DNA from: a virus | IMG/VR virus record: IMGVR_UViG_3300036820_000006 | Coordinates: 35,276-99,275 of that record | DNA length: 64,000 nt | Reading direction: 5' to 3' (one strand) | Part shown: positions 1 to 64,000 of the stretch, piece by piece | Position numbering within the stretch: the stretch's first letter is position 1 | Layout: each line of letters starts with the position of its first letter | The notes under the pieces: model-generated | What the model was told of the DNA's origin: nothing | The model's database searches: none | The model's input: the letters and a program-made list of their open reading frames with translations, nothing else | Program-made: the position numbers and the translations under genes

Positions 1-1463
1 CGGCACTGGCGATTCCGCCGCGCAACGGCACTACGGGATGCATCACGATTGTGGCCGGGCAGGAAGACATCCCTGGTATCGGCTATCTCGAACAGATGCG
101 CCCGATCGGCGATGTGGCCGATGCGAGTGTGTGGATGGCCTACGACTACGAGGCGCTGTATCTGATGGCGACCGCGGCCGGTGACACCTCCAACGCCAGC
201 ATCTTCAACACGCAATTCACGAGCCTGCAAACCTGCGTCACGACGACGCTGACCGACGGCTCGACCAAGATGCTGTGGTTCGCGAACGGTGCCCAGATGC
301 ACGAGCTGGACATTGTGGACTCGACCCTTGCGGCGTATCCGTTGCTGGGCAGCAGCGTCGGGCCGCTGCTTTCGGGCACGCAAATCACAGCGATAGGCAC
401 CTGGCTCGACTCGAATTATTCGAGTCTGGTTGACACCCAGGGGTACGCAAAGATGGTCAACGCCTGTGACGTGGTGGGGAAGATTCCCTCGGGCGGGGGA
501 GCCCCTTACACCTCCGACGGCACAACGACAACCAGCTATCAGTGTGCTTTCTGGGCTACGTTCGGCGGGTATTTTGCCGATATTCTGAGCCCCGTCGACT
601 TAGCTTCGGCGCAGTCATATATGGCCGCATTCCTCAACGGCATGTCGCCCGGCGTCGAGCACTATAACAGCGGAACTCCGGCCCTCGGCAACGCTCCATT
701 GCTGATTACGGCAGGGCAGTCGATTCGCCTAGCCAGCGAGCTTATCCCGATGGACGTTCCGCCAATTACGACCGTGCTGTGCGCCGCCGACGGTTTCGGG
801 CGCTGCACAAATTATTTGCCTGGAGACGTCAACGTCGGCAACTTTCACGACCCGGCGGTGCCCATTCCGTTTCTGCTGAAGCAGACAGGGACCTACGCCT
901 ACTCCGGCTTCAACACGATTGACGCCTATCTTTTTCCGAATGCGGCCAACGGGGCAACGCTCGGTATGGCTCTGGGCACGGCAATCTCCAGCAACAACGT
1001 TCTTTATTTATCGTTCCACCCCAACGGTTCGGGATCGACAAGCAACTTTGGCAGCCTTGACCTCTGGGGACATAACAACGAACTCACGTGGTGGCCATCC
1101 GGAGATGTTGGTGTCGGGGGTGCGTCAACTGACCAGAACAAACTCTTCTGGGTTGGATCGACGGCTCAGTTCAATGTCGATGCGAGCGGCAACGCGGCCA
1201 CCTCCGGCACGATGGGCGCAGCGGCTTATAACCAGCACGCCGCCAGCAATACAGGGGGTACCTGCACGATGTCCTCCGGGACTTCCTGCACGATCACCTT
1301 GGGTCATACCTATACGACGCCTGTCTGTATTGTGACCCAACAGAGCGGCACGCTGACCGGCGGTGTAGTGGGTTGCACGGTTTCAGGAACGACAGTCACC
1401 ATCACCGCCGCCACGTCGAATTCAGAGGCGTGGGGGGCGTTCGTGTTCGGAAATCCCAACTAA
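1..1463 (+). CDS. 5'-truncated tail/virion-associated protein with a possible glycoside hydrolase-like N-terminal part and a Thr/Gly-rich fibre-like C-terminus
   Basis: Frame is open to the window edge. YQCAFWATFGGY resembles six-hairpin glycosidase motifs. C-terminus GTCTMSSGTSCTITL...VCIVT is fibre-like. Confidence 0.5.
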   Translation, partial: ALAIPPRNGTTGCITIVAGQEDIPGIGYLEQMRPIGDVADASVWMAYDYEALYLMATAAGDTSNASIFNTQFTSLQTCVTTTLTDGSTKMLWFANGAQMHELDIVDSTLAAYPLLGSSVGPLLSGTQITAIGTWLDSNYSSLVDTQGYAKMVNACDVVGKIPSGGGAPYTSDGTTTTSYQCAFWATFGGYFADILSPVDLASAQSYMAAFLNGMSPGVEHYNSGTPALGNAPLLITAGQSIRLASELIPMDVPPITTVLCAADGFGRCTNYLPGDVNVGNFHDPAVPIPFLLKQTGTYAYSGFNTIDAYLFPNAANGATLGMALGTAISSNNVLYLSFHPNGSGSTSNFGSLDLWGHNNELTWWPSGDVGVGGASTDQNKLFWVGSTAQFNVDASGNAATSGTMGAAAYNQHAASNTGGTCTMSSGTSCTITLGHTYTTPVCIVTQQSGTLTGGVVGCTVSGTTVTITAATSNSEAWGAFVFGNPN

Positions 1464-1484
1464 TTTTAGGCGAAGGAAACCACA

Positions 1485-4400
1485 ATGGGCGTAGGAGACA
1501 TTCTCGGAGAAACCAGCAAGAGGCTAAGAATAGCCGCATCTCTTCTTCTGCTCTCGTTCATTCTCTTCCCGCTCGCCCTCTTCGCGCAGACGGTTCAGAC
1601 CTTCGCGGTGCCGGCGGCTATAAGCGTCCCCGTGGATACCGTGCAGACCTGCAAAGCCATCGTGAACGGCTCTCTCAATCAGGCAGTGACGTGGAGTTCA
1701 ACAGGAGGGATGTTGAGCGCGGGGCAAGATCCCAACACCGAAGGCATCACCTCCGCGAGCACGGGGACCTTCACGCTGACAGCAACCTCCGTTGCCGATG
1801 GGACGAAGACCGCGAGCTGCGTGGTTACCTTCACCGGCGATCCGTCCGTAGCGACAACCTATCCGCGGCTGATTCTTCCCGCCAGTCAAGTCGCTACCAT
1901 GCAGGCCAAGGGGTTGACCAGCAATCCTCTGTACTCCGCGATCTTTACTCCAGCACAAGCTGCGTATACAGCCGACTCGGCGATCTGGACGTTTTCGACG
2001 TGGAGCGGATCGGCCTGCACCGGAGGGTCGGGACCAAGCTCGGACCAGAGCCAGAACTTCGTGGAGAACGACGCCTTCTGGATGGCGCAAGTCGCGCTGA
2101 TGGATAACAGTTCCAGCAACCGGAACCAGTACGGCTGCCCAGCGCACGATGTCTTCATGACCAACATTGAATACGCCATCAATGGTGAGTTCAAGGTCGA
2201 TGGAAACCGCATGTCGGGGAGCGCAGACCAGTTCGCGTTGACCGCCGACCTACTGCTGGGCGGAGGCTATCTCAGTTCCGCCGATCAGGCTGTAGTGCGA
2301 AACTTCCTCGCCGTGGTTGCGTACGACCAGGTGAACTCCTTCTATGGCTCAGAGGGGGTTATTGGAAGCTACAACAGCGCGACGCAGTTCACGAATTTCG
2401 GGGATAGCAGCTACGTCTTCATGCGCGCCATGGGGAACAACTACACGCAGTCGCGCATGTTGATCCTCACGGCGGCGGCGCTTCAGTTCGACGACAACAC
2501 GAGCGCCGACCCGCTGATGCCCACTGGGGGCGTAGTGAGCGCGCCGCCGCAAAATCAAGGCAGCACATGGACGGTAGGAGAGCAGTTCACCATAGGCTCC
2601 GGCGCGGCGGTGGGGCAATGCACCGCAGTATCGGGCGGCGCCTGCACGGCAACGGAAGTCATTACTGCCTCGACCGGGTATAACAACACCTCGAATCCCC
2701 TCAGCACAACAGCGACTTCGGGCAGCGGAACCGGCTTGACGGTGAATATCGTGGCGCTCAACACCTGCGGCGCGGCGCGAGGGACCTTATGCCCGGACGG
2801 CAGCGGGGGCGACCTGCACGCCTATTGGGGCTACATGACCGGCGCGATGCTATACAAATACTGGGCCAACGAAGAAGACCCCGGCATCACGCAGCAGGCC
2901 TACAACGCCGCATACGCCAACCTGCCGTCCAATCCTTCATGTAGCACGGAGTGGGGCGGGACGGCCCCCTGCATGGGCAGCAGCCAAGGCGGGGAGGCAA
3001 GCGAGGGAACATTTTACGGCAATGCCTTCGCCGGATTTATTCAGACAGCGATTGCGATTCAGAATGCCGGGTACTTCAACCCGTCGCTGTACGGCCCGCA
3101 GATGAGCGCGCTGACTTCCAGCTACAACGATCAGCGCATACTCGCCGATTACACGGCTATGACGGGGATGAGCGGACTTCAGGCCGAGCCTGCTCGTTGG
3201 AACTTCCTCACCAACGGCGATTCGGACAACAATTACGTCTACCCAGCCAGCTACAGCACCGAATCGACGATGTTGATGGACGACTACCTTAGCGGAAGAA
3301 CCGACCGCGCGAACAATCTGGAGTGGATTGTATTGAACAGCGCGTGGGGCGGGGCGGATGGAACCCATAGCTGCACGATGGGACCGTGCGGGTTCATCAA
3401 CTCTCTCGCCGATCCTTTTGGCGAAGCGACGCTGCCGGACATCTTCATCGCGTTGCCAGCGGGTAACCCGGTGACCGTAAATCCTCCCACCGACCCGCGT
3501 GCGACGCTTCCGACCGACTGGTACGACATCGGCAATCAGCATATCGCCGTGCGGGATAACGGTTGGGCCACGGGAACGGGAACGATCTTCTCCACCTATT
3601 GCACCAACACCCACATCGACCACGAACACGGGTTTTGCGGAGGCTTTGATGTGTACTCGAACGGCGAGTACATCGCAAAAGGCCGGACGGAGTTCAACGA
3701 CTACAACGATGCGATGAGCGCCGCGATGTACAAGCAGACCGCTCCGGCGTTGCAATTCCCCGGCCAGACGACCTGCACCGTGAATCCTTCGTCAAACTTC
3801 TGTTCCTATTGGGAGGGGTTCACTTTCGGAGGGGAGATGTGGCACGGAACGCAAGGCGGAGTGGCCACGCTGCTGCATTCGGACTCGCCGGTCTACGTGG
3901 CCTCGACCGCCGACGACACAGTTCTCAACACGGGAGCCGCCACCAACAGCCACTACTCCCCATTCAATCAAACATCCCTGCGGTCTACCTCGCAAATCTA
4001 TCTGCGCGGATCGCAACAGGTCATCACCTACAACCGGGTCGCCACCGGGACGAATTCGTGGAACAAGTCGAACTTCTTCGTCACGACCGGAGCGCCGACG
4101 ATCAGTGGCGGGACGGCGACGTGGCTGACCCGCTCGGGAACGCAGAAGGCCGCGTGGACACCTTTGCTCCCTGCCGGTGCGACGTTCACCAACGCCAGGT
4201 TGCCGCAGTATGTGACCATCACCGCCGCGCATTCCACACTGAACAGCGGCTCAACAATGCAGGCAACCTGCACGGTGACCTACGCGGACGGCTCGACGGC
4301 TGACGTATCGTCCCTGACGGGCTGGGCTGGGAATTTGACGTGGACGGTCGATACTCCGACCGTTGCCACCGTGGCATCGGCGGGCTTGATTACGCCGGTT

Positions 4401-4964
4401 GCGGCGGGCAGCTTCAATCTGCGCTGCGGCTGGCTGGGCGTGTATGGCAACGCCCCAATCACCATCACCTCCGGCTCGTCCAGTGGGACGACAAACGTTG
4501 TCGGCGACCAAGACCAGCTTGACGACTGGGAGCCGTACACATTGGTCCAGGTTGATGCTGGGAACGCCACGAGCACGAACTTCCTCTCCGTATTGCAGTG
4601 GGGAGCGTCCAGCTTCACTCCTGCGACGGCAACGGCGGTCACTTCGAGTTCGGGCCAGACCTTCGACGGCACTCTGGTGGGTACGACGCTGGCCATGTTC
4701 ATGCGCGTTCCTGCTACGTTCACCGGCGTGACTTTCCCAGCCTCCAGCGCCACAACGCTGTACGTGGCGGACCTAACCCCGAACACGAGCTACACGGTTT
4801 CGGGCGCAGGGACTCCGGGTTCCTGCACAACCGATCCGGCTGGGGTATGCACCTTCTCTGCCACCGGGACAGGCAACATCAGCGTCAGTCCCGGTGGCGT
4901 GGCCGCACCGCCAGTCAATTTAACTGGGACTATCAGCATTACAGGAAGCGCGGTTATCCGATGA
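1485..4964 (+). CDS. Large signal-peptide protein with Ig-like domains and a heparinase II/III-like polysaccharide lyase region
   Basis: 1159 aa. N-terminal signal peptide (RLRIAASLLLLSFILFPLALFAQ). Ig-like repeats (VTWSST; ATCTVTYADGSTADVS...LTW). HIDHEHGFCGGFDVYSNGEY resembles the heparinase II/III motif. Confidence 0.55.
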   Translation: MGVGDILGETSKRLRIAASLLLLSFILFPLALFAQTVQTFAVPAAISVPVDTVQTCKAIVNGSLNQAVTWSSTGGMLSAGQDPNTEGITSASTGTFTLTATSVADGTKTASCVVTFTGDPSVATTYPRLILPASQVATMQAKGLTSNPLYSAIFTPAQAAYTADSAIWTFSTWSGSACTGGSGPSSDQSQNFVENDAFWMAQVALMDNSSSNRNQYGCPAHDVFMTNIEYAINGEFKVDGNRMSGSADQFALTADLLLGGGYLSSADQAVVRNFLAVVAYDQVNSFYGSEGVIGSYNSATQFTNFGDSSYVFMRAMGNNYTQSRMLILTAAALQFDDNTSADPLMPTGGVVSAPPQNQGSTWTVGEQFTIGSGAAVGQCTAVSGGACTATEVITASTGYNNTSNPLSTTATSGSGTGLTVNIVALNTCGAARGTLCPDGSGGDLHAYWGYMTGAMLYKYWANEEDPGITQQAYNAAYANLPSNPSCSTEWGGTAPCMGSSQGGEASEGTFYGNAFAGFIQTAIAIQNAGYFNPSLYGPQMSALTSSYNDQRILADYTAMTGMSGLQAEPARWNFLTNGDSDNNYVYPASYSTESTMLMDDYLSGRTDRANNLEWIVLNSAWGGADGTHSCTMGPCGFINSLADPFGEATLPDIFIALPAGNPVTVNPPTDPRATLPTDWYDIGNQHIAVRDNGWATGTGTIFSTYCTNTHIDHEHGFCGGFDVYSNGEYIAKGRTEFNDYNDAMSAAMYKQTAPALQFPGQTTCTVNPSSNFCSYWEGFTFGGEMWHGTQGGVATLLHSDSPVYVASTADDTVLNTGAATNSHYSPFNQTSLRSTSQIYLRGSQQVITYNRVATGTNSWNKSNFFVTTGAPTISGGTATWLTRSGTQKAAWTPLLPAGATFTNARLPQYVTITAAHSTLNSGSTMQATCTVTYADGSTADVSSLTGWAGNLTWTVDTPTVATVASAGLITPVAAGSFNLRCGWLGVYGNAPITITSGSSSGTTNVVGDQDQLDDWEPYTLVQVDAGNATSTNFLSVLQWGASSFTPATATAVTSSSGQTFDGTLVGTTLAMFMRVPATFTGVTFPASSATTLYVADLTPNTSYTVSGAGTPGSCTTDPAGVCTFSATGTGNISVSPGGVAAPPVNLTGTISITGSAVIR

Positions 4965-5560
4965 GAGCTACGCTGCTCCTGCTCGCGTTGCAGTCGGTCG
5001 CATTGACATGGACGCCTTCTCCAACCCCCGGAGCAGTATCGAGCGTCTATCGCATCGGAGATGCGTGTCCTTCAACTATTACAGGCGGTATCCAGCTTGC
5101 TAGCGGACTTACTGGGGCAACATTCATCGATACCACCCCGGTTGCAGGCTCAACCTATAGCTACTACCTGACCGCCATCGCACCGGGCTATGCCACTTCA
5201 CCTCCATCTAATTGTGTTACGGAGTCGATACCTAACCCAGCCCCGCCGCCCCCGCCGCCGCCACCGCCAGCACTCACGCCTGCCCTGCTCACAATTGGCG
5301 TTTCAGCCTCAAACGTAAATATGAGTAAAGTTTCCGTAGCGGTCAAAGCTGCCACTGGAAAAGTTGTGCCTCAAGGTACCGTTACATGGACCATACAAGG
5401 CACCACTATTTTCACCACCACACTCACTCGGCAAGGCCAGACTTCCGCCTCAATATGCACCATGTTGATGCAGTTTTTGCCGGTCACTATTACATATTCC
5501 GGCAGCAGCACCTTTGCCCCATCTACAATTACGCTGCCTGCTACAGGTTACAGAAATTGA
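4961..5560 (+). CDS. Fibronectin-III/Ig-like domain protein with a poly-Pro linker
   Basis: ATGA overlap with the upstream stop. ALTWTPS...TFIDTT...YSYYLTA is FN3-like. C-terminal PQGTVTW...ITYSGSSTFAPS is Ig-like. Confidence 0.65.
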   Translation: MRATLLLLALQSVALTWTPSPTPGAVSSVYRIGDACPSTITGGIQLASGLTGATFIDTTPVAGSTYSYYLTAIAPGYATSPPSNCVTESIPNPAPPPPPPPPPALTPALLTIGVSASNVNMSKVSVAVKAATGKVVPQGTVTWTIQGTTIFTTTLTRQGQTSASICTMLMQFLPVTITYSGSSTFAPSTITLPATGYRN

Positions 5561-5668
5561 TTGTGTTAGCTCCATAGGGCGCTTTAAAGTGATTGCGCAC
5601 CTTAGGGTATCTAACCTCAGGAAATCCGACCCTCGAAGACGGTGCATCCTAAGGAGGAAAGTGGGCCA

Positions 5669-6001
5669 ATGCCGCCAGAGGGGTCAGCATTCATGCAAGC
5701 TAAGATCGATGGACTGGAAAAAGTGGTAGCAGGATTGTCGGCTACGATGGAAGCCAATCACAGGCAGAATCGTGGGGATATCCATCGATTGTTCGACAAT
5801 CAACAGACCATCGCTGACTCAATTCGTGTAGGGTTAGATCATATCGCAGATAAAATTAGTATTCGCTGCGATGGAATTGAGAGCGATGTTATGGACTTAA
5901 GATTGAAGTGGGCACGCGCTACGGGCTACTCAGCAGCGGTAGCTGGATTATGCGCGCTGCTGTTCGAACTTATCAAATTGGGGATAGATCACATTCGATG
6001 A
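5669..6001 (+). CDS. Coiled-coil protein with a C-terminal TM helix (holin/XhlA-like lysis protein)
   Basis: AAGGAGG upstream, one C-terminal hydrophobic helix, directly before the endolysin. Confidence 0.5.
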   Translation: MPPEGSAFMQAKIDGLEKVVAGLSATMEANHRQNRGDIHRLFDNQQTIADSIRVGLDHIADKISIRCDGIESDVMDLRLKWARATGYSAAVAGLCALLFELIKLGIDHIR

Positions 6002-6444
6002 ACAGTCATGCTGATTACGCGCTTCTCGCCTTATGTTTGTGGAAAGAAGATCGTTCTGGAGGAAACACTGGTATGACTGCTGTGGCCTGCGTAGTGCGCA
6101 ACCGGGCCACACGTAATCACACCACTTATTATGAGGAGCTAACTGAGCCTGAGCAATTCTCCTCACTAACCGCCAAAGGCGACCCGGAGCTGACGGTATT
6201 CCCCAAGCCGAACGACATCTGGTGGCAGGCAGCACAGCTTATCGCGGGCAATGTGGTCGATGGCAACGTGGCTGACATCACCGGAGGGGCGACGATGTAT
6301 TATGCGCCCCGAGGGCTGGGGCCGACCACTAAAACATTTACGCCACCTGGTGGCCAGCTGGTGCCGTTTCCTGAGGACTGGAATGCAACCGTGCTCACTT
6401 ACACTGTAACCATAGGCGGACAACTCTTCTTTCGGCCGAATTAG
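5998..6444 (+). CDS. Endolysin, SleB-like cell wall hydrolase (Hydrolase_2)
   Basis: LALCLWKEDR..G..GMTAVACVVRNR, QFS, DITGGATMYY and TIGGQLFF motifs. ATGA overlap. Confidence 0.85.
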   Translation: MNSHADYALLALCLWKEDRSGGNTGMTAVACVVRNRATRNHTTYYEELTEPEQFSSLTAKGDPELTVFPKPNDIWWQAAQLIAGNVVDGNVADITGGATMYYAPRGLGPTTKTFTPPGGQLVPFPEDWNATVLTYTVTIGGQLFFRPN

Positions 6445-6494
6445 CCCCTGAAAACTCTTTACTCACCTCTGGCTTGCATGCTCTCATGCGGGCC

Positions 6495-6830
6495 ATGAGC
6501 AAAGCATGGACATCATTGCAGACGTGGCTGAGCAAGCATTCCATCAGTTCCAAAACGATAGCCTCTGTATGGCTGTTTATCGTAGCGATGTTCTATGCAG
6601 AGCCAAGCTTCCGCGAATATGTAAAGCAGGCTTATACCCACCTACCGCTCTGGCTGCACGGTTTTATTGCGGGGGTGGTTCTGCCCGCGTGCTTGTTCTG
6701 GAAGACGTGGAAGACGGTGCGGGAGACTCCAACAGCTTCAGTAGCGCGAACGGCCTCAGCGACTAGCTCAGCGAACAGCTCGGCGGCTAACTCATTCGGT
6801 TCTTCAGGCCCACTCAATCTCAACCAGTAA
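6495..6830 (+). CDS. Putative holin (two TM segments)
   Basis: Two hydrophobic segments, immediately after the endolysin. Confidence 0.45.
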   Translation: MSKAWTSLQTWLSKHSISSKTIASVWLFIVAMFYAEPSFREYVKQAYTHLPLWLHGFIAGVVLPACLFWKTWKTVRETPTASVARTASATSSANSSAANSFGSSGPLNLNQ

Positions 6831-6844
6831 GGGAGAAGGCAGCA

Positions 6845-7429
6845 ATGAAACAACTCACGCTCACGCTCAAGCCTAAGTCCAAGCTCGACCGCAGGTGCTT
6901 CCTCAAACTCACAGGCACGGCTGCGGCAATCACTGTGATACCTAGCTCGCTGCTGCTCTCTGGCTGCAATTCCGAATCCATCGTGCAGGGCCTCAACATC
7001 GTGCTTCAGTCGGCCGAAGGCATTCTCAACGTGCTTGCGCCCGGTGATCCATGGGCTGCGGATTTCCAGCAAGCGGTAGCCGCGCTGCAGCAGGCCGAGG
7101 CGGCATGGCAAGGCGGCGGCGCGATCAACATTATCGTGTCGGCGCTGAACACGCTGGAAGCGGTCACTGCTGTGGTTCCGTTCACCGCGCCTTATTCTGC
7201 ATTGATCGACATTCTCGTGGCTGGAATTGAATCAGTGCTGCTGCTGATTCAGAACCAGAATCCATCAGTGTCGGTCGCAGCGGCCGCGACTGCGCACCCG
7301 AATCCGCACGAGGGCAAATATCATCTGGGCAGGCCACATGCATTTCAGACCCCGGTGGGCGTTTACCGCAAGGCATGGAATGATGCCGTGAAAGCGAACC
7401 CCGTGCTGGCGGCGGCTAAGCTGCAGTAG
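6845..7429 (+). CDS. Twin-arginine (Tat) signal lipoprotein
   Basis: DRRCFLK Tat motif, a hydrophobic stretch and an LLLSGC lipobox. Confidence 0.7.
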   Translation: MKQLTLTLKPKSKLDRRCFLKLTGTAAAITVIPSSLLLSGCNSESIVQGLNIVLQSAEGILNVLAPGDPWAADFQQAVAALQQAEAAWQGGGAINIIVSALNTLEAVTAVVPFTAPYSALIDILVAGIESVLLLIQNQNPSVSVAAAATAHPNPHEGKYHLGRPHAFQTPVGVYRKAWNDAVKANPVLAAAKLQ

Positions 7430-7491
7430 GAGCTAGGAGCTGGGAGCTAGGAGCTGGGAGCTGGGAGCTGGGAGCTAGGAGCTGGGAGCTG
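7429..7491 (+). repeat. Tandem 7-bp repeat (GGAGCTR)x9
   Basis: Nine perfect GGAGCT(A/G) units between a stop codon and the ATG at 7495. Confidence 0.95.
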
Positions 7492-7494
7492 GCT

Positions 7495-8304
7495 ATGGCA
7501 TTGAAGCGACTTTACACTGCTCTACGCGATTCACTTGATCCGCGTGATAGAGTGCTGCCTCAACCCGCATCTCTTATGTCACCTTTGCCTACTGTGCCTA
7601 ATGTGAGCTTAGCGCAATGGCTGGGGACTGTGAAGGACCAAGGAGCTACCGGGAGCTGCACGGCGCAAGCAGGCACGGGCATTTTAGAATGGCATTACAA
7701 CCGCTTTAAATCTCAATCTCTGGCATTCTCACCACAATTCCTGTATCGTGCCGAGCGGATTGTTGAGGGCGATGTCACGATGGATGGCGGCGCACAGTCT
7801 CGCACTATGATGAAAGTGCTGTGCCAGTATGGGACCTGTTTAGAAAGTAGCGATCCTTACAATGGGAATACCGGTTGGCAGCAGCCTACTACTCTAGCGC
7901 AACTAGCAGAAGCGCGTGGCTATCGCATGGGCGCTTATCATCGCGTCAGTGATCTTGAAACATTGAAAGGCGTGCTCAGGTCCGGTTATGTGTCCTCACT
8001 CGCTATTGAGGTTTACGAAAGCTTTGAGACGCAGCTGGTAGCGGAAACCGGTACTGTGCCAGTACCCGCTAAAAGTGAGCAGTTCCTTGGCGGCCATGAG
8101 GTTTATTGCTATGGCTATGACGATGTGCGCAGCGTGCTGCTATGCCGAAATTCGTGGGGACTGGACTGGGGCGCGGCTGGAGACTTCACTCTTCCGTATG
8201 GCTATTGGTCAGCGGGCTATGTGATGGATTCGTGGTGCTGTCATTTTGGGTCTCCTTGGAAGCTAGCGCCGTCGCTAGCGAACCTACCCAACCAGCACCC
8301 ATAG
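7495..8304 (+). CDS. Papain-like cysteine peptidase (family C1)
   Basis: VKDQGATGSC, GGHEV and RNSWG catalytic Gln/Cys/His/Asn motifs. Confidence 0.92.
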   Translation: MALKRLYTALRDSLDPRDRVLPQPASLMSPLPTVPNVSLAQWLGTVKDQGATGSCTAQAGTGILEWHYNRFKSQSLAFSPQFLYRAERIVEGDVTMDGGAQSRTMMKVLCQYGTCLESSDPYNGNTGWQQPTTLAQLAEARGYRMGAYHRVSDLETLKGVLRSGYVSSLAIEVYESFETQLVAETGTVPVPAKSEQFLGGHEVYCYGYDDVRSVLLCRNSWGLDWGAAGDFTLPYGYWSAGYVMDSWCCHFGSPWKLAPSLANLPNQHP

Positions 8305-11300
8305 CTAACTTATCTATCTCCTGTGCAGGCATGCTCTGGCTCACTGCTTTCGCAGCAGCATCAGCTTTCATACGTGACAACCATTGCTGAGCCGCTTTGA
8401 TGACGCACGCATCGCTGCAAGCATCGGTGGCCAGTATGCGGTTATAATGATAGCCATGAGGCTCCGCACCCTCCCATGGCACCACCTCAAAGCCAACTCC
8501 AGTTGAATAAACAGTGAACCAGTGATTAGTTTCTTTCTTGATGGCATCGCAGATGCCACAAAATGTGGTTGGTTTGGTTGGCATGGCAACTCCTTTTGGT
8601 TTATTTAAATTAGATAGAATCGCTCACTTAGTGGGCCTCCGATTTGGCCTTAGGTTTATAGGAATGCGCAGGAATTAGGCGGCTGACAATGAGCGCAAAC
8701 GTTGCAAGCAGGAGCGCACATTGACCTCCAGTAGACAGCGGCAAGCCGACCTCGAACCATGCTGACCCGGCGAACCAAATGAAGGCCACCATGCTCATAC
8801 AAACCCCACTGACTACAAGCACCATTCCAATCGCTAGCAGTATCTTCTTCATTCCTCATCTCCTCGCTCACCGGTTTTGAAATTCAGGGAAAAGCGGCTT
8901 GTCTACCTTTCGACTATTTCCCAGTCATCGGCAAGTAGGTCGAAGCCGTCTAGAATGTGCTCGCCACCGTCAGCGCATCCGATGGCGAGGAAGAACCACG
9001 GCACTCCACTCGACATCCAGACCTTGCCAGCATACTTAGCACGCTGCACCGAATGGCCATCTTTGCACCATTCCACCGCTTGTCTAATATCCGCCATTCT
9101 CAACCGCCTCTTTCTGTTTTCAATCTGACTTAGGTCTACCGTCTACAGGCAGGGCGCGTCCTTGTCGCTCTACTACGCGGCGCACTAAATCCAACATGCT
9201 AAGTACATCTTCAACGTCCTCGCGCGAGAAGGTTCCCCCAATGTCAATAGAGACCGATCCAGCAGTGAATCCCGTAGACTTGACGCCCGCTCGCACAATG
9301 AATAGTTCTGGCATCTCGCTCACTTCATCCCTCCTGATGCAGCCCCGCCCTTGGGTTCAGGGGGTTTTGCGGCGATTTCGGGTGGAGTGTCGAGAAAGCA
9401 CACCAATAGGAGACCAATCGTGCTGAGCACTATGCAGGTAAAAGCTCCAACAGCCGAGTCCCACTTGTGGATTCCAGCTTCATACCCGCATGCCCACTCG
9501 CTAACAAACGTGATGATGAGCAAATAAACCCACAAAGCTCTCATTTCCGGCCGCCTTGATCTGTATTCCCCTGAGACTGAACCGAATCACGTTTCACAAT
9601 CTTGCCGCAGCGGATGCAAGTGCGCGTTAGATCGCCGGATGCATTGGATACTGCCACTCCGCCACATACGCACCGTGGCCATACATCTGGATTCCCCTGA
9701 GACTGAACTTCACGGAGACGGGAGAGCACTGCCCTCAAGGCAGCATTCCAAGCTGATCGCCAAAGGATGTTGCTCGTCTCATCTCCTAAACTGTTGATGA
9801 TCCTCTCTAGCTCTTCCTCTACTAGAAGGGGCTTGGAGGGGGGAGCGAGTTTGGCTTCGGCGGCTTCGGCACGGGCATTACGCCAAGTGCCTAGAACATC
9901 CGTTCCGCGTAAGCCTATCTCGAATAGATGCACCGCCTGTTTCATGATCCATTTTGTGTGCGAAGCCCGCTCCGTATCCCGTTCCTTCTCTGCCTGTGCC
10001 AGCGACTCGTTCGCTGCCTGGAGTTGGGCCACCAACTCAGCCACTTCGGTATCCCGGGCATAGTACCCCCGCCTTGCTCCAGCTACAAAAATCTCGTCTG
10101 GTTCCTGACCGCCTCCATCGTCGATGCACACTTGCCGAAGCCATTCGTTGAATCCTGAAGGCTTAGGCACGGCAGGAGCATTTCTACAGCCTTCTGTGGT
10201 GCAGAAGGGTTTGGGCGGCGCGAAGTTTGGATATCCGCACTGGTCGCATTCAGGCAATTCAGCCGAATTTGCCGATTTCAAGGCTGGTAGCTCAGGGGCG
10301 CACCCTTTGGGTTCAGGCATTGGACTTCTCCTCTGGCTTGGCTTCTGATGCCCACGCGAGGATGCCAAGGAGATTACCCCAGCACTGCCGACACAATTTC
10401 CACGCCAATCCTTTGCGCCGGTACGCTCGATTGCAACCACCGTCATTGCATTTCATTTACTTTTCCTCCTCATCTGGTAGGGCTGCTGGGCTACATCCAT
10501 ACAGCCCAATCCATTACGCCTTGTCGATACTAGTTTTGAAAATGTCAAGATGTTCCCGAAACTGGGCCGAAGTAATTCGGCTGTCGCGCAAATCGGCTAA
10601 TTCCATCAGTAATATGAGGACTTCTGAGAATAGCTGTTTAGTCTTGGGGTCCATTTGATTCACCTCCTCCCTCGCGCGGTTCCTGTGGGCCGAGAGCGGC
10701 TACTTCGGGAATTGGCGGAAGCTTATCGAGGTCTAAGCCATACTTCGCGGCTATCGTCTCATTCATCTTTCGCAACTGTTCGTCCTTGAAGTCAGGCAGG
10801 CGTCCGTTTTCAGCCTGTTCCCCGGATGGGGGCGCGGGAATAGTTTTATTCCACTGGGCGCAAATCCAATCGGCCACCTCTGAGTCTTCACATTCCGCGA
10901 TGGTATGGCCATTGGCAAAGACGGCGAACCCGTCGGATTGAAAAGTTCCGTTGATCGCAAGCCCGTAACTCGCTCGACCGGGATACATCTTGTGAGCCTG
11001 ATGGTCATCACTCAGGGCCGCAGCTTCGGGACCAAGCTTGATTTCCGCTTGCTGCAACCGTTTCCGAAGATCATTGCAAATCTCAATCTGAGACTGAAGC
11101 GCAACTTGAAGGTCGCGATAGGAACCGCAGTGAAGCGCAATATCAGCTTCTCGTGCATCGGCGAAATCCTTCAATTTAGCCGGGTCCACAGGTTGCAGGG
11201 CCGCAGCTTCGGGTGTGCTGGCCGGGTATGAAATAGATGGGTCAGCGAGGTAGCTTTCGCATAGGCAATAACAGCAACCTCTAGAACCGTCCGATTTCAT

Positions 11301-11405
11301 ATTGCAGCAATGCGCCACTCTTGTGTGATGGCACACATCACAAGGCACTAAATCTTCAAATGTGGGTACGCGCCCCACTTGCTTTCCCCCTTCTGCGCTG
11401 TTCAT
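8186..11405 (-). other. Cluster of small, tightly packed hypothetical phage ORFs (8186-8584, 8628-8852, 8903-9103, 9120-9323, 9320-9544, 9541-10320, 10638-11405)
   Basis: Co-oriented ORFs with overlapping stop/start codons and SD motifs. No recognisable families. Confidence 0.6.
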
Positions 11406-11764
11406 AAGGTCTCCTTCGCACGCAATAGACGATCTATCTCAGCAGCAATAAGAGCGCCCGCTTTGGCGAGATTGCGAATAGGATCGGGTGAAGGTTTCCA
11501 CCACTTCTCGTCCCACGGCCACCAGCCCTCGTTGTCGGCTCCGGGCACCTCATGGTCACTTACAATCTCCAGTGCGTGGGCGGCATAGGTAACCGCAGCT
11601 CCGATCATCTCTCCCGTGATGTGCTCGTCGTCGTGCTCCGGCGTCCATCCTTCGGCGCATATCTGTCGTCTACGCTCTGCTGCGATAAGTTCAGCACCAT
11701 CCATCGTCATCTCCAATTTCTCCTGCTCTCCTACATTCCGGGGTACAGAGGGGTCAAAAGTCAT
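11402..11764 (-). CDS. Conserved phage hypothetical protein
   Basis: AERRRQ..EGWTPEHDDEH...WPW..WWKP...RNL.KAGALIAAEIDR is a widespread phage family of unknown function. Confidence 0.75.
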   Translation of the reverse strand: MTFDPSVPRNVGEQEKLEMTMDGAELIAAERRRQICAEGWTPEHDDEHITGEMIGAAVTYAAHALEIVSDHEVPGADNEGWWPWDEKWWKPSPDPIRNLAKAGALIAAEIDRLLRAKETL

Positions 11765-11796
11765 AGGTGCTCTCCTCTGAAATCAGAACTACGGCC

Positions 11797-12102
11797 CTAC
11801 TTGGGGTCAGGTTTGACGGGCATACCGAGGCGTTCCCTCAACTCGTCTTTGTCAATATCTGCACACGCTTTTCGATATTCCGCATCGGTAAGCCATAGCA
11901 GCCAGTCGGGCCAACCCTTCAGCTTGCCAGAGCCATACTTCCAGTCATGAATCCACTCAGAGAATGTCCGTCGCCTGAAGCATCTCTCTAGCAACCGAAC
12001 GCCCATAAGAATCACTACGTCGGGCGCATTCAACTCAATCAGCCGTTTCAGCCGGTCTCTCCTGATTCCATAGAGACTCCGTTCCACTATCAACTTACTC
12101 AT
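11797..12102 (-). CDS. Hypothetical protein, paralog of 47799-48101
   Basis: Shares KRLIELNAP..VI.M...LL..FR.RT..EW...P.WLL.L....YR with the second copy. Confidence 0.7.
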   Translation of the reverse strand: MSKLIVERSLYGIRRDRLKRLIELNAPDVVILMGVRLLERCFRRRTFSEWIHDWKYGSGKLKGWPDWLLWLTDAEYRKACADIDKDELRERLGMPVKPDPK

Positions 12103-12415
12103 GGCTTTCTCCTTTCGGTGCGCTGAGGGCGTCGTAGCGGCGGATTATGGGGGCAGCCTTACTTTGCGCTTCCCTAAACTCGCCCATCGTAATTACATCT
12201 TGATATCCCCTCAGCGCTTCTACGGCTTCGCGGAGGAGGTCAGGCTTGACCACATCAGAGGCGGCTTCTCAAGCGTCTAACAATGGAATCATTACGAGTT
12301 GCGGATGAACGCAGATCGTGCGGTTCTCACTAGAAGCAGATGTCACTCCCTTGCGCAATGCTGTTATCAGCTCCGGTGACAACTCGGGCCGCTGGTCCTG
12401 CTTTCCATCACTCAT
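12095..12415 (-). pseudogene. Hypothetical ORF interrupted by an in-frame TGA
   Basis: MSDGKQDQRP...LLDA*EAASDVV...KGESHE. TGA at 12269-12271. Both ends overlap neighbouring ORF ends. Confidence 0.45.
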
Positions 12416-12418
12416 GGC

Positions 12419-12778
12419 TCACCTTCTTTCCCGATGAGACTTTCTGGCGTTCAAGTGTTGCGCGCAGAAATCGCGACGGGATGCGAAGATGAACGAATCC
12501 GTCCTTGAAAGAGTTGTGACCCACCTCGGTCGGCAGTCCATGCGTGCGCACAACACCTTCATGCCGAGCCTGCCCGCTGCCAGCGTGAGCGCGTTCTTGA
12601 TGCTCATGGGCGGAATGAAAACTTCCTTGGTCTGAGGATCATAATGCAAATGCTCACGCCATGTGCGCTTGCGATAAGCATCGTAAGATTCTTGGTCTTC
12701 CTTTTCGGTTTCGTGGTAACGAGACTGCGAATAAGGTGATACTCCTTCAAGCTCGACGGTTGCGATGCGAACGGACAT
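12419..12778 (-). pseudogene. RAMP/Cas7-like protein, 3'-truncated after about residue 75 (candidate guide-RNA-binding effector)
   Basis: VELEGVSPYSQS first strand and VFIPPMSIKNAL..AA resemble the RAMP P.IP.SS.KG.LR signature. There is no C-terminal Gly-rich loop. After GMKV the sequence looks like the 3' end of another gene in a different frame. Confidence 0.55.
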
Positions 12779-12815
12779 TGAAATTCTCCCTTGGATTTGA
12801 GTTTGAGTTATGAAA

Positions 12816-12995
12816 ACGTTACGTTACATTACATCAAGCAGCGCGAAGTTGAGACACGATGCAGCACGCAGCAGAACGTTACAGGACGCAACGTAGCGCT
12901 GCACTGTGATGCCCCATGACGCGTTGCGAAACGACGCCCAACAGCACAGAATGCTGCGACATGCGGCGTTACGTAGCGACACGGAACGTTACGCA
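12816..12995 (-). ncRNA. Pentamer array A: 36 x (NN-CGY), putative gapped guide RNA
   Basis: On +, 36 in-phase units. Triplets: RCG 19, RCA 8, RTG 4, RAG 3, RCC 2. The last two bases vary. Confidence 0.85.
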
Positions 12996-13009
12996 ATCTC
13001 TAGCAAGCT

Positions 13010-13516
13010 TTACTCTTGAATGGCCTTGGACCCGAAAAGTTTCAGTGTCTCATCCATCGGCAGTGGACGAGTACGATTGCCAACCGCATCAGCGATCACC
13101 TTCTGCGTGCGCTCAGTAGCGCCCTTCTGGATGAACTGCAGAATCGTCAGCGAGGTATTGTGTTGCAGCTTTGACTGTGCGCTGAGCGAGTCGTAATCGA
13201 CTGCCTGCAACCGGCGCGATGCACGCTTGGCTGCCTTGCTGAGCTTGCGCAAGTCCGCAGTGCTTAGACTGGGAACTTCTTCATTGGGCACTAGCCGTAC
13301 GCCTCGGCCCCAGTCCACCACAAACACCATGCCTTGTTCACTGAGCAGCTTATTAGTTGATGTGGTAAGGACGTTGCGTCGATGCCGCACATCACACCCA
13401 CACAGGGCGTTCAGCTCGGTATACGTTACGGTCTCTCCCGGTTTGGCCTCGGCAAGCCGACGCAGAGCGATAGTAGTCTCAACCGCGAGATTACCCTTGA
13501 TTGGAATATACGGCAT
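13010..13516 (-). CDS. Accessory protein with a winged-helix-like N-terminus, flanked by arrays A and B
   Basis: 168 aa with GGGAG SD. PGETVTYTELNALCG...VFVVDWGRGVRL gives a wHTH-like pattern. Confidence 0.65.
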   Translation of the reverse strand: MPYIPIKGNLAVETTIALRRLAEAKPGETVTYTELNALCGCDVRHRRNVLTTSTNKLLSEQGMVFVVDWGRGVRLVPNEEVPSLSTADLRKLSKAAKRASRRLQAVDYDSLSAQSKLQHNTSLTILQFIQKGATERTQKVIADAVGNRTRPLPMDETLKLFGSKAIQE

Positions 13517-13546
13517 TCAGAATCTCCCTTTCTGATGATGCCAGTA

Positions 13547-13646
13547 ACAGTTCGGTACGGTACGTCACGTGACATGAAGGTGCGTTACGGGACATCACCT
13601 CACGGGACGGGACGATGCGGCGCGTAACAAAAAGATATGCAACATT
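13547..13646 (-). ncRNA. Pentamer array B: 20 x (NN-CGY)
   Basis: acagt tcggt acggt acgtc acgtg acatg aaggt gcgtt... All triplets are within one mismatch of RCG. Confidence 0.8.
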
Positions 13647-13659
13647 CACGCCATCTACC

Positions 13660-13689
13660 GTTATACACATATAGCCACGAATCTGTCAA
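13660..13689 (-). promoter_or_regulatory. Sigma70-type promoter for the array B / accessory gene / array A / RAMP-like operon
   Basis: TTGACA-18 bp-TATAAC with an extended -10 TG, on the minus strand. Confidence 0.75.
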
Positions 13690-13716
13690 CATATATGTGT
13701 GTACCAAATCGATGCT

Positions 13717-16700
13717 CTAAAATTTGACCTCCTGCAGCTCCGCCATGTTCGGCCCGCAGGCACATTCAATGCCCACTACCAGACCCTCTGGAGCGAGCTG
13801 TGGATGCACCAGCACATTACTCGGCCTACCGAACACGTCGCTGATATCATGCAACATCTGCGCACGCAAGCCTACTGGATAACAGAGCAGAATGCTGTCG
13901 TGAATCGTGTTGCACAGGCCGTAGCGCTCAGCCAACCCTTCACGATCTAGCGCTTTCAACCGCTCACGCAGGTCGCCGTGCGCCTCGCTCTGCACTCTGA
14001 ATGCCATGGCGGCGTTGAACTGCTCGCCAGGTTTCCAGCTGCCTTTACCATCGGGCACGTAGACCTCGTAAAACCATCGCAACATTCCGTAGCGGTTCTT
14101 TAGCATGCCCTGCCGGTGCGCCTCTTCGCACACGTTGCGCTGCCATACGAACACCTTTGGGAACAGACGCTCAATAACAGTGCGGAACTCTCTAGCCTGC
14201 TTCAATGAGGCGAAATGTTCACGGTTCATTTCGTAAAGATGTGGCGGCATCAACCCCAACGCAATGCCAAGAATACTCGGCTTGGCCTGCCGGTCACGCA
14301 CGGCTTTATAACGCTCATTGGACCTGAACCAGCGAAAGCGATCCATCAGCTCGTCGTCAGGTAGCGCGAACAGCTTATCCGCATCCGGCAGGCGCAGAAA
14401 GTTCCACGCCACAAAGCTGTGCATGTCCAGCCGTGCCATACGGCAGTTATGTGACAAGAATCCCTCCGCGATAAATGTTTTAGTACTCGTACCTAGTGCC
14501 ACGACAGGATGATTTCCTATAGACTCAATTTTCAAAATCTTGGCGTCATGCGCAAGTTTTCCAAACACGTTCATGCCTTCTAGCCTAGACAAGCACTTAG
14601 GTAATAATCGCTTTGGTCTAAATTGCCCCAGCGCACGTATACCCGCGAATGGCTGCCCCACAAACCTAAATGTACGGCAATCTCGTTGGGGATTGTTAGC
14701 ACTGTCCCCAAGGCTATAACCATATTTAGCTAACATACTTGCTACCGAGTCCGCGATAATCCCAGGTCTCTGTGCGAAACTTAGCTGGCACCCATTACTA
14801 AGGGACCCCTCCCCATCCAAAATTCCGGCAATATATCCTTGATCCCATAGATCAGCACTCTTCCATGGCGGGGTAAACGTGCTCAAGTACATACCCGTAG
14901 CTAATTCATCAGCCCTGCGCCAGCTTACTCGTTGCTTAGTATCAAACTTAGCTAGCCATGTGTGTTCTATGCTGCATGTAACAACGCCTTGGTCAGTGGT
15001 AATGCGCACACACGGACGTTCAATATAATCCACGGACTCAATTACGGATTTACGTAGCTTGCGTTTGCCCTCTATCGGAAACTCATCGAATCCCCAAAGT
15101 ACCTCTCCCTCTCGCAGGTCTATGGCACGTCTCCATTGCAGGTCGGCCGTCAGAATACGAGTATCTGGGGCCACACAATAAGACTCATCTTCAGCTAAGA
15201 ACCCTGTAATAAGGACATGATAACTTTTCAAATCCCAGTTCGCCAGCTCATACCCCGCTGGCGCTTCGATCATACTTTTTATAGCCTTACCCAACTTACC
15301 GTGGGCAGGGTAAGTTTGCGTAGATGGATTGCGCGCACTTAGCTGTCCAGTCGCGGGCGCGAAGGTAAAAGTGGTGTGTACTCGGCCGTCGGCGTGCGGT
15401 TTGAACCCGTCAACATAAGTGCTCGACATCTTTCCCATCTCACGGCATTCAATCACCTTCGTATAAAAGTCATCCTTGTGCCTAACTGCGAGACGTTCTA
15501 GCTCTTTTTTGTTGGTGGTGTCACTGCCTTTCTTGCGATCTTTGGGAATCTTATGCCCACGCACCCGCATATAATTCATCAGTTGCGGCGATGAGTTTGG
15601 TGAGAATTCATACACACGGCACCAGCGTGCAACCCCGGCAGTCTGTGTGCCAAGCTGCTCATCAAATACCTGCTGGCCAAACTGGCGCACATCAAAATAG
15701 AAGCGCTCACCCGGTTCCTCGACGCCATCTTCATCCGTGGTCGGCGGGTCCTCGAACATGCGCGCGCGGATCACCGCTATCTCGTCGGCAGTTACATTGC
15801 TATAACGATTAAGGTAAGCATTCTTGGCGGACTCGGTTAGCGCTTTCTTTGTCTGCTTGCCTTCCACCACCGGAATCCGAGTCGGCGTGATCTCTTCTAG
15901 CAGCTCTTTGACGCGAGGGGGCACTCCGGCATAACCATCCTTCGGCGTGATCTTTCTGGCGTCGGCGGGGAACCTGGCATCCAGCTCTAGCAGCAGCTCC
16001 GCACGCGTAGCATCAAACTGCGCGCCTAGCGCCAGCCTACGCTCATTATTAATCGGCAGGCCCCGCTGCTCCATTTTGGCTAGAATTGGCCGCACTGCTT
16101 CGACTTGGTTCTCATAGCCGACAGCGGCGCGCGCAGGCTGCGGGTCATACCATATCCCGCGATCTACCATAGTGCGGTACGAGACTGAATGAATACGCTG
16201 TGTCGCGTCCACGTCTACGCAGCCGTAGAACTCCAGATTGGTGCCGTTCAAATGCTTCCAGGGGAACGGGAACTGCGCATAGCTAGCAGCGAACTGCAGA
16301 TGCGCGGGCAAATCCGGCTGCATAAAGTGGAACTGTTGTAAGGTATCGTGTACCGGCCCGGCAAGTTCGAGATAGGTGGCATTGCCGAAATCGCGCTGGC
16401 CGACCGCGCGCAGAACTTTCAAATCGAATAAATTGTAATTATGCCCCAGCTTCGGCAGCGGCAGTTTCAGCAGCCATCTTGTCGCTTGAATAAAAGGCTG
16501 CTTCCACGGCATCGCAATAGCTTGGCCTGGCGCGACGCTGAACTGACTTAGCCTAATCTGCGTATCGGTGAATCCATCCGTTGCGTCTTCATCTAGCGAT
16601 GCCGATTCAAAAGTTTCGATATCGTGTGCCAGCGCGGTTAGTACGTGCTCAGCGGTACCGGGAATGCTGGCCAGCCACGCATCTGAACGCGCTTTTACAT

Positions 16701-17418
16701 CGCGGCAGAAATCGTCCAACTGAATAAGTGTTGGATGCAAGGTGTAATTTAGGTGGTTCTGTTGCAGCCACGCTGCTACTGCTTCAGCATCGTTATCCTG
16801 CAGCATGTCCAGAATAAAACTTTTATCTTTACCGTAACGCACGTTGACCGCGCGTTGAATATCTCGCGCCAGCACGCCGGTGAGATGAATCGCGCCTCGG
16901 CGCAGGAAACTAGGATGATATGTAGGCACCACCAGAAGTTCGCAGCCTGCTGCTTCGCAGAACTCTGGCAGCGCGCGAAACACATAACCGCGCATATGGC
17001 TAATAGTGCGCTTTTCGCCCGAGATGCCCGTCAAAGTGCGGAACGGAATGCCGCCAAGCGCCACTACAGTGCGCGGCTTGAACTTGCGAAAGAATTCCAA
17101 TAGATTAGGCTGGCACTGATTGATGACGGAGAACTCATAGTTAGTTCCAGCTAGCGCGTTCCCAAATGGTCTGCAGCGCAACGTATTCGAGATTGCGAAC
17201 TGGTCGCGGGAGAATCCCAGCCGACGCAGCGTGCGCTCTAAGACAGCTCCAGCTGGTGCGTATTTGACAAAAGGAGTTAGTTCACGCGCCTCGTTTTCTC
17301 CGCTGGCCTCGCCAATGAGAGCAACGCCTAAGCTGCAGCTTCCTTCTGGCTGGGAGAAGTCAGTGCCAGCATTGTATAGATAGCAATTTCTACAGCTATC
17401 TGGCTTACTCCTGACCAC
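13717..17418 (-). CDS. polA: Family A DNA polymerase with N-terminal uracil-DNA glycosylase-like domain, 3'-5' exonuclease and intein
   Basis: UDG motifs IGEASG, NTLRCRP, PTYHPS. Exonuclease motifs HDIET, GHNYNLFD, YGCVD. Polymerase motifs TGQLSARNP, motif A WDLKS, motif B RQAK and motif C IHDS. Confidence 0.92.
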   Translation of the reverse strand: MVRSKPDSCRNCYLYNAGTDFSQPEGSCSLGVALIGEASGENEARELTPFVKYAPAGAVLERTLRRLGFSRDQFAISNTLRCRPFGNALAGTNYEFSVINQCQPNLLEFFRKFKPRTVVALGGIPFRTLTGISGEKRTISHMRGYVFRALPEFCEAAGCELLVVPTYHPSFLRRGAIHLTGVLARDIQRAVNVRYGKDKSFILDMLQDNDAEAVAAWLQQNHLNYTLHPTLIQLDDFCRDVKARSDAWLASIPGTAEHVLTALAHDIETFESASLDEDATDGFTDTQIRLSQFSVAPGQAIAMPWKQPFIQATRWLLKLPLPKLGHNYNLFDLKVLRAVGQRDFGNATYLELAGPVHDTLQQFHFMQPDLPAHLQFAASYAQFPFPWKHLNGTNLEFYGCVDVDATQRIHSVSYRTMVDRGIWYDPQPARAAVGYENQVEAVRPILAKMEQRGLPINNERRLALGAQFDATRAELLLELDARFPADARKITPKDGYAGVPPRVKELLEEITPTRIPVVEGKQTKKALTESAKNAYLNRYSNVTADEIAVIRARMFEDPPTTDEDGVEEPGERFYFDVRQFGQQVFDEQLGTQTAGVARWCRVYEFSPNSSPQLMNYMRVRGHKIPKDRKKGSDTTNKKELERLAVRHKDDFYTKVIECREMGKMSSTYVDGFKPHADGRVHTTFTFAPATGQLSARNPSTQTYPAHGKLGKAIKSMIEAPAGYELANWDLKSYHVLITGFLAEDESYCVAPDTRILTADLQWRRAIDLREGEVLWGFDEFPIEGKRKLRKSVIESVDYIERPCVRITTDQGVVTCSIEHTWLAKFDTKQRVSWRRADELATGMYLSTFTPPWKSADLWDQGYIAGILDGEGSLSNGCQLSFAQRPGIIADSVASMLAKYGYSLGDSANNPQRDCRTFRFVGQPFAGIRALGQFRPKRLLPKCLSRLEGMNVFGKLAHDAKILKIESIGNHPVVALGTSTKTFIAEGFLSHNCRMARLDMHSFVAWNFLRLPDADKLFALPDDELMDRFRWFRSNERYKAVRDRQAKPSILGIALGLMPPHLYEMNREHFASLKQAREFRTVIERLFPKVFVWQRNVCEEAHRQGMLKNRYGMLRWFYEVYVPDGKGSWKPGEQFNAAMAFRVQSEAHGDLRERLKALDREGLAERYGLCNTIHDSILLCYPVGLRAQMLHDISDVFGRPSNVLVHPQLAPEGLVVGIECACGPNMAELQEVKF
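14446..15177 (-). mobile_element. Intein (244 aa) with a LAGLIDADG motif inside the polymerase
   Basis: Starts CVAPDTRILT, contains YIAGILDGEG and ends FIAEGFLSHN before an extein Cys. The segment has lower GC. Confidence 0.92.
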
Positions 17419-17589
17419 TCTTCTGCTCCTCTCGCTGCTTCCTGCGCAGCTTCTTCCACTGGCGTGCCGTCATGCCTGCAGGCTTCTTTGGTTGCGCGCG
17501 TGTGACCGGCAAGAAGCGCCCTGGATGCAGAGGATCAGGACGGTTGTAGAGAGTCCGTATGCGAGTTGGTTCAAGTTGATCTTTCTTCT

Positions 17590-19038
17590 CTATAGCCACG
17601 GCAGCACTCTGGGATCGATCTTACATTTGCGAGCCAGAGTATCCTTATCGCCTACCAAGCGCAACCCTTGCAGTGTTCTGCACCGCGATAGCGAGACATA
17701 GAGCATGGCTGGAGAGCCGAACATCCAACTACGAAAGTCAATCTGGCACCGGTCGAGCGATAAGCCTTGGATTTTATGCACAGTGCTCGCATACGCCAAC
17801 CGGATAGGATAATACTCGATCTGCCCGATCACGTACCTCCTGACGCGGCCGCGATAGTGAACCTTCGCGATATAGCGACCGTCATCTGACTCTTTGGCTA
17901 TGCTCTGCTCCACTGTTTCGTTCGGGCGCTCGCCTAGCTCCACACCGCGCACAATCGTCGGCACGTATACGATCTGCTTATTGCGTACCAGTTCAATCGC
18001 AATTACCCACTTGTTATCGCTGCCGACTTGTTCAATCCCGAGTACATGCCCGCAATCACCATTCGCATACTCCAGCACGCCTGGTGAGCTATAGTTATTC
18101 GCTAGCAGCATCACATAAGCACCTTCACGCAGCACAGTCTGGTCGGGAATGTTCTTCCATTCAGAACGCTGCTTGCCCCAGCGGCGCGATGGCAGCAGCA
18201 TCTTACGACCGCGAATGCGATCCAACGCTAGCTGATTAGCGCGATCTACTTCGGCGTTCTGGCTGAGGATAGTAGTGCCATCAAAATCGCGATCAGTCAT
18301 GTTGAAGAATTCAACCGAGGATGCAAGCAGGCTAGCGCATTCAGACCCGTTGCCTCGCCGCGCATGGTTGAGCGCCGACAGGAACTCAGCATCGCCTTGC
18401 CGCCACACTTTTGTGAGCCGGGTAATGTTGTTGCCGAATCTGAGCCAACTACGCGCGTCGAAAGCCCATGGAGTTTTGGCTCGTGCTACTTTGCGCCCGC
18501 TAGAACTGCGTTCTGGAATGCTGGGGAGCTGGCAGAAATCACCACAGAGCACTAATCCTAAGGGTTCTTCCCCATCCTTAGTGTTCTGGTTCACATCATC
18601 GAACACATGCACAATCACATCTAGTTGTTCACAGGAAATCATGCTGATTTCGTCAATCACCACGTTACGGTAACCTTCGCGGCGCAGACTATGAAGCTTG
18701 TACTGCGCTGAACGTTTGAGGTAAGCATCGCGCAGTGAATCGGTATCGAAGTAGCCGAGCAGTGAGTGGATCGTGGTGGTGTTGAGGTTGACCGCCGAGA
18801 TGCCGGTGCTCGCGCTCAGCACGGCATAGCAAGGGTCCTCGGCGATGCGCTGCTTCAGCGTGAACGTCTTGCCAGTGCCCGCTGAACCGCAGAGGAACGA
18901 GCAAGGAGTTTCTAGTGAGCGCTGGGGCAACGGCTCCAACGCGGATTCACTTTCCTCGTCTATATATACAGGCTCGTCGGCCAGGGGCTCGTCGCCCAGC
19001 TCATCTAGCGCATCCAGCTCATCATCGTAAACACTCAT
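17590..19038 (-). CDS. PIF1/RecD-like SF1B helicase
   Basis: GSAGTGKT, TIHSLLG, IDEISM, GDFCQL and LAYASTVHKIQGLSL...YVSLSR. Confidence 0.92.
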   Translation of the reverse strand: MSVYDDELDALDELGDEPLADEPVYIDEESESALEPLPQRSLETPCSFLCGSAGTGKTFTLKQRIAEDPCYAVLSASTGISAVNLNTTTIHSLLGYFDTDSLRDAYLKRSAQYKLHSLRREGYRNVVIDEISMISCEQLDVIVHVFDDVNQNTKDGEEPLGLVLCGDFCQLPSIPERSSSGRKVARAKTPWAFDARSWLRFGNNITRLTKVWRQGDAEFLSALNHARRGNGSECASLLASSVEFFNMTDRDFDGTTILSQNAEVDRANQLALDRIRGRKMLLPSRRWGKQRSEWKNIPDQTVLREGAYVMLLANNYSSPGVLEYANGDCGHVLGIEQVGSDNKWVIAIELVRNKQIVYVPTIVRGVELGERPNETVEQSIAKESDDGRYIAKVHYRGRVRRYVIGQIEYYPIRLAYASTVHKIQGLSLDRCQIDFRSWMFGSPAMLYVSLSRCRTLQGLRLVGDKDTLARKCKIDPRVLPWL

Positions 19039-19497
19039 GGGAAACTCGTTTCATCATCTATAGGCAGGCTGGGTTCAACCGCTACCGCTGCTACCTGTTC
19101 AAACATCTCCAGCGCACGCTCATCCGCTGCATCGCTCAGCATCTGAGCAGAGGTCTGTGGGCGTAGATTCTCGCTGGCGAAGAACTCTTCCCACTGAGCA
19201 CGCTCACGCACATCCAACTGTTTGAGGAACCAAGCTTGCTTAGCGCTGACTGCATTATGCTCTGCTGTGCCTAAAATTTGAAGATTATCTGGGTGGGGGT
19301 TCAAGCGGTTGCGGTCTAAGTGGTGGATTACAACATCGTGTTCGAGTGCCCGTGGACCGAACTTAGCTAAATGCCACTAGCCGGTGAACGCGCATGCCGC
19401 GTAGAGGACCCGCACTCAGAACCAAGTACCCTTTTGAATCAATGGTAGTGCCGTCTCCCAGCTCGAACTTGCCTTTGCTGCCGCGTTCTTGGGGCAT
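19035..19497 (-). pseudogene. HNH endonuclease with a +1 frameshift at 19369-19371
   Basis: SKGYL...RVHRLVA continues in the next frame as KFGPRAL..VIHHLDRNRLNPHPDNLQ. Confidence 0.7.
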
Positions 19498-19527
19498 TAC
19501 GTTTGAGCGCCCTTCAGAGAGTTAGAA

Positions 19528-19556
19528 GCCCCGGCAGAGTATCCGACTGCCGGGGC
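19528..19556 (-). terminator. GC-rich hairpin after the tRNA cluster
   Basis: GCCCCGGCAG...CTGCCGGGGC inverted repeat with only a short T tract. Confidence 0.5.
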
Positions 19557-19564
19557 CATTTATG

Positions 19565-19637
19565 TGCGAACCGAGGGGATCGAACCCTCGACATCACGAT
19601 TACAATTCGTGCGCTCTATCCACTGAGCTAGGTTCAA
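19565..19637 (-). tRNA. tRNA-Thr(UGU), slightly atypical
   Basis: D arm GCTCAGTGGATAGAGC, anticodon stem CACGA/TCGTG with loop ATTGTAA, T arm GAGGG-TTCGATC-CCCTC. 1:72 mismatch and no encoded CCA. Confidence 0.75.
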
Positions 19638-19684
19638 GTTCGCGGTTGTCAGTGCTCCACAGCACCGAACATAGTTGGCTCTGT

Positions 19685-19810
19685 CTAATCACGCTGCTCT
19701 ACCACTGAGCTACTCCCCCTCAGGGCAGCGAACGTATCTTTGAGTGAGGTCAGAGATCGCATTCGCTGCTTGGAGGGGAAGAAGGGATTCGAACCCCCGA
19801 CCACGCTTTT
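19685..19810 (-). ncRNA. Permuted tRNA-like element (3' half, hairpin, then 5' half)
   Basis: GGTCGGGGGTTCGAATCCCTT-CTTCCCC-TCCA lies upstream of GGGGGAG-TAGCTCAGTGGTAGAGC. The acceptor strands pair 7/7 with one G-U. Confidence 0.6.
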
Positions 19811-20039
19811 TGGGCCTTCTACTCTGTGCTGCTTCTGCTGCCGCATCAGTCTCTTGGGTGATAGCCTTAGTCTGCGCTCGCGGTACATGGCCGAGAGACT
19901 TCCTTTAGCTTGATCCCTGAGTCTGAGCCTTGAGTTACCCCTCGCGGGGTCACCCAAACTTGGGAAATGCTGGCGGGACAGATTTACGACCTTGCCTCTT
20001 ACCTCTCGGAACGGTCATGCGAGCGGCCAGCATCGAATT

Positions 20040-20115
20040 TGGTTGCGGGGGCTGGACTTGAACCAGCGACCTTGTGGTTATGAGCCACCTGTTCTACCAA
20101 CTGAACTACCCCGCC
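20040..20115 (-). tRNA. tRNA with CAU anticodon (Met type)
   Basis: Full 76-nt cloverleaf, loop CTCATAA, encoded CCA, 1:72 mismatch. Confidence 0.9.
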
Positions 20116-20168
20116 TTGGTGGACCGGTTTGGCTCCCGCCGCCCCAGCCCGAAAACTTTAGCGCTATC

Positions 20169-20938
20169 TTACTTCTCCTGCAGGGGCTTGAACAGCCAGC
20201 CATAAATCGCCGCGCCGACTGCCGTGCCCTTCGGGTCCTCAATCGTCTGCTCATTAGCCCGCGAGCGCGCTTTCTGCACAGCGCGAATCAGTTGTTCTGA
20301 GCGATCCATCAGCTCGGCCTTCTTAGCGGGCGTAATCAAGCTCGACCACTCCTGTTCCAGAATTGTGCCCACAGCTACATCTTTGGTGACCAGTGTAAAC
20401 TTGCGCTGGATGCTTATCAGTAGCAGGTGCTAACGTCAGCGGCTCCTGTACTTTCTGCGTGCGCGTCTTGGTGACCTCTCTGGCCTTGAACACATGCGCG
20501 CCTTTAGCGCTATCATGCGTGAAGCCCTTAGCCGGGTCCAGAGTAGGAATCGAGCGCACTAAGTCTTGCGCCTCCTTTTAGGCGCTTCTCCAGTTGCAGC
20601 AGGAACGTTGCAGGCGCGTCCTTTAGGACTACAGCATCATCTTCCAGTACCACGTCCGACTTGGCATGCGTGTTTGCCATGTCGATGTTGTAAGCCGCAT
20701 CCAGCGAGCGGTCTAAAATCTTGCTGATCCATTCCACCTCGTCGGTTACGGTAGATTGGATATCTGATTGCGCCTCGGTCTTGGGCAGCGCGCCTTCATC
20801 GTTCGGCGTGAACGTGACGCGCTTCTCCTCAAACAGGTGGCGCTTACCAGCGAACGTCGCCTGCAGATCAGTACGCGTCTTCTGCGCCTGACCGCTGAGG
20901 TTGTTATTGGTTGCGAGTAGCTCGTGAAGCTTTGCCAT
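20169..20938 (-). CDS. Conserved phage protein (MAKLHELLA family) split by two +1 homopolymer frameshifts
   Basis: Three consecutive ORFs join into one if a base is removed at 20576-20579 and at 20397-20399. Confidence 0.7.
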
Positions 20939-20970
20939 TAGACGATCTCCCTTAGATGTGGACGATGCTC

Positions 20971-21000
20971 AATGTAGCATGTGGTAGTGAACGGTGTCAA
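20971..21000 (-). promoter_or_regulatory. Sigma70-type promoter
   Basis: TTGACA-18 bp-TACATT with a TG extension. Confidence 0.55.
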
Positions 21001-21007
21001 GTAGCCG

Positions 21008-21364
21008 TTAGATCAGCATAAGAAATTCATCATCGCGGTTGTCGTTCAGCGTAACGGTGTCGTCATCCATCAAAGCTAGCGCTGCCAGCGCGCGGTCGAA
21101 TTTTTCCAAACAGGGCTTATTCGGCGTATCTGGATAACAAGGCATTTTCAGGCCGCGATAATCCAGTAGCTCCGTAATATCTTCGATTTTGCTAGCCGTC
21201 TTAGCTCGTGCGGTAAACTTCTCTGCAGTCTCTACTACGCGCTTCTGCCACTTCTCGAAACCTAGGAGTGACGCGGCTACCGCTTTGATGTGGTCCTTCT
21301 CAGCCTCAGCGCGCTTCTTCTGAATCGCCGCGATCAGCCTCACTTTATTCACTTTCACGTTCAT
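21008..21364 (-). CDS. Hypothetical protein
   Basis: GGGAG SD before MNVKVNKVRL. Confidence 0.6.
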   Translation of the reverse strand: MNVKVNKVRLIAAIQKKRAEAEKDHIKAVAASLLGFEKWQKRVVETAEKFTARAKTASKIEDITELLDYRGLKMPCYPDTPNKPCLEKFDRALAALALMDDDTVTLNDNRDDEFLMLI

Positions 21365-21484
21365 TGCAATCTCCCTATCCACTAATGAATTTTCTACGGA
21401 GTAGAACCAGAAGGGAAGCCTCACCCCGCGCAACACGCGTCCATTCATGTTGCCTGTGAGGCTTCCCCCAGTTGGCCCAGCCTA

Positions 21485-21515
<31 letters not shown>

Positions 21516-21726
21516 GATCATTATCGCTGCTTAGATTGTTCTGGCTGAGAAGGGGCACCCACTCAGCCAGATTTGGAGGGACGATACGCGGTTAGCCAAG
21601 CTGTGGGTAAGGGCGGCTCACAGCTTTTGCTCGTACTCGCGTTCGTCCCATGACGAGTAGAAGGTGTGTAGGGGGAGAGCACCGAGAACTTAGAAAATAA
21701 CTAAGCGCTCTCCTCCAAGTTTGGAA

Positions 21727-21801
21727 CCGTTACGCTACGAAACTATGCGGGACTGTAAGATATGGGACAATGCGCCACGTCGAGTTACGCGGCGGCACGA
21801 T
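21727..21801 (-). ncRNA. Pentamer array C: 15 x (NN-CGY)
   Basis: ccgtt acgct acgaa actat gcggg actgt aagat atggg acaat gcgcc acgtc gagtt acgcg gcggc acgat. Begins 2 bp after the upstream stop codon. Confidence 0.8.
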
Positions 21802-21803
21802 AG

Positions 21804-22559
21804 TTACTTCTTCGGAAAATATCCGACGACGACAGCCTGCGCCCGCATCGCAACGTCACCGAGCTTGCCCGGCACTGTGATTTCCGGCACGCGCTTACCG
21901 TCACGTTCTGGAAACCGGTGCATCCCTTTCACGCGCTTCGGCAAACGCTCGCCGCGCTCTTTGTAAAGTTCCACAGTGTCCTGATCGGGCTGACCTTCCC
22001 ATGAAGTTTCGATTTCGAGCGTGGGCTCGCTGGCCAGCGTCTTCTGGAACAATTCTTTCAACTGACCCGCACTCATATTGCTAGGCACCTTCACGCCGAG
22101 GCATTGCAGAATTCTGACCATCGCAATTCCGCCATTTCTCGCCGTCCGGCTATCGACGAAGCGATCAAAAACCGGAATATTATCGAACTTCCCACTGGGG
22201 TCCTGAATGCGGCACTCCAGCGCCGTGCTCACATACAGCTTCGGCTTACCATTCGCCAGAAAAACAGGCTTTCCCGGCGCGCCCTTGCTGTAGTCCATGT
22301 CCTGCTTCACGGCGAACAGCACTTCCTTGCCGTCAGCATCCTTGACGTTCAACTGTTTTAGCTTGGCAGTGTAACGGCCATCCGGCACGGGCGGCGGGAA
22401 CTCGTATGGGTTGGCGCTGGCATCGAACTCCAGCGATTCTTCCAGCAGCGAGGGATCGTTCAGGTCCACTGACACGATTTGTTGGTCATCGGCGGCGCTG
22501 TCAGTGGACACACTACCAGCGGTCTCGTCGGCGTAGATAGGTTGAGCGAAATCAGTCAT
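21804..22559 (-). CDS. Putative ssDNA-binding protein
   Basis: PVPDGRYTAKL beta-rich pattern, located downstream of the AAA_24-like ATPase as in Sak4-type modules. Confidence 0.45.
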   Translation of the reverse strand: MTDFAQPIYADETAGSVSTDSAADDQQIVSVDLNDPSLLEESLEFDASANPYEFPPPVPDGRYTAKLKQLNVKDADGKEVLFAVKQDMDYSKGAPGKPVFLANGKPKLYVSTALECRIQDPSGKFDNIPVFDRFVDSRTARNGGIAMVRILQCLGVKVPSNMSAGQLKELFQKTLASEPTLEIETSWEGQPDQDTVELYKERGERLPKRVKGMHRFPERDGKRVPEITVPGKLGDVAMRAQAVVVGYFPKK

Positions 22560-22625
22560 GCGAAAACTCCTTTTAGTGTCGAGATGCTTAGAGGATTTGA
22601 GTTACCAGATGGGTGGTTTTAGGTG

Positions 22626-22910
22626 CTAAACGTGTATCGTGGGGTGCTGCTGCGCGTTGTGCTGCGCGCTGTGCTGAGTCTGCTGCGCGCCCTGCCCATT
22701 GTTCCGGGCATCATCGTACAACTGGCGCAGCTCCCGCGACAGGTACTTCGCGAGCGAACGCTCGTCCGCTGCGGCCTTCTTCGAGAAGAACTCATGCACC
22801 TCGCTGGGTAGCGAGATGGTTACAGTGTTAGTGTCGGCAGCGACGGCAGCAGGCTTCTGCTGACCGGTCTGCGTTTTTGTTGCGTCTGCTACGTCTGCTA
22901 CGTCTGCCAT
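22626..22910 (-). CDS. Ribbon-helix-helix DNA-binding protein
   Basis: TVTISLPSEVHEFFSKKAAADERSLAKYL. Confidence 0.6.
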   Translation of the reverse strand: MADVADVADATKTQTGQQKPAAVAADTNTVTISLPSEVHEFFSKKAAADERSLAKYLSRELRQLYDDARNNGQGAQQTQHSAQHNAQQHPTIHV

Positions 22911-22930
22911 AATGCTCTCCCTTTTGCTGC

Positions 22931-23944
22931 TTACTTTGCTGCAGCCACGGCCTGCTGGCCTCGGCCGAACTTCTGGTCAATCGCTGCGCGCCACTTTGCT
23001 ACTTCATCACCTTGCTCTGCGTTTAGCGCGTCAATTGTTTGCAAATAAATGTCTAAGCCATGCTCAGTGGTTGGTTCGTAGTAACCGCCAGGAAATTTCT
23101 TCATCAGTTCTGCTACTTTCTCCGGCGCGACGCGAGGTTTAGCTGGGAACATAATCCCAGTAGAGGGATCGGGATGCTTGACGAAGTAAGTGCGCACCTT
23201 GGTATCCACCATGGTGGAGTCCACGAGCTTCTTTGCATCCTTGGGATCGGGAACCTGCACCACAGTTTCGACTGGGTAGCCTTCGCTGTGCAGGCAATCG
23301 CCTACCCAGCTGGGCACCAACGCGGTCGCTTTCTTGCCCGCGATCTGCGGGCCATAGATAGTAGAGCGGTCATCCTCTTCAGTGCGCGATTCGAGCGCAG
23401 TGAACAATACATACTCACAGGGCAGAGAGCTGAAGTTAGTTACGAGTGAGTAGAGAGTGTTCTGCACGAAGCCGTAGTGAGCTTTGGAGTTCCCAGCAAA
23501 AGTTTCGTTCACCACCTGCCCATCTACAATCACGCGCTGTGTAAACGGCGACGTAGCTTCCTCTCCGGTTTTGATCTGCTTGTCGGCAAGATGCCGCATC
23601 AATGCTTGGCTAATGCTGGTCAAGCCTTCCACAATCATGCCGCCCCACTGTGACCAGTCCACCCTGCGCAGGTTCACTTTAGTTGCTTCACTCGCGCTCA
23701 CATCCTCCGGCCAGTAGCCTTGACTCACGCGCCGCAGCACCGGCAGCGGAATCTCCATGTTGCCTCGATACGCTTGTACAACTCCCGCTCTGATCTCTGG
23801 GTCCAGCGGTGCCCACCCGCCGCCGTCCATTGAAAACAACAAAGTTCCTTTTCCGGTTTTCTGATAGATGTAGCGGGCGAAATGTTTGGCTGCAGTGGTT
23901 TTGAAAACCCCCGAAGCCCCGTAGTTTATGCCGGTGCGCGCCAT
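22931..23944 (-). CDS. AAA_24 / Sak4-like P-loop ATPase
   Basis: YGASGVFKTT Walker A, IVEGLT and YGPQIAGK. Confidence 0.75.
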   Translation of the reverse strand: MARTGINYGASGVFKTTAAKHFARYIYQKTGKGTLLFSMDGGGWAPLDPEIRAGVVQAYRGNMEIPLPVLRRVSQGYWPEDVSASEATKVNLRRVDWSQWGGMIVEGLTSISQALMRHLADKQIKTGEEATSPFTQRVIVDGQVVNETFAGNSKAHYGFVQNTLYSLVTNFSSLPCEYVLFTALESRTEEDDRSTIYGPQIAGKKATALVPSWVGDCLHSEGYPVETVVQVPDPKDAKKLVDSTMVDTKVRTYFVKHPDPSTGIMFPAKPRVAPEKVAELMKKFPGGYYEPTTEHGLDIYLQTIDALNAEQGDEVAKWRAAIDQKFGRGQQAVAAAK

Positions 23945-23946
23945 CT

Positions 23947-24207
23947 CTAAGCTGCCTTCCGCTTTTTTGTTCGTTGGGCTATCGCGCGGGATTTCTGACG
24001 CGCCTCAAACTCAGCTTTGTGCTCAGCAATGTAAGCTTCGGCAGCATGCTCTAACCAGTCACGCATTACCCAGCCTCGATGACGCGCTTCCTTCTCGCCA
24101 CGAAACGAAATGATGTCGCGTGTACTTTTTCTAAGCTTCACGTGCTCAGCGGTAAGTGGATCGTTCTGGGCCTGTTCGGGGTCAATATATCCGAAACTTT
24201 TGGGCAT
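23947..24207 (-). CDS. Small hypothetical protein, possibly DNA-binding
   Basis: AAGGAG SD and a basic, RHH-like pattern. Confidence 0.45.
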   Translation of the reverse strand: MPKSFGYIDPEQAQNDPLTAEHVKLRKSTRDIISFRGEKEARHRGWVMRDWLEHAAEAYIAEHKAEFEARQKSRAIAQRTKKRKAA

Positions 24208-24471
24208 GGTGTTAGTCTCCTTTGTTGCGAGGCGCGGGCGGCGTTTGACGGCGTTGGCCGCAGCTTATATTTGCCAGCCTATTGCGGTTATTGCCCCTTG
24301 GTGCGAGTGCGAGTGCGAGTTAGGGTGAGATTTTGCTTCAAATGCTGATCTACGCAAGCTACTACCTGCGCTACAGTGCGCAGCGATGCGACGCGTTCGA
24401 AGCTGGTTCGCGGTTGGTTCGTAGCTAGTGTGGAAGCTATCATGGCGGATGCTGTCTTGGATGTAAGAGAT

Positions 24472-24500
24472 GTTGTACCACTTTGCTGCACGGTCGTCAA
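24472..24500 (-). promoter_or_regulatory. Sigma70-type promoter
   Basis: TTGACG-17 bp-TACAAC with a TG extension. Confidence 0.6.
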
Positions 24501-24826
24501 CGATAAAATGGAGCAGCCGGGACGCGGGTTAGTTGGGGATTTCCACAATGCGCTCACCTTCACCCTTCTTGGCCTGCAGAATGCCACTTTGCGCTGGGCT
24601 TAGCGCTTGATTCATGGCATCCTTGGCCTCCGCGAAGCCATAAGCGCAACCGGAGGCGAAGGCACGCGCGATCTCGTAGCGCGCTATCGCAGGAGTCAGC
24701 TCGCGGCCATTGAGCTGCGCCTCGCGCACATCGCAGTAAGGCCGCATTCCGTTTTTGCCTTCTTCTAGCGCTTGCTGGTAATCGTCAGTGGCATAGCTAT
24801 CGATGTTTGTGAGCTGGTCTTTTTGG

Positions 24827-26644
24827 CTATCGGTCATGTGCAGCCTCCCCGGTTTCGACTGGATGGTTAGGAATTCTGATCTGGAACAGTTCCGAGCGTT
24901 CAGGATGCTCCCGCAAATCAGTTCCACTACCACTATAACACACGAGAAAATACGAACATCTACCTGGATAAGAGCAGGCCGAGCGGGTCTGCGCGAACCG
25001 TTTGTTCAATTCAGAGCGGAACTGCGCGGGGTTGTTTTGTACTGCTTGCACAGCAGCCACGTCCGCAGCGATCTGGACTTCAATCGCTTCCAGCTGTTCG
25101 AGCATATCGCGCATGTCATCCGAATTGCGCATGACAGCAATAGGCGGGATAAACTGCGCTGCCAACGGGTCGAGCGCATAACCGGCTGCGTCGTAAGCGT
25201 CGGGCTGGATATCACCTTTATCCAGCAAGTCGACCCACTCGGCGATGGGCATGTAGCGCCATACTGGAGCTTTCTTCCACGCCTGCCAGCTGAGACGATG
25301 CTCTTTGCCCGTGAGGTCGCAGGTGACATAGCTATGCGCCCACTTGCGGTCCTCAGCCGTGATGCCGTCCATTTTGTAAGCGCGCACTAGCGGCGAGGAG
25401 TTGACGTAGCGCCCTGGTTGAACGAGGTCGTTCTTATCTTGCTCGCGGCGGCCTTTGATGAGGTATTCATAGCGCACGCCGAGGATGCGGGGAGGTTCGG
25501 GGAGGCTGGTGAGGAACTCCTGTGTAGATTCCGTCACCAACTCTCGTACTTCGGCTAATGTATCTTTGCGTTCATCTTGGATGAGCCTCCAAGCTTCAGC
25601 CATGCGCCGCTCCACATCCACCGCTTCACTCAGCCCCTGCATATCCACCTCCGCGTCCATCGCGCGGCGGCGATCCCACTGGCCGGTAGTTTTATAGCTG
25701 AGCAGATATAGATCATTGGTAGCGCGCTCCAACAGCAGGCCGTCATGGCGAGAAGCGAACCATAGCTCGGCCGGTTCTCCTGTGAAGCTCTCAGGCAGCT
25801 CGGCTAACCGCCAACTCCCCTCGCGCTCTACCTCCAATACCTCGAACTGTTCGAGCAGCGGGCGCAGCCTCCGGCGCGCATACGCACGCACCATCGCTTC
25901 AACCAGCGCGGCTAGCTCCAGCTTCAGGTAGTCATCAATGCCGCTTTCATTCTGCTGCACCTTGATTTGGATTTCGTTCAGGCGCTCGTCATCTTCTGCC
26001 GCCACACGCTTAGATGACTCAGGATAGACAGGATAGATGGGTGCGCCGAAGTCCAGAGAAGCTGCAATAGGTATGGGCCAAGACATGCTAGTATCCCGAT
26101 GCCCCATCGGCGGCTCAGGCGGCAACCCCGCGTCCACCTCGTCGAACGAAACTATAATCGCCGACTCTTCTATCCTCGGCGCGGTCGGTCGAGCAGCGCT
26201 ATCGCCGCCAGTGCCCACATTACCAGCGATACCGCCCACACTATTGGCATCCAGCGCTCCCTGTTCCAACGTGTCCAACTCTACGCCGTGCTCGGTAGCG
26301 GCAGCAAGATCGGCGAGAGCTGCGGCGACGGCGGCGTCTTCTATTAGACGCGCATCAGTCAACTGATATGATCCGCATTCGACCTCAAACAACGTTGCTA
26401 GCTTCTGTTCTAACGACAGGGGGATTCCATCGGAGCCGAAATTTAGCGTGCTAATTCTGTTCTGTCCTTCGCGTAGCAATACTTCCAACCCTGTGTGAAC
26501 CGCGCCACCAATCACCAAATGGATCGACTTGCGCACCGGCACAATCCCGCGTTTGGATTCGCCTGCGTGATATTCCAAATACCTCGCGCGACGGCAACGC
26601 AGATAAGCCTGATAGCGCGAACGGTCCACATAAATGCGCTTCAA
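24827..26644 (-). CDS. PD-(D/E)XK (RecB/Cas4-like) exonuclease
   Basis: SRYQAYLRC.R..YLEY, GGAVH, EVE, RHDGLL...SYKT and a C-terminal C..Y..C.Y...C Cys cluster. Confidence 0.8.
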   Translation of the reverse strand: MKRIYVDRSRYQAYLRCRRARYLEYHAGESKRGIVPVRKSIHLVIGGAVHTGLEVLLREGQNRISTLNFGSDGIPLSLEQKLATLFEVECGSYQLTDARLIEDAAVAAALADLAAATEHGVELDTLEQGALDANSVGGIAGNVGTGGDSAARPTAPRIEESAIIVSFDEVDAGLPPEPPMGHRDTSMSWPIPIAASLDFGAPIYPVYPESSKRVAAEDDERLNEIQIKVQQNESGIDDYLKLELAALVEAMVRAYARRRLRPLLEQFEVLEVEREGSWRLAELPESFTGEPAELWFASRHDGLLLERATNDLYLLSYKTTGQWDRRRAMDAEVDMQGLSEAVDVERRMAEAWRLIQDERKDTLAEVRELVTESTQEFLTSLPEPPRILGVRYEYLIKGRREQDKNDLVQPGRYVNSSPLVRAYKMDGITAEDRKWAHSYVTCDLTGKEHRLSWQAWKKAPVWRYMPIAEWVDLLDKGDIQPDAYDAAGYALDPLAAQFIPPIAVMRNSDDMRDMLEQLEAIEVQIAADVAAVQAVQNNPAQFRSELNKRFAQTRSACSYPGRCSYFLVCYSGSGTDLREHPERSELFQIRIPNHPVETGEAAHDR

Positions 26645-27551
26645 TCGTCACCTCTTGGCGCATCATCATCATCTTCCGGTGTATCGCTCTCAGGCACCCG
26701 TTTCGTAAGCGTGTCCTCTTTGGTGAGATTGTCCAAGCCGCTGAAGATATCGCTTAGCTTCAGCCCGACAAGCACCGGGTCGGTTGCCTCAGCAGCGGGC
26801 TCAACGGCAGGCTCTACTGCGACGCGCGTTTCTGGGATTCGCTTACCCTCTAACCGATCCTGCATAACCGCTTCTGTGCGCGCATATTGCTCAGCAGTGT
26901 TCGCCATTACGCAGCGTGGGCAATATGAGTGGTAATATTCGTGATCTTTGCAATGCGCTGCTTGTGCTAAACCCGCGCCCAGCCCTGCCGCGCCCAGCCC
27001 TGCGTTATCCAAAAGGGAAGAAGCAAACCCAGCCCCCAGCGCATTCCCCGGCTCCTGTCCCGACAGCGTTTCCCCAGCTGGAGCAGAAGACTGAGGCTCT
27101 CTCACTCCCCCGCCTTTCCCGCCTAACTCCAGACCTGCACTGTCGCGACGCTCATGCGCACCCATGTTCGCTTCTCCCCCAGCGCTATACGCTAACAGAC
27201 CCTTCCTGTGCCAGTCAACACCTTTTTCCACAGCGCGATACCGTGTTAGTTTGAGCTTGACTTTCCACCACGGTACTTCAGGATGGCGTTCTCGTTTGCT
27301 GCCGCTACCGTTCGTTGCCAATGGGAAGGAGCACAGCATACACCTCACACCACCCTGCTGCATAGACCTCACTGGGAACCCTGTCGAGAACTCCGCTGGC
27401 CCCCCCCCCCCCTAGTTATGTTTTTAGCTCGCTCTAACCCCACATTTTATGACTGGAAAAATGTAGCTTTTCCCGCCCGCCCTGACTACACTTCACCTCA
27501 CCTTCGTGGCTCACGAAAAGGCCGTACCAGATACGCCAAGGACGCCTAAGA

Positions 27552-28700
27552 ATGTTTAACAACGATGATGACCTTGTGGACCCTCTGCTCGTAGCAGAGG
27601 ATGACGAACCTGGTACAGACCCCATCGCCCAACCTACCTCAGAAGATTTAGACGAAATTGGCGTAGACGTGCTGCCTCGGCCGGAGCGCGATCCGCTATG
27701 GCTGCGCGACGCTAGCTTCCAGATGCCTCCGAATCCGCCAGTGCCGGGCTTGTTTACCCGCTGCAGTATCAACTTGCTGATCGGCCCGACTTTCGTAGGC
27801 AAAACAGTGCTAGCGCTCACCCAACTGGATCACTACACCGCTACAGGTCAGTTTCTTGGCTACCAGTTGCCCCAGGGCGCATCGCCGGATGCTTGTGCAG
27901 CCATCGTGGCCACTCAGGGTCTCAGTTCGTTCCATGGGCTGCTGCGCAGTTTGCGGCTGCCCGCAATCACCAGCCCCGTCAAGTTCCCAATAGAAGAGTG
28001 GGAGATGCGCACCAGCGAGACCATGACGGAGGGGTTGGTGCGCCTATGGAAGAAGATGTCCCGGCTGGCTCAGCAACCGATTAGATTGCTCTATGTTGAG
28101 GGGTTCCAGAACCTGCTCGAAAACGGCAAGCTCAACGACCCGCGCTCAGTGCAGGAATTTTATACCAAGCTTCGTCAGTTCTGCGCAGAGTATCGCGTCA
28201 CCATTTTGGGCAGTGTGCCTCAGGGCAAGATGCGGAAGGGTGAGAGCTATGCACTAGTCGGTGAACGCGTTTACGGGTCGGTGGCGTGGGCTAACGAGGC
28301 TGATACGGTGATCGGCATGGAGCAGCTTATGGTGCATCTGCCGGTCGAGCTGCGGCCGAGCTTTCGCAAGATCACTATTCAGGTGCGTGGAGTCGGCACT
28401 GAGATTCGCTGGGTGGACTTCAACGACCGGGGCAGGCTGGAGGTGATCGACCGAGCTAAAGAGCTAGCGACTGAAAATCCAACGTTCGCAATGCTGGACC
28501 GGATTCTGGGGCAGGCGCTCCCCGGCTCGGAATGGTCGCGCGAGGAATTGTTCGAATGGGCAGAACGCACTGACGTGGACGTGTCCATGCGCTCCATGGA
28601 GCGCTGGATTGCCTCGCGCTGCGACACTTCATTGAGTCTGCTGGTGAAGGTTGGTACGGGGCCGCGCAATCGGCGTTATAAGAAACCCTTTACGAACTAG
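27552..28700 (+). CDS. AAA_25 / RepA-like helicase
   Basis: LLIGPTFVGKT Walker A, LLYVEG Walker B and GSVAW...AD. Lies next to the iteron cluster. Confidence 0.7.
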   Translation: MFNNDDDLVDPLLVAEDDEPGTDPIAQPTSEDLDEIGVDVLPRPERDPLWLRDASFQMPPNPPVPGLFTRCSINLLIGPTFVGKTVLALTQLDHYTATGQFLGYQLPQGASPDACAAIVATQGLSSFHGLLRSLRLPAITSPVKFPIEEWEMRTSETMTEGLVRLWKKMSRLAQQPIRLLYVEGFQNLLENGKLNDPRSVQEFYTKLRQFCAEYRVTILGSVPQGKMRKGESYALVGERVYGSVAWANEADTVIGMEQLMVHLPVELRPSFRKITIQVRGVGTEIRWVDFNDRGRLEVIDRAKELATENPTFAMLDRILGQALPGSEWSREELFEWAERTDVDVSMRSMERWIASRCDTSLSLLVKVGTGPRNRRYKKPFTN

Positions 28701-28731
28701 CTCGGAAAGGCTTAGGGTGTCACTTGAAGTT

Positions 28732-28983
28732 TCAATCGATGCACTCCACACGCCAGCAACGAAGAACTGGAGTATCGCGCTCGGTCACGCGCGCGATCTT
28801 GAACTTCGCCCCATGGCGCTTGCCCCAAGACGAGGCAGCAACACGCAGGCTGGGCTCCTCGTCGCGGCGCGCCCAGAATGAGTCACCGATGTTCATATCA
28901 TCGAATGGGTATTTGCGCAGAGTTTCGCCAAACGCGCCTCGCACATGCTCGGGAATAGGAACGTCAAGTTCGATCTTGTACAT
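28732..28983 (-). CDS. Small conserved phage protein
   Basis: KIELDVPIP...KYPFDDMNIGDSF...RCWRV family pattern. Confidence 0.65.
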   Translation of the reverse strand: MYKIELDVPIPEHVRGAFGETLRKYPFDDMNIGDSFWARRDEEPSLRVAASSWGKRHGAKFKIARVTERDTPVLRCWRVECID

Positions 28984-29074
28984 GATAGATATAGCATATA
29001 CTAAATATATGCCATATATGTCAACCTTTCGCCGGTTCTTCGCCTCAGTCCTTACCTAGAAAGTAAAAGGATAG

Positions 29075-29282
29075 GTGGCGGTGGCGGCGGTAAAGGAAAC
29101 TCTCTCATTCTAAAGCACTTTTTACCGCCAGCTTACCGCCATCGTAATACGATATGGCGGTAAAGGATTTTAGCGTTCCCTCTCTCACCCAATTTTGGCG
29201 GTAAGGCGGTAAATTGGCGGTAAGCTGGCGGTAAAAACTAGCCTGTAATCAGCAAGTTAGCTATTATCCGCCATTTCCGCCA
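29075..29282. repeat. GGCGGTAA iteron cluster, putative replication origin
   Basis: Multiple direct and inverted (T)GGCGGTAA copies. Perfect 23-bp inverted repeat at 29119-29141 / 29215-29237. AT-rich flanks. Confidence 0.7.
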
Positions 29283-29388
29283 GTAGCCAGAGGCGATGAA
29301 AAAAGCAAAACTAACAACTATGTTTATTTTCTACGAGTTAGACCGAATGTATCGTGAGGCGTAGTTACTTTCTAGGTTACTTTAGTAT

Positions 29389-29910
29389 CTAGTTCCGCGC
29401 GAACCATTTGAGGTTGTCTTCCACGATCTGCTGGCGTGATCTTCGGTTGCGAGCCTGTTCTTTATGCGTTGCCCATTTGCAGTTGCTTAGCTCATAACCC
29501 CCGTTCACATCTACACGCTCAATTGTGAGACTTCGATCAGGCTTCTGGCCCATATCTGATAAAAAGTTCTCAAACGTGAGCCATCGTTCACATATCGTTA
29601 TGCCGCGACCGCCATAGCTGCGATATTTTGGATGGTTTACGTTTAGGCACCTTTGCTTCATAGCAGCCCAACTCAAATAGGTCGGGTCTTCCATACCGTC
29701 TCTACGAAGCCCATGGTGAGTTCTAGCCGCGACCTGTTTAGCAAAATTCTTGTGCCGGTTGGCGCGTAGAGTGTGCCCTCGCAGATATTTCTGAGGTTCA
29801 CCTTTGATCGCGCCTCGACTTGCGTTAGTGCGTGGGCATAGCTTGGTTTTTTGCCCGCAATTACAGTAGCAGTAGCCATAAGGTACGCTTGATTCTGCTA
29901 AGGTTGCCAT
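29389..29910 (-). CDS. HNH-type homing endonuclease
   Basis: CYCNCG, SW..MKQRC...YGGRGITICERW and TIERVDVNGGYELSNCKWAT. Confidence 0.85.
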   Translation of the reverse strand: MATLAESSVPYGYCYCNCGQKTKLCPRTNASRGAIKGEPQKYLRGHTLRANRHKNFAKQVAARTHHGLRRDGMEDPTYLSWAAMKQRCLNVNHPKYRSYGGRGITICERWLTFENFLSDMGQKPDRSLTIERVDVNGGYELSNCKWATHKEQARNRRSRQQIVEDNLKWFARN

Positions 29911-30526
29911 TTGTCGAGCTTACCCCTCCGGCTTTGGCTTTGACTTCAAATGATCCGCTGCAAATTTCTGCCCCAACGCGAACGCTTCCTCCAGCGTGGG
30001 ATCGCTGTCGCCGAAAATCGAATGCGTCGTATGGAACAACGCGCATAGCCGATGACGCTCTGGCTGGCTCAGATAACCGGACATATAGCCGATGTTGTGA
30101 AGCGTAATGTCGCGCGCTTTGGTCTCAGTCAAATTTTGAGTTTGCGTAAGACGACGCACTTCGAGATTGACGAGCACCTCAGCTTCTTCTGAGGTCTGGC
30201 AGCGTGTTGCCGCGTCAAGCAGGTCTCCGTATGTCGATGGCCATCTCTCAATCCTCCTCATCTTCTGCAAACATCCGGTCGAAGCAGCGCTCGCACAGGC
30301 CAGATATGCCAAATTCGCGTCTGCCTGCCTCAGAGTAGCAATTGGCTAAACCTGGCCGATGGCAGCTAATGCATAAACCGGTATCGGCGGCGCGCTGCGG
30401 CGTCTGGCCGAGACCGAACTCGGCTTGTGAGATATCTTCCGCCAGCTTGCGCAGCGCGGGGGCTTGATCGTGGATTGGCATTTTGGCTCTCTCCTTCATT
30501 TATCCCTTTATACTGTGTTATGCTAC

Positions 30527-30555
30527 GTTATACTATCTTGTGCTACCATTGTCAA
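30527..30555 (-). promoter_or_regulatory. Sigma70-type promoter
   Basis: TTGACA-17 bp-TATAAC. Confidence 0.7.
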
Positions 30556-31330
30556 GCTGACGGTGGCATGCTAGGCTGCTGTGCATGCCTGAATACCATG
30601 ACCTGCCTGACCGGCTGCCCCCGTCCGCTGCTGAAGCGCTGCAAGAGCTGCTGAACCAAGCGCGCCCGGCGATTCAAATCAACCCTGGGGGCGTAGCACG
30701 ATTCACGATTACGCTGGACCCGGATATCGTGCTGGCGTGCCAGGATCGCGCGCAGGCTTTCAATATGACGTTGGAAGAGTGGGTGCAACAGGCGGCGGCG
30801 GAGGGGTTGAGGATGCAGCTGGGGATTTAGCTCAGTCCACATCATCGGCGCGCACGCGATCTTCCCACGACATCACTTCTATATCGCTCGCTCGCAAACC
30901 CGCTTGTGCAGCGTATTCCTCAGGCGAGTTGTAACGATTCTTATCTTCGCGACAGTCCCCGTTCCAGCTCCAACGGTGGTAGCAGCTGCAAATGCCGCAT
31001 TCGTAAATGGTCAGTTCAGGCATTTCTTTTTTCCCCCTCACGCTCGAACCATGCATCGGCTTCTTCACTACTCCCGTCGAATTCACCATTCATGGCGCGC
31101 TGAACAATATCTTTGAGTCCGTAACGGCACGCGTCATTGACTAAATCCACAATAGGGGTAGCGGACTCACTCTCATAATCGTCATAACCGCCATCACGAG
31201 CGCGTTGGATCATGGCGGCAGGCGCACCGGCTGTAGTGAGCGCTACGGCTAACTTTTCCTTAGTAGGTTGACTGGGCATTGCAGATTCCCCTTCCTCCAA
31301 CTTTCCCTTCAGTGCTATGCTGCTGCTGCC

Positions 31331-31687
31331 ATGGCAACTTCTAACCGTTGGTCGCTGGGAACGATGTACGGAGGGGGTTTCGTTGGAAACCAACCCTTTT
31401 ACTTCCAGCCCGGAGGCGCGTTCACCCAAGTGTTCCCTGCGCAGCCTCAAGGTGAGGCGTGGCCGGATTGGCCCGCCGCTGGAATCATCCCATACAGCTT
31501 TGGCGCTTGGTGGATACCTGGATGTTTGCACCATATTGATGTATGGACCGTGATCCGCGAGTTTGATTACGATACGAACCAATCCTGTGCATTGGTCTGT
31601 TGTAGGGTTTGTTTGTACTGTCAGAATGTCATCATTCCCTTTGAAGACTGGCTTAATCCTGACCAAAGGGCCGTCATCGTCGGATGA
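31331..31687 (+). CDS. Aromatic/Cys-rich hypothetical protein
   Basis: ORF with GCLH and CCRVCLYC, oriented against its neighbours. Confidence 0.45.
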   Translation: MATSNRWSLGTMYGGGFVGNQPFYFQPGGAFTQVFPAQPQGEAWPDWPAAGIIPYSFGAWWIPGCLHHIDVWTVIREFDYDTNQSCALVCCRVCLYCQNVIIPFEDWLNPDQRAVIVG

Positions 31688-31978
31688 TATAGCCATGTTG
31701 AATCTCTGCCTGTCTACGAACTTTGCGGGCTTGTTGGAAATCGTCGTAATAGCCAAGATTCTCACGTTTGCGATTGACTTGGATATAGGCGAACCACTTG
31801 CCCGCAACTTTATGCCATGAAACCCCCGGTACGCCGCTTGTATTGTTCGCACCCGTCGATTACGGCAGTTGATTACGCCCGTCACGACGCGCAGGTTCAC
31901 TCGCCGGTTATCGAGTGAGTTTCCGTTGAGATGGTCTACCTCCCTACTCTTTGGGGGCTTCATCAAACTGCGCGCCAT
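31674..31978 (-). pseudogene. HNH-AP2 endonuclease remnant with a frameshift in a G run near 31823-31827
   Basis: VDHLNGNSLDNRRVNLR...YRG continues in another frame as VSWHKVAGKWFAYIQVN...LGYY. Confidence 0.7.
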
Positions 31979-32001
31979 ACAGACTCGCTTTTCGTGCTAA
32001 T

Positions 32002-35000
32002 TCAGTTCGCCTGCGCTCGTTCCTCTCCCTCCCTCTTATCCATATCAGCAATCTCCTTAGCAGTCGCAGGCCGCGCCTGCACAAACGGTAGATGCATAAA
32101 TTTCTCCATGAATTCCTCTTGTGTGCCTTCATTCAGCACTTCAGTAAGAGGGCCATCCGCGCCCACGCCGAGCAAGCTATTGGCTACTCTACGTATCAAT
32201 GCAATCACATGCTCGCGCGTGCTGTGGACGGTCATGGTGTACCAGTTCTTTTCGTCTTTAGAATCGAAGAATTTGTCATCCTTGTGGTAACGGAAGCGAT
32301 AGTCGAGTTGGTAGAGCCTGCCGGGTTCAAGCTCAGTAGCGGCGGCCAGCCAGTCTTGTTTGGGTTGGATTGGCATGAACCAGATGCCGATTGTTTGCTC
32401 GGTCATGGTTATCATTGCTGTGGCTCCTTTGTGGAAACTGGAAGTTGGCTATGCAGTAGCAACACAGCCCTCATAATGCGTTGTAGCGTGCGACGCAGGT
32501 CGTCTGGCAAGGTGGCTAAGTCCACAGGCGCGAGTTTATGCTTCTTGTCGAATTGCAGAGGAGTCGCGCATTCAATGCCAAACGGTACAGTCGCCCGGCT
32601 TGGGACCGGAGGTAGATTCTAGTGGGTCCGCATTAGAGGCCGCGTCGAGCTTATGCCCACAGTTCGGGCAGAGTTGCAGCTTGAGTTTATGAGTTGACAT
32701 CTGGTTCTCCCCTTCACGTTATCCCTCATGTGGAATAGTTATATTCGTGGCTGCTACTGCCATGCCCGCCGCCGCCGTGCTCGGCGCTATTCAACAGCGC
32801 CGCAATACCAAACAGCAGCGCCAGCACCAAGCCAAGCGCCAGCAATGGCTTGCATATTCCCCATAGCCACAGCGGCAGGCTAGATTCTTCGCGCAGGAAT
32901 TGCTTCAGCGCCTGCTCGCGATTGATCTGGTCATGGTGGGTCATGCGGAAGCCTCCTTGCGCGGCTTGTAGCCCGCCATCTCATACGCACGCTGCTTTGT
33001 CCAGCAGTACGAATTGCTTCGGGCGCTCGTCTTCAGGATCAGTGAACACGGCGAACTCGTCCGCGTCGTAAGCGAGCGCGGCAGCTTCGAACGCGCCGTT
33101 ATCGACAATGCAGATAAGCGCTTTGTCGGCGGGGATATCGTTGAAAGATTCTGGCTGCGCGATTAGCTTGCCGTTGTGCCGCGTTGCGATAATGCGCGCT
33201 TTATCGTGGTCGCTGCCGGGGGTTTGAATGTAGTATCCCACAAGGGTTTATCTCCTTTTTTGGATTGCGATGCGATGCGATGCGTTACGCGGCGCTGCGA
33301 TGCGATGCGATGCGCTATGACAAGAAGCGACACAGTATGAAACGGTACTAAGCGCTACGTAGCCGCACGCTAAGGTTATGAAGAAGTTGAAGTTTTGGCT
33401 TTCTGAACTTTTTGAGCGAGCTTGCTGGCATCGAACCCTAGCTCGAATGGCTGCTCGCGGGTGATTTTTTCCACGCGTATGAATTCGACTTGTTTCATCG
33501 CTACGATGCCGTAGTCACGTAAACGCTCCAGTATTTCGCGCTTAGTGGGAAGCTTGGCAAAGCGCCACGTCGCGGGATACCACCACGTAATTACGGATAC
33601 ATAATGCCCACTACGGCACTGGTTGTAACCCGCTTGAAAGCGTAGCTCATAAGTGACTTGGCAGCATTCGCGCGAGCCTGCAGTGGTGTTGGTAGATGGC
33701 ATAGTGCCGTGCGCCTCCTTAGTTCCGCCTTAGTTCATCTTGCTCAAATCGGTTTCCTTGCCTACTGGAATCAGTGTTGCGCGGCCATGCTTGGAATCGA
33801 CTGAAATTGGCCCGCGCTGGCCGGTTGCGGCGGCTTTGATGGCGGCGGTAATGCTCGCGCCGATCTCGTCAGCATGTTCGGCCAAGTCGCGCATGTTCGC
33901 GCCGCCGAAGCTAATGCTGCCTTGGCCCAAGCTATCAATGACGGTGAAGTCGGCGTCTATGGCAGCCGTAGCCGTAGCATCAGCGGCATCAGCGGCAGCA
34001 GAGTCAGTAGCACTAGCACCGCCCTCAGCGACCGCCCGCATCAGCTTATCAAGCGAGCGCTCCACTGAGCGTTCCACCCCCGCACCTCCACGAATTTGAT
34101 TGCCAGCCGCTGCCGCAGTCCACAGCGCATTCGCGCCGCCGCCGATGAATGTGTTGCGCAGCAAGGAAATCATAATGAGCATGTGCTCATCCGGGTCCGG
34201 CGTACTGCCAGCAGCTATAAGTGCGGCATCCGCAGCGCTCTGTGCGTTGATGGCTTTGTCCAGCTCGAATAGCATCTGCTTGATAAAAGCATCCATGCCG
34301 CGCTTAGCCAGCTCAGCAATGCGTTTGATTTCCGCGCCTGTGGCTTCATCGCTGACTTCTTCGTCTTTCTTGGGAATGTACATGATGAATGTGTACCCCT
34401 TCTGTATGAGTGCAAGTGCGAGTGAGTGACCGGTGGAGTGACCGGTGGAGTAGTGACTAAGCTAAAATTTATCTTGCTTGGTGAAGCCCGGCGAGATGCG
34501 CGGCTTTTCAACTTTGGTAGCTTGGAGCGCCGCGTAGTGTGCAATAGTGTCTACGCAGATGGCGATGATAAGGTCGCCGTCTGTGTCATAGAACTCCAGA
34601 AAACGGAACTTTTGCTGAGGCTGACCTGAGCAGCCTTGAACAACCGTGGTCGATCCGTCCGTGTGCGCGACGGTAAATGCGAATGTCAGTTGCGTGTAGG
34701 TGTAGGTGGTGTTCATTGCGTTGCGCCCTCCCTTGGCGCATGACCTTTTTTGTTGGCTAGGCGATCTCAAACCGTCCGATAAACTTCTCGCATTCTGCGC
34801 ACGAGATGTATAAAGCGCCTTTATAGAAGGCAGTCTGCGTTGCCGCCTCAGGATGACAGCGCGCGGTAAGGTAACATAGGCCCACTGTCGTGCTTGTGAT
34901 CGCAGTTAGGTGCGGCACAACCCATCCCGGCTAGGGTGTGCGCGCTGGTAGCATGTTTATCTCTGGCCCATGCAGTGTAGTCGATCATTTTTTGGCCTTT

Positions 35001-36571
35001 CCTCTTTGGCGCGCTATAGATGCGTGAGCGGGCAGAAAAGATTCATCAGCTAGCTAGGTTCGCTCGGCTGAGGTTCGTTGCCCGTCATGCTTGATGAAAT
35101 ATTCCCAGCGGTCACGGCAGGCACGAGCCATGCCTTTGTGGTCGCCTTTGCTCTGCGCTTTGTAATAACGCTGGCTGAATGGCTCCGGCCATCTCCCGGC
35201 GTTGCTGAATAAAGTTCCCAATGCTACCCGATAGGACTGCTCAGGCAACCGCAGTGCTTCAATGGCTTTCCTCACCCAGTTCGTGCACGGGTTGCACGCC
35301 ATGCGTCGGTACTCTTTGCGTGTAACCTGATCCCAAACTGCCCAGCCTGCTGCGCAGCAGGTCATGCCGCAGTCGTCTTTCTGGGGGAAATCGTTTTGGT
35401 CATAGAATTTCGGCTCCGCCATAATCGCAGCAGTCATGCGCCGGATGCGACGGATGCAAGTTGCGCTGAGATTGCGCTTGGCGCGAGTGCGCTCAGCTTT
35501 GGTTATCTGTGTTGTCATCTTCGTAATCCTCCCTCTTACTTGCCTCTTGCCTCGTACTGAGTATGCTCATCCGCCAGCGCGCCCGCATCGGGCACATGGG
35601 CTACAGCCATGTGCGCCACCTGCCAGCGCCTGCGCTGTGCAGTGTAGTAGCAAACGCTCGGTGCCTGCGCTCCGCAGAATGGGCAGCTGGTGCTGATCCC
35701 GTAACCTCTACCCGCGCGTCGTGCTGAAAAGATACTCAGCGCATTCGCGGGCAAACTGTTTTGCAGGAAGGTTAGCGACTTCTGCAATGTGGTAGAGTTC
35801 GTTTTCGAGCTTGCCGACAGTGTAGGCGACGAACGATGGCGGGATGGTTGAGGCATAAGAAGATGCTCCTTGGTGAGTGGGGTGGATAGTAGAGTTACTG
35901 GGGGCCGGTGCAGCCATGGCACGCTGGTGGCGCTGAGCCTGCTCAGCCGCTTTCTTGCCCCGCCATTGCGCTTTGTACTGAGCGGTGGAAGAATAGTATT
36001 GCTTTGGCTTCGCAGCGGGAGGCTTGGCAGCCTTGGCACTAGATGGCAACGGTGGCCATACTACAGCGCCGGGATAGAGCCTGCCCCGCTTAGCGAGCAA
36101 CTTAGCGGCTTTCTTTTGGGTGATGTAATACTGCCCCTCTGGAAGCGCCGGACGAACGCCATACGCACGTTTGCCGCTAGTAGGCACAGGAGTCGCTGCC
36201 GTCGTCGCTGCCGCCAGCTTCTTAGCTGCAAGCTTACGAGCGCGCTTCTGCTGTGCCTTCTGCGCAATGCGGCTACGCTCAGCCTTACTCAGCTCAGTGA
36301 TCCCTTGCGCGCGCCGCGCCTGCCCAACTAGGGACTTCTTGCCAGGAATGCCGTGCGCGAACCACTTGTGCTTGCCCAGCTGGGTAGGCGACACATGCGC
36401 GAAGGTGCAACCGGGATAATCGCAAGCGCCTGCGAGTGTAGGTGAGTAGGCCGAGGTAACGTCGGCTACGGCGTCAGCGTCGTCGTTGGCGGCGTCGGCT
36501 ACGGCCTCAGGAACGGCCACGACATCCTGTATCGCTGCCGTGCTCTCTGGATTGAATATGCTGTAATCCAT
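32002..36571 (-). other. Run of hypothetical early/middle genes (32002-32415, 32726-32944, 32981-33241, 33376-33702, 33730-34383, 35054-35518, 35708-36571)
   Basis: Co-oriented ORFs with SD motifs. 35708-36571 has a C2H2 zinc finger (CDYPGC...HKWFAH) and a Lys/Ala-rich region. Confidence 0.6.
33267..33376 (-). ncRNA. Pentamer array D: 22 x (NN-CGY)
   Basis: gcgat x3 gcgtt acgcg gcgct gcgat x3 gcgct atgac aagaa gcgac acagt atgaa acggt actaa gcgct acgta gccgc acgct aaggt. Fills the intergenic gap. Confidence 0.8.
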
Positions 36572-36617
36572 TGTTGTAACTCCCTTTCCCTACTGGTTGA
36601 TCTGGCGTTAGTTTGGC

Positions 36618-37229
36618 TCAGTCGCGTACGGCAACCTGCTTGATATAGCGAGCAGGCACTTCGCGCAGCAACAGTTGAGTGTTGTCGTTACCGAGGAAGC
36701 TGAAACTCGGAGGCAACGTGAGCTTGAGCAGCGCAGGCTTGGCATTAGCTACAATCGGCGCGTTAGCCAGCTTGAGTACGCGCGGAAATCCCTCCCAGCG
36801 TGATGGAATATAAGTGCCCGGCTTGGCTTGGAGATAAGCACAGCGCTGCATCGCAAACACGCCAGCCTCTTCAGCAGTAAACGCGGCGAATACTGCATCA
36901 GAAACATCTTCCTTGCGCGGGTCCCACACGCCATCGCGCGGGGAGATAACGTTGACCTGCCATTTGAGCGCAGGCTTCGCGCTCAAGCCGTCACGCAGGA
37001 TCGCTGTAGCGCTATGCTCAGTGGTGCCATGCCATGCGATGATGTGGCCACGCGTGCCGGTCTCAAGCTGGGCTGGGCGTTCGACCTGCATAAGCGCCAA
37101 CTTCTGCACCGTGCTCAAATTGCCGGTTGCGAATACAGCACGCGGATCGCGAAGCGCTTCCAGCGGTAGCATGATCTCGTGCGCGCCGTTATATAAAACT
37201 GCCATATCGCGTCTCAAAGCTCCTTCCAA
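36618..37229 (-). CDS. Putative ADP-ribosyltransferase-fold protein
   Basis: AWHGT....A..I...GL and later VFAA...A..FA...VPARYI pattern. Confidence 0.5.
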   Translation of the reverse strand: MEGALRRDMAVLYNGAHEIMLPLEALRDPRAVFATGNLSTVQKLALMQVERPAQLETGTRGHIIAWHGTTEHSATAILRDGLSAKPALKWQVNVISPRDGVWDPRKEDVSDAVFAAFTAEEAGVFAMQRCAYLQAKPGTYIPSRWEGFPRVLKLANAPIVANAKPALLKLTLPPSFSFLGNDNTQLLLREVPARYIKQVAVRD

Positions 37230-40193
37230 GTGAAATAACCGGCATCGTGATGCAGCTTGAAGCTCACGGCCTCGATCAGTTCCTGCGGCGACATCTTGGT
37301 GCGCACACCGCGAAACCTCGTATCGACCGAGAGATTGAATAAGGCTGCTACCTTATCGCGAATTGAGTGCGCGCCTTCACTGTCAAAGTAGAGAACGTCC
37401 AGCACCGCGTTGTGCGCGCGACGAGTAGTGCGGCGACGGATGGTATACAGCATCGTGCCGGGGCGCAGCTGAAGCAGCTGATTGATGGCTTCAGCTGCCT
37501 TGGCCGCTTTCGCCGCGTCGCGCATGTGGCTTGAGTTATTCGGTGTGTTATTCATTGTTCGTTCCCATATACAAAAGGTCGCAGAACAAGCTGGCATGCT
37601 CTACCGTGTCGGTGTAGCGGTTGGAAAGTTCCCAGTGCAGCAGCAGCTTCGCCAAGAACAGAATGAGGGTGACTCCAGCCAGAATCCACAGCTTCTTGCG
37701 CAGATACTGCTTCAGTTTGAGGTGCGTGCGCAGCTTGGCGGGGATGGGAGCAACCGACAGGTGCAGCTTGCCAAGCTTGCCAATAAGCAGGTGCAGCTTC
37801 TTCTCGCTCATGTGACCCTCCGGGTCGAACCAGCTAAGGTAAGCTGGGGCCTCTGGGATGGTTTGCCGCGAAGCAAACGGTTGCGGGTGATGCGCCTTGA
37901 AGAGAGGCGTTAGGAATTGCTATGTTGAAGTTGTTGCTGCGTTGAAGCGGGGAATAGATGCACAAGCTGAGGAAATGGATTCATATTCCATAGGGTTCCA
38001 TAGGGGTCATATTCTCATTCCCATTCCCATTCCCATTCACAAACCCCAGCCCGGCCCGCTGAATATGGGCAGATAGCTAAGCGCCAGAATCGTGCCTATG
38101 ATGGCGATGCTCGCCCACAGCGGCAGCAATGGTTTGCTGTCGGCGTAAGGATCGTTCCCGTCCCGGTTCCTGCATGATGTATCCATTGTCGGAGTCTCCC
38201 TTCTCCTAAGGATGTAATAAGGTGTACCAAGGTAGCGCAGGAGTTGTCAAGCGGAATTTTTGGACTGCAAAATTTCAGCCTGCAAATCTTCGCTCCAGTC
38301 GTTCACGCGAGTGACCCAGCTCGCAATCTGCTCGGTCTGCTTGGCGTCAACAGGAATCCCCAGTGAGCGCTGCACAAGGAACACAATTCCTTGCATCGCA
38401 AGGGATTGAAAGCTGCGAGTGATGAGTTTAGATTTTGTCATTTTGGTGTCTCACATACTTCCCAGTGGCCGACTGTGTTGCCGTTGAGGTCACGAATGAG
38501 TTGGGTTGCTGAGGAGAGTAATGAAAAATTGCCGTTGCTTTCCTCAGTGTATTGAGCTATACCCTCAAACTTGTTCGCTACCTTACGCAAAACCGTGGCG
38601 ACATCTTCAGCGGTCTGGCATCGCCTCATTGCCAAGTTCAATCGTCAGCGTGAATTGCATAGCTAGCCTCCTCCTCAGCATTCAGAATCAGTAATAGCTG
38701 CATCAATGACAAACTCGTCGTGCCACGGTAGCCGAATAGTGTCTTTCCGTGATGAACCGCAATGAAGCTCCTGCGCAACCAAAGCAGCCAGTTCAGGTCG
38801 CTCAGAGAAGAGTAATGTCTATCTGCTGCTCAGTTGGTCTCGTGACGCCGAACCGGATTCCCTAGTCACTCTTTCTGCCCTCAAATGCTGGCTGCGCGGT
38901 TGCGTAGCCTTAGATGATCCAAGGTAGCAGAAAGATTCAACGGTCGTGATGCGACTTTACATAGGTAACGACTACGGCCGCAAGCAGTCCGATGAATCCC
39001 AGCGCCAGCGCGTCCATGAATCCTTGGATCATGCGGCCAGCTTGAGCGCCGGTTGCGCCTGCCGTGCCGGTTGCGCCTGCGCCGACCGTGGCAGCTTGTC
39101 ATAGTTGAAGGTCAGCCATGTACCCATGTGATTGCGCACTGAGTATGGCCTGCCTGCCTTGGCGGCTTCATTGATCGCGCGCAGGTGCTCCGCGCGCGCT
39201 TGCGCCAGCTCGAATATGTGAGTGGGACGGTGAATGTCGCGGGCCATTTCAGTCCTCTTTCGTTCTGCGCGCTAACCATGCCTGCACACGCTCAGGTGAT
39301 CCCCAACTATCTGCTGGAAGCTCGTTGTACATATAGCGAACGATATCGGGAAGCAAGTTGATGTTTATGAAATCGGCGCGGCCTACCGCTTCTGTGAGAT
39401 TGTTCTCTAGGCACGCCTGCAAAAATCCGCCGGTGGGGATGCGATGCTGCTGCACGTAGCGGTCAAAAGATGGCAGCAAGTGTTCGATTGTGGAATAGCT
39501 ATTGGTCATGCCGCCTCCTGCAACACAGCATCGTAAAGCGCGCGCGCGGCTGTTAGGCTTACACGCGCGCTGCCAGCGCTGCCAGCGCTGCTCGCCTGGC
39601 TCGACCGGCTGCGCAGCGGCAGCACCTCAGCTTCAGTACGGCCCCGCGCGCGTGCCTCCCATTTGCGCTTATCAAAGCGCGGGTTGAGCGCGCCCAGCGT
39701 ATACGCTAAGGTGTCTAGCTGATCCTGCACGAACCCGTTGCGGTTAGGGTTGGCGTTATGGCCGCGAATGGCATCGGCCAAGGCTTCCAGTTCAAATCTG
39801 CTTATGGACATTTTTTCAATCCTCCTTGTAGGCCCAGCGTGCGTCGCGCTTTATAACGCGCGGCCAACTCACGTCTCCTGTTCAGGGTGCCCATCAAAGG
39901 ACTGGCAATGAGATCAGCATTTTTTTTTTGTGGCCCCTTCACCACGTCCAAGTCCAAACGCCCGGCGCAAGCGCGCCTATCAGTACAGCAATGAGTGCTA
40001 CCAACACACCAGTACTGAATGTCAGAATCATTCCGCGCATAGCACGCCCATTCTGCGTAGGCGCGTTCGTGGCTGCTTCCGATCCCAGCCACAGGATTGC
40101 GAGCATTGCCAGCACGCCAGATAACACCATGATCTTTCCCGCAATGTGAATCGCTGACATCAGAACAACCTCCTTTGGTCGCGTTCGCGTGCT

Positions 40194-41000
40194 TCAATCT
40201 GCATCGCGCGCAGCCCATACCTCGTTGACAATGCGCTTGCCTTCATCGTCGAGATACGGGAACATATCGAAGCTCTTGCTGCTCATTCCTTCGTAAATGT
40301 CATCTTCGATCTGGCGTAGCGGATTGCCCCGGCGCGCTTGATTGCCGCTGCCGTCGCCCAGCTCTTGCACGAGGAATGCTTCGAGCAAGGTGCCGACTTG
40401 GTTAGCGTCCCATTCGTCTAAAGAATCGGTTAGGCCCGAGAACTTATAAGCATTCGCGCCGGTGTGTTCCCCACCCAGCCACGCATCCAGCGTGTTGGGG
40501 TAGTAGCTGTTGAAACCGTCATAACTGGTAAACTTCGCCGCGATCTGCTCATTCAACAACTGCATGCTGACACGCCGGAATATCTCCTGCACCGCTGCGC
40601 GCGAAACCGTGACGAAAATGCGGTCGGTCGTGAAGTTGTACTCGCGCGGCGATACCAACTCGCTGAACTCCAGCGCGAGGTCCAGCTTGGTTTCCGCTTT
40701 CACATACGCAGCAAAGTTCTCCGCATACTCTTTGGCATAGGCTGAGTAAGCTGCGGGCCAGCTCACATGCTCCCATAAATCCTCGCCCGGCTTGGTGACA
40801 GTGCGCTCGCCGTTGGCGTCGGGCGCGCCTACCAGTTCATATTGATCGCCTGAGTCGTCCTGGGTCAGCTGCTCTACTTGATTATCTAGCTCGCGCGAAT
40901 GCATCGACTCGTAGAACCCGCTGAATGGGAGGGTGGATTCTACTCGCGCGGAGTCAGGTTCAGGCTGCAGTTGCGATTGCAGTTGCGATTCAATTGTCAT
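40194..41000 (-). CDS. Conserved phage early protein
   Basis: LPFSGFYES and SPREYNFTTDRIF motifs. Acidic. Confidence 0.65.
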   Translation of the reverse strand: MTIESQLQSQLQPEPDSARVESTLPFSGFYESMHSRELDNQVEQLTQDDSGDQYELVGAPDANGERTVTKPGEDLWEHVSWPAAYSAYAKEYAENFAAYVKAETKLDLALEFSELVSPREYNFTTDRIFVTVSRAAVQEIFRRVSMQLLNEQIAAKFTSYDGFNSYYPNTLDAWLGGEHTGANAYKFSGLTDSLDEWDANQVGTLLEAFLVQELGDGSGNQARRGNPLRQIEDDIYEGMSSKSFDMFPYLDDEGKRIVNEVWAARDAD

Positions 41001-41379
41001 CGCTGCTCACCCTCGGTCTTTGTGCTGTCAGCGCTGTCATAGCAGCGTGCATTACTGCAGCCTTCTCAAACGCTGCCGCATAGGCCCGCGCGCGCTGTCC
41101 ACGGGGCTCGCCAATCACAATTGCGTCACCTACAATCACGTCGTAACCGTTGAACTTGTAGAATGCAGTAGCATTCGCGTTGGCGGGCAAGCCTTCCAGC
41201 TTGCCTTCTTCATTGATCCACATATCGCGCCCATCGAAAGTTTTGACAAGTTCAATCAGCCCGCCCACTACACCTTGCAGATAGGGCAGCGAATCCTTGC
41301 GCCCGCTAGGCGGCACTGTTACATGCTCAATGCGGCCATCGGTACGGTAGATGGTGCCGATGCGTTCACGTTTGCTCAT
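40990..41379 (-). CDS. DUF3846-like protein
   Basis: LQGVVGGLIE...WINEEGKLEGLPAN..AT...IVGDAIV. Confidence 0.8.
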   Translation of the reverse strand: MSKRERIGTIYRTDGRIEHVTVPPSGRKDSLPYLQGVVGGLIELVKTFDGRDMWINEEGKLEGLPANANATAFYKFNGYDVIVGDAIVIGEPRGQRARAYAAAFEKAAVMHAAMTALTAQRPRVSSDDN

Positions 41380-42362
41380 CTCTCACAGTCTCCAATCCTT
41401 GACATTGATCGCGTACAACTCTTCAAACCGCACCAAGTCAGCTTCGATAAGCTCCTGCTTGTACGCGGCGATGTTGCGCTCAAAATCGCTCACCGCGCCG
41501 ATGAACGCGCCAGATTCGTGTGCCGTGCTCGCGGTTTGCACGAATCCATCGGAGGTGATGCTTATCGGCGCGAGCAACTGGCCGCCGCGCACGCCATCTC
41601 TCGCGCCATAGTCATGCCCGATGATTGCGCCAACTAACGCGACCATCTGCGGGCTGAATCTGAATTTGGCTGGATTGACGCGCTCGGCAAATCCGGCGTC
41701 AATGCCAGCCTGCCCGGTTGGCTTGACTAATTCCGCCAGCTTCCAGCCTTGGGTCAGCTCCTGATCCACGCGGTAGCTCTGGCCCCGCCGCAACACATAC
41801 TGAGTACGGTTATGCGCGTTAGATAGCTCCTGCGCTTTCGCGATTGCGGTCTGCTTAGTCATTGCGCTCACTCTCTCCCTCTTACTGGAAAATCCAAAAG
41901 CGGCGAATAGATGCGCTACTCGCCGCTTTGGATTCATTTCATGGACGCGTCTCCGCTGCTTCCTCATGCTTTCTGATTGGTGTTCTTTGGTGTTCTTTAG
42001 GTGTATTACGATGCCGCTTAGATGCGCCACCTCGGTAAAAAGATTCATCGTTCCCGCTTGCTTGCTCAGTATTCCGCGACTGTGACATCTCCTAGCGCGA
42101 TCTCGCTCTCACCTGCGGTGCCCAGCTCTAGCTCAGTGGCTGCATTACTCTCCAGCGAGTCTAGCAGCGCATTGGCATCCATCTGCTGATAACCTTGCTC
42201 GCCGCGCTCGCTCGCGTCCTCTGGCTGAGGCGGAAGTTGGTGCAGCAACTGCGCAGCTGGATATTGCGATTCGTTCGTGCTGAATTTTGCCATGACGATT
42301 ATTACCTCCTAGGTGGATGGTTGATTGTTGATGAAATGTTGACTTGGATGTTGATGTGCGAC

Positions 42363-43181
42363 TCAGGCTGCCTGCTCTAGCGCATCCGCGCCAGCGTCAT
42401 CCGCAGCGCTAGCGCTGCTCGTCATGTTGCGCAAAGCCTCGCTAACCTCTTGGAACTGTTTAGGCACCGGCAAACCGCCGAGCGTCATCGATGCAAGCTC
42501 GCCCAAAGTTTCATCGGGCGTGGTCGCGGCGTAATTGCTGATACCTGACCGGATACTGCCTAAAACTCTGTCACCGCCGCCGCCGCTCTTGAGCATGTTG
42601 ACGAACGCCGCAGGATTCTTCCCATAATTGCCGACAAACATCTTTAGCGTCGCCACTGCAATGCCTTTTACCAGCGCGCCATTAGTAATCGCATTGAGTA
42701 CATGCCCGATCTCATGCCACGTAGCGAACTTGTAGTAGGTTTCCAGTGCTTCCAACTCCGTCGCGCCTGCGTCCAGCACGCGTTTGTATTGCGCTGCTGA
42801 TACATTGTTGACGCCATTCTGCTCTAAGCGGGCCGGTGTCAGCAGGGACCCAGCGGACATATTCACTTCAATCACAAGATTACGCGGGGGATACGCTATC
42901 GTAGCCATATCGCCATCCTTGGCTGCATTGGCAAACAAAATGCGTACATGCTTTTTGAATTGCGTAGTGAACTCAGGCGATAACGCGCTGGCGCTCACCG
43001 CTGCGACTACACCGCGCGCCTGCGCTACCGTGCGCTCGGTATAGTCTGAATCGACGGGTTCGGATGAGTCCGAACTGACTTTGGCTAAATCCTCGCTGGG
43101 AATGTCAGCCACGGTTATCAGTTGCAGGCCCGCGCCGGTGATAAGCGCGCGAACTTGGTCTTTGTAGTTCTGCTCTGCCAT
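42363..43181 (-). CDS. Zincin-like metallopeptidase domain protein
   Basis: WHEIGH plus ISNYAATTPDETLGE. Confidence 0.65.
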   Translation of the reverse strand: MAEQNYKDQVRALITGAGLQLITVADIPSEDLAKVSSDSSEPVDSDYTERTVAQARGVVAAVSASALSPEFTTQFKKHVRILFANAAKDGDMATIAYPPRNLVIEVNMSAGSLLTPARLEQNGVNNVSAAQYKRVLDAGATELEALETYYKFATWHEIGHVLNAITNGALVKGIAVATLKMFVGNYGKNPAAFVNMLKSGGGGDRVLGSIRSGISNYAATTPDETLGELASMTLGGLPVPKQFQEVSEALRNMTSSASAADDAGADALEQAA

Positions 43182-46100
43182 CTCTCACTCTCCCTACATA
43201 CAATAGCTCACCTTCGGCTACTGTGTGCTGTTGTGCTGCCTTGGATGCGCTCACCCGGCGCAAAGATTCACATCTGCTCACAGCAGGTGCGCGGCTACCC
43301 TGCTTAGCTGGTTTACAAAATCGTTCAATTGACCGACTTCGGCCAAGCCGATAGCTGCTCCGATAACGAACATTCCAGCGATAGCAAGCGCGGCTATCGC
43401 TGCCGGATGCACGCCCTGGTAAGGTGCTTCGTAGGCGAATTGCGGCACGCTAGCAGCATCGCCGCTAGCTGCGCCGCTAGCTGCGCCCGCGTCAGCTTGC
43501 TGTTGCCGCGCGCTGATAAGCTGCTCGACTTCATCTTGGCGCGCGGCAACCGCCTGACGATTCAGCTGCGCTGCACGATTGCGCAGGTTAGTGGTGGTAA
43601 GTGTGGATGACGACATTTGAACCCCTCCCGTTTTAGTGCTTCAGTTTCCTTATTCCCTTATTCTGCAAACCTCATTCCGCGCTGCTCTAACTGCTCGGTA
43701 ATGAACTCGTCCAGCTTGGCGAAGTCCAGCGCGCCAAGCTCCGCGTGTTCGAGCATGAAACGCAATGCGCGCCCATGATCGAACCAGCGTTGGCGTGCTA
43801 CTGCCCAGCGTGATACGGGCAGCGTGCTACCTTTTTCAGCCCATTCGTTGATGACCGCGAGCAAGTTCTCCTGTTGATCCGTAAAATCGCCCGCGTGTTT
43901 GCGCGCGTAGCTTTGCGTGAGTCGTTTTCTAATCATGGCGTCATCCATCCCATCGCTTTCCCGCTGCCGCTAACCATCGTTACCGTGCCGGAATGTGTTT
44001 CGACATCCCAGCCATGCTCACGCGCCAACTGCGCAATCGTTCCCGCTTGCTCGCGCGTGCCTGCGATCCAAGCGCGCGAACCTGTTTGCAGTATGCCGCT
44101 AACATCTTCCACAGTGCGGAATCCCACAGGCGCAAGTGCCGCATTCAGCGCGTCGCGACGCATGTAGCGCGAGCGAATTTCGTACAGCACATCTGAACCT
44201 GTGCGCTGCTCGCTGAACACTAGCACGGACTGTTGCTTGAACTGGCGTGCTACCTCTTCAGCCACCTCTAAGGCATCCCACTCGCGCGCATTGACCCACA
44301 CTAAATGCGCCGATGGTTCCGCGCCATCCTGCCATGTGCCTAGCGCGGGCGTTACTGTTGCATGCTCGCGCTCGCGCTGCTGTTGCTCGCGTTGGTCTGC
44401 GCTGCGCACCGTGCGCGCGGTTACCAGTCTGCGCAATTCCTGCTCTAGCTGCGTCTGCAATTGGCTATGCAGCGCGCGCTCTGCTTGCGCCAGCGTGAGT
44501 GCTAGCTGCGTGTTAGCACTGGCGAATAGGTGTTGTGTTGCTAGTTGCGCCTGTTGTGGCTGTTGTGGCTGTAACTGTAGCTGTGCCATCTCAATACCTT
44601 CCCTCTGCTGTGCTGCTCTGTGCGCGCTGAGTGCTGCCAGTGGATGCACAGCACCCTGCGAATGATTCACTGCCTAGGCTCAAAACGTCAGTCCGCCTGA
44701 CTCCGCATTATCGACTGCACTCGCGCCACGATTCACTAGCGCGTTACGTGTGGGCCAACTTGTGCTTAGCTGCTGTGCGACCATCTCCCATATGCGCTTA
44801 TCGGCTGCACGCTGAGGATTCGTTCCCAGCTTCTTAGGTAACCGGTTGAAGTGACTCTGTACATGGCGCAAACTGGGAATGCGCGCGATATGCGCGCGAA
44901 TAGGCGCGAAGGTGGGAGTTTGCGGATTGCCTAGCTGGGTGCGAACGTTGGAAGTCATAATGTCATCTCGAATCTGCGAGCTTGAAAGCTCGCGATGCTA
45001 TGAGGTGAAGTGCGACTGAGGCAGGAGGCAGGCGGTTAGGATGCTGCCCGCCTACCTCAGCGATTCAACAGCGATTCAAAGCTCAACTGCGCCTAGCGCG
45101 TCTGGCGCGTCGCTTACATCGGTGGCGATGGTCGCGTGCGCGCGGTTAGCTAGATAGCCATAATGCATCTGCTCATCTTCAGCGTCCGCGCCTGCCAACG
45201 CTATAGCCGAAGCTTGGCGCACACGTTGCCAATGCGCCGTGGCAGCTGCATCACGTTCACGTTGCGCTGTGATGGCAGTCGCATCGCGCTGGTTAGCTTC
45301 CCATTCGCGGTAAGGTGCCCAGCAAAACTGCCAGTAGATGCTGCCAGCCGGTTCTAGCTGTTGCTGACGCAGGCAACGACGCAGGCAGCCTTGGTGAGTT
45401 AGCGCACATAGCGCATATTCGTCCAGGTCGGCTAAGTTGAGTCTAGGTGAGGTTGAAATGCTCATGGGTGAAAGCTCCGAATCTGCGCCGGTGGCGCGAT
45501 GCAATAGAGGTTTGAAAAGCCTTGAAAACCCGATGTGCAACATAGCGAACTGCGTGTTACACGGTGGATACGCTAAGTTATTAGAATGCTTCAGCTTGCA
45601 CGTCAGCACGCACGCTGTCTTGTATGCGTGCAATCTTTGCCACACGGGCGATTGCAACGGCAGGTGTGGAAGCATCTTCGATAGCTTCTAAGATGTCGCC
45701 GTCTGCCCATGCTTCGACTACGATGTCCCAACCGCGCGTGTTGTAATGCTTGCGGGCGTACTGACGAACTGCTTCGACCAGGTTGTATTCGTCCATTGCG
45801 GTATCCTTTCGTGTTGCTTAGTGGTGAAACGTGTTGCGTAGCAACTCTAACGCGTGGCGGGAGAATGTATATACCACGAAAGTGTTACATCTTTAGTAAC
45901 GTTACCTAAGTTGGCTACGCTGCGCGCTTATGAGTACCTAGCACGCGCTTGCGCACACCCGCGCTAAGGCACTCCCCGCGCCGCGCGCCGCGCCATCCCA
46001 TCCGTCCCCGCGCGCCCGCCCGCCACCTCGCGCACGCACGCTACACATGCAACAAACTTTCGCGCTTGCGCGTGCGCGCTCACTGGTCGCCGCCGCCAAC

Positions 46101-46210
46101 CAAGGGGTGGCCCGCGATCCGGGGGTGGCGGCTAGAGTGCTGATTCAACATAGATACCCATTATCAAATTTTATAAAAATTTCCCTGCGATCTTATTAAG
46201 CTAGGCAAGC

Positions 46211-46239
46211 TGGACGGCAACATGATTTCATGTTATAAT
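46211..46239 (+). promoter_or_regulatory. Promoter with an embedded palindromic operator
   Basis: TGGACG-17 bp-TATAAT. AACATGA-TT-TCATGTT occupies the spacer. Confidence 0.65.
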
Positions 46240-46558
46240 AGGGATGCACATGAATCACCTATGAGGCGGGCAATGAGCGAGAAAAACGAAATGCGACGCA
46301 TAAAGGTTCCTGACGGTATGCTAGAGGCGGCGTGGGCTTGCTGGACCGGAGAGCACGGCATTGTGGGTTGAGCATAAAAAGCACCCGCGCGCCTCGCGCC
46401 GTAAGAAGTGAGGATTATATACTTGACAAAAGTATAGAGGCGGAATAATCTGTGTTTATGGATGAGTTAAGTATCACGATTTCTTCGGTTTACTTGACTT
46501 GGCAATACCCCGCATCGTCCTGCGGACATCCTTCTTTAGCTCCATTTGCTTACTCTTC

Positions 46559-47488
46559 TCATCCATCGGGGGTCTCCCTGTGACCATCATTGACGGTCAG
46601 CTTTCCTAGGGGAGTCGCATTTGAAAGACTTGGCCCGCTGAACACATTGTTTTCGATGGTGTACAGGTTCTTTGCGGGGATGGGAAGCAGATAGGGAAGC
46701 TTTTTGCTAGCCTCTCTCTCTTTTTGCTCCTCTTCCTTCGCTTGATGCTCTCTAAGAAGTTGCCACAAGTTTTCTATACGCTGATCGCTTTCCTTCTTCT
46801 TTCCTCTTAGTTGAGTAATTTCTTCTACAAATTCGTCGAGAATGGCTTTCCATCGCGAGTCGCTATCGGTGCGGGTTCTCATCATCGCAAGCATTAACTT
46901 GTTCGCCAGTTTGGAATGATCCTCAAGGATGCTTTCCTCACTCTTGACTTCCCATCCGGGTTTTTGGCGGACGCGTCCGTCGTTATGGAGCACGGCGATC
47001 TTCGACTCTCCACCTACACCGTCAACGTACTTCTTTGCGATTTGTAGCAACTGCAATGCAGCAGCGATGCCATCTTCTGTCTGCATTTGCTCGAGAGCGG
47101 TTAATATGCGGGAAAAAACATGACGATCTATATTCAGTTCAGCCTCAACGCGCGCCCCAGATGCAGTTACTAAATTGCCCGGTCGCGAGATCATCGGCAG
47201 CCACAGCGCCACGCGGAGCTGATTCTTGCTAAGAGGCAGCTTGATAAGACGTGATGTGAGTATGACTCCCATGGCTCTCCATCCTCCTTTGAATTTATAG
47301 TGTGGGCGCACTACCTTGGCCTGCATTTCTAACTGCTCGCCATCGAAAGTTTGAAGGGAGATCACCTCGCGCAGCGTTTCCGGCTTAGCGCCTTGAGCGC
47401 CTTGAGCGCCTCGCCTATGCGCGGGCAGGCGCGACGTTGTGCTGGACTGTTTTGTGCCGGGCTGGGGCATGTTGTTGCCTGCCAGCAT
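46559..47488 (-). CDS. Apparently chimeric ORF: HTH (RepL-like) N-terminus fused to an unrelated C-terminus
   Basis: LSKNQLRVALWL...AELNIDRHVFSRILTALE switches abruptly to IAKKYVDGVGGESKIAVL. Confidence 0.4.
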   Translation of the reverse strand: MLAGNNMPQPGTKQSSTTSRLPAHRRGAQGAQGAKPETLREVISLQTFDGEQLEMQAKVVRPHYKFKGGWRAMGVILTSRLIKLPLSKNQLRVALWLPMISRPGNLVTASGARVEAELNIDRHVFSRILTALEQMQTEDGIAAALQLLQIAKKYVDGVGGESKIAVLHNDGRVRQKPGWEVKSEESILEDHSKLANKLMLAMMRTRTDSDSRWKAILDEFVEEITQLRGKKKESDQRIENLWQLLREHQAKEEEQKEREASKKLPYLLPIPAKNLYTIENNVFSGPSLSNATPLGKLTVNDGHRETPDG

Positions 47489-47798
47489 ACTACAAGTTGC
47501 AGCCCAGCTACAACATTCTCAGTATCAAGTTATTGCAAACTAAGATGGTTGCGGCGTTTTCCTTCTGAATAAATACTAAGCACCTTTGTGCTGACCGCGA
47601 CGGAAGGCTTCGATGACGGCGGCGTTCACCTCGTCGCCATGCCACCTCGAATCGGACGGATCGGCCACGAGCAAATCCTTGATCTCCTTGGGCACTTCAT
47701 CCTCCGGCACGAGGAACTCAACACATGATTGAGATCGCAGGCAGGAAGAATATTAAAGTGTATGTGATGAGGTTGCTGAGCGAGGGAGATCAACGCTG

Positions 47799-48101
47799 AT
47801 GCGAGCTGAACTCAAAATTCACCCTCAGTGGTACGCGCAGCGCCTAGCGCGCATGAAACGCTTGATCGAGCTAAACGCGCCTGCGATAGTCATACGCATG
47901 GAAGCCGAGCTGCTGCTGACCAGTTTCCGCTGCCGCACGCCCCGCGAGTGGTTATGGAAGAACCTGCTGGCCAAGCAGCCGAATTGGTTGCTGCGACTGG
48001 TGAGCAAACGCTACCGCGAGATAGACGACGCGGTGAATCGCTACGAGAATGACCCGGAGGTGGTCGCAGCCGCAGCCGCAGCCACAGCACTACCACGCTA
48101 A
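47799..48101 (+). CDS. Hypothetical protein, paralog of 11797-12102
   Basis: Shared KRLIELNAP motif. GGGAG SD. Confidence 0.7.
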   Translation: MRAELKIHPQWYAQRLARMKRLIELNAPAIVIRMEAELLLTSFRCRTPREWLWKNLLAKQPNWLLRLVSKRYREIDDAVNRYENDPEVVAAAAAATALPR

Positions 48102-48607
48102 TCCCCCTCTCGCGGGGCTATCACGCGATAGTAGACCGCGCCGACGCGCCGTGGCTGCAGGAACACAAATGGTCGGCCATGGAGGTTAAGCGCGCGGACG
48201 GCTCGGTTAGGGATGTTTATGCAGTGCGTCATCCTAAAGGCGGACGCGCGAACCGGAGGCCGATTATTTACATGCATCGCGCGATCCTGGAACATCTAGG
48301 CCGGAATGCTTCTTATGTAGGCCATCGCGACACCAATGGGCTGAATAATCAGCGCAGCAATTTAGCCAGTTATACCAGTTCACAGATGCGGCACAAAGCA
48401 CGTAAGCGACTGGACGCAACCTCGCAGTATAAAGGCGTGTCATGGAATAGCGCGCGGGGCCGGTGGATGGCCTCGCTGCGCACTAAGCAGGCAGGCGTGT
48501 TGTTGTATGAGTATTGCGCAACCGAGTTGGAAGCGGCGCAGAGATATGATGCAGCAGCGCGGGAACATTTGGGTGAGTTTGCCAATCTTAACTTTCCTGA
48601 TGATTAG
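48098..48607 (+). CDS. HNH-AP2 endonuclease (start uncertain)
   Basis: IPLSRGYHAIVD upstream in frame, then YMHRAIL, HRDTNGLNNQRSNL, SQYKGVSW and AAQRYD..A...GEFANLNF. Confidence 0.8.
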   Translation, partial: LIPLSRGYHAIVDRADAPWLQEHKWSAMEVKRADGSVRDVYAVRHPKGGRANRRPIIYMHRAILEHLGRNASYVGHRDTNGLNNQRSNLASYTSSQMRHKARKRLDATSQYKGVSWNSARGRWMASLRTKQAGVLLYEYCATELEAAQRYDAAAREHLGEFANLNFPDD

Positions 48608-49110
48608 GAGTTGATATGAGTCAACATGAGCGAGTAGGGCAGCCAGCGCGGACAGCGCAGCCAGCGCGAGCAGGGCAGGATAACAAGCTTCATCACCTTA
48701 TGGCGGCAGCGCAAAAAGAATCCGACGCGCGCCGCGCGCAACATCTTGATGGCTTTTATGAACTACGCCTAGTGCGGTCCTCTTCCGCCTGCCCGGAGCA
48801 ATATGACTGCTTTATCGATAACGAGCAGGCTGGATACTTTCGCCTGCGTCATGGCAGGTTCCGCGTGGATTATCCCGACTGCGGCGGCCCAACCATATAT
48901 TCAGCCGATACCAAAGGTGATGGTGAGTTTGAAGAGGGCGAGCGCGCTGTTTTCTTGGCTCGGGGCCTGCAGCGGTGCATCAGCGCTTGGCGACTGGGCG
49001 CAGAGAAGTTGCTGGCGGCGGAGCAAGCGGCAGCGGCGGCCGGATTGCGCTGATGGATATATGGCCGCTGCAGTCGTACGCACCACCGCCGCCTAGCTAG
49101 GATTTTAACT

Positions 49111-49230
49111 TTCGTCCCGCATCGTTACTTGTTGTTGCGTTCCGTACCGCTCCGTATCGTAACGTCATGTTCCGTTCCATACTGTTCCGTATCGTGTCTC
49201 ATCGCATCGCGCCGCGCCGCATTGTAAAGT
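49111..49230 (+). ncRNA. Pentamer array E: 24 x (NN-CGY), on the + strand
   Basis: ttcgt cccgc atcgt tactt gttgt tgcgt tccgt accgc... All triplets are within one mismatch of CGY. Orientation follows local + transcription. Confidence 0.85.
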
Positions 49231-49235
49231 TTTCC

Positions 49236-49268
49236 ACAGGCAGGAGGGAGCAATCCCTCCTTTCCTGT
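49236..49268 (+). terminator. Hairpin directly 3' of array E
   Basis: ACAGG-c-AGGAGGGA-GCAA-TCCCTCCT-t-t-CCTGT with a GNRA loop. Confidence 0.65.
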
Positions 49269-49915
49269 TGCCTTAGAACATGGTTCCATGTACTATAACC
49301 CTATTGCGTAGCTTTACGTGGCATACCACAGCTCAGCATTTCGCGAGACCCGAGAAGAAAGGAGGCTGCACCCACATGGCGGTTTTTATGAAGAAGATCA
49401 TCAGCGCACTCGTTCGCGTCATCACGGCCGATTCCACCAAGAAGTTTGTTGCGGAATTCGTTGCTGAAGTCGCAGCTTCTGTTGTTAGCAAGCTTCTCGG
49501 CGGCATCGCCGCCCTCTCACACTTTATGCGCACTGACGCGACAAATCAGGGATCGTGCATTCTTGCCGAGGGGCTTAGCTGATGGCTGACCTAGCCAACG
49601 TTTATCGAATCTGGCTGCATGGTATGGCAGGCGGAGCACCATTACTGGTATGCGGTGTCATGGACATTACCATGCCCACACCAGATGAGCCTTGGTTCAC
49701 TCTCTCTCTGGTGAGGATGACGTTATGCTGTTTACTGCGCCAGAGACCTAGGTGATATGCTGCATGCGCGAACCGGACCCGCAGGTTATAACGCCTCCGT
49801 CCATCTCTGAGCAGCTGGGCATACGTCATCAGCGTCTACCTGAAATATAAAATCCTTTACTCATCTCCCCCTTCCGCCCTAAAGTGTTCCTCCAGAACCT
49901 CTAGGAGCTATCACC

Positions 49916-50398
49916 ATGTTCACTGCTGCTGCCGCTACGACTGTTGCTGCCACTGCCGTCACTGTTTCCACGCGATCCACGCCGCGTCTGCCAGTTGCTT
50001 CGCCCGCAACAGTAGCTGCAACTACGGCTGCACTAACGGGCTACCCATTCAAGACCCCCGTGCCGCCGATCACCGTCGATCTTGCAGTGCTGCTTGGTGA
50101 GATCGTAGTGGAAGCGCGCCATGCGCATTTCCCGCCGCTGTCGCAGCGTCAGCTTGCTGCTAAGCTAGGTGTGCCGCGCACCTATATCAGCAAGGTAGAA
50201 CACGGCAAAGCGCTCCCGCGTTTGGATACGGTGTTTCGGTTGGCTACCGCGCTGAACTTACCTGCTCCGAAGCTGATGTCACTGCTTCAGGCTAAGATTA
50301 GCCCTAGTGCTGCAGCTTCTGGCGTGCCAAGCGTGCCAAGCGCGCCGAGCGTGCCAAGCGCCATCCTCTCCGCGTCACTTCCAATCAAATCCCATTGA
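49916..50398 (+). CDS. XRE-family HTH regulator
   Basis: LSQRQLAAKLGVPRTYISKVEHGKALPRLDTVFRLATAL. Confidence 0.85.
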   Translation: MFTAAAATTVAATAVTVSTRSTPRLPVASPATVAATTAALTGYPFKTPVPPITVDLAVLLGEIVVEARHAHFPPLSQRQLAAKLGVPRTYISKVEHGKALPRLDTVFRLATALNLPAPKLMSLLQAKISPSAAASGVPSVPSAPSVPSAILSASLPIKSH

Positions 50399-50894
50399 CT
50401 CACAACACCTATCCGTGTACCTTTCATCTAAACTTTGAGGAGCTGGGAGGTTCCCTGTGCGTGCTTCGATATCATCTAGGCTTTCTGGGCCTACGCCATC
50501 TGTGTTGCGCTTTCTGGTTCTGCTTGCCATTGCTGGGGTGTGCTGCGGAACTATGCTTCCGCAAACTCCGTCATCGCCCGCAAGCGCGGCCAGCGCGCCC
50601 AGCCCGGCCGCTGCTCCGCAGCTCACTACCTCGCAGCGCGATCACATCCAAGTCGCTGTGCAGCAATGGCAGATGCTGCAACAAGCACAGCAAGAACTAA
50701 CCCAGAAGCTACAAGCGCAGGGCGCTGAGGTCAACAAACGTATCAGCGATACCCGCAAGGAACTGCATCTTGACGATACGTGGGAGTTCAACTTTCAGTC
50801 AGGTGATTTCCAGAAGAAATCTGCCGCCAAGCCGGGGAACGTCTCACCTGCTGCCGCCGCCGCGCCGAAGAGAGAGTCGCAAAAGAAATAACTA

Positions 50895-51155
50895 ATGGCT
50901 CCCTTTAGCAAACTCGCCGCGAAGCTGCTGCCTGCGAAGTTGCCCCACTTCAGCAATCTGCTTACTGAAGCTGAGGTTTTAGCCAACCTGCGCCAAGAAA
51001 TCACCAACGCCACGCTGAAAGATGTCGCAGCGAAATATCACATTTCGGCGCAGCAGCTCTCCGATATCCTCTACGGTCGCGCTAACCTGAGCAAGCGGGC
51101 GTTAGGACTGCTTAGATATCGGCAATGGCGTTTTTATGAGAAGGTTGGGAAGTGA
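50895..51155 (+). CDS. Small HTH protein
   Basis: TLKDVAAKYHISAQQLSDILYGR. Confidence 0.65.
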   Translation: MAPFSKLAAKLLPAKLPHFSNLLTEAEVLANLRQEITNATLKDVAAKYHISAQQLSDILYGRANLSKRALGLLRYRQWRFYEKVGK

Positions 51156-51484
51156 ATCATGGATAACTCACCGCTAACTCTCCTTGATATCCAACATACT
51201 CTACAAAAGTTGCAGGATAAGTTCTCGCCGGAGTCTGACACTGTGTATGTGTGTAATCTACATACCTATGACATGGTGAAGCAGGCTCTTACTATCCCAG
51301 AGCCTTCAGGATCGCACATTCGATTGGCTGCGTATGCGCATGTTCTGGCAGGCGTTGCGTCATCTACTGATTGGGATAAGCCCCTTCCAATCAACCATAT
51401 TGAGATATATCCCTCAACTTGGCTCGGCCTGTCGGATGGTGAACTTAGGCCTATTCCGCGCAGCGTGCTTATAAAGCCTATCTG

Positions 51485-52153
51485 ATGCCCTCAGGCTTAT
51501 CCACCTTCGCCCTAGTCGCCCTTGGCCTGCTTATCGGCCTGCTCGTCGCCGCGCTTATCGTCGCAGCCGGGGCGCTCGCATATTCTGCTACCTTGCAACG
51601 CCGTGAAGCCAAGCGCACCGCCGCCGCTATCGCGCGCATCCTCACCACCAACACCTCAGCCATTAACCTGCTGCGCACAGAAGTCGTCGGCGCACTCGCC
51701 CGCATGGACGCCGACCGGCTGCATGACGCTTCAATCGGCGTGCAGCGCGGCGCGAAGCGCTTGGTGGAAGCGGTCAACATGCTATATAAAATCGCCTACA
51801 CCTCTACCACCAACGCTGAAATCGATGGCCCCCTGCCACCAGGTTTAGACGAAGAGGCGGCCGACGACGCCGCGCGTATGGGCGACCGCTTGACCGGCAC
51901 AGAAACCCCGCAGGAGCACTCGCCATGGCACTACCTTAGCGAGCAAGAGCGCCGCCAGCGCGTGAATGATTTCTTTGCACAGAAGCGCGCACAGCGCGAT
52001 CCTAATGCGCCCGCTACTACCACAATGGAAGCGCTGGCGCAGCAAGCCGACGCGATTCGTCAGTCACAGGGTTCGCTGCACACCTCAGCGCTGCCTGATC
52101 TTGATGACGAGATGGAACTCGACACCGAGCTGAACGTGCGTGGCAGCGAGTAA
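51485..52153 (+). CDS. Membrane-anchored hypothetical protein
   Basis: Long N-terminal TM helix. Confidence 0.55.
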   Translation: MPSGLSTFALVALGLLIGLLVAALIVAAGALAYSATLQRREAKRTAAAIARILTTNTSAINLLRTEVVGALARMDADRLHDASIGVQRGAKRLVEAVNMLYKIAYTSTTNAEIDGPLPPGLDEEAADDAARMGDRLTGTETPQEHSPWHYLSEQERRQRVNDFFAQKRAQRDPNAPATTTMEALAQQADAIRQSQGSLHTSALPDLDDEMELDTELNVRGSE

Positions 52154-52236
52154 GCGGCAGCGGCAGCGGGCGGCGAGCAGCAAGCGGCGGGAGTAAGCAT
52201 AGATAAATTTGCCCGCTGCGCTATACTGCTGCCGAG

Positions 52237-53061
52237 ATGCCCTCTTACACCAACCCACGCACCGCGCCACGCCGACCCACACATGGCAGGCGCTATCTAC
52301 CTCCCCGGTCGCAGCGCCAGAACGAACTTAGCGCTGCTGCCTCCCCCGGTGCGCCCACAGCCGCTGACCAACGCCGCTGGTACGATCACCAGCGCAACGG
52401 CATTGGCATCGCCGAACTCGCCACGCGCGAACAAGTCAAGCTTTCCACCATCGAGCGTTCACTGCAAGTAATGCGTGCTTATACCGCTACCAACTCTCAA
52501 GAGGCTACCGAGCTGGCCACGCGCGCCACGTTCCTGCGCGCCCTGCCGACAGTAGAAGATATCTTCCACCGCGCCGCTACCGCTACGCAGCCCCAGGAAC
52601 GCCGCATACTCAACCCAGACACTCAGGAAACTTTCCTCGTAGATGAGGTAGTCCCGGACATCAAAACGCAACTCTCCGGCGCGGAGATGATTCGCAAGTT
52701 CATGGAAGCGGTGCAGCCACGGCAGCCTGCGATGGCGGTAAATGTGAACGCTTCAGCTACCGCGCAATCCGCTACCTTTAACGCAGCATCCTCCGGCCAA
52801 GGTCCAATCTCTGCTGAAGCGATCATCCGCGAAATCCGGCAGCAGCGCGGGCTAGCTGCACCGCAAGAAATAGTAACGCGCATTGTTACCGCGCCTGTGA
52901 CCGAAGATGTCGATAGCGAACTGGCTGAGGATTTGGAATATCTGGAAGAAGCGGAAGCCCGCGAGCGCGATGCGCAGCAGCGGGCGGCTAGCGCGGCCAG
53001 CGCGACTGACGAAAATGCCGCCGTAGCTGACCTAGAAGAGGCTGAATATGCTGAAGAGTGA
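52237..53061 (+). CDS. Possible terminase small subunit
   Basis: HTH-like GIGIAELATREQVKLSTIERSL, acidic tail, upstream of terL. Confidence 0.4.
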   Translation: MPSYTNPRTAPRRPTHGRRYLPPRSQRQNELSAAASPGAPTAADQRRWYDHQRNGIGIAELATREQVKLSTIERSLQVMRAYTATNSQEATELATRATFLRALPTVEDIFHRAATATQPQERRILNPDTQETFLVDEVVPDIKTQLSGAEMIRKFMEAVQPRQPAMAVNVNASATAQSATFNAASSGQGPISAEAIIREIRQQRGLAAPQEIVTRIVTAPVTEDVDSELAEDLEYLEEAEARERDAQQRAASAASATDENAAVADLEEAEYAEE

Positions 53062-53437
53062 TCTTCCAGCGAGCTGCTCAATGCATCCAACCCGGCGCAA
53101 AGCCATCTCTCAATGGGGCGTCTTCGAAGAACACGACGACGAAGGGTATCTAACCGTGCTGCATGTTATCCCGGTTCACTGTCTCGATATTGAGGATGAC
53201 GTTATTGAAATGTCTGCAGCGCACATTCTCTCTGCTGCGTGCCCCTGCCGCCCAGTCGCAGATGGCATCAATGAATCCTCCGGCGTGCCTATTCTCAACC
53301 ATCACGATCCTGAGCATCCGGGCGCGTTGAGCGATGATGAATGGTGCCGGTTAGGCGGCGCTAAAGAATGCTAAAATGGCGGGGATGCCTACCGTTTGCG
53401 CGGTGGCTTTTACCTAATCGCTATTGGAGAGCGACTT

Positions 53438-54184
53438 ATGACATCCCCTCGTCGAATTTTACCACCTGCAGGGATTTGTATCTGCGGTAAGCCCTACAAA
53501 CAATGCCCAATTTCTTTTGGCTTCTGCCACTGTGGTTGTGGCGGCAAGACTAAAATTTCCACGCAATATAACGCACGCGGACGTAGCAGTACTTACGCGG
53601 GACTGCCTAAAGCTTTCATTTGTGGGCATCATGGACGGATACATCCAGTAACTATGGTTGCTCCGACAGTCTGTATAGAAGGAAAGCACTATAAAACTAT
53701 CCCTCTGACTCAAGGGCAATCTGCCATTGTTAGTCATATAGATTACAAATGGCTTATGCAATGGAAGTGGTGGGCTGTAAAGACCGCCAAAGGTTACAGC
53801 GCGGTACGTGTTGTTCATACTGGGCCTAAAAAGCGATTTACGCTACGGATGCCCTCTGCAATCATGGAACATGCGCATGGCAAATTTTCCATCGATATAG
53901 ATCATGCCAATGGCAACCCCCTCGATAATCGACGTTTAAATTTACGGTTTGCCACGCGAATGCAACAGTGCCAAAATCGGGGCGTTCCCCAAGGCAATAC
54001 TAGCAAATATAAAGGCGTGCATTTGCATAGAGGTAAGTGGCTGGCCCGCATTGGGCACAATCGTCGCAGGATAACTTTAGGCTGGTTTGCCGACAGGGAA
54101 GACGCAGCTAAAGCCTATAATCAAGCCGCACTAAAGCTTCATGGACGATTTGCTAGGCTGAATGTTATATCCTGTGATACATAG
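53438..54184 (+). CDS. HNH-AP2 homing endonuclease
   Basis: CHCGCG, IPLTQG, IDHANGNPLDNRRLNLR, SKYKGV and AAKAYNQAALKLHGRFARLN. Confidence 0.88.
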   Translation: MTSPRRILPPAGICICGKPYKQCPISFGFCHCGCGGKTKISTQYNARGRSSTYAGLPKAFICGHHGRIHPVTMVAPTVCIEGKHYKTIPLTQGQSAIVSHIDYKWLMQWKWWAVKTAKGYSAVRVVHTGPKKRFTLRMPSAIMEHAHGKFSIDIDHANGNPLDNRRLNLRFATRMQQCQNRGVPQGNTSKYKGVHLHRGKWLARIGHNRRRITLGWFADREDAAKAYNQAALKLHGRFARLNVISCDT

Positions 54185-54192
54185 CTGTATGA

Positions 54193-56451
54193 GTGAGCAT
54201 CTACCGTAAATCCCCGCTGCTGAACGACGCGCTCGAAGCGTTAGACCACAGGCTCGCTCTCGCAAAGCAACATTTACCCAAATCCATCTCTGAAGAACAA
54301 ACCGCTTATGCATGGACTTTACTTTCCGCGCTTGAATTGGATTTCATTCGCGAGGAATTGGATCAGTGCATCGCCAGCCGCATTTATTATCTTGAAACCT
54401 ATCACTGCATTATTCCTGAGTCAGGCCAGATAAAGACACTTGCGGGCTTGTGGGATCACCAGCTCCAAGTTGAAGAGGCACTGGAGAAGGAAATCCAAGA
54501 GACTGGGCAGGGTAAGATTATCGTGCTCAAGCCTCGCCAAGCGGGGATCACAGAATACGCTACTGGCGTAATGTGCTGGCGGACTTTCTTTCTTCCTTAT
54601 GCATATACTATCTCTGTGGCGCAGGACCCTAGTGTTGCCGCTCATATTCAGCGCAAAGTAAATGGTGCTTACGATCACCTGCCGTGGTGGATGCGGCCTG
54701 AGCGCCAATATCATAATAAAGGTGAATATATTGAATACAACCGTAAAGCTCTGGATGAACGTTCTACCGATCCGGGCTTAGGTTCAGTCTACGTTACTAC
54801 TCATGCTGCGCGTGATACGGGCGTGGCTATCGGGAAAACTGTACGCAGCGCTCACTTCTCGGAAGTTTCGCGTTGGCCAAGCGGTGAAATTTATACCGCT
54901 GACATCGAGCCGTCGATGAACGCCTCTGATACAGTAGCTATCTGTGAGTCTACTGCGTTAGGAACCGGAAATTTTTTCCATCGTCTGTGGCAGGAAGCAG
55001 AAGCAGGAGACTCGGACTGGACCCCGGTATTCCTGCCGGTATACCGCGCGAAGAAATTCTCTCTCCCAATCAAACCCGCACAGCAACCTTTTACGCTTAC
55101 TGAAGCTGAGCAAGCTATCAGAGAGCGCGTTCAGCTAGAGGAAGGATTCCAAGTTGCGGATGAATTCTTCAACTGGCGGCGCAAGCGGGTAAAATCTGCT
55201 ATTGCGCGCACTGGTTATCCTTATGCGCATTACGAATCATACCCACTAACTGCGCGCGAAGCGTTTCAATCTTCCGGCTACTCAGTGTTTCCGCGCCACA
55301 AGCTTGATGAGATGGCACAGACGGAAATCCGTCGTCCGGTTTGGGTGGGCGAGATCGCTTATCAAGGTTTGAACGCTGCGCCGAAACTCTTACTCAATAA
55401 CATGCTCAGCCCTGACGGTAGCGGATATCTTGATATCCGATTAGAACGGCGCGAACACACCAACCGGTTATATCTGTGGGAGCTGCCCGACCCTAGGTTC
55501 AAATATTACATTGGATCAGATATTGCAGATGGCAACGGTGGAGATTTCTCAGTAGCTGAAATCTTCCGCGCGGGCACCGTACGCGAACCCGATGTGCAAG
55601 TCGGCGAGTGGGTGGGCTGGGAGCAGCCGGTAGCATTCGCGCGCGTCTTATATGCGCTGGGCACCTATTACAACCGCTGCGAGATCGCAGTCGAGTACGC
55701 TAAAGAAGGCATGACCACTGCTAATTATCTGATGAACGATATGGAGTATCCGAATCTCTACCGCCCGCGAGCCAGAGACCGCATCAAAGCCACTTTCGCT
55801 AGCTTTATGCACTGGCAGACTACCTCGCGCACGAAACCGCTGCTCGTGACCACGATGAACGAGGCGTTGCTAGAAGGTACAGTTATCATCCGCTCGCAAT
55901 ATCTGCTGGATGAGATGTATGCGTTCTCGCGGGACGGCTCAGGATATTCGGGATTGAACTCGCATGATGATTCAGTAATGGCCGGAGCAATTTGTGTGTT
56001 CTGCCTGCGCGAAACTTTACCTGAGATGCGGCCGATGACCGGCCAGGCGGAGGACGGGAAAAATCTCACTCCCACCGCTGGGGCGCGCGCTACGGGCGGC
56101 GCTGTCATTTATGGCTTATATGACCAGTTTATGCGCCTGCTGAAGCAAACGCGCAACCTGCAGGAGGCTGAGCGCTTGGCCGCTGAGCATTCATGGCATA
56201 TCAAACCTATTCGCGTGACGAAAGCGAACACCGCGTTCTCACCTATCCATCATGGATCAGGTTTAGAGGGTAGGATGTATCGCGAATATGGAGTTGACCC
56301 ATGGGGGATCACGCCGACAGCGGTTAGCTTGTTCAGAGAAGCATCGCAGGGTAGAGGCGCACAGCCGCCGCTGAGCGGGCGCGAGGGTTTGACGGCTGAG
56401 GAGATGAATGAGCAGTTGATGGCTGGAGTTTCTGAAACCGACTGGGATTAG
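54193..56451 (+). CDS. terL: Terminase large subunit
   Basis: LKPRQAGIT Walker A, HFSEVS Walker B, ESTA motif III, and RNase H-like YIGSDIADG..GDFS, AVE and HDDSVMA. Confidence 0.92.
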   Translation: MSIYRKSPLLNDALEALDHRLALAKQHLPKSISEEQTAYAWTLLSALELDFIREELDQCIASRIYYLETYHCIIPESGQIKTLAGLWDHQLQVEEALEKEIQETGQGKIIVLKPRQAGITEYATGVMCWRTFFLPYAYTISVAQDPSVAAHIQRKVNGAYDHLPWWMRPERQYHNKGEYIEYNRKALDERSTDPGLGSVYVTTHAARDTGVAIGKTVRSAHFSEVSRWPSGEIYTADIEPSMNASDTVAICESTALGTGNFFHRLWQEAEAGDSDWTPVFLPVYRAKKFSLPIKPAQQPFTLTEAEQAIRERVQLEEGFQVADEFFNWRRKRVKSAIARTGYPYAHYESYPLTAREAFQSSGYSVFPRHKLDEMAQTEIRRPVWVGEIAYQGLNAAPKLLLNNMLSPDGSGYLDIRLERREHTNRLYLWELPDPRFKYYIGSDIADGNGGDFSVAEIFRAGTVREPDVQVGEWVGWEQPVAFARVLYALGTYYNRCEIAVEYAKEGMTTANYLMNDMEYPNLYRPRARDRIKATFASFMHWQTTSRTKPLLVTTMNEALLEGTVIIRSQYLLDEMYAFSRDGSGYSGLNSHDDSVMAGAICVFCLRETLPEMRPMTGQAEDGKNLTPTAGARATGGAVIYGLYDQFMRLLKQTRNLQEAERLAAEHSWHIKPIRVTKANTAFSPIHHGSGLEGRMYREYGVDPWGITPTAVSLFREASQGRGAQPPLSGREGLTAEEMNEQLMAGVSETDWD

Positions 56452-56459
56452 TTAGAAAA

Positions 56460-57020
56460 TTACCCCCACTGCTCTGCCATCGCATTAGCGATACCTTGTA
56501 AGGTAATCGAGCGTCGCTGTTGGCGGGTGAGGCCGTTTTTTGTGCCGGGTGATTCATAATGAACGCGGGGCACGCGGCCTTCAACGATTTGTGTAGGCTG
56601 AAGGTGTGGAAGATTATTGAGCCACAGACAGGTTGCTTTCGTCTCGCCATGCCCGAACATCCATGGCTGCACAATCTGATCCGGTCGCCGATAGCGGGTG
56701 GACATAACCCCAATGGGATTTTCTATGCACACCTTAGGAGCGCAATCGGTGAACGTCATAAACAGTTTTATGGCTTCTTCCTGCTCCTTGCGACGATCCT
56801 TGAACCAACGCGCACCAGACACGGCTAGGTGAGTGCATGGGGGATGGGCGATCACCAAATCCCATAACGATGCGCGAGCAACCGAAACGGCATCCTGCTG
56901 CAAATGAAACTTGCTACCGTCCGTAGCAGGCAACAAGTCACAACTCCATACATCATGCCCACGAGCACGAAACGCTTCTCGTACAACACCGCTAAACTCA
57001 CACGCTATGAGCACTTTCAT
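56460..57020 (-). CDS. Short DNA cytosine methyltransferase-like protein
   Basis: VLIACEFSG, SCDL, AHPPC, IENP and KATCLWL. Confidence 0.85.
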   Translation of the reverse strand: MKVLIACEFSGVVREAFRARGHDVWSCDLLPATDGSKFHLQQDAVSVARASLWDLVIAHPPCTHLAVSGARWFKDRRKEQEEAIKLFMTFTDCAPKVCIENPIGVMSTRYRRPDQIVQPWMFGHGETKATCLWLNNLPHLQPTQIVEGRVPRVHYESPGTKNGLTRQQRRSITLQGIANAMAEQWG

Positions 57021-57454
57021 TTGGTGCCAATCACCGATTGTTTTACCTTCCGAAACTTCTCACAATCCTTCAACTTCGCGCACGCCGCGCACAATCCCAC
57101 TTCAGCATAGCTTGGCTTGCTCGCGCGCAGCCATTCAACCGCGCGGCAATAATGCCCGCTAGCATAGCAGCTCGCGCAGAACTCCTCGCGCTCAACGCTG
57201 GGCTCAGTGTCGCGCACGCGCTTGCGCCTCTTCTGTGCGGCTGTCCTGGCTCCACTCATGCAATTTCAGCGTTACACAAATCGCTATCGCTGCTACCATC
57301 GCCACTGTGGCTATTGCTGCCGCTACGACTGTTGCTGTTATCCACATGCACATGGTCCACGCCCCTCCCGAAGCGTTTTCCTCAGCTTACTCCTAACCCG
57401 CTTGACATCCACCAGTATACATGAAACGATGTTCCACAATCTAGAGGCTTCACG

Positions 57455-58066
57455 ATGAACTCCTCCGACAAGCAGTTGCCGATCTTCTGCCCAATTTGCG
57501 ATCAATCTGGCATGGAATCGCTCATGCAGAAGGTCCGTCATACCGCTTCCCCTGATGGTCAGATGACGGTGCGCTGCGCGCGCGGCCACGAATACGACTA
57601 CCAGCGCCTGCTCGAACTCAAGCCACGTATGCAGAAGCTGCAGCTTACCGAGAAACAGCCAGTGAACACCGTCGCGCAGCAGTTCTGGGTCTACCCTGAA
57701 GTCCTCTCCGCGCTGCAGCGCCGGTTCCCCCAGAATTTTATGACCACAATCTGCGCTGCCTTGACCGCACTCGCCGATCCGGACACCGTGATGATCGAAG
57801 GGGAGCATGCGCGCGCGCTGCGCGCTACTGGGGTGGCACGCGGCCGTGACATCGTAGGGCTCGCCGCTGAGAATGCCCGTCTCACTACGCAGGTAAACGA
57901 GCTGAAGATTCAGATGAAGGTGCTGGAACCCTTTCTTAAAGCTATCGGCGGGCAGCTACCGACTGGTGAAACCGCCGAGGAAGTCGGCGCGACGGTGGAA
58001 TATGCCACTGATGCCATGGGTGCTAAGGTGCATGGCATTCCCGCGCCCAAGCTAGGAGCACGGTAG
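57455..58066 (+). CDS. Hypothetical zinc-finger protein
   Basis: CPIC...CARGH with a coiled-coil C-terminus. Confidence 0.55.
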   Translation: MNSSDKQLPIFCPICDQSGMESLMQKVRHTASPDGQMTVRCARGHEYDYQRLLELKPRMQKLQLTEKQPVNTVAQQFWVYPEVLSALQRRFPQNFMTTICAALTALADPDTVMIEGEHARALRATGVARGRDIVGLAAENARLTTQVNELKIQMKVLEPFLKAIGGQLPTGETAEEVGATVEYATDAMGAKVHGIPAPKLGAR

Positions 58067-58071
58067 CAGTC

Positions 58072-59337
58072 ATGTCCACACCGCTGCTTATACTTTCCGA
58101 CTCTGTTTCCACCAACTCCGGGCTGGCGCGCATCGCGCGAGAACTCGCTACGCGCATTCACCAGCATCTGCCAGAATTCCGCGTGGCAACTTGCGGCTTG
58201 GGCGGCGGCTACACCGCATCTGTTCCCTTTCCTAATTATCCTGTCTCGATTCGCCCTGGGCATAATCCCACTGTGGTGGAAGACCTACCTCAAATCTGGG
58301 CGGACTTCACAGATAGCCCTGCCACGAACAGTTGCGCCGCAGGCAGCCGCGCCACCGCAGGCAGCCACACTGGCGGTATCCTCCTCGCGATCTGGAACTC
58401 GTCATGGCTGGAGTGGCTGGCCAACCCGTACACACTACCGGAAGGCAAGCTCAAAGATTTCCTGATCGCCGACCCTTTCGAACGCTGGGCTTATCTGCCC
58501 CAAGATGGCCATTGCGCCAATCTCCTGCTGCCGGAATCGCAAGCTAAAATCGTCGCTTCATTCGACCGCGTGCTGGGTTATAACCACTATGGCGCGGACT
58601 TGATGACGCGCTCGGTAGCGCCTTACCCTAATCACAAACAACAACGGCCGTTTCCGCACTTGCCACATGGCACTGATACCTCAGTGTTCTATCCGCGTGA
58701 TCGTGCTGAAGCGCGACGTTACTTCCCCACGCGCGTGGCCAACTCGCCTATAGACCTACCGATCCGCGAGGGCGCTTTCATGCTAGGCGTTAACGCTACT
58801 AACACGCCACGCAAGGATTGGCATCTAGCCTTCGAAGTAGCTGCTGAGTTGAAGATGCGCGGCCGCAACGTCGGCATCTGGGCACACACTAACACGTCGC
58901 GCGCCTACTGGGACATCAGTGACCTCGCGCGCATATTTCAACTCTCTGATCGCATGATGCTGACTACTCACCAGCTCACCGATGAGCAACTAGCCTGGGG
59001 TTACTCAGCGATGGATTGCGTGCTTGGCATCGCTTCTGGTGGAGGCTGGGAGTTGGTTCATAGCGAAGCGCTGGCTTGTGGCACGCCGGTCGTGCATGGC
59101 AACTATGCAGGCGGCGCAGAGTTCCTTCCCAAAGAGTTCTTAGTCGAGCCGAAAATCTATCGCGGAGAAGGCGCTTTCAGCATGCAACGTCCGCACTTTG
59201 CCGCGAGCGACTGGGCGGACGCTGTAGAGCGGGCTGTAGAGATGCGTCAGTTAGCTAAACTCCCTAGCTATATCTCATGGGACGAAGCCTGGCCTCAGTG
59301 GGTGGAATGGCTTCTTCGGGGCGTGGAGGGAGTATGA
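58072..59337 (+). CDS. GT-B (GT4-like) glycosyltransferase
   Basis: SGLARIAREL, PHGTD..VFYP, N.PRK and GGWEL..SEALACGTPVV. Confidence 0.85.
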   Translation: MSTPLLILSDSVSTNSGLARIARELATRIHQHLPEFRVATCGLGGGYTASVPFPNYPVSIRPGHNPTVVEDLPQIWADFTDSPATNSCAAGSRATAGSHTGGILLAIWNSSWLEWLANPYTLPEGKLKDFLIADPFERWAYLPQDGHCANLLLPESQAKIVASFDRVLGYNHYGADLMTRSVAPYPNHKQQRPFPHLPHGTDTSVFYPRDRAEARRYFPTRVANSPIDLPIREGAFMLGVNATNTPRKDWHLAFEVAAELKMRGRNVGIWAHTNTSRAYWDISDLARIFQLSDRMMLTTHQLTDEQLAWGYSAMDCVLGIASGGGWELVHSEALACGTPVVHGNYAGGAEFLPKEFLVEPKIYRGEGAFSMQRPHFAASDWADAVERAVEMRQLAKLPSYISWDEAWPQWVEWLLRGVEGV

Positions 59338-60350
59338 ATGAACGACTTATACTATTTGGCGCGGGCGCAGCCGGACGATACTGTCTGCGTTATTTACGTG
59401 AGCATGGCATCGAGCCTTACACTTTCGTTGACAACGATCCAGCCAAGCAAGGCACTTATATTGACGGAATCGCGGTAGTGAGTCCTGCTAGCGCGCTAGC
59501 AGTAGCCCCACCGAACACCGAGTGGATCGCCTGCGCCATCTCGCGCCCGGCCGCTACCGAAATCCGTGCCGAACTGCGCACACTAGGTGTGCCGACTAAA
59601 CCGCTCTGGGAATGCCTCCCAGTCTGCCACGGCCTGCCACCGGATAACGCTGTGCCGCTACTAGCTGACACGCGTTCTGTGGAGTTCTATGCTGACCAGA
59701 TCGCGTTCCGCCAGTTTCCCGATTATGATCGCCAATGCGATCCTGAACCCTGCAGCGAAATCTACTTCCCTAATTTCATCCAGCATCGCGATGATGAGCA
59801 CTATGTTGACTGTGGCGCGGCCAACGGTGATACCGTGCAGGAGTTCTGTAAGCGTTGGCCCAAATACCGCAACATAACCGCCATCGAAGCTGACCCAGCT
59901 AATTTTCATTCTCTCGAAGCTCAAACTGAAGCCGTCGCTAATATCACGCTGCTGCGCGCCGCCGTAAGCGATCACCGAGGCGAGATTACATTTCAATCCA
60001 ATGCTGATTGGTCATCACATATCGCTGAACGCGGGCGCGGCGAGCGCGGCAACACATCTGTATTCTGCAACACGCTCGACAACATGGTGAATGATCCCAG
60101 TTATATCAAGTTCGATATTGAGGGTCACGAACTAGCAGCGCTCTGGGGTGCGCGCCAGATTATCGCCGAGCATTCGCCAGTTTTAGCTATCTGCGCGTAT
60201 CACACTTCGGATCATCTCTGGCAGATACCGGCGCTAGTGCGATTTCTGAATCCTAGCTATAAGCTATTTTTTCGGCGCTATGCTGAGGGTGCTTTTGAGT
60301 TAGTTTGGTATTGCGTGCCGGAGGCTCGATGGAGCAGAACTCGGAAGTAA
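59334..60350 (+). CDS. FkbM-family methyltransferase with a Rossmann-like N-terminus
   Basis: ILFGAGAAG, YVDCGAANGD, IKFDIEGHE and LAICAYH. Confidence 0.88.
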   Translation: MNERLILFGAGAAGRYCLRYLREHGIEPYTFVDNDPAKQGTYIDGIAVVSPASALAVAPPNTEWIACAISRPAATEIRAELRTLGVPTKPLWECLPVCHGLPPDNAVPLLADTRSVEFYADQIAFRQFPDYDRQCDPEPCSEIYFPNFIQHRDDEHYVDCGAANGDTVQEFCKRWPKYRNITAIEADPANFHSLEAQTEAVANITLLRAAVSDHRGEITFQSNADWSSHIAERGRGERGNTSVFCNTLDNMVNDPSYIKFDIEGHELAALWGARQIIAEHSPVLAICAYHTSDHLWQIPALVRFLNPSYKLFFRRYAEGAFELVWYCVPEARWSRTRK

Positions 60351-61129
60351 CTTATCACCCCGCCGTTATTATGTTCTATAACACCACCGAGGCCCAGCTC
60401 GCGCTCAGCAAAGCTGCGCTTGAATCGCTGTTTGCGCAGGACATCCCGCTTGACATTATCGCGATCAACAATGGCAGCACGTTGCCCACACACGAGTGGC
60501 TGCACAACACGAAAGAATCCTACCCCCACTCAGATCGGCACCGGTTTCGCATCCTCACCCAAGAGCAGAACACTTCTCCTGTGCAAATCGTCAATTCAGT
60601 ATTCTGCGATGTGTTAATAGGGATGCGTTACTCTTACGTCCTTGGCGTACCGAACGACGTTGTGCTGCCGCCGAATTTCTATTCCGAGCTACTTAAGTGG
60701 CCACGTGGCATCATTACCGCCTCCATGACCGATGACCTGAAATTTCCTACGCTCTCGCACGATCAAATCTGTGCAGTCAGTGAATGCACACCTTTAGCGG
60801 TAGGATTGTTCCGCCGTTGGGTTTATGAGGCGCTTGTCACGAAAGATGGCTACTTTCTCGATCCGGGATATTTCCATTACGCTTCCGATTGCGATATGGC
60901 CTTGCGCATCTCAGCGCTAGGCATACGAGGAGTTCAGCTTAACATTCCTTACTTCCACTCCGGTTCAGCATCGTGGCGCAAAGCTACTGCAGATGTGGCA
61001 CACGAGATCACTCAGCAAGCTGACCGGGACCGGGATTATTTCACACGCAAGTGGGGCTACTCAGTTTCGGCACCGGACTACGCGCAGTGCTGTGGCGACA
61101 TCAACTTTCGCGCCGAATCGAAATGCTAG
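60329..61129 (+). CDS. GT-A (GT2-like) glycosyltransferase
   Basis: INNGST, PNDV, LDPGYFHYASDCDMALR and YFTRKWG. Confidence 0.82.
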   Translation: MEQNSEVTYHPAVIMFYNTTEAQLALSKAALESLFAQDIPLDIIAINNGSTLPTHEWLHNTKESYPHSDRHRFRILTQEQNTSPVQIVNSVFCDVLIGMRYSYVLGVPNDVVLPPNFYSELLKWPRGIITASMTDDLKFPTLSHDQICAVSECTPLAVGLFRRWVYEALVTKDGYFLDPGYFHYASDCDMALRISALGIRGVQLNIPYFHSGSASWRKATADVAHEITQQADRDRDYFTRKWGYSVSAPDYAQCCGDINFRAESKC

Positions 61130-61143
61130 GAGGGAACCACTAG

Positions 61144-61311
61144 ATGCTTATCCGCATTACAGCTCCTCATTTCTGCGCTGGTGTTGTCATCGTTGATGGC
61201 AAGGTCACTCGCTGCGCGCCGATTCTTCGTTACATGCGCGGATGGATCACGGACAGTGTTCACGCTTACTGCAAGTTCAAGCATTGGCAGGCAGAGAACC
61301 TTGGCGAATAA
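61144..61311 (+). CDS. Small conserved phage protein (55 aa)
   Basis: AGGAGG SD. MLIRITAPHFCAG...APILRYMRGW. Confidence 0.55.
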   Translation: MLIRITAPHFCAGVVIVDGKVTRCAPILRYMRGWITDSVHAYCKFKHWQAENLGE

Positions 61312-61350
61312 CCTTTACTCCCGTCGCCCGCTTGTGCGATGCTGCCCGCG

Positions 61351-63228
61351 ATGGCCTCCGCCGCGCTTCCAATTTCCGCTTCGAACTCACCCCTCCCCAC
61401 GCGGGACGGCACGCGCACGGGCGCACGCAGCCAGCATGACCTCCCTCCTACGCTGCTGCACGATGAAGTAGTCGCATGGTGTGAATCTGCTCTGCGCCAA
61501 GCTGAAGAGGAGGCTTCTCAGCTCACCTCCACCAAGCTCATCCCGCGCATTCAGCAATATCTCTCGAATAACCAATGGCCCTCGCGACCGACCGCCTATG
61601 GCACATCACGTCCAGTTGTGAATCGGATGTTCCGCCAATACTGGGAACTTGTATCACTCTTAACCGATGGCAACCCTGAACCAGAAATCAAGGTGTTCGA
61701 TCAACGCAACGCTTACTCATCCACGGAAGCGCTGCTCTCGCAACTGTTAGAATACTGGGCCTCGCATCCGCGCTATCACGACGCGCTACAGGACGTGATC
61801 GGGTATGGATTGCTGGCGCGGGGCATCGGCAAAATTCAGTGGAACCCGCGCCTCTCGGGAGGCATGGGCGATGTCGAGCTGCTAAACATCGACCCGTTGA
61901 AGTTCTACACACTAGGCGGCGATGGCCGCGTTGAGAACGCTGAGTGCTGTATCGAAGCTCGCGTGGTCACACTAGCCTCGCTCAAGCGTCGCTTTGGGCA
62001 ACTCGCCGAAGGTATCGAGCCGGACGCAATGACATCACCCGCAGCGATGACCCAGGTGATGCGCCCCAGAGCGCTTTCATCGTCGGAATGGTCGAAACTG
62101 TCGCCGCAAATGCGCCGCGTTATCGGTGACAAGTCTTCTGGGCAGGTGGATAACATTTATCCGGTCCTGAACCAGTACCTGCTGTGGGTGCTCGATCCCG
62201 CGCTGAATGAAGGCTCTACTACCATACGCGTTGGTCCTGAGCATGCTAACTGGGGCTATCACGTTGAGCCGGGCATGCCGCTGTTTCCGCGCGGCCGCGT
62301 TATCACAATGGCCGGGAAACGCATTCTGAACGACACCTGCAATCCGTATTTCTTCGCGCATCATCCTTACGTCGAGATGGTGCCGCTGCGCGCACCGTGG
62401 AATCCTGAAGGCATGTCGCTGATGGGGAACCAGATCGGCCCGCAGGACATCATCAACCGGATTACAGCGGGCTTATTGGAGACGATCAAAGCCTCCCTGA
62501 TCCCGACGATCATCACACCTAAAAATGCGATCTCACGCGGCGATTTGGACAACCTCTCGACCACTATTTCCGGTGGCAAGATGGAATACGATGTGCTGCG
62601 CTCGGGCGGCATGGCACCGAAGTTCCGCGACGCGCCGCAGATTCCCCAGCTCGCGATGACATTCCTGCAGGACCTGCGCCGTGAGATGGATCAGACCACT
62701 GGAGCCGCTGCGGTGGATGCGGCCGCGCAGAAGGAACAAATTCCTTCGCACGACACCATGGAGCTTATTCAAAATTCACGCTCCAGTATGGTCAGGATCA
62801 TGGGACGCTCGCTGGAGAATTTTATGAACCGTGCAGGCCAGATGGTCGTTAGCACGATGCTGCAATTCTATTCAGTCGGCCATCGTGTCGCTATCTTGGG
62901 TGAGCGCGGCATCACCGCGAATGATTTTTCACCGCTGTATGGTTCGCTGATGGAGGGGGGCATGGCACCAGAAGAGTTCGTGCGCAAGTTCCAGTTTGCG
63001 ATCCGGCCAGGCAGCGCCCTCAGCTTCTCGGATGACGTGCGCGCTCAGGCAGCAATGTTGCTGCGGCGTTCAGGTGATCTGTCGCGTAACAATCTGTTCC
63101 GCGCGCTCAAAGCCAACATTGATACCAATTTGAATGAGCAGGAGCTGCAGGCGGAGATGATGCAGAAGCTGGCAATGGCGGCACTGGCGGGGCAGGCAGC
63201 GGGCGGCGCGAAGCAGCAGGGGAGATAG
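61351..63228 (+). CDS. Portal protein (P22-like)
   Basis: About 625 aa after terL. PVVNR, G.GKIQWNP, IDPLKF and QDIINR patterns. Confidence 0.78.
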   Translation: MASAALPISASNSPLPTRDGTRTGARSQHDLPPTLLHDEVVAWCESALRQAEEEASQLTSTKLIPRIQQYLSNNQWPSRPTAYGTSRPVVNRMFRQYWELVSLLTDGNPEPEIKVFDQRNAYSSTEALLSQLLEYWASHPRYHDALQDVIGYGLLARGIGKIQWNPRLSGGMGDVELLNIDPLKFYTLGGDGRVENAECCIEARVVTLASLKRRFGQLAEGIEPDAMTSPAAMTQVMRPRALSSSEWSKLSPQMRRVIGDKSSGQVDNIYPVLNQYLLWVLDPALNEGSTTIRVGPEHANWGYHVEPGMPLFPRGRVITMAGKRILNDTCNPYFFAHHPYVEMVPLRAPWNPEGMSLMGNQIGPQDIINRITAGLLETIKASLIPTIITPKNAISRGDLDNLSTTISGGKMEYDVLRSGGMAPKFRDAPQIPQLAMTFLQDLRREMDQTTGAAAVDAAAQKEQIPSHDTMELIQNSRSSMVRIMGRSLENFMNRAGQMVVSTMLQFYSVGHRVAILGERGITANDFSPLYGSLMEGGMAPEEFVRKFQFAIRPGSALSFSDDVRAQAAMLLRRSGDLSRNNLFRALKANIDTNLNEQELQAEMMQKLAMAALAGQAAGGAKQQGR

Positions 63229-63245
63229 CCTAGCGCCAGTTCAGT

Positions 63246-63440
63246 TCAGCGTAACAGTGGGTGCCCGCCAGCCCCCGCTAGCGGGAGCAAGAAGTAAATC
63301 AGCACAATTACAAAAATGATCGCTATCACCACGCGCACCCACTGCAACATCGGCGGCGGCAACGGAATCAGCGTTATCACCCACCAGATCAGTGCGAAGA
63401 TCAGCAACAGAATAAGCAGAGTCACGAGCACTGAAAGCAT
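63246..63440 (-). CDS. Small two-TM membrane protein
   Basis: GGAGG SD. MLSVLVTLLILLLIFALIWWVITLIPLPPP... Confidence 0.7.
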   Translation of the reverse strand: MLSVLVTLLILLLIFALIWWVITLIPLPPPMLQWVRVVIAIIFVIVLIYFLLPLAGAGGHPLLR

Positions 63441-63920
63441 AATGCCTCCCTCTGATGCAGCATTCCTGATGCGGCCTGTCTCCGCCAAGGATGAGATGGC
63501 TGGGCAGCTCGGTATGTTGCGCTGGGTACCTAGCTTGACACCTAATTCTACCTGCGCTATTCTACCCATATATCCAGCCTAACTAAGGCTGTGGAGGATT
63601 GTGATGCGCGTCAAGATCAGCACCCCCGTGGAGGCCAACATGACAGCACTCTAGGAGGGTGCCTGTCATGTCCAACGCACATGCTTGGAGACATCGCTCT
63701 GGCCGAGGGAAACCTTGCCCCAGCGATTGTATCTACTGCAAGAGCCGTCCCAGCGACGGCGGTTATCACAACAAAAACGGCCATCGTCGTAATCCGGCTC
63801 GTAAAAAGAAAAGTCGGCGTAAGCCTACCGCCAACGTCACAAAATAACTAGACATCTCCCAACCGAGCGCGCTACCTTCATCAGAAGGAGCGCGTTCTTC
63901 TTTGCGCGCACGTTTACGCG

Positions 63921-64000
63921 ATGCCATTCAAATCCAAGGCGCAGCAACGCTTCATGTTCGCGGCGGAATCGCGTGGGCAGCTCCCGCGCGGCATGGCAGA
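63921..64000 (+). CDS. Small phage protein, 3'-truncated by the window
   Basis: MPFKSKAQQRFMFAAE start typical of head-region small ORFs. Confidence 0.55.
   Translation, partial: MPFKSKAQQRFMFAAESRGQLPRGMA

Follow-up and report, generated by a model that had tools for sequence, protein, structure and literature searches.

The leftward unit at positions 12,419 to 13,689 of this DNA is best read as a phage VIPR (Viral Interference Programmable Repeat) locus of a subfamily that carries C/Y-G-Y in place of G-G-Y in its arrays, a reading to which we assign a probability of about 85%. Judged from its sequence, the locus is VIPR-derived with a broken effector and does not form a complete system. 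VIPR was described in 2026 as comprising a RAMP protein of ~20 kDa (Vipr), usually an accessory protein (Vap), and vrRNAs built of YNNGG pentamers (10.64898/2026.04.26.720920; 10.64898/2026.04.26.720927). In the published systems the Vipr protomers, one to a repeat, sequester GGY, while NN pairs with DNA and skips a single base in each unit, as a rule the one at the codon wobble position (10.64898/2026.04.26.720920). The published criteria include 9-16 or more pentamer units and a Vap that is DNA-binding in types II, VI and VII.

The window, meaning the whole 64-kb stretch analyzed, covers the final 64 kb of a 99,275-bp virus record; the phage genome is closed by direct terminal repeats and rated 100% complete. 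Its source is a 99-kb soil phage assembled from a metagenome. Reading leftward on the minus strand, we found a promoter-like site, array A1, a 168-aa ORF, array A2 and a 119-aa ORF, and each part of this unit lies where the original prediction had placed it. The unit sits 3′ of a family-A DNA polymerase gene when the minus strand is read; the only relative found for this polymerase (L088) is 40% identical, and no VIPR locus lies near its polymerase gene. The candidate promoter of the leftward unit (13660..13689, minus strand), matched by eye, consists of TTGACA at 13684-13689, an 18-nt spacer and TATAAC at 13660-13665. A consensus promoter scanner made no call at this site, because its rule demands T as the last base of the −10 box. 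A 12-nt inverted repeat (13662..13703; arms 13662-13673 and 13692-13703, 92% complementary) flanks the −35 box and overlaps the −10 box, and is possibly an operator.

Searches with existing family models and collections returned little for this region. Neither Pfam nor PHROGs gave anything useful on the two locus ORFs and their neighbors, with no Cas families, and no CRISPR-type repeats were found at the locus, in agreement with the earlier statement that this is not a CRISPR repeat-spacer array. An Rfam scan recovered two tRNAs and otherwise nothing, with neither hammerhead ribozymes nor any other family at the arrays. Against a curated set of 50,697 phage records, a nucleotide search with the locus matched a single 60-bp piece of an unrelated gene, and tblastn with both locus proteins gave no match. 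A sequence search of the PDB with both proteins was likewise empty, in a release that predates any Vipr structure.

Both arrays of the unit, which lie on the minus strand, are built on an exact five-nucleotide phase. Array A1 (13542..13636), which is vrRNA-like, has 19 phased NN-CGY units (19-21 overall) and ends in AC-AC-AC; its triplet columns read C14/T4, G16 and T14/C3, the first triplet base is C in 14 of the 19 units, and 14/17 units match NN-YGY. Array A2 (12821-13000, with an extra AACGT unit at 12816-12820) runs through 36-37 units in one unbroken phase, with columns of C25/T8, G28 and Y36 over 36 units, 31 of them well preserved. Its 5′ 19 units form array A2a (12906..13000, minus strand), followed by A2b (12816..12905, minus strand), which has 14 guide units (12836-12905) and then terminal GA-AA-AA(-AA). 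In both A1 and A2 the first two columns vary freely and the last three follow C(or T)-G-Y, bearing out the exact phase with a conserved triplet and a free dinucleotide that had first been noticed. The longest NN-YGY run in 30 Markov-1 random 64-kb windows averaged 6 units with a maximum of 8, whereas the observed runs reach 14 units in A1 and 12 and 10 units in A2. These comparisons confirm that A1 and A2 are far beyond chance.

Three further arrays are dispersed within the 64-kb window, each intergenic and oriented as its flanking genes: array C (21722..21806, minus strand; 17 units, more degenerate, with columns of C13, G12 and Y15), array A3 (33267..33376, minus strand; 22 units in a single phase, ending in AT-AT-AT) and array A4 (49111..49230, plus strand; 24 units with a GC-rich hairpin behind the array, 20/23 units well preserved). 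No further period-5 arrays were found in the remaining 35 kb of the genome. Folding of the array RNAs against shuffled sequences revealed no stable or shared structure (z from −0.7 to +2.6): A1 RNA is unstructured (z +1.0), and A4 RNA is less structured than 200 of 200 shuffles (z +2.6). In the same test, a structured 3′ tail of the SUSP1 type was not found on the arrays.

The two proteins of the unit are homologous to the VIPR pair, such that the resemblance to VIPR that the original prediction had offered proves to be real. The 168-aa ORF (vap, 13010..13516, minus strand) matches Vap1 of Escherichia phage SUSP1 by BLASTP (E 1e-6), and its family profile aligns with Vap1 in hhalign at 62.6% (E 7e-5). 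Same-strand homologs of this ORF occur in 58 of 80 Vipr-family loci, usually just 3′ of vipr and occasionally upstream, as here. The predicted structure (pLDDT 93) displays a winged-helix unit of helix-strand-helix-helix-strand-strand topology (H-b-H-H-b-b) at the N terminus followed by a helical bundle; together with the Vap1 homology, this upholds the earlier naming of the gene as a winged helix-turn-helix gene. Structural matches of the model are weak to middling and mostly winged-helix regulators, among them PurR (Z 7.3, rmsd 2.5 Å over 67 residues). By homology and predicted fold, the 168-aa protein is the Vap of this VIPR subfamily.

For the 119-aa ORF, the Vipr-family HMM matched positions 2-72 of 188 (E 2e-26). 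The sole close relative of this ORF is a fused gene model in an assembly from moss (P0001, CAM6006561.1), which is 75% identical over residues 1-75 only. An exhaustive HMMER search with P0001 yielded 912 representative clusters, mostly of 185-200 aa. A profile of 30 members of this family aligned with SUSP1 Vipr (reference sequence from NC_028808.2) in hhalign at 97.8% probability (E 7e-13); the alignment spans 153 columns and takes in the thumb region and the G-loop. A full-length family member was modeled at pLDDT 92.5, and its top structural matches in the PDB are all Cas7, Csm3 or Cas7-11 (E ~1e-8, TM ~0.6), giving the RAMP fold that had been expected. Since the profile matches SUSP1 Vipr and the full-length model matches Cas7/Csm3 subunits, we assign the family of the 119-aa ORF, on sequence and modeled structure, to Vipr, with a Cas7/Csm3-type RAMP fold. 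The description of this gene as RAMP/Cas7-like thus holds for its family; the copy in this phage is a 5′ remnant of about 75 residues and no effector.

The remnant (12551..12778, minus strand) comprises codons 1-76 of a Vipr-family RAMP gene, covering strand b1, the insert helix and helix-1, or ~75 of ~190 residues (38% of full length). The ORF then continues into a non-homologous tail of 43 codons (12419..12550, minus strand), whose stop overlaps the ATG of the next gene (ATGA). The C-terminal part of Vipr, with thumb and G-loop, is absent from every frame of the window and of the whole 99-kb genome, and a frameshifted vipr was rejected on this ground. We also rejected a second, divergent Vipr elsewhere in the genome, as a phmmer search with SUSP1 Vipr and a scan for the G-loop motif found no second Vipr-like gene, and a deletion-fusion to a known gene, the peptide after the junction being without relatives; an alternative frame of the tail had no relatives either. 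Given that everything past helix-1 is missing (thumb, G-loop and two-thirds of the RRM) and no second copy exists, the locus cannot load its own guides or act by itself. The remnant ORF keeps a good ribosome-binding site. The closest full-length relatives of the remnant are only ~50% identical and carry mixed triplets, so its full-length ancestor may or may not have read CGY.

We then considered the family at large, using 80 IMG/VR loci whose family member is full length, retrieved with a subset sharing the motif GKGKAT[YFW]T. In every one of these viral loci, period-5 arrays directly adjoin vipr on its sense strand, as the original prediction had expected of homologs. The fixed triplet is lineage-specific: CGC/CGY, found in ~20 of the 80 loci, is the commonest, followed by GGC, GAC, CAC, CTC, AGT and GTT. 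CGY is therefore ordinary within this Vipr subfamily, even though the triplet here, C/Y-G-Y, differs from the canonical GGY. In agreement with this spread, GGY is not universal among the published types: the discovery paper mentions the array variants YNNNG, NNNGG and NNNNG (10.64898/2026.04.26.720920), and GAC/NN, CAC/NN, WGT/NN and TGH/NN arrays lie beside Vipr-like folds (10.64898/2026.10.21.760802). The suggestion that a CGY consensus would make a different variant accordingly falls away. The text of the VIPR papers cited here does not name a CGY or CGC triplet, and their figures may show it. The G-loop residue that aligns with D177 of SUSP1 fails to distinguish CGC from GGC lineages, so that no simple code for triplet specificity emerged. 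The related arrays share a mark at their 3′ end: 47% of 109 distinct arrays have the same dinucleotide in their last two units, compared with 6-8% elsewhere, and the final dinucleotide is usually AA. The GA-AA-AA(-AA) end of A2 fits this norm, indicating that A2 has the polarity of Vipr-family arrays.

To read the guides, we reverse-complemented the 14 dinucleotides of A2b and allowed a one-base skip per unit, which yields the pattern QRFTIAHELGHYLL. The decoded residues are Q-R-F-T-I-A-H-E-L-G-H-Y-L-L; under the one-base-skip rule, A2b thus spells the HEXXH active-site motif of ImmA/IrrE genes. The exact 28-base gapped pattern has four matches in 596 Gb of bacterial genomes, against ~1.7e-5 expected, and all four keep the reading frame, falling on codon positions 1-2 of RQRFTIAHE[F/L]GHYLLH. 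Two of the matching ORFs were scanned against Pfam, and both are Peptidase_M78 (PF06114, IrrE/ImmA). The matches come from unrelated taxa and none extends past the 14 units searched, and they therefore identify a target family and not the actual target. The proposed logic of three fixed and two free bases per pentamer holds, A2b decodes to a real gene motif, and, read from the sequence, the result shows that the published one-base-skip code would apply to a CGY-type guide too.

The A2b pattern had no exact match in IMG/VR. The A1 patterns (14 units, and the central 11 units) gave no exact match, and the pattern of the 11 central units of A2a gave none in viral contigs. These empty A1 and A2a searches double as an informal control for the A2b match. 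ImmA/IrrE (Peptidase_M78) proteases are typical of induction switches in prophages and mobile elements. This phage has no PF06114 gene, and matches of the guides to its own genome were not above shuffled controls. Targeting of self or of a rival VIPR was rejected for the same reason, as matches did not exceed shuffled controls. The decoded motif makes proteases of the induction switches of rival prophages or mobile elements the probable target of A2b, a reading that is in line with the targets of the Pseudomonas fulva VIPR in the discovery paper.

By analogy with the published systems, we propose that the leftward transcript would carry vrRNAs of ~17-19 pentamers, each pentamer bound by one protomer of Vipr, a Cas7-like RAMP protein. 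The fixed triplet, CGY here, would be held by the protein and the two free bases displayed, such that the dinucleotides may pair with DNA while every third base is skipped, reading codon positions 1-2 of the target gene. Triplex-type binding of this kind to DNA would lead to transcriptional silencing of the target gene, probably assisted by the winged-helix Vap. Of this model, we show here that both proteins are homologous to the VIPR pair, that arrays and vipr are linked in all the related loci, that the arrays have polarity, and that one guide follows the code. Taken with the homology of both proteins, the arrays, the winged-helix gene and the RAMP-like gene, which the original prediction had joined into one RNA-guided locus, do constitute a single locus of the VIPR type.

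How the locus came to its present state can be explained in several ways. It may be a dead relic, in which a recent deletion took the 3′ two-thirds of vipr, perhaps with a downstream array, leaving arrays and vap that have not yet decayed; we regard this as close to an even chance. In agreement with such a deletion, homology is lacking at the junction in every frame, the remnant ORF continues into 43 unrelated codons, and the truncated protein and Vap are each singletons among 15 billion proteins. A relic accounts less readily for the good ribosome-binding site that the remnant retains, for its stop overlapping the start of the next gene, and for how little the arrays have decayed. A second explanation, which we consider plausible at somewhat under even odds, is that the five arrays and Vap reprogram the Vipr of a resident prophage, satellite or co-infecting phage toward ImmA/IrrE genes and other targets. 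A4 and A2 are both well preserved, the A2b guide is perfect across its 14 units, vap is full length with a confident fold, and there are published precedents in solo vrRNAs that redirect a foreign Vipr (10.64898/2026.10.15.759431). However, a compatible CGY-reading host Vipr is hypothetical, as is selection since the deletion; vap is absent from the published solo-vrRNA phages; and one recent deletion accounts for the same picture. With five arrays well preserved, the A2b guide perfect and vap intact, we lean towards either recency or continued use. An extension of the reprogramming idea, which we judge improbable, is a parasitic VIPR module in which Vap and the five CGY/NN arrays would use the Vipr of residents, and the 76-residue stump would act as a cap or dominant negative against filament assembly on rival guides, that is, as an anti-VIPR protein derived from Vipr. 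The stump has features that fit such a reading of it as a protein: strand b1 and the RNA-binding helix-1, a ribosome-binding site of its own, and translational coupling to the next gene.

Two further explanations would set the breakage, or the guides themselves, aside. The truncation could be an assembly artefact or a minority variant, with vipr intact and the system fully working in the real phage, given that the record is metagenome-assembled and repeat-rich regions are prone to misassembly. Yet the breakpoint at 12551 falls in unique coding sequence, outside any array, the identical truncated 119-aa product is on record in two assembly sources (JGI/IMG and Logan), and the genome is closed by terminal repeats and rated complete, which makes an artefact unlikely. 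Alternatively, the tracts might not be guide RNAs at all and instead be DNA-level elements, such as protein-binding iterons or curvature or recombination signals, that lie beside these genes by chance. The arrays do occupy intergenic gaps across the genome, but they are linked to Vipr homologs in all 80 related loci, they have strand polarity with a 3′ AA-AA mark, a protein motif can be read in frame from their free dinucleotides, and the homologous SUSP1 system has been proven experimentally (10.64898/2026.04.26.720920), leaving this explanation with a very small probability.

Compared with characterized VIPR systems, the locus is closest in its parts to the type II VIPR of SUSP1 (NC_028808.2, 27.5-29.5 kb) and to that of a P. 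fulva prophage, which are phage-borne, as here (10.64898/2026.04.26.720920; 10.64898/2026.04.26.720927). In common with SUSP1-type VIPR, it has homology to the small Vipr RAMP protein, a Vap1-like winged-helix protein, and pentamer arrays that flank the genes on the same strand and have three fixed and two free bases. With SUSP1 and P. fulva VIPR it further shares the one-base-skip reading of codon positions 1-2 and targets tied to lysogeny or induction switches of rival elements, the latter predicted here from A2b. In contrast, the triplet is C/Y-G-Y rather than G-G-Y, the order is array-vap-array-vipr rather than array-vipr-vap-arrays, the array ends in repeated identical units (AA-AA) where that of SUSP1 VIPR has a pseudoknot tail, vipr is cut to 38% of its length, and three more arrays lie scattered over 36 kb.

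VIPR-null phages and satellites, which have lost vipr and vap1 and kept solo vrRNAs, provide a second comparison (10.64898/2026.10.15.759431). Like them, this phage keeps arrays without a working vipr, some of them standing alone, with a possible use as “guns for hire” (10.64898/2026.10.15.759431). In those phages vipr and vap1 are gone together in a clean deletion of 1.1-1.4 kb, whereas here an intact vap accompanies a 76-codon vipr stump (10.64898/2026.10.15.759431); the Vipr subfamily and the triplet also differ, as does the host group, which is probably not Enterobacteriaceae. The non-canonical VIPR arrays share with this locus the period of 5, a non-GGY triplet and a Vipr-like fold nearby, and the 80 related loci show the same spread. 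With the backbone of class 1 CRISPR systems (Cas7, Csm3, Cas7-11), the locus has in common the RAMP fold of the full-length family member, one protomer per fixed RNA period, and periodic bases excluded from pairing. Unlike class 1 CRISPR, it has no repeats and spacers and no cas1/cas2 or other cas genes, and the VIPR guide, hard-coded in the tandem repeat, has a period of 5 with three bases excluded instead of a period of 6 with one.

The principle, the protein family, non-GGY triplets and guide carriers devoid of vipr are all already published, and the known VIPR principle is unchanged by this locus. What it adds are details: the CGY triplet, a predicted ImmA/IrrE target class, a vipr stump with an intact vap, and the AA-AA end mark. 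VIPR experiments so far have almost all been done on two GGY systems, from Enterobacteria and Pseudomonas; here, in an unrelated 99-kb soil phage, the one-base-skip code is verifiable for a CGY-type guide from sequence alone. The panel of related loci is a natural set in which to study how triplet specificity depends on Vipr residues. With its vipr stump, intact vap and five arrays, the locus represents an intermediate state of decay between complete systems and the VIPR-null phages that carry solo guides.

Upstream of array A1 (the 19-unit CGY/NN array preceding vap), we found an inverted repeat at positions 13662-13703 of the window, with 12-nt arms that are 92% complementary, which flanks the −35 box of the promoter-like site on both sides and overlaps its −10 box. 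This repeat could be an operator, and perhaps the winged-helix protein Vap is the regulator acting on it.

Three further CGY/NN arrays are spread across 36 kb of the window, at 21722-21806 and 33267-33376 on the minus strand, the latter with low-complexity AT-AT-AT units at its end, and at 49111-49230 on the plus strand, where a GC-rich hairpin follows. All three are intergenic and oriented with local transcription. In a minus-strand ORF of 1233 aa (13717-17418), a uracil-DNA-glycosylase-superfamily domain is joined to a family-A DNA polymerase. The Pol A match ends at residue 746, adjoining an inserted segment of about 240 aa whose junctions are intein-like; Pfam called no intein domain in this ORF. 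Rfam identified two minus-strand tRNA genes (19565-19637 and 20043-20115), and a structured non-coding stretch lies between them.

The 119-aa protein P0024, from the HMMER search of the Vipr family, is a natural mini-Vipr in which the N-terminal part is fused straight to the G-loop, without the thumb region that normally lies in the middle. Among the remaining short members of the family, several of 128-148 aa may be contig-end fragments. The closest homolog of the window's vipr remnant, P0001 (NCBI CAM6006561.1), is labelled “Sphagnum balticum” and derives from a fused, eukaryote-style gene model on a 40-kb contig of a moss assembly. It is Vipr-like from residue 1 to about 120, and its part from 122 to 206 falls in a different family of phage proteins; it is probably phage or bacterial contamination of the assembly.

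Among the 80 related IMG/VR loci (L004-L083), identical units are repeated at the ends of 47% of 109 arrays, compared with 6-8% at other positions, mostly as triplet-AA occurring two or more times. These repeated end units appear to stand in for the structured 3′ tail that vrRNAs of Escherichia phage SUSP1 carry. In the same loci, the fixed triplet of the Vipr subfamily varies by lineage (CGC, GGC, GAC, CAC, CTC, AGT or GTT). At the G-loop positions aligned to SUSP1 D177-R179, the CGC and GGC lineages share “RFR,” AGT lineages carry “RWR,” and GAC lineages display F/S/Y. Set against the triplet lineages, these aligned residues hint at a partial protein-RNA specificity code.

Follow-up and report, generated by a model that had tools for sequence, protein, structure and literature searches.

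VIPR systems and their targets

VIPR systems, published in 2026, consist of a Cas7-like RAMP protein of ~20 kDa (Vipr), the accessory gene vap and vrRNAs (bioRxiv 10.64898/2026.04.26.720920). Each vrRNA comprises 9–16 YNNGG pentamers and an invariant, structured 3′ tail, and its NN dinucleotides read double-stranded DNA with a one-base skip that mostly falls on wobble positions, which leads to transcriptional silencing (bioRxiv 10.64898/2026.04.26.720920). The same study reports the variant repeats NNNGG, YNNNG and NNNNG and the targeting of active sites, shows that guides concentrate on lysis–lysogeny regulators of prophages and describes inter-phage warfare by VIPR in the Pseudomonas fulva clade (bioRxiv 10.64898/2026.04.26.720920). 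In cryo-EM structures, one Vipr protomer covers each repeat, with the thumb and G-loop holding the triplet while the NN dinucleotide is presented (bioRxiv 10.64898/2026.04.26.720927). [quoted passage not shown] The targets discussed in these three preprints are rival phages, satellites and vipr (bioRxiv 10.64898/2026.04.26.720920, 10.64898/2026.04.26.720927 and 10.64898/2026.10.15.759431); their main texts mention neither ImmA, CapP and CBASS nor anti-defence targets.

ImmA, IrrE and CapP form one peptidase family with a common motif (bioRxiv 10.1101/2022.04.27.489752). CapP, when activated by DNA damage, cleaves the repressor CapH and thereby raises the expression of an immune operon on the opposite strand; the repertoire of such operons includes CBASS, 6e multi-ubiquitin and E1–JAB systems (bioRxiv 10.1101/2022.04.27.489752). 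Protection by the published CapH/CapP system did not need induction (bioRxiv 10.1101/2022.04.27.489752).

Here we analyse an uncultured soil phage with a YNNNG-type (CGY) VIPR locus. Its gapped-code mechanism is not new, having been in print from April 2026, and as the principle is already published the gain is incremental: a computational, independent confirmation of the VIPR gapped code on a CGY scaffold. What is new is the reading of the target as capP instead of a prophage immA, a replicate guide directed at rmrA, the truncation of vipr and a pair of columns in the Vipr alignment by which CGY and GGY loci can be told apart.

Five pentamer arrays in a soil phage genome

The window, that is, the whole stretch of DNA analysed, is 64,000 nucleotides long (positions 35,276 to 99,275 of virus record IMGVR_UViG_3300036820_000006) and belongs to a complete 99-kb soil phage genome in which we found no integrase. 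No relative emerged when viral contigs were searched with vap or the helicase as single proteins. The features of the window that are discussed below are:

12419–12778, minus strand: truncated vipr, an ORF just downstream of array A; the homologous part is 12554–12778 (~74 codons)
12811–12835, minus strand: 3′ end of vrRNA A2, the low-information units GATGT AATGT AACGT AACGT, then TTTCA
12816–12995, minus strand: array A, 36 NN-CGY units
12836–12905, minus strand: guide part of vrRNA A2, 14 pentamers (RNA units 19–32 of array A)
12906–12920, minus strand: degenerate spacer units GTCAT GGGGC ATCAC, three units between two guides
12921–12995, minus strand: guide tract A1, 15 units, the upstream part of array A
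13010–13516, minus strand: vap-type accessory gene (168 amino acids), between arrays A and B
13547–13631, minus strand: array B, 17 NN-CGY units, upstream of vap
13660–13689, minus strand: promoter-like sequence match TTGACA-N18-TATAAC, upstream of array B and at the head of the unit
21732–21801, minus strand: orphan array C, 14 NN-CGY units
33267–33371, minus strand: orphan array D, 21 NN-CGY units
49111–49230, plus strand: orphan array E, 24 NN-CGY units, within the arm transcribed rightward

All 112 units of the five arrays are CGY or one mismatch away from it, and the phase is unbroken within every array. The triplet positions carry ~1 bit each and the NN positions ~0–0.15 bit; the first base of the triplet is C in 86 of the 112 units, giving a YNNNG form and not the GGY consensus of YNNGG. 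In every array, NN-CGY is read on the same strand as the genes on either side (minus for A to D, plus for E). Rfam had no match on the arrays. It did identify two ordinary tRNA genes on the minus strand, at 19565–19637 and 20043–20115, which flank a segment (19675–19817) named a permuted tRNA-like Y RNA in the initial annotation.

The order on the minus strand is promoter-like site, array B, vap, array A and vipr remnant, so that arrays stand beside vipr on the same strand together with a vap accessory gene. The 168-amino-acid gene is the vap of this Vipr clade: in 23 of 55 viral loci, a homologue of it adjoins vipr and shares its strand. Its structural model is confident and combines a winged-helix-like N-terminal part, with weak wHTH matches, and a helical domain; the model had no significant match in the PDB. 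The promoter-like site has a perfect −35 element, an 18-nt spacer and TATAAC. A consensus promoter scanner reported nothing in 12300–13800, having passed over this site because its −10 hexamer ends in C.

In a 1,233-amino-acid ORF at 13717–17418 (minus strand), a UDG-superfamily domain and a family A DNA polymerase are joined in one protein. Its residues 747–997 match nothing but an internal part of mycobacteriophage terminase genes, at 36% identity, and this suggests that they form an intein or a homing-endonuclease insert.

Guide A2 and its gapped matches in natural DNA

On the plus strand, 12836–12905 is made of 14 in-phase pentamers in which letters 1–3 are conserved and letters 4–5 are free; in the RNA sense, on the minus strand, each reads NN-CGY. 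Its free dinucleotides on the plus strand are CA CG TT AC AT GC CA GA TT GG CA TA CT CT, identical on rereading to those that the initial annotation had listed for units 5–18 of array A. Taken as codon positions 1 and 2, they permit the peptide Q/H-R-F/L-T-I/M-A-H/Q-D/E-F/L-G-H/Q-Y-L-L, from which the annotation had picked Q-R-F-T-I-A-H-E-L-G-H-Y-L-L, together with a reading as a wobble-ignoring guide against a protease gene.

We searched natural DNA with a pattern in which two bases are specified and one is free, 28 specified bases in total. Exact matches numbered four in ~185,000 one-genome-per-species reference genomes, where ~2e-5 would be expected (596 Gb, both strands), and 15 in metagenome contigs; the viral contig collection contained none. 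The reading frame is kept in all 19 exact matches, each of which encodes RQRFTIAHE[L/F]GHYLL, as the codon reading had foretold, so the NN code of A2 matches natural DNA with a one-base skip at wobble positions. These matches represent 18 distinct DNA sequences on contigs of 36–67% G+C, in which none of the skipped positions is constant. With up to three mismatches allowed, an even draw of 400 Pseudomonadota genomes yielded 15 further sites in 13 genomes, against 0 for a control with reversed order. The pattern has no match in the window (≤3 mismatches) or in the genome core (≤2 mismatches), and hence no self-target there. The 19 matched genes come from reference genomes and metagenome contigs, and none is known from a host of this phage.

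The genome search that had been proposed along with the annotation, run for A2 at a gap of one base, therefore found in-frame matches, and the dinucleotides of A2 are complementary, by sequence match, to codon positions 1 and 2 of QRFTIAHE[L/F]GHYLL in capP-type M78 genes. The postulated wobble-ignoring pairing equals the published VIPR rule, with which the exact in-frame matches agree. Likewise, the variety of the matched sequences suggests that synonymous changes would not allow escape and that a gene family would be within reach, as had been claimed. The idea of a minus-strand RNA acting against a gene holds as far as the gapped match to that gene is concerned; its target would have to be restated, as the published one is double-stranded DNA, leading to transcriptional silencing, and not mRNA.

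The same matches delimit the guide. In every exact match, identity is confined to the 14 units on both sides, and we define the A2 guide tract by the points at which all 19 targets cease matching. On the 3′ side of the RNA, 12811–12835 lies outside the match in every target examined. Its four units are tail-like and therefore never match targets; they resemble the conserved AACGC/AACGT units and T-run that close many arrays of CGY-type relatives. On the other side, 12906–12920 is the probable boundary between vrRNAs A1 and A2, because the target match stops there. Guide A1 had no match above shuffle level in its own genome, in capP loci or in the VIPR loci of relatives, and the same was true of guides B, C, D and E against the phage genome, capP loci and the VIPR loci of 55 relatives; no guide window of the phage exceeds shuffle level against its own genome.

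A run from a second soil study (X2) contains a variant of array A at a depth of ~3×, which we compared over 12693–12969. It has two 10-nt (two-unit) indel clusters and four triplet substitutions, as well as two NN changes, TT to GC in unit 1 (tail) and GG to TG in unit 14 (guide), all read from a low-depth contig. The variant suggests that vrRNAs may turn over unit by unit.

Comparison with the reference VIPR systems

The closest described systems are the VIPR systems, which fall into seven types; the reference, type II, is known from Escherichia phage SUSP1 and from a prophage of Pseudomonas fulva. Shared with them are a phage-borne family of lone ~190-amino-acid Cas7-like RAMP proteins, an accessory gene predicted to bind DNA, and same-strand pentamers in which three bases are conserved and two are free. 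The guide, at 14 units, is within the published range, and its match to coding DNA follows the same scheme: two bases read and one skipped, skips on wobble positions and a target at the active site of an enzyme. Several differences stand against these likenesses. Apart from one 27% match, no phage in GenBank showed similarity at the BLAST level. The triplet is CGY and not GGY, corresponding to the published ‘YNNNG’ alternative; the 3′ end consists of a few AAYGT units and a T-run, in place of a tail shown to be a pseudoknot; vipr is truncated; and the predicted target is a regulator of host immunity.

A profile-guided scan found 55 viral loci that encode the Vipr family. About 40 of these have same-strand NN-GGY or NN-CGY arrays, mostly beside vipr, and the triplet in these relatives is either GGY or CGY. 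The AlphaFold model of the family (pLDDT 94.8) finds its best structural matches in Csm3, Cmr4 and the Cas7 subunits of types VII, IV and I (Foldseek E value of 1e-8), and compares with Cas7-like structures at a VIA Z of 12.4 and an r.m.s.d. of 3.5 over 154 residues. Class 1 CRISPR filaments of Cas7 (Cascade, Csm/Cmr, type VII) thus resemble the system in the RAMP fold of the partner family, and also in having a protein filament along the guide RNA with periodic base displacement. They differ from the locus described here, which has no CRISPR repeats, cas genes or adaptation module, and in which guide information resides in dinucleotides, whereas class 1 CRISPR uses 5-nt segments of a contiguous spacer.

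A truncated vipr

The Vipr family consists of stand-alone RAMP proteins of ~20 kDa, encoded outside CRISPR loci, with an RRM core, a thumb and a glycine-rich loop, a description that the copy in the window does not fit. Homologues are 187–195 amino acids in length (the closest full-length ones being P0004, P0006 and P0009), and the phage ORF aligns with them only over the first ~74 residues; its remaining 45 codons are unrelated to the Vipr/RAMP family, and it lacks both the thumb and the G-loop region. The junction is reproduced in a Logan contig of run X1, the probable source soil sample, so that two assemblies agree on it. A contig from the second soil study aligns over 12554–12607 and then encodes the next residues of the family, QGKGQKTYAQ. 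As the vipr of this close relative continues past the breakpoint, the genome studied here carries a deletion or replacement. The region downstream of the breakpoint has no similarity to the loci of relatives, and neither tblastn with six full-length homologues nor the family HMM run against every ORF found a second vipr copy in the 99,275-bp genome.

The truncation means that activity of the guide in this genome is not assured: with vipr cut after ~74 codons, the guide may be a recent relic or may depend on Vipr in trans. With this qualification, we assign a probability of roughly 80% to our main reading, that 12836–12905 is a vrRNA guide of 14 repeats that matches capP and is either such a relic or served by Vipr in trans. 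The truncated vipr is also a natural case in which to ask whether guides persist after the loss of their protein or make use of a borrowed one.

The first possibility is that the phage is vipr-null in the published sense, with solo vrRNAs that load onto the Vipr of a co-resident phage, prophage or satellite, either to use it for the phage's own ends or to draw it away to host sites as a decoy. We regard this as a tentative option. Five well-formed arrays, a promoter and vap persist here even though vipr is truncated, the vipr of a close relative from a different soil sample runs past the breakpoint, and there is precedent in the 346 vipr-null phages and decoying satellites of the 2026 preprint (bioRxiv 10.64898/2026.10.15.759431). 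Those phages, too, have kept vrRNA genes without a working vipr, and their guides are wobble-aligned on conserved codons. They differ, however, in having a clean 1,114-bp vipr–vap1 deletion and one or two guides, mostly directed against vipr, vrRNAs or satellites, whereas this phage has a 74-codon vipr stump, an intact vap and five arrays. The retention of vap and the fact that none of its guides matches the vipr loci of the 55 relatives above shuffle level, with no vipr-directed guide found, both speak against this possibility.

Of similar, limited probability is a recent inactivation, in which the guide formerly worked, has been functionless since the vipr deletion and is not yet degraded. 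Loss of the repeat-binding thumb and G-loop, the agreement of two assemblies of the same soil sample on the junction and the failure to find a second RAMP gene in the genome all fit such a relic. It is harder to reconcile with the state of the arrays, as all 112 units, dispersed over five arrays, keep phase and triplet, and natural targets that agree with the guide at 28 of 28 bases can still be found.

The matched genes encode CapP-type peptidases

Pfam Peptidase_M78 (PF06114) was found in all eight matched genes tested (six of guide A2 and two of a guide in a relative, described below). In PADLOC, capP was the best score for nine of nine exact matches (E values of 1e-30 to 3e-55) and for eight of ten near matches from the 400-genome sample (up to 3e-69), several of which span the full 242-position capP model; the remaining two near matches are RmrA and a gene without a strong PADLOC match. 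The M78 models of PADLOC are all linked to defence, so a best score for capP does not by itself separate these genes from immA.

An HTH gene lies directly upstream of the matched gene wherever the flank was examined, and two of these score as capH. In six of nine loci, the genes have the CapH/CapP arrangement opposite CBASS or ubiquitin-like operons. The neighbours on the opposite strand include CD-NTase, E2 and SAVED-Cap4 with BREX nearby, CD-NTase with TIR-STING, ThiF–JAB and, in two loci, multi-ubiquitin with an E1-like gene; the neighbours in three target loci are without recognizable genes. No integrase or phage structural gene occurs in the examined flanks (≤4 kb). The targets thus share with CapH/CapP, ImmR/ImmA and DdrO/IrrE pairs an M78 HEXXH peptidase and an HTH gene upstream of it. 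The difference is that such a pair is here the predicted target and not the system, the phage itself having no M78 gene.

These observations support the identification of the predicted targets as CapP-type regulators rather than ImmA of prophages or integrative elements. The initial annotation had named the ImmA/IrrE motif and offered both contexts; CapP was upheld by PADLOC and by the flanks, and the prophage or ICE context of ImmA was not recognizable within the ≤4 kb of flank examined. One might still propose that the true targets are genes for ImmA anti-repressor proteases in competing prophages or ICEs, as a form of inter-phage warfare that would lock a resident prophage in lysogeny. Published VIPR guides are indeed mostly directed at lysis–lysogeny regulators of prophages, the peptidases share one motif and one Pfam family in all eight tested cases, capH–capP defence operons can themselves reside on mobile elements, and three loci have uninformative flanks. 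We nonetheless consider this proposal unlikely, given the lack of integrase and phage structural genes within the examined ≤4 kb, the CapH/CapP-like layout of six of the nine flanked loci and the best score for capP in 17 of 19 tested exact and near matches.

The locus L081 (1414–7695) gives a view of one exact-match target within a defence island, with BrxA/BrxB, capH–capP, CD-NTase, E2 and a SAVED-Cap4 nuclease.

A replicate guide directed at rmrA

We scanned the 55 relatives for arrays that contain the dinucleotide series of A-H-E-x-x-H, and found one, in L034. This locus encodes a ~47%-identical Vipr and has an array of NN-xRC units. The guide comprises 17 units that decode to RFDLAHELGHLVLH, or in fuller form R[CW]RF[DE]LAHELGHLVLHG. 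With a gap of one base, a 14-unit pattern from this guide matched two viral contigs exactly and in frame, both times in rmrA. Gaps of 0 and 2 gave no match, and a gap of 3 matched only the array itself. Both targets are RmrA (E values of 1e-166 and 5e-136), and one adjoins RmrT, which makes it part of a RosmerTA system.

In L034 (7801–8060, plus strand), the rmrA-directed guide is followed by AGGAC AAGGT TTCAC, and the same motif, with TTTAC, occurs upstream at 7806–7820; it is therefore probably the vrRNA tail of that system.

A proposed model for silencing of capP

The most plausible course of events, on the published mechanism, would be as follows. The unit of promoter, array B, vap, array A and vipr remnant would be transcribed from the minus strand, and the RNA would be processed at the degenerate units 12906–12920 and after 12811. 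One Vipr protomer per pentamer would hide the triplet, here CGY where the reference has GGY, and present the two free bases, provided that a CGY-reading Vipr acts like a GGY-reading one. The guide would then pair with double-stranded DNA, two bases paired and one skipped, and block transcription. The 28 informative bases of A2 are complementary to the coding strand of capP-type genes over the codons of the HEXXH active site. Its skips lie on wobble positions, and A2 therefore fits many alleles across phyla. Given a working Vipr, A2 would silence capP, the amount of CapP would fall and immunity repressed by CapH would stay off.

Several points weigh against this account. The thumb and G-loop that are missing here hold the triplet in the published structure (bioRxiv 10.64898/2026.04.26.720927), silencing would leave in place any CapP that the cell has already made, the flanks of capP loci were matched by none of the other guides of the phage, and in the X2 relative the copy of the guide differs at one NN dinucleotide (GG to TG, on a contig of low depth).

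We propose, tentatively, that such guides serve counter-defence. Placed on the HEXXH codons of capP, or of rmrA in the relative, they would keep CapH-repressed operons from being raised: the host would not induce CBASS, ubiquitin-like 6e or E1–JAB systems upon DNA damage or infection, and capP alleles of different phyla would come within reach of a single wobble-blind guide. The purpose of guides on the ‘ImmA motif’ would thereby be sharpened, towards CapP-type regulators and, in a relative, the antitoxin gene of RosmerTA. If this is true, RNA-guided silencing by phages hits host immunity besides rival mobile elements, and one guide placed on an invariant catalytic motif reaches a whole gene family.

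In Bacillus trp leaders, TRAP binds (G/U)AG-NN RNA repeats that have a 5-nt period, a conserved triplet and a 2-nt spacer. That array A is a binding track for a ring- or filament-forming protein of this kind, with the protease motif a coincidence, would account for the 3 + 2 periodicity, but spacers in TRAP repeats carry no information and those of A2 match a gene family exactly, and with 19 exact in-frame matches, a reversed control of 0, a second guide (L034) on the same motif and a Cas7-like RAMP as the partner family we reject the idea for practical purposes as highly improbable.

Triplet identity and vrRNA form among relatives

Two columns of the Vipr alignment, 130 and 149 (residues 111 and 127 of P0006), split CGY from GGY loci without overlap in a comparison of 10 and 12 loci among L005–L058. 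At residue 111, CGY loci have L, C or A and GGY loci have V; at residue 127, the residues are Y and F, respectively. These two positions may set the specificity of the triplet pocket for the first base, or may merely mark the clade, as shared ancestry could also explain both columns.

L052 (6600–8290, plus strand) carries ~14 short vrRNAs in tandem, with 9–14 NN-CGY units each. Most of them are closed by a near-invariant AGAGC AGAGC ARGTA TTTT, a guide-plus-tail arrangement in the CGY clade.

Follow-up and report, generated by a model that had tools for sequence, protein, structure and literature searches.

A putative solo VIPR-type guide RNA array in a phage with a truncated vipr gene, and its partial match to XrtA-system polysaccharide deacetylase genes

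Introduction

VIPR systems were described only in 2026, and the natural targets known for them are rival mobile elements. Their protein, Vipr, is Cas7-like and polymerises on a guide RNA (vrRNA) composed of GGY/NN pentamers (bioRxiv 10.64898/2026.04.26.720920,.720927). Vipr hides each GGY and leaves the NN dinucleotides exposed for pairing with double-stranded DNA, of which two bases out of three are paired (the '1-nt skip rule'). Transcription is silenced in this way, and silencing has been reported from either strand (VIPR preprints, bioRxiv 2026). Variant scaffolds (NNNGG, YNNNG and NNNNG) were given in general terms (VIPR discovery preprint, bioRxiv 2026). In the reference system, the vrRNA is a small RNA of about 100 nt that co-purifies with Vipr. 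Solo vrRNAs are known in VIPR-null phages, an 18-bp footprint has been found wobble-aligned on the active-site codons of a recombinase, and satellites carry solo vrRNAs that redirect phage Vipr to host decoy sites (bioRxiv 10.64898/2026.10.15.759431). In the VIPR-null SUSP1-like phages, a single deletion of 1,114 bp removed vipr together with vap1, and one or two guides are left at that site.

Class 1 CRISPR Cas7-crRNA filaments (type III Csm3, type VII Cas7) share the fold of full-length Vipr relatives and, like VIPR, have one protomer per guide repeat and bases that are flipped out periodically. VIPR pairs two of five guide bases to two of three target bases, whereas Cas7-crRNA filaments pair five of six. 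A periodicity of a triplet and a short spacer is also found in the binding sites of TRAP (trp RNA-binding attenuation protein), which consist of (G/U)AG triplets with spacers of 2-3 nt.

Here we describe a pentameric array, array E, in a 64,000-nt window of a phage genome of 99 kb (IMG/VR record IMGVR_UViG_3300036820_000006, positions 35,276 to 99,275; all coordinates below are those of the window). A first-pass annotation, made from the letters of the window, had interpreted this array as an RNA whose dinucleotides decode to a protein motif.

Results

Array E is one of five CGY arrays on transcribed strands

Array E lies where the first-pass annotation had placed it, and its phase runs without a break through all 24 pentamers (Table 1). 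The CGY triplet is perfect in 16 of the 24 units, the imperfect scaffolds being TGT, CTT, CAT, CTC and AGT, and all 24 have C or T as their third scaffold base. The NN dinucleotides read TT CC AT TA GT TG TC AC TC AT AA CA in units 1-12 and TC TC AC TC AT GT AT AT GC GC AT AA in units 13-24. A vrRNA was defined by at least four tandem 5-nt units with a conserved triplet and a hypervariable NN, and array E has this structure. Its RNA is pyrimidine-rich and predicted by RNA folding to be unstructured; no Rfam family matches array E, and promoter prediction returned none upstream of it. Units 7-10 and 14-17 have identical dinucleotides (TC AC TC AT), a caveat that had been raised from the start. 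This internal duplicated block, seven units apart, may trace how guides arise or diversify.

Array E is followed by the GNRA hairpin that had been noticed before, with an outer stem (49236-49240/49264-49268), an inner stem (49242-49249/49254-49261) and a weak T tail behind it. The hairpin is possibly a terminator, a stabiliser or a vrRNA tail. No hairpin of this kind is present at the other four arrays, and no conserved 3' tail is common to all five. At their 3' ends, arrays A, D and E have runs of identical units (aaCGT aaCGT in array A, three copies of atCGC in array D, atCGC atCGC gcCGC gcCGC in array E), which resemble the 'aaCGC aaCGY' with which CGY arrays next to intact vipr terminate. 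These runs may, judging from their sequence, serve as a clade-specific handle that replaces the pseudoknot.

The five arrays occupy four sites in the phage genome. A period-5 in-phase CG scan returned four arrays in the window, compared with 0.33 per dinucleotide-preserving shuffle (maximum 2); array C was added by reading the sequence, and a looser array caller recovers the other arrays too. Arrays A-D carry CGY on the minus strand and lie between minus-strand genes, and array E carries CGY on the plus strand and lies between plus-strand genes, which bears out the earlier observation that all five have CGY on the transcribed strand. Over the 117 units of the phage arrays, the scaffold is C in 75%, G in 82% and Y in 97%, the pyrimidine at position 3 being present in 113 units. 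Array C has genes for tRNA-Thr(tgt) and tRNA-Met(cat) on its own strand (19564-20115, minus strand), at a distance of about 1.6 kb.

Table 1. Coordinates of the arrays and associated features in the window
Feature	Position	Strand	Description or basis
vipr remnant, 119-aa ORF	12422..12778	-	Vipr homology in residues 1-75 only
Array A, about 36 units	12816..12995	-	between vap and vipr remnant
vap (Vipr-associated protein), 168 aa, intact	13013..13516	-	tblastn to vipr neighbours
Array B, about 17 units	13547..13631	-	upstream of vap
Array C, 15 units, solo	21727..21801	-	
Array D, 21-22 units, solo	33267..33371	-	
Array E, putative solo VIPR-type guide RNA (vrRNA) array	49111..49230	+	24 phased NN-CGY pentamers
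Array E, units 1-11 (E1), ending 'atCGT aaCGT'	49111..49165	+	like vrRNA 3' ends in related loci
Array E, units 11-19, antisense to [I/M]TIDVE[D/E]WF codons, wobble skipped	49161..49205	+	genome pattern scan
Array E, low-complexity 3' units (at at gc gc at aa), overlapping unit 19	49201..49230	+	
Hairpin, 5+8 bp stem, GCAA (GNRA) loop	49236..49268	+	RNA fold

The vipr gene of the phage is truncated and vap is intact

Just downstream of array A lies an ORF with 350 relatives at E up to 1e-3 among 1.84 billion representative proteins. The full-length relatives have 185-200 aa, and every relative aligns to residues 1-75 alone of the 119-aa phage ORF. The family HMM, compared with six frames of the complete 99-kb genome, matched at profile positions 2-72 only (E 3.7e-31). 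The rest of the gene was sought by tblastn with eight full-length relatives and with the family HMM, both at E up to 10; the Vipr thumb and the C-terminal region that bears the G-loop-like GxGRFRPxxGGxxGRF motif were detected in no frame of the genome, and neither an intact Vipr nor any other Vipr-like sequence was detected in these 99 kb. A vipr gene of the complete RAMP type (RRM core, thumb and G-loop) was thus not detected in the element that carries the arrays. In place of the 3' two-thirds of vipr, about 450 bp past the end of the Vipr homology (12102-12554, minus strand) contain short ORFs only, with no family match.

Between arrays B and A lies an ORF whose homologue adjoins vipr in 35 of the 81 loci searched (tblastn, E 8e-24 to 3e-4), and we therefore assign this ORF as vap; it also matches phrog_5926. 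Array E is regarded as a solo guide on two grounds: vipr is truncated with no other Vipr-like sequence in the genome, and the array is 36 kb from the VIPR locus.

Arrays of the same type flank intact vipr genes of the same clade

A profile built from 73 full-length relatives of the remnant matches the SUSP1 Vipr protein (PDB 36pp, E 1.3e-10). The AlphaFold model of the closest full-length relative (P0002, pLDDT 96), which was not found in viral contigs, matches Cas7/Csm3 subunits of type VII and type III CRISPR complexes (Foldseek E ~3e-9). For the search of vipr loci the subset alignment A2 was used, the broad alignment A1 being too diverse.

Of the 80 viral loci in which vipr is intact, most have period-5 arrays adjoining it. 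CGC-type arrays are common among these loci, and in the loci that were read the arrays directly beside vipr have CGC on the vipr strand, so that the array type found here flanks vipr of the same clade and in the same orientation (CGC/NN in L069, L072, L073, L077, L079, L080, L085, L086, L107, L109, L114 and others). With one caller, 83 CGY-type arrays in intact-vipr loci have 8-27 units and 80% perfect units, and array E has 22 units and 73% perfect units under the same caller. In grammar, strand logic and length, array E agrees with the arrays found on the flanks of intact vipr genes in the same Vipr clade. On its sequence, array E is accordingly best classed as a putative new case of a known and very recently described kind of element, the VIPR guide RNA.

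The scaffold of the phage arrays is CGY and not the GGY that is canonical for type II. Related consensi are allowed for in the discovery paper, so that the phage arrays fall outside the SUSP1 subtype but not outside the VIPR class. The fixed triplet varies among loci L068-L147 (CGC, GGC, CAC, GAC, CTC and GTC), whose Vipr clade has about 41-52% identity to P0002, and is CGA in L251. This variation suggests that the scaffold triplet may co-evolve with the base-binding pockets of Vipr.

The closest described systems are the type II VIPR systems of Escherichia phage SUSP1 and a Pseudomonas fulva prophage, with which the phage locus shares 5-base units of a fixed triplet and a free dinucleotide, the Cas7-like Vipr family, arrays on the vipr strand, a small DNA-binding-type vap (vap1 there) adjoining vipr, and a wobble-aligned match to coding sequence under the 1-nt-skip rule. 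It differs from them in its CGY scaffold, in the truncation of vipr, in that no conserved pseudoknot tail was seen, in the distance of 36 kb between array E and the VIPR locus of the phage, and in that the matched gene is a cellular exopolysaccharide gene rather than a satellite or prophage gene. With the VIPR-null SUSP1-like phages and the F5 satellites (bioRxiv 10.64898/2026.10.15.759431) it has in common that arrays are kept without a working vipr and that guides are wobble-aligned on conserved codons of an active-site type (putatively so in this phage), where 18 bp suffices in those systems. Unlike the VIPR-null SUSP1-like phages, this phage retains vap along with a stump of vipr, and its five arrays are spread over four sites. 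Compared with Cas7-crRNA filaments, it has no CRISPR repeats, spacers or other cas genes.

The second half of array E matches XrtA-system polysaccharide deacetylase genes

The first-pass annotation had read complementary dinucleotides of array E as AT AC AT GA GT GA GA TG TT, corresponding to I/M-T-I-D-V-E-D-W-F, and had assigned this motif to polysaccharide deacetylases of the DUF3473/XrtA type. Units 19-11, reverse-complemented, give exactly this reading, and the assignment was corroborated by the proteins encoded at matching sites, for which TIGR03006 (XrtA system polysaccharide deacetylase) was the best family in 10 of 10 sampled cases (eight above the curated cut-off) and Polysacc_deac_1 (PF01522) together with DUF3473 (PF11959) was found in 3 of 3. 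The Pfam PF01522 alignment begins after the matched motif, so that the catalytic role given to the motif by the first-pass annotation is presumptive.

The matching sites were collected with a pattern of units 19 to 11, reverse-complemented, with one free base between pairs (ATNACNATNGANGTNGANGANTGNTT). This pattern had 103 exact matches in 185,579 species (one genome each), compared with about 17 expected at even base composition; all 18 of the 18 positions of units 11-19 are thus matched in 103 species genomes. Among the 80 matches listed, about 72 are in frame on [I/M]TIDVE[D/E]WF, and the in-frame matches are mostly located 4-30 codons from the start of ORFs of 270-320 aa. When up to one mismatch was allowed, the pattern matched 32 times, in 31 of 301 genomes belonging to a single class, and the reversed-pattern control gave 2 matches. 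The vrRNA of array E is antisense to the deacetylase coding strand. The fit of the dinucleotides to the published 1-nt-skip rule is consistent with the earlier proposal that the arrays function as RNA.

Viral contigs contained a single match of the pattern. It does not extend past the nine units and is therefore judged to be due to chance, so that the motif is regarded as cellular and not viral; the match (L067:2849-2874) covers the last codons (…ITIEVDE stop) of a 346-aa ORF ending INCRCVITIEVDE. The phage genome has no deacetylase of its own and no self-target, its best own-genome match (26/48) being no better than that of shuffled guides. Of the five arrays, E is the only one with a match in the 8-kb regions around the deacetylase genes. 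The guide of array E was found neither in arrays of other viral contigs nor in the 80 vipr loci, and guides A-E matched rival VIPR loci at null level (83 loci, 511 kb). The published targets of solo guides are vipr genes, rival vrRNAs, satellites and REP decoys, and none of these was found for this phage.

Extent of the match and guide boundaries

Only 9-10 of the 24 units of array E match the deacetylase site. Averaged over the matches, the flanking units are at chance (2.56 of 10 upstream, 4.44 of 20 downstream), and with all 24 units (48 positions) the match at the site is no better than about 60%. A natural target was defined by an NN match of at least 80% under the 1-nt-skip rule, a measure whose result depends on where the guide begins and ends. 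In the deacetylase subfamily PTIITIDVEEWFHGHNYL, 22-23 of 24 positions are matched over units 11-22, which is not significant by itself because the matches are related to one another.

The last units of related arrays are, for instance, 'atCGC aaCGT' or 'aaCGC aaCGT'. Array E contains a pair of this kind twice, as 'atCGT aaCGT' (units 10-11) and as 'atTGT aaAGT' (units 23-24), which suggests that it may consist of two guides, units 1-11 and units 12-24. Its low-complexity 3' units were compared with the 3' end of array D and with CGY arrays beside intact vipr, one of which (L114) ends in 'atCGC atCGC atCGC aaCGC at', and they are probably a handle-like end rather than guide positions. If array E is parsed into two guides and units 19/20-24 are handle-like, the motif would explain the whole informative part of the second guide. 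By analogy, the published 18-bp footprint shows that a perfect footprint of 27 bp would be ample for function. A nine-unit pattern from units 10-2, which doubles as an internal control, had 0 viral matches and 10 metagenome matches, the latter in unrelated or no ORFs. The chance that some window of the phage guides matches a widely conserved motif was put at 10-30%, a rough a priori estimate that assumes roughly 240 windows over the five arrays and both strands.

The matched genes occur in many phyla

Perfect matches were found, among others, in Geobacteraceae, Desulfobacterales, KSB1, Zixibacteria, Ignavibacteria, Fibrobacteraceae, Gemmatimonadales, Planctomycetota and Acetobacteraceae. None of the genomes among the 80 matches listed is labelled Acidobacteriota. 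The search with this pattern, proposed by the first-pass annotation also as a means to identify the host, gave more matches than expected or than the control in the two scans; the spread of perfect matches over many phyla means that the pattern does not name a host. Matched loci with a GC content near the 55% of the phage are mostly Geobacteraceae-like. One of the five genomes with the best extended match carries an intact Vipr, and its CGA-type arrays and GC content of 66-72% make it an unlikely host.

Megablast of the array E region against cultured phages gave no match. A tblastn search with the phage terminase gave only 25% identity, so that the host could not be inferred from it either. 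The closest related phage in IMG/VR has a terminase 41% identical and shows no Vipr match and no arrays in the 22 kb around its terminase gene, by which the VIPR system looks like an accessory acquisition. Relatives of the neighbouring gene of array E were inspected in 65 loci and have no arrays.

Discussion

The interpretation that we prefer, and hold with about equal weight for and against it, treats array E as a solo vrRNA of the CGY type that depends on Vipr in trans and whose second half targets the deacetylase genes of the XrtA system. The original interpretation as a whole is partly supported: the RNA guide and the decoding of the motif stand, and its reach is limited by the match of only 9-10 of 24 units, the truncation of vipr and the lack of a resident effector. 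By extension from the SUSP1 work, array E would be transcribed along with the rightward early genes, each CGY would be gripped by a Vipr protomer, and the filament would present the NN dinucleotides, pair with two of three bases of double-stranded DNA and block transcription, with a silencing site 4-30 codons into the deacetylase gene. As the vipr of the phage lacks the thumb and the G-loop, the filament protein would have to be supplied by another element in the same cell, and the guide would otherwise be idle.

A more far-reaching proposal is that the phage, without a Vipr of its own, borrows that of another element and silences a chromosomal XrtA/PEP-CTERM exopolysaccharide gene via dispersed solo guides. 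We consider this distinctly unlikely. If true, it would represent RNA-guided remodelling of the host surface by a virus, with a target class and a purpose that have not been described for VIPR. The host gene as target and the modulation of a receptor, both put forward by the first-pass annotation, are candidate interpretations of the match, and a change of the host exopolysaccharide as the aim is speculative. The phage carries a glycosyltransferase-like gene, and an interest of the phage in surface polysaccharide would be plausible.

The alternative that survives best is that the VIPR system of the phage has been decaying since the loss of most of vipr, array E being inactive and its match to the deacetylase genes a fossil or an accident. 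This appears unlikely, though well short of negligible. It would account for a vipr gene reduced to residues 1-75, the rest of which is undetected anywhere in the genome, for the half of array E that has no identified target, and for a closest related phage (terminase 41%) without a Vipr match or arrays in 22 kb. Scaffolds are also somewhat more degenerate than those beside intact vipr (70-73% versus 80% perfect units), but this degeneracy is close to that of the latter arrays, and the five arrays are still in phase and all on the sense strand in a compact genome; 113 of their 117 units preserve the pyrimidine of the third scaffold position. Moreover, vap is intact, and published VIPR-null phages retain solo vrRNAs.

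According to another explanation, the solo vrRNAs load the Vipr of a rival element and divert it to a conserved, harmless chromosomal site, the deacetylase motif being chosen for its conservation and not for its function. The publication of satellite decoy vrRNAs and of solo guides in VIPR-null phages (bioRxiv 10.64898/2026.10.15.759431) provides a precedent, and the truncation of vipr in a phage that kept its arrays, together with a matched site that is cellular and has only one chance-like match in viral contigs, agrees with it. However, published decoys are multi-copy REP elements and the deacetylase is a single-copy gene, no phage guide matches rival vipr loci above the null (83 loci, 511 kb), and no co-resident CGY-type Vipr is known, which leaves this explanation quite improbable.

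That the arrays are not VIPR at all, but binding sites for some other oligomeric protein (TRAP-like or Rho loading, on RNA or single-stranded DNA) or the leader of a downstream 68-aa gene, is very improbable and largely refuted: the tract is pyrimidine-rich and unstructured, and its five-base period with a fixed triplet resembles TRAP sites, but identical arrays flank vap and the vipr remnant here and intact vipr elsewhere, the variable dinucleotides hold a specific in-frame match, Rfam gives no match and the loci of the neighbouring gene's relatives have no arrays. TRAP sites share with the arrays the periodicity of a triplet and a two-base spacer on the transcribed strand; here, no TRAP-like gene or attenuator context is present and the spacers are informative. 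The link of the arrays to vipr and vap was the ground for rejecting a TRAP-like or Rho-loading RNA site.

The case documents the CGY variant of the scaffold in clean form. It also shows five guide arrays persisting in a phage from outside the Enterobacteriaceae whose vipr is truncated, and it provides a guide for which a conserved cellular gene for exopolysaccharide modification is the one match that could be identified. If the target of our preferred interpretation is real, phages can switch off host surface pathways via a two-of-three code, and the decoding of guides could contribute to predictions, based on sequence alone, of hosts and of phage strategies.

Two further observations were made in the course of the analysis. 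In a bacterial MAG locus (L251), a tRNA-Leu(aag) of 74 nt (2207-2280) lies exactly between two CGA-type arrays, and the tRNA and arrays together (2085-2389) are located downstream of an intact vipr. By analogy with published hammerhead-interspersed arrays, this arrangement may reflect tRNA-mediated processing of guide arrays. In the phage itself, nine tandem copies of GGAGCTG (91% matches) are found at 7429-7492, at the junction of two plus-strand ORFs.
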